Shown: one piece after another, positions 1-32,000 of the stretch | How the letters are laid out: each line of letters starts with the position of its first letter | How positions within the stretch are numbered: the first letter of the stretch is position 1 | DNA from: an uncultured Eubacteriales bacterium | GTDB taxonomy: Bacteria; Bacillota; Clostridia; TANB77; CAG-508 | Length of the DNA: 32,000 nt | Direction of reading: 5' to 3' | Assembly: GCA_902492015.1 (NCBI GenBank) | Contig: CABUJR010000015.1 | Location: forward strand, 3,950 to 35,949 | Made by a program: the position numbers and the translations under genes | The notes under the pieces: model-generated | Told to the model about the DNA's origin: nothing | Seen by the model: the letters and a program-made list of their open reading frames with translations, nothing else | Database searches by the model: none

Positions 1-38
1 ACATAGCAGAACTTTTCATTATATAATTATATAAAAAT

Positions 39-72
39 AAGGAGTTCAAATATTTTGGACTCCCTATTTTTT
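39..72. terminator. Imperfect hairpin with flanking A- and T-runs, probably a bidirectional terminator downstream of the 83..3049 gene
   Basis: The arms aaggagttc / ggactccct (39-65) pair at 7 of 9 positions. A T-run follows at 66-72 on + and an A-rich run precedes the hairpin. Confidence 0.4.
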
Positions 73-82
73 ATTTTATTTT

Positions 83-3049
83 CTATTTTTCAGATAATTC
101 TAACATAGATTTCTTTAATTTTTCTAGTTTCTTTTCTGAATCTTCAATAGATTTTCCTTTAACTCCCATATAGAATTTAACTTTTGGCTCTGTTCCTGAT
201 GGTCTTACACAACACCATGCAGAATCTTCTAAGTCATAATATAATACATTTGATGTTGGTAGTCCTGTTTCAGTTTCCTTACCTGTTTTTACATCTAATA
301 TAGTTCCTTTTTGATAATCTCTAACTTTTGTTACTTTATATCCTCCCAATTCTTTTGGTGGATTATTTCTTATTGTTTCCAAAAGTTCTTTTATTTTAAT
401 TGCTCCATCAGCACCTTTTAAAGTAATTGTTGAAATACCTTCTTTATAGAAACCATATTTTTTGTAAATATTCATCATTTGATTCCATAAAGTTAATCCT
501 TTTTTCTTATAATATGCTGCTGCTTCGCAAAGTATCATAACTGCAGTTATAGCATCTTTGTCTCTTGCATGTGTTCCAACTAAACAACCATAACTTTCTT
601 CAAATCCAAATAAATATTCATTACTTCCTGTTTGTTCAAAGTTTCTAATTTGTTCTCCTATATATTTGAATCCTGTTAATACTTCTATAAAATCTATTTT
701 ATATTCTTCTGCTATTGCTATTGCTAAGTTTGAAGAAACTATTGTTGATATTAATGCTCCATTTTTTGGTAACATTTTTTTAGTTTTTTTCTGTGATAAT
801 ATATATTCTGCAATTAATAATCCAGACATATTTCCTGTGAATGGCATATATTCACCTGTTTTACTATCTTTAGCTAAAACTCCTAATCTATCTGCATCAG
901 GATCAGTTGCTAAAACTAAATCAGCATTTTCTTTTTTAGCAAGTTTTAATGCTAAATCAAAAGCTTTTAAATCTTCTGGATTTGGATAATCGACTGTTGG
1001 AAAACTTCCATTTGGTAATTCTTGTTCTGGTACTACATAAACATTTGAAAATCCTAAATCTTCTAATACTGTTTGTACCGGTATATTTCCTGTTCCATGC
1101 AATGGAGTATAAACAATTTTCAAATCTTTTTCTACTTCTTTTATAATTTCTGGATTTAATACTTGTTTTTTAATTGCTTTTAAGTATAATTTATCCATTG
1201 CTTTTCCTATTACATTATATAATCTTAATTTTTTAGCTTCTTCTAATGTAATAGATCTTATTAATGAATAATCTTTTACTTTATTTACTTCAGCAATAAT
1301 CTCCTTGTCATGTGGAGCAACTATTTGTGCGCCATCATCCCAATATACTTTATATCCATTGTATTCTGGTGGATTATGGCTTGCTGTAATCATAATTCCT
1401 GCAGTACATCCTAATTCTCTTACTGCAAATGATAATTCTGGAACTGGTCTTAATGAATCAAATATATATGTTTTAATTCCATTTGCATTTAAGCAAAGTG
1501 CTGTTGCCTCACTAAATTCTGGTGACATATTTCTTGAATCATAAGCAATCACAACACCTTTAGCTTCTGTTCCTTGTCTTAAAATATAATTTGCTAAACC
1601 TTGAGTTGCTTTTGTAACAGTATAAACATTCATTCTATTTGTACCATTACCTATAACACCTCTCATTCCTGCTGTCCCAAATTCTAAGTCTTTATAAAAT
1701 CTATCTTTTATCTCTTCTTCATTTCCTGCAATAGTTAATAATTCTTTTCTTGTTTCTTCATCGAATAACGGATTTGTTGACCAATCTTTATACTTTTTAG
1801 TATATTCTACTTTATTCATATAGTCTTTATATAATTTTCTTGCTGTTTCTGGACTATCTTGTCCTACAGCATTTTTAATAGGAGCAAATTCTTCTTCTCT
1901 TTTTACTCTTAGAACAACTACATCATCAAATAATTCGTAAGAATCAAATATGAACATTTCAAATTTATATGCATTAGGCTCTGTTCCCTCAATTACTTTG
2001 CCATTTTCATCTACATATTTTGCCTTTTTTACTGCTGTATGATAAGGAAGTTTCATTTCACTAACTTTCTCTAATCCTTTTATATTGTATAAATGGAAAA
2101 TAGCATTTGCATCACCATAAACAAGTGATCTATCATCATCTCTTAAGTTTGCCATTTCTTCAGATATTTCTGTATACTCTATAACACCCACTTTTTTATT
2201 TTTTCTACAGAAAACACCAACTTTTTCTTTAGGGTCTGTTTTTGCTATTGATTTAACTGCACCTAAAACTTTATTGTGTATAGACATTCCTATTAATAAT
2301 GGATCTACTGGCTTTACTAATACATTATCAACACCATTAATAAATACCCATTCAATTCCATTTTGTTTCATTTCATCTATTACATGATTTTTTTCCATTG
2401 ATTGTAATGTTCCACCATGTCCATTAGCAGCTTTTTTTACCATTCCGTTTTCTTCAAGTAAAATTTTACCTGTTAATGAAAGCATTGGTAGTTCACCTTG
2501 TTTAAAAAATCTAATTGCTTCTTTTGGATAACCAAAATAATTATGTTCTTCGAAAAAGGCAACTGTTGCATCATTATTTTCTCTACTAGTCATTATATAC
2601 CAAGGAATTACTGTATCATATTTTCTCCATGCTTCTTTAATTGTATCACATAAAGCTTCAAAAATAGATTTATTAGTTTCTGTATCAAATACAAATGTTC
2701 CTTTTGGTCCTTTATGTCCTAATCTTGTTCCTTGTCCTCCTGCCATAGTAACAACAGCAAATTTATTATACTTTATTGCTTCTATACCTTTCTTTTCATA
2801 CATATCACGTTCTGCAACTGTTAATTTAGATTTGTCTACATGCTCTATTGGCTCAATAGTAACTTTTCCTAAATCTACTGGTTTTGTTGCTTTTTCATAA
2901 AGTTCTTCCATTAAATCAAAATCAATATCTTTTATTTGATTTAATAATTCTTTTTTTTGTTCATCATTCATTTCGTCATATTTTAAAAGTAAATGCTCTT
3001 GTCCATATTTTTTTAGTACTTTTTTTATACTATCTAGTTCTTCTTCCAT
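83..3049 (-). CDS. Fusion protein: UDP-sugar pyrophosphorylase (UDPGP/UAP1-type) at the N-terminus and alpha-D-phosphohexomutase (phosphoglucomutase/phosphomannomutase, PgcA-like) at the C-terminus
   Basis: The ORF is 988 aa with RBS aaggag upstream of the ATG at 3049. The N-terminal ~420 aa carry YGQEHLL and MAGGQGTRLGHKGPKG (UDPGP nucleotide-binding loop). The C-terminal ~550 aa carry GTAGMRG, the phosphoserine loop TASHNPPEYNGYK, the Mg site TDPDADR, GFEESYG and RPSGTEP. Confidence 0.85.
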   Translation of the reverse strand: MEEELDSIKKVLKKYGQEHLLLKYDEMNDEQKKELLNQIKDIDFDLMEELYEKATKPVDLGKVTIEPIEHVDKSKLTVAERDMYEKKGIEAIKYNKFAVVTMAGGQGTRLGHKGPKGTFVFDTETNKSIFEALCDTIKEAWRKYDTVIPWYIMTSRENNDATVAFFEEHNYFGYPKEAIRFFKQGELPMLSLTGKILLEENGMVKKAANGHGGTLQSMEKNHVIDEMKQNGIEWVFINGVDNVLVKPVDPLLIGMSIHNKVLGAVKSIAKTDPKEKVGVFCRKNKKVGVIEYTEISEEMANLRDDDRSLVYGDANAIFHLYNIKGLEKVSEMKLPYHTAVKKAKYVDENGKVIEGTEPNAYKFEMFIFDSYELFDDVVVLRVKREEEFAPIKNAVGQDSPETARKLYKDYMNKVEYTKKYKDWSTNPLFDEETRKELLTIAGNEEEIKDRFYKDLEFGTAGMRGVIGNGTNRMNVYTVTKATQGLANYILRQGTEAKGVVIAYDSRNMSPEFSEATALCLNANGIKTYIFDSLRPVPELSFAVRELGCTAGIMITASHNPPEYNGYKVYWDDGAQIVAPHDKEIIAEVNKVKDYSLIRSITLEEAKKLRLYNVIGKAMDKLYLKAIKKQVLNPEIIKEVEKDLKIVYTPLHGTGNIPVQTVLEDLGFSNVYVVPEQELPNGSFPTVDYPNPEDLKAFDLALKLAKKENADLVLATDPDADRLGVLAKDSKTGEYMPFTGNMSGLLIAEYILSQKKTKKMLPKNGALISTIVSSNLAIAIAEEYKIDFIEVLTGFKYIGEQIRNFEQTGSNEYLFGFEESYGCLVGTHARDKDAITAVMILCEAAAYYKKKGLTLWNQMMNIYKKYGFYKEGISTITLKGADGAIKIKELLETIRNNPPKELGGYKVTKVRDYQKGTILDVKTGKETETGLPTSNVLYYDLEDSAWCCVRPSGTEPKVKFYMGVKGKSIEDSEKKLEKLKKSMLELSEK

Positions 3050-3242
3050 TATGTTTTACTCCTTTCTATTCTTCGAGTCATTTTTAACTTGGATATATAT
3101 TATATCATTTTTAGTTTTTAGTCAACAACAGCTTTTTATTAAATTATATTATTGTATTTTTTGCTTATTTTTCAAGCATTTCTTATTTTTTAAAAATTAT
3201 AAATAGATATTGACAAACTAAATTTCATATCGACATGCTATT

Positions 3243-3719
3243 CTATAATTGTGATTTTATTGTTTTTCTTTCTTGTGCATTTTGTGAATTTTTTATGATT
3301 TCAAACTTTCCAGTAGTATTAAGTATTCCAGAATATTTTTCACAAATCTCTCTTAAATTTTTTACATTTTCTAGATTATAACAATTTATTATTTCATAAA
3401 AATTACTATTTTTGTCAATGCTATCATTTACCTTATTTATAAACTCTTCTCCTCCTATAACTATTGCGATATCCTTTCTTAAGGATTCTTCACTAATCTC
3501 TTTTTTACATTTTTTCCAACCAAGATTTAATATTTTTTCTGCTTCTCCTTCAAAAACTTTTACTTGTTTCAAATATTTTTTTACATCTGAAGAAATATCT
3601 TTTTGAGAAAATATTACAAACTCTTTTTGTGCTTTTATTTTTTCATCTATATATGGCATTAATACTGTTAATAAGTGATATTCACTTACATAAAAATTAC
3701 AAAATTTTTGATTACTCAT
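3243..3719 (-). CDS. Hypothetical protein, 158 aa from the RBS-supported start
   Basis: The ORF track starts at 3761, but the internal ATG at 3719 (MSNQKF...) has ggaggtg 6 nt upstream. I recognise no diagnostic motif. The N-terminus (FYVSEYHLLTVLMPYIDE) only vaguely resembles MEDS-type sensory domains. Confidence 0.55.
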   Translation of the reverse strand: MSNQKFCNFYVSEYHLLTVLMPYIDEKIKAQKEFVIFSQKDISSDVKKYLKQVKVFEGEAEKILNLGWKKCKKEISEESLRKDIAIVIGGEEFINKVNDSIDKNSNFYEIINCYNLENVKNLREICEKYSGILNTTGKFEIIKNSQNAQERKTIKSQL

Positions 3720-3910
3720 AATCCGCACCTCCATATATTTAAACCTTTTTGATTGTATCATTTAGAATACCAAATATCAATTTAATTCGTACTTGCTTTT
3801 TCGACACATATCCAATTTTGGTATAAATTATTTTTTTTGCATATTTTTATAATTTTAGTAAATACTTAGATTATTAAATATTTTTTATTTTAGAAAGGAA
3901 TTATAAAAGT

Positions 3911-4522
3911 ATGAAAAAAATAAAATATTTTTGTATTTTGTCAATATTATTATTTAGCTTTGTATTTATAACAATTTCATCTTATGCTGCTTCTATTTCA
4001 ACTGATTTATCTAACAATTTTTTTAGACTTCACATTTTAGCAAATAGTGATTCTGAAGAAGATCAAGCTCTGAAATTAAAAGTAAGAGATAAGATTATTG
4101 AATATATGGATACTTTAACTTATGATGGATTATCTAAAGAAGAAGCAATAAATCTTACACAAAATCATTTAGATGATTTTAAGAAAATTGCTGAAGAAAC
4201 AATTCAAAAAGAGGGTTTTAATTATGAAGTATCTCTTAAAATAGATAACTTTTATTTTCCAACAAAAGTATATGGAAATATTTCTCTTCCGGCTGGATAC
4301 TATGATGGTTTAAAAATAGAAATTGGTGAAGCAAAAGGACAAAATTGGTGGTGCTCACTTTTTCCACCACTATGTTTCGTAGATATTTCTTCTGGAGTAA
4401 TAGATGAAGAATCTGAAGAAACTCTAAAAACAAATCTTTCTGAAGAAGATTTTGCAATCATAACAAGTGATTCGGAAACTATAAAATTAAAATTTAAAAT
4501 AGTAGAAATGTTCTCAAAATAA
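3911..4522 (+). CDS. spoIIR: Stage II sporulation protein R (signal for pro-sigma-E processing)
   Basis: The protein is 203 aa with an N-terminal signal/TM segment. It has the SpoIIR signature FRLHILANSDSEEDQALKLKVRD and a later WWCSLFPPLCF motif. Confidence 0.85.
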   Translation: MKKIKYFCILSILLFSFVFITISSYAASISTDLSNNFFRLHILANSDSEEDQALKLKVRDKIIEYMDTLTYDGLSKEEAINLTQNHLDDFKKIAEETIQKEGFNYEVSLKIDNFYFPTKVYGNISLPAGYYDGLKIEIGEAKGQNWWCSLFPPLCFVDISSGVIDEESEETLKTNLSEEDFAIITSDSETIKLKFKIVEMFSK

Positions 4523-4524
4523 AG

Positions 4525-4581
4525 TATACAGAGATTTACCCTTTATATTTGTAAAAAATATATTGTAAATCTTGTATTTTT
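4525..4581 (+). terminator. Candidate intrinsic terminator after spoIIR
   Basis: The stem atacagagatttac (4526-4539) / gtaaatcttgtat (4565-4577) forms 13 bp with a 1-nt bulge and a 25-nt loop. A T-run follows at 4577-4581. Confidence 0.45.
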
Positions 4582-4646
4582 ATGATATATTTTCTAATGA
4601 GTATTTTTATGCTCACAAATAAAACAAAATATTGGGGGTATAACTT

Positions 4647-5909
4647 TTGGAAAAATTAGTTATTACTGGAAAAACTCCTTTAAAAGGAGAAGTAGTAATA
4701 AGTGGCGCAAAAAATGCCGCTGTTGCAATAATACCAGCAACTTTATTAATAAATGGAACATGTACAATAGAAAACTTACCAAATATTAGTGATGTAAGAT
4801 TATATTGTGATATATTAAAAGAAATCGGAGCAAAAATAACTTGGAATACTCCAAATGAAATTACTGTTGACACAAGAGAAATAGATTATAAACAAATACC
4901 TTTAGAAACTACTAGAAAATTTAGAGCTTCTTATTATCTTTTAGGAGCATTACTTGGTAGAACAAAAAATGCAAAAATAGGCACACCTGGCGGATGTAAT
5001 TTAGGAGCAAGACCTATTGATCAACATATTAAAAGTTTTGAAGCTTTAGGTGCTACTGTTGATGTTTCAAATGGAAATATAACAGCAAAAGCAAAAAAAT
5101 TAAAAGGAACTTCTATTTATATGGATGTTGTATCTGTTGGTGCAACAATTAATGCCATGCTTGCTGCTGTTTTAGCAGAAGGAACAACTGTTATAGATAA
5201 TGCTGCTAAAGAGCCTCATATTGTTGATGTTGCAAACTTTTTAAATACTATGGGAGCTGACATTAGAGGTGCTGGTACAGATATAATAAAAGTAAATGGT
5301 GTAAAAGAATTAAAAGGAAATGCTACATATTCTGTAGTTCCAGATCAAATAGAAGCTGGTACTTTTATGCTTGCTGCAATAGCATCAAAAGGTGATATAA
5401 CAATAAAGAATTGTATTACAAAGCACTTAGAATCAATAATAGCAAAAGTAATAGAAATAGGCGGTAATGTTGATGCAAATGGAGACCATTTAAGAGTTTG
5501 GTACTCAAAAAGAACTCATAAAGCAAATATTAAAACATTACCATATCCTGGTTTTCCAACAGATTTGCAACCTCAAATGGGTGTGGTTCTTGCTTTATCA
5601 GAAGGTACAAGCATTATAAATGAAAGCATTTGGGAATCTAGATTTCAATATACCGCAGAGTTAAATAAAATGGGAGCTAAAATAACAGCACAAGGAAAAA
5701 CAGCTATTTTTGAAGGTGTAAATGAACTTACAGCAGCTCCTGTTTACGCAACAGATTTAAGAGCTGGTGCAGCTCTTATAATTGCTGGAATTGTAGCTAA
5801 AGGAAAAACAGAAATTTATAACTTAAATCATATTGATAGAGGTTATGAACATATAGAAGAAAAATTCAAAAAATTAGGTGCAAAAATCGAAAGAGTAATA
5901 GAAGAATAA
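4647..5909 (+). CDS. murA: UDP-N-acetylglucosamine 1-carboxyvinyltransferase
   Basis: The protein is 420 aa with a TTG start 8 nt after ggggg. The N-terminus is LVITGKTPLKGEVVISGAKNAA. The active-site Cys loop is PGGCNLGARPIDQH. The C-terminal region carries TDLRAGAALIIAG. Confidence 0.95.
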   Translation: MEKLVITGKTPLKGEVVISGAKNAAVAIIPATLLINGTCTIENLPNISDVRLYCDILKEIGAKITWNTPNEITVDTREIDYKQIPLETTRKFRASYYLLGALLGRTKNAKIGTPGGCNLGARPIDQHIKSFEALGATVDVSNGNITAKAKKLKGTSIYMDVVSVGATINAMLAAVLAEGTTVIDNAAKEPHIVDVANFLNTMGADIRGAGTDIIKVNGVKELKGNATYSVVPDQIEAGTFMLAAIASKGDITIKNCITKHLESIIAKVIEIGGNVDANGDHLRVWYSKRTHKANIKTLPYPGFPTDLQPQMGVVLALSEGTSIINESIWESRFQYTAELNKMGAKITAQGKTAIFEGVNELTAAPVYATDLRAGAALIIAGIVAKGKTEIYNLNHIDRGYEHIEEKFKKLGAKIERVIEE

Positions 5910-5924
5910 CGAAAGGTAAAATAT

Positions 5925-6713
5925 ATGTTAAAATTTTGTAGCTTATATAGTGGAAGTTCAGGAAATTGTTTATTCGTAAGTTCAAACAACACTAAGATTT
6001 TAATCGACTGTGGAACAAGTTGCAAAAAAATTTGTGAAGGACTAGCATCAATTGATTCATCAATAGAAGATATTGATGCTATTTTAGTTACACATGAACA
6101 TTCTGACCATGTTCAAAGTTTAGGAATGGTATCAAAAAAATTTGATATACCTGTTTACGCAAACTCTGAAACTTGGAATGCTATGGATAAACAAAAAGAA
6201 AAAATTTCAGCAAATAATATAAAAATGTTTGATAATGATGTTGATTTTACTTTAAATGACTTAACAATACATCCTTTTTCTACTCCACATGATGCAGTAA
6301 ATCCTTGTGGTTTTAATATACATAATGGAAAAAGAAAATTAAGTATAGCCACTGATTTAGGTCATATGAATAATGATATATTTAAACAATTAGAAAAAAG
6401 TTCTTTTATACTTCTTGAATCTAATTATGATCCAGAAGTATTAAAAACATCAAAATATCCATTCTATTTAAAACAGAGAATTGCAGGTCCTACTGGACAT
6501 TTATCTAACGAAACAGCAGGAAAAACAATTTCAGCATTAATGGAAAAAGATTTAAAAAGTGTAATGCTTGGACATTTGAGCAAAGAAAGTAATTTTCCGG
6601 AACTTGCATATCAAACAGTGGTAGAACAGCTTATAGATAATAATGCAGATATAAATAAAATTAGTTTGAGTGTTGCCTCTAGAAATATGCCTAGCAAAAT
6701 TATAAATATTTAA
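5925..6713 (+). CDS. MBL-fold metallo-hydrolase, YycJ/WalJ-like
   Basis: The protein is 262 aa with the HxHxDH motif (VTHEHSDHV) and a later ATDLGH. It starts 15 nt after the murA stop with RBS gaaaggt, so it is probably co-transcribed. Confidence 0.85.
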   Translation: MLKFCSLYSGSSGNCLFVSSNNTKILIDCGTSCKKICEGLASIDSSIEDIDAILVTHEHSDHVQSLGMVSKKFDIPVYANSETWNAMDKQKEKISANNIKMFDNDVDFTLNDLTIHPFSTPHDAVNPCGFNIHNGKRKLSIATDLGHMNNDIFKQLEKSSFILLESNYDPEVLKTSKYPFYLKQRIAGPTGHLSNETAGKTISALMEKDLKSVMLGHLSKESNFPELAYQTVVEQLIDNNADINKISLSVASRNMPSKIINI

Positions 6714-6715
6714 AG

Positions 6716-6762
6716 GAAAAACCGAGAGTATCCCTATTATAGAGATTCTCTCGGTTCTTTTA
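6716..6762. terminator. Bidirectional terminator between convergent genes
   Basis: The stem aaccgagag (6720-6728) / ctctcggtt (6748-6756) has an A-run before it and a T-run after it. Confidence 0.65.
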
Positions 6763-6780
6763 ATTAGTGCTTATTCTCTA

Positions 6781-7332
6781 CTATGCAGAGTACTTTTTTG
6801 CCCGCTCCAAAGCCTGAATCGATTTAGAAATCAGTTTGAGATACTCTTCCCTCATATTCTCGACTTCTTTCTCTGAAGCTCCTCTTTCGAGAGCCTTGCT
6901 TATACTCTGTTCTTTTTCATCTGCACGAGCCTTCCATACCTCAGCTTCCTTAATGCAATCCTCTCTTTTCTGCTTATCCTGCTCCACTGCCGTTTTAAGT
7001 TTTCCAGCTCTAGAGCATAATTTCTCTCCTCTGCTCAGCTTTACAGCAGCCGCGCTCGAAGAAGAAGTTTCTTTTGCATTTTCTGCATCTGCTGCCCTCT
7101 TCCTCAAGCTTTGCTCAGCACTTTGGGCGCGCTCCTTTACCTTTTTTTTATGTTTTCTGGTTTTCGCCCGCCTCTCAGCTCTACCTCCATGGCTACCACC
7201 TTTTCCAAAAGTATCGCTATCTTCCTCATCAGTGGCTTCTGTCAGTTCCATGTCATCACATTCGTAGGATTCGTCGTTAAAATCTGCCTCTCCTACAATA
7301 CCTTCCATGATTTCCCGAGTTGTTTTTGCCAT
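6781..7332 (-). CDS. Hypothetical highly charged protein (acidic N-terminus, Lys/Arg-rich centre, Ala/Glu/Lys coiled-coil-like C-terminus) encoded in a G+C-rich island
   Basis: The ORF is 183 aa with RBS gaaaggagc 7 nt before the ATG at 7332. It has its own consensus promoter and terminator. I found no TM segment and no motif I recognise. The + strand ORFs across the same DNA are Ser/Leu/Phe-rich shadows. Confidence 0.6.
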   Translation of the reverse strand: MAKTTREIMEGIVGEADFNDESYECDDMELTEATDEEDSDTFGKGGSHGGRAERRAKTRKHKKKVKERAQSAEQSLRKRAADAENAKETSSSSAAAVKLSRGEKLCSRAGKLKTAVEQDKQKREDCIKEAEVWKARADEKEQSISKALERGASEKEVENMREEYLKLISKSIQALERAKKYSA

Positions 7333-7365
7333 ATCAATAGCTCCTTTCTATTTTTTAATATTATT

Positions 7366-7394
7366 ATTATACAACGGTTTTCTATCAAAGTCAA
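7366..7394 (-). promoter_or_regulatory. Consensus sigma-A-type promoter for the 6781..7332 gene
   Basis: On the minus strand it reads TTGACT (7394-7389), a 17-nt spacer, then TATAAT (7371-7366). Confidence 0.6.
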
Positions 7395-7401
7395 ACTAAG
7401 T

Positions 7402-7542
7402 TCATTCTATTTTCATACAACTTACTTTTATTTTTCTTTATCTATTCCTATAACTTTAATAATATCTTCTACAGCAACTACTTTAGGACAATTTTTTCCA
7501 TTAAATATTTATATAAATCCTGAACATTGTTTAAATGCTGAT
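7402..7542 (-). pseudogene. Decayed, internally deleted fragment of a tex-like gene
   Basis: The minus-strand translation is SAFKQCSGFI*IFNGKNCPKVVAVEDIIKVIGIDKEKIKVSCMKIE*. It aligns to Tex SAFKQCAGFIRIFNGKN (nt ~8385-8442) joined in frame to PSEVVSVGDIVKVKVIGIDREKQKVSLSMKI (nt 7886-7981). A TAA replaces the Arg codon. The fragment ends about 345 bp from the intact tex stop. Confidence 0.75.
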
Positions 7543-7593
7543 ATTAATACAATGAATTTAACTATTACATCTAAAGATAATCCATACAAGTAA

Positions 7594-7707
7594 TTACAAT
7601 TTAATTTGTAATTTTCTTTTTAACTTTATACAAATAATTTTTACTATAATCTTTTTGATACTAAAAAATGAAAGAATAAAAACAGAAATTGAAAACAAAA
7701 AATTCAT
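7594..7707 (-). CDS. Candidate small membrane peptide (37 aa, hydrophobic N-terminus plus Lys-rich tail), type-I-toxin-like
   Basis: This ORF is not in the ORF track. It encodes MNFLFSISVFILSFFSIKKIIVKIICIKLKRKLQIKL. AGGAGG lies 4 nt before the ATG at 7707. A promoter-like element sits at 7732-7761. A 7-bp hairpin (7713-7730) can pair the SD. In this AT-rich DNA a short ORF like this could be chance. Confidence 0.35.
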   Translation of the reverse strand: MNFLFSISVFILSFFSIKKIIVKIICIKLKRKLQIKL

Positions 7708-7731
7708 AAAACCTCCTAAATAATTAGGAGT

Positions 7732-7761
7732 ATGATAACATTTTAACTGTATAAATGTCAA
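7732..7761 (-). promoter_or_regulatory. Candidate promoter for the 37-aa ORF
   Basis: On the minus strand it reads TTGACA (7761-7756), an 18-nt spacer, then an extended -10 TGtTATCAT (7740-7732). Confidence 0.4.
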
Positions 7762-7791
7762 TAAGAAGCATAAAAATGCTTCTTATTTTTT
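7760..7791. terminator. Intrinsic terminator hairpin with its strong U-run on the + strand only
   Basis: The stem aataagaagca (7760-7770) / tgcttcttatt (7777-7787) has a 6-nt loop and a T-run to 7791 on +. On the minus strand (downstream of tex) the hairpin is followed only by uugacauuu. Confidence 0.6.
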
Positions 7792-7885
7792 ATTAACATT
7801 AATTAACTTTTTATATACAGTATTTTTATTATTTTATATGTTATTATTCTATATTTTATTGTTCTATATCTATCTTTACTAACTT

Positions 7886-10039
7886 TTAAATTTTCATACT
7901 TAAACTTACTTTTTGTTTTTCTCTATCTATACCAATAACTTTTACTTTAACAATATCGCCTACAGAAACAACTTCAGAAGGATTTTTTATAAATTTATCT
8001 GACATTTCTGAAATATGAACTAATCCATCATGTTTTACACCAACATCTACAAATGCTCCAAAATCTATTACATTTCTAACTGTTCCAGTAAGTTCCATTC
8101 CCTCTTGTAAATCTTCAAATTTTAAAACATCACTTCTTAAAATTGGTTTTGGCATTTCTTCTCTTGGGTCTCTACCTGGTTTTGAAAGCTCTTCAATTAT
8201 ATCTTTTAAAGTAAGTTCTCCTACTTCTAATTCTTTAGACATTTTTTGAATATCAACTTTTGATAAATCATTTTTTAAACTCTCTAATTTCTCTTTTTTA
8301 GTTAAAGAATCCACAGAATATCCCAAACTTGTTAATAACTTTTCAGCTACTTCGTAACTTTCTGGGTGAACTGCTGTTACTTCTAAAGGATTTTTACCAT
8401 TAAATATACGTATAAATCCTGCACATTGTTTAAATGCTGATGGTCCAAGTTTTGGTACTTTTAATAAATCTTTTCTAGTTTTTAATTCACCATTTTCATC
8501 TCTATATTTAACTATATTTTTAGCTATTGTTCCATTAATTCCTGAAACATAAGATAATAATGATGGTGTAGCAGTATTTACATCAACACCTACAGAATTT
8601 ACAGCATCTTCTACTACCCCTGTTAGACTTTCAGATAATTTCTTTTGATTTACATCATGTTGATATTGTCCAACACCTATTGCTTTGGGATCTATTTTTA
8701 CAAGTTCTGAAAGAGGATCCTGAAGTCTTCTTGCTATTGAAATTGCGCCTCTTAAAGAAACATTTATATCTGGATATTCTTCTGTTGCAAGTTTTGATGC
8801 AGAATATACAGATGCACCTGCTTCGCTTACTATTGCATAATAAATTTCATCTGAAATTTCTTTTATCATATCTGATACAAACTTTTCAGATTCACGAGAA
8901 GCAGTTCCATTACCAATAGCAATCATATTTACATCATATTTTAAAATTAATGCTTTTAATGCATTTTTAGCACCTTCTACGTCATTTTGTGGTTCTGTTG
9001 GATAAACAGTAGTAGTTTCCAAAAGCTTTCCTGTTTTATCAATAACAGCAATTTTACAACCTGTTCTATATGCTGGATCAAATCCCATAACTGTCATATC
9101 TTTAATTGGTGGTTGCAATAATAATTGTTTTGCGTTTTTTCCAAATACTTTTATGGCTTTTTCCTCTGAGCGTTCTGTTAAATCATTTCTAATTTCTCTT
9201 TCTATTGATGGTTCTATTAATCTTTTATACGCATCTTCTATTACTGTTGTAAGTGGTTCATTAAATTGACTTTTATAATCTTTTATAATTTGTTTTTTTA
9301 AATATTCTAAAATCTTTTCATCTGGTTTTTCAATTTTTACTTTTAAAAATTCTTCTTTTTCTCCTCTATTAATTGCTAAAATTCTATGACTTGGAATTCT
9401 TAATATTCCTTCCTTAAAATCATAATACATTTCATATGGAGATTTTTCATCTTCCTTGCTAGCTTTACTCGTAATAACAGCTTCTCTGAAACAAAATGAT
9501 TTTATTTTCTTTCTGTAATCAGCATCATCTGCGATATTTTCTGCAATTATATCTAATGCACCTTGTATAGCATCATCTTCTGTTTCTACACCTTTTTCTT
9601 TATCTATATATTCTTTTGCTATTTCATATAAATCTCTTTTTTCAGTTTGAAGATATATAATATTAGCTAAAGGTTCTAGCCCTTTTTCTTTTGCTATTGT
9701 TGCTCTAGTTCTTTTTTTAGGTCTATATGGTCTATAAATATCTTCAAGTTCAGAAAGTACCATTGTACTTGCAATTTTTATAGTAAGCTCATCTGTAAGT
9801 TTCCCTTGTTCATCTATAAGTCTTATAATTTCTTCTTTTCTTGATTCTAAATTTCTTAAATATGTAAGTCTTTCACCTAGCTCTCTTAATATCTCATCAC
9901 TTAAGTTTCCAGTTACTTCTTTTCTATAACGAGCAATGAATGGAATAGTATTTCCTTCATCTATAAGTTTAACTGTTGCTTCAACTTGACTTTCTCTAAT
10001 GTTTAGCTCTTCTGCAATTTTTTTATAAATGTTATTCAT
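7886..10039 (-). CDS. tex: Tex-like transcription accessory protein (YqgF/HhH/S1 domains)
   Basis: The protein is 717 aa. The N-terminus carries NTIPFIARYRKE. There is a central RuvC/YqgF-like region and an HhH region (FKQCAGFIRI). The C-terminal S1 domain carries GTVRNVIDFGAFVDVGVKHDGLVHISE. Confidence 0.95.
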   Translation of the reverse strand: MNNIYKKIAEELNIRESQVEATVKLIDEGNTIPFIARYRKEVTGNLSDEILRELGERLTYLRNLESRKEEIIRLIDEQGKLTDELTIKIASTMVLSELEDIYRPYRPKKRTRATIAKEKGLEPLANIIYLQTEKRDLYEIAKEYIDKEKGVETEDDAIQGALDIIAENIADDADYRKKIKSFCFREAVITSKASKEDEKSPYEMYYDFKEGILRIPSHRILAINRGEKEEFLKVKIEKPDEKILEYLKKQIIKDYKSQFNEPLTTVIEDAYKRLIEPSIEREIRNDLTERSEEKAIKVFGKNAKQLLLQPPIKDMTVMGFDPAYRTGCKIAVIDKTGKLLETTTVYPTEPQNDVEGAKNALKALILKYDVNMIAIGNGTASRESEKFVSDMIKEISDEIYYAIVSEAGASVYSASKLATEEYPDINVSLRGAISIARRLQDPLSELVKIDPKAIGVGQYQHDVNQKKLSESLTGVVEDAVNSVGVDVNTATPSLLSYVSGINGTIAKNIVKYRDENGELKTRKDLLKVPKLGPSAFKQCAGFIRIFNGKNPLEVTAVHPESYEVAEKLLTSLGYSVDSLTKKEKLESLKNDLSKVDIQKMSKELEVGELTLKDIIEELSKPGRDPREEMPKPILRSDVLKFEDLQEGMELTGTVRNVIDFGAFVDVGVKHDGLVHISEMSDKFIKNPSEVVSVGDIVKVKVIGIDREKQKVSLSMKI

Positions 10040-10155
10040 TAATTTGCCTCTTCTTTCTCTAAGTATTTATTAAAATTATATACTTTTACTTATAACTAAA
10101 ATTTTTAACATAAAAATTCTGATATAATTTAATTATATTATTTTAATCCTGTTTG

Positions 10156-10184
10156 ATTTTATATTTTAATTTTTTTATTGTCAA
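10156..10184 (-). promoter_or_regulatory. Candidate tex promoter
   Basis: On the minus strand it reads TTGACA (10184-10179), a 17-nt spacer, then TAAAAT (10161-10156). Confidence 0.35.
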
Positions 10185-10237
10185 TCCTTAATCTATTTCA
10201 ATATTATTAGATTTATCTACATTATTAGTAATTAATA

Positions 10238-10798
10238 TTATTTAATATCAATAGCTAAAAGCTTCGTATTTTTTGCTATATTTTTATAAAAACTTTTCAT
10301 CTGTTCAATAGCATGTTCTCCTTTAATCTCTTCTATATTTATTCTATACACCAATAAATCATATTTCACACAAAAAAGGTTATAATTTATATTAGGTAAC
10401 TTTTCAAATCCATTTCTATAATAAAAATTATTACGTCTCTCAATTATTTTTAAATTCTCTTTGTCTGTATTTTCATCAGCAGATTCTACTTCAATTATTA
10501 TATATTGATTATCTTTAAAATAATCAATAATTTCTTTCATCATTTTGCTTCCATAACCAGAATTTCTACTACTTTTACTTATTGCTAAATATGCTATAAA
10601 AACAATTTTATTTTCTTCTTTAGTTATGAAATACCCATATCTTTTATTATCAACTAAAAAGCTATATACCTTCATTTTTTTATTTTTTATTGAAGTTTTG
10701 TACCTTGAATATGGGATTCTCTCATTTGCTGGAAAATCACCCATAATTCCAGTCAAATATATCTTTTTTGCTTCTTTTAAACTTTCTTTTTTAATCAT
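10238..10798 (-). CDS. GNAT-family N-acetyltransferase
   Basis: The protein is 186 aa with RBS aagaggt. It has an acetyl-CoA-binding motif A-like segment (ISKSSRNSGYGSKMMKEIIDY) and a C-terminal FYYRNGFE. Confidence 0.7.
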   Translation of the reverse strand: MIKKESLKEAKKIYLTGIMGDFPANERIPYSRYKTSIKNKKMKVYSFLVDNKRYGYFITKEENKIVFIAYLAISKSSRNSGYGSKMMKEIIDYFKDNQYIIIEVESADENTDKENLKIIERRNNFYYRNGFEKLPNINYNLFCVKYDLLVYRINIEEIKGEHAIEQMKSFYKNIAKNTKLLAIDIK

Positions 10799-10827
10799 AA
10801 ATTACCTCTTTTATCTAAATTTTATTC

Positions 10828-10864
10828 TAAAAAAGGAAAAGAGTAATTTCCCTTTTCCTTTTTA
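10828..10864 (-). terminator. Terminator after the ABC-F gene
   Basis: The stem ggaaaag (10835-10841) / cttttcc (10852-10858) has A- and T-runs on both sides. Confidence 0.55.
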
Positions 10865-10866
10865 TA

Positions 10867-12453
10867 TTATTTACTTTGTTCTTCTAAATATTCATCATAA
10901 GTACATTCTCTTACTATAACATTGTTATTACTAATATCTATTATCTTATTTGCAACTGTCTGTGTTAATTGATGATCATGTGATGTAAATAATAATATTC
11001 CCTTATATTTTTGCATTCCATCATTTAATGCTGTAATTGACTCCATATCTAGATGGTTTGTTGGTTCATCAAATATTAAAAAGTTTGCACCAGAAAGCAT
11101 TAATTTTGAAAGCACACATCTTACTTTCTCTCCTCCTGATAGTACTGTAACTTTTTTTAATGCTTCTTCTCCAGAGAAAAGCATTCTTCCTAAGAAACTT
11201 CTTACATAAGTTTCATCTGGGTCTTTTGAATATTGACGAAGCCAATCAGTTATACTCATATCTTGTTCAAATAAATAATTATTATCTTTTGGAAAATAAT
11301 CTTTAGTTATTGTTGTTCCCCAGATTAATTCACCTTCATCTGGTTCTATTTCTCCAGCAATTATTTGGAATAAAACAGTTTTTGCTATTTCATTATCTGA
11401 TAAAAGAGCTATTTTATCCTCTCTTTTTACTGTAAAACTAATATTATCTAAGACTTTTTCTCCATTTATAGTTTTTGATATATTTTTAACTTCTAAAATT
11501 TCTTTTCCTTGTTCTCTATCTGGTTTAAAATCTATATAAGGGTATTTTCTATTAGATGGTTTTATTTCATCTAATTCAATTTTTTCTAAGGACTTCTTTC
11601 TAGAAGTAGCTTGTTTTGATTTTGAAGCATTTGCACTAAATCTAGCAATAAATTCTTGAAGTTCTTTAATTCTTTCTTCTTTTTTCTTATTTGCCTCTTT
11701 CATTTGTTTTAAGGCAAGCTGACTAGATTCATACCAGAAATCATAATTTCCAGGATAAACTTTAATTTTTCCAAAATCCACATCTGCTATATGTGTACAA
11801 ACTTTATTTAAAAAGTATCTATCATGAGATACAACAATTACAGTATTCTCAAAATCAATTAGGAAATCTTGTAACCAATTAATTGTTTTTATATCCAAGT
11901 CATTAGTAGGCTCGTCTAATAAAAGAACATCTGGATTACCAAACAATGCTTGTGCTAAAAGTACTTTAACTTTATCTTTAGCTTCTATTTCACTCATATA
12001 TTTATAATGTAAATCTGTATCTATTCCTAAATCATTTAAAAGTTTAGCTGCATCAGATTCTGCATTCCAGCCATCAAGCTCTGCAAATCTTTCCTCAAGT
12101 TTTGCTGCTTTCATACCGTCTTCTTCTGAAAAGTCTGGTTTAGAATATATAGCATCTTTTTCTTTCATTATTTTATAAAGTTCACTATTTCCCATCATAA
12201 CAGTATCTATAACTGTATATCCTTCAAAAGCATAGTGGTCTTGTTTTAAAACAGATAATCTTTCACCTTTGTCTAAAATAACTTCTCCTTTATTTGGTTC
12301 TATCTCTCCTGATAAAATTTTTAGAAAAGTTGATTTTCCAGCACCATTTGCTCCTATTAAACCATAACAATTTCCTTTTGTAAATTTAATAGTTACATCT
12401 TCAAAAAGTACTCTTTTTCCAAATCTTAAAGTTACACCATTTGATAAAAGCAT
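10867..12453 (-). CDS. ABC-F family ATPase (two fused ABC domains, no TM domain), E. coli YbiT-like
   Basis: The protein is 528 aa with RBS aggagg. NBD1 has GANGAGKST and LLLDEPTNDLD. The linker is RFSANASKSKQATSRKK. NBD2 has LSGGEKVR, IFDEPTNHLD and SHD. The second Walker A is degenerate (SDNEIAKT). Confidence 0.9.
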   Translation of the reverse strand: MLLSNGVTLRFGKRVLFEDVTIKFTKGNCYGLIGANGAGKSTFLKILSGEIEPNKGEVILDKGERLSVLKQDHYAFEGYTVIDTVMMGNSELYKIMKEKDAIYSKPDFSEEDGMKAAKLEERFAELDGWNAESDAAKLLNDLGIDTDLHYKYMSEIEAKDKVKVLLAQALFGNPDVLLLDEPTNDLDIKTINWLQDFLIDFENTVIVVSHDRYFLNKVCTHIADVDFGKIKVYPGNYDFWYESSQLALKQMKEANKKKEERIKELQEFIARFSANASKSKQATSRKKSLEKIELDEIKPSNRKYPYIDFKPDREQGKEILEVKNISKTINGEKVLDNISFTVKREDKIALLSDNEIAKTVLFQIIAGEIEPDEGELIWGTTITKDYFPKDNNYLFEQDMSITDWLRQYSKDPDETYVRSFLGRMLFSGEEALKKVTVLSGGEKVRCVLSKLMLSGANFLIFDEPTNHLDMESITALNDGMQKYKGILLFTSHDHQLTQTVANKIIDISNNNVIVRECTYDEYLEEQSK

Positions 12454-12573
12454 TATAAAAACCTCCTAATTATTTTAACCATATTATTATACCTTATTTT
12501 TATTTATATTTCAAATGTTTTCTGAAATTTATATTATATTACATTGTTATTATTTTATTAATTATTATACTCT

Positions 12574-12602
12574 TTGACTTATGTAAACAGAAGTGGTATA
12601 AT
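12574..12602 (+). promoter_or_regulatory. Consensus sigma-A promoter with extended -10
   Basis: It reads TTGACT (12574-12579), a 17-nt spacer, then TGgTATAAT (12594-12602). It lies about 100 nt upstream of the 12706 ORF and outside the inverted repeats. Confidence 0.6.
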
Positions 12603-12640
12603 ATGTATATGTTTGAGTAATCAAACTAATATTGAAAATT

Positions 12641-12684
12641 GAATAAGGATTTCTAGTTCAGATTGGGTTTTGATGTGCTCCGGA
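12641..12684. repeat. Left arm of a nested inverted repeat bracketing the 12706..13008 gene
   Basis: The outer 9-mer gaataagga (12641-12649) and inner 17-mer ttttgatgtgctccgga (12668-12684) are the exact reverse complements of 13115-13123 and 13079-13095. Confidence 0.85.
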
Positions 12685-12705
12685 TTATTGAAGGAGTGAT
12701 GTACA

Positions 12706-13008
12706 ATGGAAAAAAATTTAGAAGAAATACAAATTATAAACCATTTAATTCAAAAACACATTGAAACCATAAAAAGTGAAGACGTAAAAAGACAAGATAA
12801 AGAACTTAATTATTTACTTATTAAAGAAGCTGTAGAAGCTTTAGTCAGAGAATACAAAAAATCCACTAACCCCCGTACTAAAAAATACTTAAAAAAATCA
12901 ATAATTGAAGTTAATGAAACCTTGTTTGCTTACTTGATTAATTACAATAGATATGACAACAAGATCTTAGAGCTTTATGCGATGCTCGACGAGTTTATAT
13001 ATAACTAA
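12706..13008 (+). CDS. Hypothetical 100-aa helical, Lys/Glu-rich protein
   Basis: It has a strong RBS (gaaggagtg) 7 nt before the ATG. I found no TM segment and no recognisable motif. Confidence 0.6.
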   Translation: MEKNLEEIQIINHLIQKHIETIKSEDVKRQDKELNYLLIKEAVEALVREYKKSTNPRTKKYLKKSIIEVNETLFAYLINYNRYDNKILELYAMLDEFIYN

Positions 13009-13015
13009 TGAAATG

Positions 13016-13069
13016 AAAAAAGTCTTCCTTAAAATCTGAACCTACCCGGGATCAGTAGAAGACTTTTTT
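13016..13069. terminator. Bidirectional terminator inside the inverted-repeat-bounded segment
   Basis: The stem aaaaagtcttc (13017-13027) / gaagacttttt (13058-13068) has a 30-nt loop containing cccggg. An A6 run lies on the left and a T6 run on the right. Confidence 0.55.
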
Positions 13070-13078
13070 ACAAAAAAT

Positions 13079-13123
13079 TCCGGAGCACATCAAAATTCAA
13101 AATGAATTTTGATGTCCTTATTC
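13079..13123. repeat. Right arm of the nested inverted repeat, with its own internal 10-bp hairpin
   Basis: It contains tccggagcacatcaaaa (13079-13095) and tccttattc (13115-13123). Internally, catcaaaatt (13088-13097) pairs with aattttgatg (13105-13114). The 8-mer ttttgatg therefore occurs at 12668 and 13107 (direct) and at 13088 (inverted). Confidence 0.85.
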
Positions 13124-13177
13124 ATATTATAATAAATTGTTTTTTAAAAGTCAATTATTTAACTTATCTTATAATAA

Positions 13178-13216
13178 AGACCATATATAGATATCTATAT
13201 ATGGTTTATTTTTTTA
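13178..13216 (+). terminator. Perfect 24-bp palindrome plus T-run, a terminator-like element with no obvious upstream gene of its own
   Basis: The palindrome is ccatatatagat|atctatatatgg (13181-13204), followed by tttatttttttat. Confidence 0.5.
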
Positions 13217-13283
13217 TAAATTATTCTTTTATGTCATTTTTATATCATTTCCATTAATATACTTGATGTTTTTCAAAATTAAA

Positions 13284-13307
13284 TATACAATATAGATATA
13301 TTGTATA
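13284..13307. promoter_or_regulatory. Operator-like palindrome or 5' UTR hairpin just upstream of the RBS of the 13326 gene
   Basis: The arms are tatacaatata (13284-13294) and tatattgtata (13297-13307), separated by ga. It overlaps a possible promoter TTGATG (13263-13268), 17 nt, TACAAT (13286-13291). Confidence 0.35.
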
Positions 13308-13325
13308 AAGGGGAGGAATATATTT

Positions 13326-13958
13326 ATGGGAAAATTAGATAATGAACATGATTCTCAGGATAATGCTACCTTTATGCAAGATGACTTAGATACTTCTTTT
13401 GAAGTTAAAGAATCATTATTTGATAAAATAAAATCAGCTTTAACAAGACCACGACTTGGTCCTGGAAATAATGTAAAAACAACAAATATGAGCTTTAATT
13501 CTTGGAGTATTAGATCTACTTTTCGTAAAGCTCTTGAAGCTGTTTCAAATGGAATGTCTAATATGATGAGAAAAAAAGAACCAGAAATAAAAAATGGATT
13601 TTCTACTGTAATAATAGGAAAAGAGGAAAAAACTAAACCTAAGGATTTAGGTGTTGATGAAAAAGAAAATGATCAAACACCAAGAATTTTTGCTGGAAAT
13701 ATTTTTGATTCAAAAACAACAGCTAAAGTTCCTGCCACTCCAGATTTATTAGTTGGGAATACACATATGCAAAAATCAGAAGCTTTAAAAACAGAAAATC
13801 TAGAGGTAGATGAGGAAACTTTACTAAAAGATGATGATAGACAAAAAACACCTCAAACTCAAGATAAAGAAAATGCTAAGTCTTCTCTTAAAGCTGAAGT
13901 TATCAATACTGGAAATAAAGAACAAGAAAAACAAACAGAAGAAGATAGAAGTATTTAA
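13326..13958 (+). CDS. Hypothetical 210-aa hydrophilic protein, probably disordered
   Basis: It has a strong RBS (aaaggggagg). The sequence is rich in K/E/D/T/N with no hydrophobic segment and no recognisable motif. Confidence 0.55.
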   Translation: MGKLDNEHDSQDNATFMQDDLDTSFEVKESLFDKIKSALTRPRLGPGNNVKTTNMSFNSWSIRSTFRKALEAVSNGMSNMMRKKEPEIKNGFSTVIIGKEEKTKPKDLGVDEKENDQTPRIFAGNIFDSKTTAKVPATPDLLVGNTHMQKSEALKTENLEVDEETLLKDDDRQKTPQTQDKENAKSSLKAEVINTGNKEQEKQTEEDRSI

Positions 13959-13985
13959 AAACCTAATTATAATAAAATTTTATAT

Positions 13986-14022
13986 AAAAAATCCTAGTCG
14001 TCAGTTACTAGGATTTTTGTTT
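13986..14022 (+). terminator. Intrinsic terminator after the 13326 gene
   Basis: The stem atcctagt (13991-13998) / actaggat (14007-14014) has an 8-nt loop, followed by tttttgtttt. Confidence 0.7.
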
Positions 14023-14193
14023 TATATGAATAAGTTTAATTGATATTTTATTTCTAAAAAATATTTTCCTCTAATATTTAAATAATAAAAAATAATTTGT
14101 TATTAATATTTATTATATCCTATTTTTCAGTAAAAAACAATTCTTTTATTTTTTCTATATTTTCTATATAATTCATAGTGTGAGGTGATTATT

Positions 14194-15627
14194 TTGAATA
14201 AAAATTATGATTTAATAATTGTTGGTGCAGGACCAAGTGGAGTTTTTACTGCTTATGAACTAATTGAACTTGGAATTGCCAAAAATAAGAAAATCCTTAT
14301 TATTGAACAAGGAAAACCAGTTGAAAAAAGATATTGTCCTGTTGAAAAAACTGGAAAATGCACAAAATGTAAACCTTATTGTAACATTACAAGTGGGTTT
14401 TCTGGAGCTGGTGCTTTTTCTGACGGAAAACTTACTTTACCTAATAAAGATAGTAATACTATTGAAGTTGGAGGTATTTTAGATAAATATCTTGGAGTTG
14501 AAGAAACAAAAAAACTTATGTATTACACTGATGATATTTATCTTAAATTCGGTGCAGATACTAAGCTTGAAGGATTAGAATATCAAAATGAGATTAACGA
14601 GATTTCAGAAAAAGCAAAAGAAAATGGAATTATTTTAGCTAATTGTCCTATTAGACATTTAGGAACAGAAAAAAGTCATGAATTATATAAAAAAATCCAA
14701 GATTATCTTCTAGAAAATAATATAGAAATTATATTTAATTCTCATACAAAAGATTTGATAATCGAAAATAACACAATTTCTGGAGTAATTGTGGAAAGCT
14801 TAGAAACATCTGATTTAACTTCATACTTTTCTAAAAATGTTGTTTTAGGTATCGGACGAAAAGGTGCTGATTGGCTTGCTAAAATGTGTGAAAAACATTC
14901 TATTAAAAATCGTGCTGGAATTGTTGATATTGGAGTTAGATACGAACTTCCAGATTCAACTATGAAAGATATAAATAAATATCTTTATGAAGGTAAATTT
15001 GTTGGACATCTTCCTCCTTATAAAGATAAAGTTAGAACTTTCTGTCAGAATCCAAGTGGTTTTGTTGCAAATGAAGTTTATGATAATAATCTTACTTTGG
15101 TAAATGGACATTCCTATAAAGATAAAAAAAGTACTAATACTAATTTGGCAATTCTTGCTTCACATCACTTTAGTGATCCTTTTGAAGAGCCAATTAAATA
15201 TGGTATAAATATTGCTGAAAATGCTAATCAACTTGGAAAAGGAAATGTTCTAGTTCAGCGTCTTGGTGATATATTAAATGGAAAACGTACCTGGGAAAAA
15301 GATTTAAAAACAAATAGTGTTGTTCCAACATTAAAAACAGCTGTTGCCGGAGATATTACTTATGCTATTGGTTATAGAACTATGACAGATATTTTAGAAT
15401 TTATTAAAGCAATGGACAAAGTTATTCCTGGATTTGCTCATCCAGATAATCTTTTATATGCTGCAGAAATAAAATTCTATTCAAATGAATTAATTATAGA
15501 TAACAATTTTCAAACTAGTGTTAATGGTTTATTCTCTATTGGTGATGGTGGAGGATTAACTCGTGGTCTTATTATGGCTTCTAGCAGTGGAGTGCAAATG
15601 GCAAGAATATTAAGTAAAATAATATAA
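14194..15627 (+). CDS. FAD-dependent protein, COG2509-type uncharacterised dehydrogenase
   Basis: I prefer the TTG start at 14194, 5 nt after tgaggtga; the track starts at GTG 14185. It has the dinucleotide fold DLIIVGAGPSGVFTAYEL, a Cys cluster CPVEKTGKCTKCKPYC, and a C-terminal GDGGGLTRGLIMASSSG. Confidence 0.75.
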   Translation: MNKNYDLIIVGAGPSGVFTAYELIELGIAKNKKILIIEQGKPVEKRYCPVEKTGKCTKCKPYCNITSGFSGAGAFSDGKLTLPNKDSNTIEVGGILDKYLGVEETKKLMYYTDDIYLKFGADTKLEGLEYQNEINEISEKAKENGIILANCPIRHLGTEKSHELYKKIQDYLLENNIEIIFNSHTKDLIIENNTISGVIVESLETSDLTSYFSKNVVLGIGRKGADWLAKMCEKHSIKNRAGIVDIGVRYELPDSTMKDINKYLYEGKFVGHLPPYKDKVRTFCQNPSGFVANEVYDNNLTLVNGHSYKDKKSTNTNLAILASHHFSDPFEEPIKYGINIAENANQLGKGNVLVQRLGDILNGKRTWEKDLKTNSVVPTLKTAVAGDITYAIGYRTMTDILEFIKAMDKVIPGFAHPDNLLYAAEIKFYSNELIIDNNFQTSVNGLFSIGDGGGLTRGLIMASSSGVQMARILSKII

Positions 15628-15723
15628 TAAATTTAGTATATAAAACACTAAAAGTTATTATTTTATTTATTGTAAATTCTAAAATTTTTATAAGAATTTT
15701 AGAACTTTATATAGTTTCACGTA

Positions 15724-15760
15724 TAAAAAAGACATGGCAAATTTGCTATGTCTTTATTCT
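15724..15760. terminator. Bidirectional terminator between convergent genes
   Basis: The stem aagacatggca / tgctatgtctt (15729-15754) has one mismatch, an A6 run before and a T-rich stretch after. It abuts the stop codon of the 604-aa gene. A second AT-only 10-bp hairpin lies at 15677-15704. Confidence 0.6.
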
Positions 15761-17568
15761 CTTTCTTCATTCACTCTTAAGGTTTCTGTTAAAAATTCAT
15801 CAATAGAATTTGCATTTACTTGAAAACCTTTTCCACTTGCTAAATGATATTTAGCTTTATAATATTCGGCAAGTTGTGATAATCCTTTATATTGTGAAGC
15901 AAGCAATACGTCTATTCCTGCTTTATTTTTTTCTATATAAGGAACAAATTTTAAAGGTTGAGATTTTACTTTTTCTTCTCTAAGTAATTTTCCGGCCATC
16001 GCTCGTAAATAACTAATACTCATTGATGAATCTTTTTTATCTGTAAACTCATATCTTAAATAATTTTCTTCTGTTTCATCTATCAATTCTGTTGGTAAAT
16101 TAAATCTTAGTGTTCTTTCTAAAAGCCTCTTGATTTTTTCTCTATTTTCAAAGGACATTTTAGCAATATCTATTACATTTCCATTTTTATCAATTTTAAA
16201 TGTAGCATAACCTCCTAAAGCTCCTTCTACAAGCCTTGGCATTCCATAATCTTCAGCTTTTTGTTGAAGTTCTTTTACTCTATTTTGTGTTGTAAATTGA
16301 TTTGCATTTGTTACCATAAAAAGACTTAATCTTACACCTGTTTTATCTTCATAAGCTTTTAATGATTTAAAAAACTCATTTACCTTTCTTGTTCCAATAT
16401 CTTTAGCTAAATTTGTATTATCTTTTCCAAACCAAAAAAATATTACTGGCTTTACTAATTCTCTTGCTGCTACTATGTTCTTTTGTAAAACAACTTCTTG
16501 TCCCATCTTTCCAGTAGAGCCTTCTTTTTCTCCAATTATTCTATCACGTTCAGCTTTTTCTTGAGCCTTTTTTAATTCTTCTATAGCTTTTCTTTGTCTT
16601 TCTTCAAATTCTTCAGCACGTTTTCTACTTTCAGCTAATTGCCTTTGTCTTAATTCTTCTCTTTCCCTAATTCTTCTTAGTTTTTCTTCCCCTATTTTTA
16701 AAGAAGTCATTTCTGCATATCTTTTTTCTAAATCATTTAATTCATTTTCAAGCTCTTTCAAATCACTTTGCTCTGATTCCGATTCTGACATATCTGAATA
16801 ATAATCTATTATTTTTCCAAATGATTTTTTTAAAGTCTTATTTACAATCGTCAAATTTTCAATTATATCTCTATAATCTTCTGTTGAAAAATATTTAGAA
16901 TTCATTATAAACTCTCTATATATTCTTCGATCTCCACTTTTTACTGAATGTTCTTTTTCTTTCATATATTCTTCAATTCTTAGCTTTTTACTTTTCTTAA
17001 AATTCATTAGTGACATTAAAAATGATTTACCAAAACAAAAAAATTCTCCTCTTATATACTGGTTTTCAAATCCATTATACATTTGATTAAGAAATACTAA
17101 ATCACGCATATCTTCATCTGTAAATTCTCCATCAGGTTTAAAAGCATCTCTCATATCTGCTATTTTTTGTATATCTAAAAATCTATAATATTTTTTTATT
17201 AATTCTCGTATTATAGTAAATTTTTGAGCATTAGAAAGAGCTTTAAACTTTTCTAATGAATATTCTGAAGGAACAAGTCCCATATATTTCCATGCTTTCT
17301 CGTTTCTTATTGATGTTACTAAATTTGTAAAACACTCTTCAAGTACTGTTTCTAAATCTTTTTCAAAAGCTTTTACTTTTTCTGGAGTTTTAGACATACT
17401 CAATAAATTAGTTACTTGGCTTGAAATAAGAAAATTATCTTGTATTTTACCAACAGCTCTATATTTTGGGCGACCTTTTAAAGGTCTAGCCATATCTAAT
17501 TTCTTTTTAAAATCAGATATATCTAAACTTCCATTTTTATATGCAGTTACAATTTCTTCATATTCCAT
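15754..17568 (-). CDS. Hypothetical 604-aa protein with a central Arg/Glu/Lys coiled coil, directly downstream of pcrA
   Basis: It is a long ORF in host-like composition that starts 12 nt after the pcrA stop. The central segment is ...LRRIREREELRQRQLAESRKRAEEFEERQRKAIEELKKAQEKAERDR... . I recognise no catalytic motif. Confidence 0.75.
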   Translation of the reverse strand: MEYEEIVTAYKNGSLDISDFKKKLDMARPLKGRPKYRAVGKIQDNFLISSQVTNLLSMSKTPEKVKAFEKDLETVLEECFTNLVTSIRNEKAWKYMGLVPSEYSLEKFKALSNAQKFTIIRELIKKYYRFLDIQKIADMRDAFKPDGEFTDEDMRDLVFLNQMYNGFENQYIRGEFFCFGKSFLMSLMNFKKSKKLRIEEYMKEKEHSVKSGDRRIYREFIMNSKYFSTEDYRDIIENLTIVNKTLKKSFGKIIDYYSDMSESESEQSDLKELENELNDLEKRYAEMTSLKIGEEKLRRIREREELRQRQLAESRKRAEEFEERQRKAIEELKKAQEKAERDRIIGEKEGSTGKMGQEVVLQKNIVAARELVKPVIFFWFGKDNTNLAKDIGTRKVNEFFKSLKAYEDKTGVRLSLFMVTNANQFTTQNRVKELQQKAEDYGMPRLVEGALGGYATFKIDKNGNVIDIAKMSFENREKIKRLLERTLRFNLPTELIDETEENYLRYEFTDKKDSSMSISYLRAMAGKLLREEKVKSQPLKFVPYIEKNKAGIDVLLASQYKGLSQLAEYYKAKYHLASGKGFQVNANSIDEFLTETLRVNEERE

Positions 17569-17580
17569 AATTAAAACTTT

Positions 17581-19908
17581 CTAATCTATAATCTCTAAAC
17601 CTGCAAATTTTGCCATTAGCCTTTTATGACCTGCTTTTTCAAAATTGATATCTACTTTTAAATCTTCTCCTTCTGTTTCTACAGAATTTATAATACCTTC
17701 TCCAAATTTTTTATGGAAAACTCTTACTCCTGCTTTATATGCACTTAAATCTATGTTATCATTTTTATTTTTATTAAGACTTTTTAAGAAGCTATCTGCA
17801 CTTCTAAATTGAAATGTATTCTGAGCTCCTCTAGATGATGCTGTTGCTATATCCTTATAAGTTGATACTGGACTATCATAATAACTTCCATATCCAGAAT
17901 TATTATAGCTAGAGCTTCTTTTATTTTCTCCATAAGACCATTCATATTCTCGTTCATTATATGTATTATTTCTATTTTCTTCAATTTCTTCATAACCTTC
18001 AAGCATATTAGCTGGAATTTCTTTTATAAATCTAGAAACTGCATTACAACTTGTAGACCCAAAAATAGTTCTTTGTCTACTACAAGTTAAAAATAGATTT
18101 TCTTTTGCTCTTGTAATTCCTACATAACAAAGTCTTCTTTCTTCTTCAAGTTCTTTTGGCTCTCCTATTGATTTATAACCTGGAAAAATTCCCTCTTCCA
18201 TTCCTACTAAAAATACTACTGGAAATTCAAGTCCTTTAGCACTATGTAAAGTCATTAATGTTACAGAATCTTCACTCTCTTCCATACCATCTAAATCTGA
18301 ACTTAGAGTAATTCCCTCTAAAAATTCACTTAAAGAATTATCTGCAGACTCTTCTTCAAATTCTACTGCAACTGTTAAAAATTCGTCTAAGTTTTGTAAT
18401 CTACTTTCTGCTTCAACAGTATTTTCAAGCTCTAAAGCCTTTGTATACCCTGTTTGATTTAAAGTTAGTTTTATTAATTCAGATACTTTTATCTCATCTT
18501 TTTTGGTTTTTAATTCTTCTATTGTATTTATAAATTCTCTAGTGTTTGCAAACACTCTATTTAAGCCATAATTATCGGCATTTTTTATAACTTCATACAT
18601 AGATATTCCACTATTGGCAGCAATCATATCAATATTATCTAAACTTGTTTTTCCAACACCTCTTTTAGGCTCATTAATTATTCTTGTTAAACTTAAATTA
18701 TCTGATGTGTTTTGAATTAATCTTAAATATGCAATTATATCTTTGATTTCTTTTCTTTCATAGAATTTCAAACCACCAACAATTTTATATGGTATATCCT
18801 CTCTTCTTAAAACATCCTCAATACTACGAGACTGAGAGTTCATTCTATAAAGAATAGCAAAATCTGCATATTTATAATACTCTTCCATTTTTAAAGTATT
18901 TATTTGTCTTACAATATAATTTGCCTCATCATATTCATTATCCCCTCTAAATACTTTTGGAAGATTTCCTTTCTCATTACTTGTCCATAATTTTTTTTCA
19001 TATTTTGTTTCATTATTCTTTATTACTTCATTTGCTATATTTAGTATATTTTGTGTACATCTATAGTTTTGTTCTAATTTTATAATTTTGGTTCCTGGAA
19101 AATCTTTTTCAAAATTCAAAATATTGGTAATATCTGCACCTCTAAAAGAATAGATTCCTTGGTCATTATCACCAACAACAGTAATATTTCCATATTTTGA
19201 AGCAAGTAATGTAACTAATGTAAATTGTGCTTTATTTGTATCTTGATACTCATCTACAAGTACATATTTAAATTTACTAGAATAATATTCCAATAAATCA
19301 GGATTATCTAGTAAAATTTTTATTGTGAAATTAATAATATCATCAAAATCAATAGCATTATTTTCTTTTAATCTTTTTTGATATATTTCATAAAGTTCTG
19401 CTATTTTTTCTTTTCTAAAATCTCCTTTTACTTTTGCCATATATTTATCTGGTTCTAACATGTCATTCTTAGCATTACTTATTTCATATAATACAGATTT
19501 ATCTGAATATAATTTATCATCTAAATTTTGAGATTTTATAATTTGTTTCATTAAAGTTTTTTGATCTGATGTATCAAATATTATAAAAGATGTATCAAAT
19601 CCAATTCTATCTATTTGTTTTCTTAAAATTCTAACACAAATAGAATGAAATGTTCCTATCCACATATCTTTTGCAATATCTCCAACTAAACTCTCGACTC
19701 TTGATTTCATTTCATTTGCTGCTTTATTTGTAAAAGTAATAGCAAGTATATCCCATGGTTTAACACCTTTTTCTCCCATTAAATATGCAATTTTATGTGT
19801 TAATACTTTTGTTTTTCCACTTCCTGCTCCTGCTATTACTAAACATGGTCCCTCTGTATTTGTAACTGCTTCATATTGTTTATCATTTAATCCTTCTAAT
19901 AAATTCAT
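17581..19908 (-). CDS. pcrA: ATP-dependent DNA helicase PcrA (UvrD/Rep superfamily 1)
   Basis: The ATG at 19908 lies 6 nt after aaggag; the track starts at TTG 19911. Helicase motifs present are AGAGSGKT, DEYQDTN, VGDNDQGIYSFRGA, TLHSAKGLEFPVVFL and YVGITRAK. The C-terminal tail is typical of PcrA. Confidence 0.95.
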   Translation of the reverse strand: MNLLEGLNDKQYEAVTNTEGPCLVIAGAGSGKTKVLTHKIAYLMGEKGVKPWDILAITFTNKAANEMKSRVESLVGDIAKDMWIGTFHSICVRILRKQIDRIGFDTSFIIFDTSDQKTLMKQIIKSQNLDDKLYSDKSVLYEISNAKNDMLEPDKYMAKVKGDFRKEKIAELYEIYQKRLKENNAIDFDDIINFTIKILLDNPDLLEYYSSKFKYVLVDEYQDTNKAQFTLVTLLASKYGNITVVGDNDQGIYSFRGADITNILNFEKDFPGTKIIKLEQNYRCTQNILNIANEVIKNNETKYEKKLWTSNEKGNLPKVFRGDNEYDEANYIVRQINTLKMEEYYKYADFAILYRMNSQSRSIEDVLRREDIPYKIVGGLKFYERKEIKDIIAYLRLIQNTSDNLSLTRIINEPKRGVGKTSLDNIDMIAANSGISMYEVIKNADNYGLNRVFANTREFINTIEELKTKKDEIKVSELIKLTLNQTGYTKALELENTVEAESRLQNLDEFLTVAVEFEEESADNSLSEFLEGITLSSDLDGMEESEDSVTLMTLHSAKGLEFPVVFLVGMEEGIFPGYKSIGEPKELEEERRLCYVGITRAKENLFLTCSRQRTIFGSTSCNAVSRFIKEIPANMLEGYEEIEENRNNTYNEREYEWSYGENKRSSSYNNSGYGSYYDSPVSTYKDIATASSRGAQNTFQFRSADSFLKSLNKNKNDNIDLSAYKAGVRVFHKKFGEGIINSVETEGEDLKVDINFEKAGHKRLMAKFAGLEIID

Positions 19909-19970
19909 CAAAAACTCCTTATTGTCTATATTTTAAGTTTTTTATTTATTTCACACAAACTTATGTTTGT

Positions 19971-19999
19971 ATTATATATTTTTAAAAAATTACTGTCAA
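19971..19999 (-). promoter_or_regulatory. Consensus sigma-A promoter for pcrA
   Basis: On the minus strand it reads TTGACA (19999-19994), a 17-nt spacer, then TATAAT (19976-19971). Confidence 0.55.
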
Positions 20000-20044
20000 T
20001 ATTATATATTAAATTAATATAAAAGTCATTATTTTTTTTATTAA

Positions 20045-20085
20045 ATAAAAAAATATCCCAACCGAACGGGACCTAGATTCGGTTG
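20045..20085 (-). terminator. Intrinsic terminator of the 20107..20682 gene
   Basis: The stem caaccgaa (20059-20066) / ttcggttg (20078-20085) has a G+C-rich loop. On the minus strand it is followed by ggauauuuuuuu. Confidence 0.65.
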
Positions 20086-20106
20086 AGATGGATTCATAAC
20101 AGAGTT

Positions 20107-20682
20107 TTATCTATAAAACAAGTAATTCTCTGTTTCATATACATCATAATTTGAACGTATGATGTCTAACATGTCAGAAAGCTCTGGCTGTTTAAAGGTA
20201 TAATAAAAATACTTCTCCCCATTGTTTTCGCTTTCAAGGATTTCTTGGACAAGAGTAATCTCCTCGTCAGTTGGGTCTGCAATTGAATTCCAAAAAGTTG
20301 GATTAATGAAGAACCAATTTTTCTGAGTAATTACTCCTTTTACAGAATCTGGAAATTCTTCCGATTCCATTCTTGCCGCTACCACTCCTGCAATAAGCTC
20401 TTTCTCTTCAAGCGTTCCGCCTTCATGATTAAGAAACTTTGCAAGTATTTCAGCATCTGTATCTGGCCATTCAATAGTTGCATCATACTCCAACTTAAAT
20501 CTTTTTCCAACATTGTTTTCAATAGTTTCGCTTACACGAATTACCTCCATGTTAGCATAAATGACTTCATGAATAACTTCTTTCTTTACTAGTGTATCTG
20601 CCTTAGGTGCTGCATAAACAGATCCTGATACTGCAAATAACACCAATAACGTCATAACTACAGCTGATAAAGTTCTTTTCAT
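20107..20682 (-). CDS. Secreted protein with a SleB/CwlJ-type cell wall hydrolase (Hydrolase_2-like) domain, in a moderately G+C-rich island
   Basis: I prefer the ATG at 20682 (MKRTL...), 7 nt after gagggg. The signal peptide is LSAVVMTLLVLFAVSGSVYA/AP. The domain signature is ILAKFLNHEGG...LIAGVVAARMESEEFPDSVKGVITQKNWF; compare SleB LLARLVYSEARGE...AVVLNRV.S..FP.TI.GVIYQ..AF. Confidence 0.65.
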   Translation of the reverse strand: MKRTLSAVVMTLLVLFAVSGSVYAAPKADTLVKKEVIHEVIYANMEVIRVSETIENNVGKRFKLEYDATIEWPDTDAEILAKFLNHEGGTLEEKELIAGVVAARMESEEFPDSVKGVITQKNWFFINPTFWNSIADPTDEEITLVQEILESENNGEKYFYYTFKQPELSDMLDIIRSNYDVYETENYLFYR

Positions 20683-20759
20683 TTTATTACCCCTCATATT
20701 TTTGGTTGATAGGCGACTTTCGCCTTTCAAAACTTAAAGTTACAGGTCCCGATATTATT

Positions 20760-20788
20760 ATTATACAACAAATCTTTATTAATTTCAA
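20760..20788 (-). promoter_or_regulatory. Sigma-A-type promoter of the 20107..20682 gene
   Basis: On the minus strand it reads TTGAAA (20788-20783), a 17-nt spacer, then TATAAT (20765-20760). The 18 nt at 20752-20769 are identical to 7358-7375. Confidence 0.55.
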
Positions 20789-20861
20789 ATATTGGAAAAG
20801 GCTTTAGATTTGGAAAACATTCTATAATATACTAGAAATCTCAGAAAAGTTTCCTATTAAA

Positions 20862-20890
20862 CAAAAAAATAGAGTAACTACTGTTACTCC
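20862..20890 (-). terminator. Terminator after the DUF1858 gene
   Basis: The stem gagtaac (20872-20878) / gttactc (20883-20889) has a 4-nt loop. The minus-strand U-run corresponds to the + strand A-run at 20863-20869. Confidence 0.6.
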
Positions 20891-20901
20891 ATCTTTCTAG
20901 T

Positions 20902-21084
20902 TTATTTGTTTAATTCTTTAACTAGTTCTTCTACATCTATTCCGTGAACATCACAAGCTTCTTCAAGTGTTTCTGCTTGTGAAGCTGGGCATCCTAAACA
21001 GTGCATTCCAGCTTGTAATAATATATCTGCTTTTTCTGGAGCCATTTCTAATAATTCTCCTATTTTTGTATTTTTATCTATCAT
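20902..21084 (-). CDS. DUF1858 / hybrid-cluster-protein-associated redox disulfide domain protein
   Basis: The protein is 60 aa with RBS aggagg. The family signature is TKIGELLEMAPEKADILLQAGMHCLGCPASQAETLEEAC. Confidence 0.8.
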   Translation of the reverse strand: MIDKNTKIGELLEMAPEKADILLQAGMHCLGCPASQAETLEEACDVHGIDVEELVKELNK

Positions 21085-21174
21085 GTTTATCCTCCTAAAA
21101 TTAATCTTTTTCTAACAAAATATTGCCTTTTTTGTTATTTGCATAAAATTTTATCACATTTTTTTCAAAAAGTA

Positions 21175-21203
21175 TAGACAAAATTTATAAATTATTGTAT
21201 TAT
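21175..21203 (+). promoter_or_regulatory. Near-consensus sigma-A promoter of the T4SS-like operon
   Basis: It reads TAGACA (21175-21180), a 17-nt spacer, then TATTAT (21198-21203). The predicted start site is downstream of the track's ORF start at 21195. Confidence 0.45.
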
Positions 21204-21233
21204 AAACAAAATTTAAGAAAAGAGGTGATTCCT

Positions 21234-21380
21234 TTGGAATTTCTTACAAACCTTTTTTTCATAAGTTTTGGTATAAATATATTTATAATCATTTATTTTT
21301 TATATTCTCTTTTTGAGATCATCTTTTTGCAAAATCTGCAAGGTTCTAAATTAGAATTCAAGAAAAAACAATTAAAATAA
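21234..21380 (+). CDS. Small single-pass membrane peptide (48 aa), first gene of the T4SS-like operon
   Basis: The TTG at 21234 lies 5 nt after agaggtga. It has a hydrophobic core (LTNLFFISFGINIFIIIYFLYSLFEIIF) and a Lys-rich tail. Its stop is 1 nt before the next start. Confidence 0.4.
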   Translation: MEFLTNLFFISFGINIFIIIYFLYSLFEIIFLQNLQGSKLEFKKKQLK

Positions 21381-21381
21381 T

Positions 21382-23109
21382 TTGAAAAAGATTTTACTAA
21401 AATCATTTTTTTTCATAGTTTCCTTTGGTATAAGTTTATTCTTAGTTTTTACAATTTTTAAAAACATTTTTGAAGCAAATTATTTATTATTTCCTTATGC
21501 CTTACATCCATTTGATATAGTTTCATTATATCCAGATACATGGATTTTATTAAAAAAGTTATATGTAATTTCTTTTTGTATATCTTATATAATTTTATAT
21601 ATCAAATTTTCAAATTTAGTTTTTTCAAAATTTTCAACAAATAAACTAAAATTAAACAATATTTCATTACTAGACTCAACTTCTTTATCTCTATTTGTTG
21701 GAATTTCTAATAATATCCCTATATTTATAAGTGAAAAAGGTCTTTATCAAAATATTTTAATAACAGGAACTATAGGTACTGGAAAGACATCTTCTGCCAT
21801 GTATCCTTTTACTAAACAACTATTAAAATACAATTCTTCAAACCCTTTAGAAAAATTAGCTATGCTTATTTTAGATGTCAAAGGAAACTATTTTTCTAAA
21901 GTTATAGAATATGCTAAAAAATTTAATAGATTAAATGATGTTATTTCAATAGATTTAACTACTGGATTTAAATATAACCCTTTAGATAAACCTGATTTAA
22001 AACCTATTGTCCTAGCTAACAGATTAAAAACTATTCTTACTCTTTTCAGTCCAAATTCTTCAGAATCTTACTGGCTTGATAAGGCAGAACAAATAATTGC
22101 TGAATGCATCAAATTTTGTAGATTATATAATGATGGATATGTATCTTTTTCAGAACTTCATAAATTAATCATGTTTCCAGAGTATTATTCACAAAAATTA
22201 AATATCACAAAAGAACTTTTTAAATCTGGTAGATATTCAAATTCTGAGGTTTATGATTTACTAACTTCTATTGATTTTTTTGAAAAAGAATTTTTCTCTC
22301 TAGATTCTAGAACACTCTCTATTTTAAAATCTGAAATCAGTAGAATTACTAATATATTTGTTTCTGATTACAATGTTTCTAAAACATTTTGTCCATCAAA
22401 AGAAGATATTAATTTTCATGGTTTTAAGGAAGTACTAGATAAAGGGAAAATTGTTGTTTTAAATATGAACATTTCTGAATACAGAAATCTTTCTAAAATA
22501 ATAGCAACATATTTAAAGCTAGACTTTCAAACTGAAGTTATGTCAAGACTTGGAAAAAATGTTTTTATCAGAAAATCAGCTTTTATTAGTGATGAGTTTC
22601 ATGAATATGTAACTTCAACAGATGCAGAATTCTTATCTGGCTGCAGAGAAGCAAAATGTATTAATATTGTTGCAACTCAGAGTTATTCATCCATAAAAAA
22701 CTCTCTAAAAGACGAAGCTTCTACTAAAGTAATTCTTCAGAATTTAATTAATAAATTCTGGTTTAGAACAGATGATATGTTTACTATTGAAGAAGCTCAA
22801 AAACAGATTGGAAAAGAAGAAAAAGAAAAAATTTCTACAACTATTTCTGAAAATGCCAAAGAAACTAATTTTAATTTTATAACAAATAAATTTTTTTCAA
22901 AGAATTCTAATTTATCAGAAAGTTATAATAAATACACACAAAATGATTATATATATGACACCAATTATTTTTCACAAACATTAGAAACTTTTAAAAGTCT
23001 AGCTTTTATTTCTGATGGTACAAAAATATTCAAACCAATGCAAATACAAATGATACCATATTATAATGAAGAAAATTTTATGAAAGGACTTAATAGAAAT
23101 GAAAAATAA
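21382..23109 (+). CDS. Membrane-anchored P-loop NTPase with type IV coupling protein (VirD4/TraD/TraG-like) architecture
   Basis: The protein is 575 aa. Two N-terminal TM helices span about aa 8-26 and 55-80. It has Walker A ITGTIGTGKTSS (aa 127-138), Walker B AFISDEFHEY, and then CINIVATQSYSSI, which matches the TraG-D_C-type pattern. Confidence 0.7.
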   Translation: MKKILLKSFFFIVSFGISLFLVFTIFKNIFEANYLLFPYALHPFDIVSLYPDTWILLKKLYVISFCISYIILYIKFSNLVFSKFSTNKLKLNNISLLDSTSLSLFVGISNNIPIFISEKGLYQNILITGTIGTGKTSSAMYPFTKQLLKYNSSNPLEKLAMLILDVKGNYFSKVIEYAKKFNRLNDVISIDLTTGFKYNPLDKPDLKPIVLANRLKTILTLFSPNSSESYWLDKAEQIIAECIKFCRLYNDGYVSFSELHKLIMFPEYYSQKLNITKELFKSGRYSNSEVYDLLTSIDFFEKEFFSLDSRTLSILKSEISRITNIFVSDYNVSKTFCPSKEDINFHGFKEVLDKGKIVVLNMNISEYRNLSKIIATYLKLDFQTEVMSRLGKNVFIRKSAFISDEFHEYVTSTDAEFLSGCREAKCINIVATQSYSSIKNSLKDEASTKVILQNLINKFWFRTDDMFTIEEAQKQIGKEEKEKISTTISENAKETNFNFITNKFFSKNSNLSESYNKYTQNDYIYDTNYFSQTLETFKSLAFISDGTKIFKPMQIQMIPYYNEENFMKGLNRNEK

Positions 23110-23452
23110 AAAATTTAACATGCCAGATAAAAAACATCTTTACATATTATATACTTTTATTGTTTCCATTCTTTTTGTAACTTGTTTTCCTTCCAATGTT
23201 ACAGCAGCAGATCCGAAACTTGTTACTACTCTCAATTCAGCTTTTGAAAAAATAGAAAGTTATATATTAAAAATTTCAACTCCTGCAGCAGCTGTTGCTG
23301 TTGGAACTGGCGTACTTATGAAAAAATTTAGTTTTGGAGATGAAGAAAAAATTCGTACTGCAAATAAATTAATTAAAGGAACTTTGTTTTCCTATGGATT
23401 TATTTTATGTATAGATTTAATCTTATCTATGTTTAAAACTTTACTATCTTAA
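23099..23452 (+). CDS. VirB2/TrbC-pilin-like small secreted membrane protein
   Basis: The protein is 117 aa and overlaps the upstream gene by 11 nt. It has a signal peptide ending NVTA/AD. Two hydrophobic helices (STPAAAVAVGTGVLM and GTLFSYGFILCIDLILSMF) are separated by a charged loop. The assignment rests on layout and context only. Confidence 0.5.
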   Translation: MKNKKFNMPDKKHLYILYTFIVSILFVTCFPSNVTAADPKLVTTLNSAFEKIESYILKISTPAAAVAVGTGVLMKKFSFGDEEKIRTANKLIKGTLFSYGFILCIDLILSMFKTLLS

Positions 23453-23487
23453 AATTAGGTAATTCAAAATTATCAGATTGGATAAAT

Positions 23488-24363
23488 ATGAACGAAGAAA
23501 ATATTAATTTAACAGAACTTATATTAAATTCAATTAATGAACTTTTTTCTAAGATGTTTTCATCTATAGATAATACAATATATTCAGTTTTAGATGAAGT
23601 AACTTTTATAAATAATAATATACTAGAAAACAATTCTTTTAAAAAAATACTTGGAGAATCTAGTCAAGATGGTATTTTATTAATATGTAATAGTCTAGTT
23701 TTTGGATTTATTATATATTATGCAATAAATTACTTATTTTCACATTTAACTTATTCTAAAATAGATTCTCCAAAACAATTTATTTTTAAATCTATAATTT
23801 TTATAGCAATTATGAATTCTTCTTTGTGGATTTGCTTAGAAATTATTAATATAATTTCGGCAATAACAGATGGAATTTCTTATTTATCTCAAAATTTATT
23901 TGATATGCAAATAAGTTTTTCCAGTTTTATAGATAATATAAATAAAAATCTTTATATACAAAATGAATCTTTCAATTTTTTCTCTATTGATGGAATAATC
24001 AAGTCTTTTACATCATTTGGACTAATTAATCTTGTATTTACTTATTCTTTAAGATATATTATGATTCAAATCTTTATATTATTAAGCCCATTTGCTTTTT
24101 TAAGCTTAATTTCAAATTCATCTGAGAGTTTCTTTAGGGCTTGGATAAAAATTTTTTTATCATTACTTTTAGTTCAAATTTTAATATCTCTTATATTATT
24201 ACTCTCTTTTTCAATAGAGTTAACTTCTAACAGCAATATTTCCAAATTTCTATATGTAGGAATAATCTATGCTTTATCAAAAGCTAATAGTTATATAAAA
24301 GAAATCTTTGGTGGAATATCTATAGATATAAAAACATCTTTTTCACCTAACTTAAAATCTTAA
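23488..24363 (+). CDS. Polytopic membrane protein (~6 TM), VirB6/TrbL-like by topology and context
   Basis: The protein is 291 aa with a ~60-aa soluble N-terminus followed by repeated hydrophobic helices. I verified no sequence motif. Confidence 0.4.
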   Translation: MNEENINLTELILNSINELFSKMFSSIDNTIYSVLDEVTFINNNILENNSFKKILGESSQDGILLICNSLVFGFIIYYAINYLFSHLTYSKIDSPKQFIFKSIIFIAIMNSSLWICLEIINIISAITDGISYLSQNLFDMQISFSSFIDNINKNLYIQNESFNFFSIDGIIKSFTSFGLINLVFTYSLRYIMIQIFILLSPFAFLSLISNSSESFFRAWIKIFLSLLLVQILISLILLLSFSIELTSNSNISKFLYVGIIYALSKANSYIKEIFGGISIDIKTSFSPNLKS

Positions 24364-24475
24364 TATTTCTATAAATACAAGCAAAGAAATAAAATATAAA
24401 TTTAATAACTGCAAAAACTTTAAACTCATATTTAATTTTAAAATTTATTCAAAACTTTAAATTGAAAGGATTTTT

Positions 24476-32000: not shown

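Follow-up and report, generated by a model that had tools for sequence, protein, structure and literature searches.

Loci of the par type and other type I toxin-antitoxin loci are characterised by convergent promoters, a bidirectional terminator and repeats, and their mRNAs by a 5' stem-loop over the Shine-Dalgarno sequence (SD), an upstream helix and a long-distance interaction of the 5' and 3' ends (PMC7472228, PMC8594479). Every one of these features can be recognised or is predicted at a locus within a 32,000-nucleotide stretch of DNA from an uncultured Eubacteriales bacterium (the window), where a small gene, ORF100, lies with its terminator between nested inverted repeats. The nearest described counterpart is par of Enterococcus faecalis pAD1 (RNA I/fst and RNA II), together with the Fst/Ldr loci, whose convergent promoters recur here at the level of sequence. 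In par of pAD1 a shared bidirectional intrinsic terminator gives the two RNAs complementary terminator stem-loops, repeated DNA makes the 5' domain of the sRNA complementary to the 5' region of the mRNA as well, and the mRNA forms an intramolecular SD stem-loop and a helix at its extreme 5' end (PMC7472228). The shared terminator has its equivalent at ORF100, where a complementarity of the second kind lies upstream of the SD and shows no preference for the cognate partner, and both mRNA structures are predicted. The differences concern the product, which in par is a hydrophobic peptide of ~33 aa and here a hydrophilic four-helix protein of 100 aa without a Pfam match; the sRNA-complementary site, which in par covers the SD and start codon but here lies upstream of the SD; and the sRNA itself, which at ORF100 would mask its own seed with a copy of its target. 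Pfam and Rfam searches gave no homology to Fst or RNA II. As type I toxins are 20-60 aa long and most are hydrophobic peptides (PMC8594479), the protein part departs from the known toxins, whereas the predicted RNA layout matches that of par (pAD1) and type I loci.

A 5'-3' long-distance interaction and SD sequestration are key determinants of type I toxin mRNAs (PMC8594479), as in the 5'-3'-locked mRNAs of hok/sok and aapA1/IsoA1. The ORF100 leader is likewise complementary to the 3' end of its own mRNA, with co-variation, and its SD is predicted to be sequestered in cis. In contrast to hok/sok and aapA1/IsoA1, the 3' partner lies within the terminator hairpin, which is also the antisense target of the predicted sRNA, so that the sRNA, and not 3' trimming, could release the lock. 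Convergent antisense RNAs that overlap their targets at the 3' end, as predicted for ORF100, also occur in SprA1/SprA1AS of Staphylococcus aureus and in bsrG/SR4 and txpA/RatA of Bacillus subtilis, and SprA1AS acts through a non-overlapping 5' domain on the ribosome-binding region of the mRNA. The SprA1, bsrG and txpA toxins are small membrane peptides, unlike ORF100, and we know of no leader-mimicking hairpin described for any of these three systems. In the anti-antisense regulation of rpoS by DsrA and RprA, the leader forms an SD-occluding hairpin whose upstream strand is the complement of an sRNA segment, a geometry matched here by the 5' arm of the predicted sRNA and the leader 17-mer. DsrA and RprA are, however, trans-encoded, Hfq-dependent and without 3' overlap with their target, whereas the genome that hosts ORF100 lacks Hfq.

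Architecture of the ORF100 cassette

A preliminary description of the window had placed a promoter (TTGACT-17-TGgTATAAT) outside a segment bounded by outer 9-mers and inner 17-mers in inverted orientation, with a ribosome-binding site, a 100-aa ORF and a bidirectional A6-stem-T6 terminator between the inner repeats, and a right arm that folds on itself. All of these elements were found again (Table 1), with no mismatch in either repeat pair. Among 200 dinucleotide shuffles of positions 12300-13500, one gave a perfect non-overlapping inverted repeat of at least 17 nt, and all 200 reached 9 nt; the outer 9-mer alone is thus at chance level, and counts only because it is invariant across all related cassettes. 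The 17-mer has no site beyond these two in the 1.93-Mb genome, with up to two mismatches allowed. In a repeat search the two arms merged into one 33-nt inverted repeat at 82%, and a direct repeat, absent from the preliminary description, appeared with one copy in the leader and the other in the distal half of the right arm. The similarity of leader and right arm also reaches slightly upstream of GAATAAGGA (TTGAAAATTGAATAAGGA versus TTATAATATGAATAAGGA).

Table 1. Features of the ORF100 cassette, in positions of the window
Feature	Position	Strand	Remarks
ORF100 mRNA promoter	12574..12602	+	-35 TTGACT, 17-nt spacer, extended -10 TGgTATAAT; 11/12 consensus matches
5'-end hairpin of mRNA	12611..12626	+	GUUUGA-GUAA-UCAAAC
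Tract UAUUGAAAAUUGAAUAAGGA	12630..12649	+	near-invariant; probably single-stranded; ends in left outer 9-mer with SD-like AAGGA
Outer inverted repeats	12641-49 / 13115-23		9-mers gaataagga / tccttattc
Leader segment 'mid', UAGUUCAGAUU	12654..12664	+	complementary to terminator 5' strand 13033-13044
Direct repeat	12657-79 / 13096-118		leader and distal half of right arm
Inner inverted repeats	12668-84 / 13079-95		17-mers
Left 17-mer ('X')	12668..12684	+	upstream strand of predicted SD-sequestering hairpin
Shine-Dalgarno and start codon	12693-96; 12706-08	+	GGAG; ATG
ORF100	12706..13008	+	100 aa; very small protein family
Predicted sRNA	13010..13119	-	~105 nt; from promoter/terminator geometry
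Shared bidirectional intrinsic terminator	13016..13075	both	A6, long imperfect stem, T6 (13016-13069); holds site complementary to leader, 13033-13044
sRNA 5' domain (right arm)	13079..13123	-	GAAUAAGGA at 13123..13115; palindromic hairpin 13115..13087
sRNA promoter	13126..13154	-	TTGACT-17-TATAAT; 11/12 consensus matches; near-consensus
Second palindromic bidirectional-terminator-like element	13178..13207		terminator-like on both strands; separates cassette from next gene, ORF210

The mRNA leader is predicted to be ~97 nt long. The -35 box of its promoter sits within a conserved near-palindrome, TTGAC-TTAT-GT(A/C/T)AA, and the hairpin at the mRNA 5' end resembles an upstream helix protecting the 5' end. 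Within the left 17-mer, GCUCC (12677-81) is predicted to pair with GGAGU (12693-97), and the probability of the SD being paired is 0.78 for ORF100 against 0.41 in 300 control genes. As the 'mid' segment is complementary to the 5' strand of the mRNA terminator, it has the same sequence as the 3' strand of the terminator in the sRNA.

The preliminary description did not list the minus-strand promoter, which reads into the right arm and towards the shared terminator, where its transcript would stop. Its -10 box ends 2 nt short of the right-hand GAATAAGGA, and the extent of the putative sRNA was deduced from a start ~7 nt past this box and an end at the U run past the shared terminator. The right arm would form its 5' domain, a hairpin (predicted fold -16.9 kcal/mol, z = -4.9) whose 3' arm and flank copy the leader 17-mer (13095..13079). 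A palindromic hairpin that carries leader sequence in its 3' arm has the complement of that sequence in its 5' arm; and because the sRNA is predicted to end at the shared terminator, its 3' half would be fully antisense to the mRNA 3' end. The masking of the seed by a copy of the target means that the DNA displays an inverted as well as a direct repeat. No Rfam family matched the sRNA above its gathering threshold, and membership of the csRNAs was rejected (best Rfam match 22 bits against a threshold of 57, E = 3.3). A candidate trans target in a dxs/transketolase-like gene (17-nt sRNA match, C2:89.3 kb) was dismissed as chance, since 27% of shuffled sRNAs equalled the match.

Conservation and co-variation in related cassettes

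Eighteen distinct cassettes of Ca. Scatovivens relatives were compared, whose proteins are as little as ~30% identical. Both promoters are retained in 16 of them: the sRNA promoter stands at the same distance from GAATAAGG in 14 cassettes by pattern match and in two more by eye, with a minus-strand U run ~90-108 nt downstream. The mRNA promoter is preserved as TTGACTTATGTNAAC...TGNTATAAT in most cassettes, and is weaker in the relatives L020 and L021. Most also retain the A run before and the T run after the terminator stem. Common to the compared cassettes are the 5'-end mRNA hairpin, the anti-SD:SD hairpin including the left 17-mer, the complementarity of the leader to its own terminator, and the palindromic sRNA hairpin. 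The UAUUGAAAAUUGAAUAAGGA tract is near-invariant in an alignment of 12 leaders and is found in the paralogous B cassettes as well. In one genome (G223) the sRNA promoter has decayed in both cassettes and the minus-strand U run is also lost, with both ORFs intact.

The RNA parts are better conserved than the ORF100 gene: where the proteins are 42-65% identical, the sRNA 5' domain retains 84-100% nucleotide identity and the leader core 67-96%. A covariance model of the sRNA found 13 copies in 9 of the 75 genomes of the genus, every one beside an ORF100-family gene and never alone, and the paired sRNA and ORF100 cassettes sometimes stand in tandem. Where paralogues stand in tandem, a change in the leader copy is matched in the sRNA copy, for example AUGUACUCUCAA in both RNAs of one cassette (L029 cassette B); GAAUAAGG is invariant even where all else differs. 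The 17-mer repeats shrink to ~14 nt with mismatches in relatives, diverging and co-varying as RNA elements.

Individual stems change in a manner that preserves their pairing. Two-sided changes maintain the 5'-end hairpin (GUUUGGC/GCUAAAC, GUUUAGC/GCUAAGC, GCUUUGC/GCUAGGC), and the anti-SD:SD stems co-vary (CUCUCAUAA:UUAUGGGAG, CUCCUAU:AUAGGAG, CUCUCAAAA:UUUUGAGAG). Compensatory variants of the sRNA hairpin occur in paralogous cassettes (CAUCAAAAUUC, CAUUGAUUUC, CAUUGAAUUC, CAUGGAGUUC), as judged from separate folds, the paralogous rows being out of register in the MAFFT alignment.

The pairing of the leader (12654-64) with its own terminator (13033-44) also co-varies across cassettes, in which the paired segments are unrelated in sequence (GAUUUCGGUG:CACCGAAAUC, CGAAUCAU:AUGAUUCG); when 15 leaders were matched with 15 terminators, 7 leaders paired best with their own (mean -14.4 versus -10.5 kcal/mol). 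Full-length minimum-energy folds, with clear 5'-3' pairing (at least 13 of 24 nt) in 2 of 12 cassettes and partial pairing in two more, were uninformative on this point. In the window, the sRNA 5' arm and the leader are predicted to form a duplex of -23.5 kcal/mol in which 21 of 23 positions pair, three of them as G.U; the leader site lies upstream of the SD, and the sRNA strand is masked in the hairpin. Three of the five differences between the leader and sRNA copies in the window are G.U-compatible. The equivalent duplexes of other cassettes range from -10.6 to -20.5 kcal/mol, and a comparison among cassettes detected no preference of the sRNA 5' arm for its own leader, nor of the sRNA anti-SD for its own SD region (-10.4 versus -9.3 kcal/mol). 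Since the 5' arm is locked in a 13-bp hairpin, its pairing in trans would cost about as much energy as it gained.

A model of convergent transcripts and its rivals

With moderate confidence, we take the nested inverted repeats to be the mark that two convergent transcripts with sequence in common leave in the DNA, in a layout akin to a type I toxin-antitoxin locus, and not sites of recombination or transposition. The GCUCC of the leader 17-mer would pair with the SD and block translation in cis. The sRNA, starting inside GAAUAAGGA and stopping at the shared bidirectional terminator, would dock on the complementary terminator of the mRNA, in competition with the fold-back of the leader onto the same site, and its 5' arm would then pair with the leader strand upstream of the SD. 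The resulting multi-site complex would control how well the ORF100 mRNA is translated and how stable it is. Because the site complementary to the sRNA is found upstream of the SD and not over it, its position does not fix the sign of regulation. Within this model we favour repression, at roughly even chances, with an antitoxin-like sRNA keeping a growth-inhibiting ORF100 off; the main alternative is that the sRNA activates translation by opening up the SD, in the manner of DsrA on rpoS. The decay of both sRNA promoters in G223 beside intact ORFs fits poorly with an essential antitoxin.

That the repeats work as RNA was one of the hypotheses of the preliminary description, in the form of a long-range clamp between the two ends of one mRNA; the RNA character of the repeats is supported, but the terminator between them puts the arms, by prediction, on two different RNAs, and the 5'-3' complementarity that co-varies is another one, that of the leader 'mid' segment with the terminator. 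A clamp within one RNA could be rescued if the plus-strand terminator were leaky, as a read-through mRNA extending to the second terminator (13178-13216), ~110 nt past the shared one, would carry the complement of the 17-mer and of GAAUAAGGA, and its 3' tail could pair with the leader (9 + 17 bp, nested), strip the anti-SD from the SD and turn translation on. Both repeat pairs are indeed nested and perfectly complementary in such an RNA, the plus-strand U runs after the terminator are short (T3-T4) in some relatives (L013, L021 and L003), and a count of the differences between leader and right-arm copies gives ~5 that are G.U-compatible and 2 that are not. We nevertheless consider this improbable: it gives no role to the strongly conserved minus-strand promoter and U run, the right arm folds on itself on either strand and would compete with the clamp, and the terminator of the window is strong, with a 12-bp A/U-extended stem followed by T6. 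A similarly small probability attaches to the idea that GAAUAAGGA and the 17-mer bind one factor, be it a host RNA-binding protein, a ribonuclease, the 30S subunit via the SD-like AAGGA, or ORF100 itself, with the sRNA as a leader-mimic sponge. Leader and sRNA do carry same-sense sequences that change together in paralogous cassettes, GAAUAAGG does not vary where all else does, and AAGGA matches the SD core, which recalls 5' stabilisers of the STAB-SD type. However, ORF100 proteins are mostly neutral to acidic with no nucleic-acid-binding fold found, and the identity of leader and sRNA calls for no third factor, being automatic once the sRNA hairpin is both palindromic and complementary to the leader. 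A CsrA-type sponge, suggested by GGA motifs in the leader and sRNA, was rejected, since the 97%-complete genome lacks both CsrA and Hfq.

Explanations at the level of DNA fare worse than the model of two convergent transcripts. It is very unlikely that the right arm is the functionless relic of an old inverted duplication of the leader: the similarity that continues past GAATAAGGA would suit such an origin, but the right arm has diverged less than the coding sequence across cassettes with 42-65% protein identity, and the order of the shared segments in the sRNA differs from that in the leader, so that gene conversion cannot keep them alike. The chances are slimmer still for a phase-variable inverton, put forward in the preliminary description, in which site-specific recombination at the 17-bp repeats would invert 12685-13078 and silence ORF100. 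The perfect match of the repeats and the promoter outside them would suit it, and the genome holds 15 tyrosine and 2 serine recombinases. None of these adjoins the cassette, however; the nearest tyrosine recombinase (PF00589, C15:2507-3004) lies ~13.6 kb away, outside the window, and the contig of the cassette has no match to the serine recombinase family PF00239. Moreover, ORF, leader and right arm keep a single orientation in 18 of 18 cassettes and in duplicate assemblies, the repeats diverge and co-vary as RNA elements, and the right arm has a promoter of its own and is predicted to be a transcription unit. The slimmest chance of all falls to a MITE-like or IS-derived passenger cassette with the repeats as its terminal inverted repeats, also raised at the outset. 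The cassette is accessory all the same: it occupies a variable spot, 21 of 23 genomes of the genus lack it beside the ABC-F gene, distant relatives carry it in other contexts, and tandem duplicates occur. Against a mobile element, a search of the genome returned no further copy of the 17-mer or of either arm, no target duplication was seen, in agreement with the preliminary description, and the conserved unit runs past the repeats on both sides as far as the two promoters. Comparison with empty sites at the ABC-F gene was of no help in defining insertion edges, the flanks being too diverged.

Wider reading and the ORF100 protein

More generally, nested inverted repeats round a small gene can mark a convergent sRNA and not a DNA rearrangement, and a promoter on the opposite strand should be looked for before an inverton is called. 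If the two-transcript model holds, the RNA layout of par and type I toxin-antitoxins would extend to a protein outside the usual 20-60 aa, and its three short pairings (leader with SD, leader with its own terminator, and sRNA with leader) would lend themselves to compensatory mutants. A further step, which we put forward only tentatively and regard as rather unlikely, would see here a new family of two-part modules under RNA control, belonging to uncultured gut Clostridia, in which a soluble four-helix protein is checked by a leader-mimicking convergent sRNA, the terminator strand of the sRNA competes with the leader for the mRNA 3' site, and the seed is masked by its own copy of the target. 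Under that reading, antisense binding at the 3' end would be relayed to a ribosome-binding site 400 nt away through the released 5'-3' fold-back, and ORF100 would act either as a regulator or as a type I toxin of a new kind.

For the protein itself, searches of Pfam, NCBIfam, PHROGs, PADLOC and PDB sequences returned nothing usable on family or function, and Foldseek gave no usable match to its fold in PDB and BFVD. The family comprises 24 cluster representatives among 1.8 billion proteins, and the two-transcript model, if true, would provide a first functional handle on it. The AlphaFold2 model is of high confidence (pLDDT 93.6) and consists of four helices arranged as a bundle. Members of the family are hydrophilic (GRAVY -0.25 to -0.64), with a pI mostly of 5.3-7, and substitutions in ORF100 are distributed over the three codon positions as 23/11/49.

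A predicted convergent RNA within the repeats

The locus is best read, from its sequence and that of its relatives, as a par-like antisense module: a predicted convergent small RNA (sRNA) would mimic the leader of the gene for ORF100, an uncharacterised four-helix protein. The preliminary description had recorded a promoter, a single gene and its terminator together with nested inverted repeats, and each of these features was found where it had been placed. The two arms merge into one 33-nt inverted repeat (82%). When the region was dinucleotide-shuffled 200 times, a perfect 17-nt inverted repeat arose once and a 9-mer one every time, and a whole-genome search found no further occurrence of the 17-mer in the 1.93 Mb. 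The inverted repeat is real and conserved.

Features of the cassette and its surroundings (window positions)
Feature	Position	Basis
Promoter of ORF100 mRNA, TTGACT-17-TGgTATAAT	12574-12602	sequence check
Near-palindrome containing the mRNA −35 box, TTGAC-TTAT-GT(A/C/T)AA	12574-12588	
Outer 9-mers	12641-49 / 13115-23	sequence check
Inner perfect 17-mers	12668-84 / 13079-95	sequence check
Leader segment UAGUUCAGAUU / terminator 5' strand	12654-64 / 13033-44	
Direct repeat D8, leader / distal half of right arm	12657-79 / 13096-118	
100-aa ORF (ORF100) with its RBS	ORF 12706-13008 (+)	sequence check
A6-stem-T6 terminator	13016-13069	sequence check
Local right-arm hairpin	13115..13087	sequence check
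Second promoter, TTGACT-17-TATAAT	13154..13126 (−)	promoter scan
ORF210	13326-13958	
ABC-F gene to FAD-dependent-protein gene	12454-14184	

The second promoter, missed in the preliminary description, is near-consensus (11/12 matches), and its −10 box ends 2 nt ahead of the right-hand GAATAAGGA. A transcript from it would run through the right-arm hairpin and the 17-mer copy and stop at the shared terminator from the opposite side; since it would end at that terminator, the predicted sRNA would be ~105 nt long, with its 3' half antisense to the mRNA 3' end. Rfam contains no family for it, the top match, csRNA, scoring 22 bits where the threshold is 57. Its predicted 5' hairpin is a palindrome (−16.9 kcal/mol, z = −4.9) preserved through compensatory changes in paralogous cassettes, and the 3' arm of this hairpin copies the leader 17-mer, which accounts for the inverted repeat noticed earlier. 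Because this copy lies within a palindrome, the sRNA 5' arm is complementary to the leader, a relationship visible in the DNA as D8. In the window, this duplex has 21 of 23 positions paired (−23.5 kcal/mol), with three of the five differences being G.U, and in tandem paralogues the leader and sRNA copies change together, as with AUGUACUCUCAA in both RNAs of cassette B at locus L029. Comparisons across cassettes revealed no cognate preference, either of the sRNA 5' arm for the leader (by duplex energy) or of the sRNA anti-SD for the SD.

Just outside the sRNA promoter, upstream of its −35 box, a motif (G)GCTTTATTTTTTTG is conserved in cassettes from unrelated contexts (loci L010, L018, L019, L021, L030 and L031). 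Its A-tract on the sRNA strand, at about −40 to −60, may serve as an UP element; read on the + strand, the motif may be the tail of a terminator.

Conservation of the cassette and its leader

The source organism, Candidatus Scatovivens, belongs to the Clostridia of the gut, is uncultured and has a G+C content of 25.8%. Comparison of 18 distinct cassettes, among them a remote member from genome G109 and the paired tandem paralogues of four genomes, defined a conserved unit that spans the mRNA promoter (usually TTGACTTATGTNAAC...TGNTATAAT), an mRNA 5'-terminal hairpin preserved despite changes on both sides, a near-invariant leader tract UUGAAAAUUGAAUAAGG, the 17-mer region, the SD hairpin, the bidirectional terminator, and the minus-strand promoter with GAATAAGGAC and its hairpin. 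Where protein identity is 42–65%, that of the sRNA 5' domain is 84–100%. The tandem cassettes lie ~700 bp apart (L028, G223:C87; L029, G325:C1; L030, G323:C51; L031, G329:C14); their proteins are only ~30–35% identical, and every cassette carries leader, terminator and sRNA sequences of its own that match one another.

A predicted hairpin, with the leader 17-mer as its upstream strand, buries the SD through GCUCC:GGAGU in the window and through varying and co-varying stems in relatives (CUCUCAUAA:UUAUGGGAG, CUCCUAU:AUAGGAG and CUCUCAAAA:UUUUGAGAG). The SD has a mean pairing probability of 0.78 in the cassettes, compared with 0.41 in 300 other genes of the genome. Between GAAUAAGG and the 17-mer lies a leader segment complementary to the terminator 5' strand, and this complementarity is maintained elsewhere with unrelated sequences (UGAAUUCAGA, UUAGGAAUUC, GAUUUCGGUG, CGAAUCAU, AUGUUGG and ACAUGGGU..UCAGAU). 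When duplex energies were compared, 7 of 15 leaders had their own terminator as the best of 15, with mean energies of −14.4 kcal/mol for cognate pairs versus −10.5 kcal/mol (n=15). As the sRNA is antisense to the mRNA terminator, the leader segment also copies the 3' strand of the sRNA terminator, and therefore leader and sRNA would compete for the same site.

The near-palindrome containing the mRNA −35 box occupies the same position in L028, L029, L030 and L031, and the two L031 cassettes have a perfect version of it (TTGAC-TTAT-GTCAA). It overlaps the −35 box and resembles the operator of a dimeric regulator; a search of the window's own genome, allowing up to two mismatches, found no regulon.

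Alternative readings and a proposed mechanism

The repeats had originally suggested an inverton, a mobile passenger cassette or an RNA clamp. No support was found for inversion: a single orientation was found in all cassettes and assemblies compared, no recombinase gene adjoins the cassette, and the right arm is predicted, from the minus-strand promoter, to be a transcription unit of its own. A MITE- or IS-derived passenger is unsupported, given the lack of other copies in the genome and conservation extending past the repeats. The clamp was the right kind of explanation, but the co-varying 5'–3' pairing joins the leader segment to the terminator instead of one arm to the other. Because the terminator separates them, the two arms should be on different RNAs unless there is + strand read-through; a transcript passing the terminator would carry both and could still form the clamp, which we regard as improbable. 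Sponge models involving CsrA or Hfq were ruled out by the absence of both genes from the genome. A 17-nt exact match of the sRNA 3' arm to a dxs/transketolase-like gene (G000 C2:89329-89345), considered as a trans target, was attributed to chance, with 27% of shuffled sRNAs reaching at least 17 nt.

The predicted RNA anatomy of the cassette resembles that reported for pAD1 par and, more generally, for the mRNAs of type I toxin-antitoxin loci (PMC7472228; PMC8594479): it has convergent promoters and a bidirectional terminator, repeated DNA offering a candidate second complementary region, a 5' stem-loop over the SD with a 5' upstream helix, and a 5'–3' long-distance interaction. In the antisense module proposed here, the sRNA would dock on the complementary mRNA terminator, displacing the leader fold-back; its 5' arm would then exchange its own 3' arm for the leader, and the resulting complex would govern how the ORF100 mRNA is translated and how stable it is.

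Repression by an antitoxin-like sRNA is the favoured outcome. DsrA frees the SD of rpoS by pairing with the anti-SD strand, and the sRNA could equally act in this way. The cassette differs from classical toxin-antitoxin loci in that ORF100 is hydrophilic, 100 aa long and, across its family, mostly neutral to acidic; the absence of cognate preference in the two sRNA pairings also counts against such a locus, as does genome G223. There (L028 / L020), neither sRNA gene retains its consensus promoter or its minus-strand run of U, with both ORFs and both leaders intact, which may represent decay of the RNA partner and fits poorly with an essential antitoxin.

The ORF100 family and its distribution

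ORF100 evolves as coding sequence, as indicated by substitutions of 23/11/49 by codon position, and is confidently predicted by AlphaFold2 to be a four-helix bundle (pLDDT 93.6), for which Foldseek returned no informative neighbour in PDB or BFVD. Searches of Pfam, NCBIfam and PADLOC gave no match for ORF100, and PHROGs gave none of significance. Relatives are few, with only 14 in a collection of 5.8 billion proteins and, by profile search, 24 cluster representatives among 1.8 billion.

A covariance model located the sRNA 5' domain in 9 of 75 genomes of the genus, in 13 copies, every one adjoining an ORF100-family gene, with one sRNA per ORF; in 300 genomes of the family, a strict sRNA pattern matched none beyond the genus. 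As the cassette is also missing beside the ABC-F gene in 21 of 23 genomes of the genus, and occurs in other contexts in distant relatives, it is an accessory unit of patchy distribution, sometimes duplicated.

The interval between the ABC-F and FAD-dependent-protein genes (L037–L059) varies across the genus, holding different small genes in different species, and in G317 the two genes are only ~490 bp apart. ORF210, which likewise has no Pfam, NCBIfam or PADLOC match and none of significance in PHROGs, was found with the cassette only in close relatives (L003–L009).
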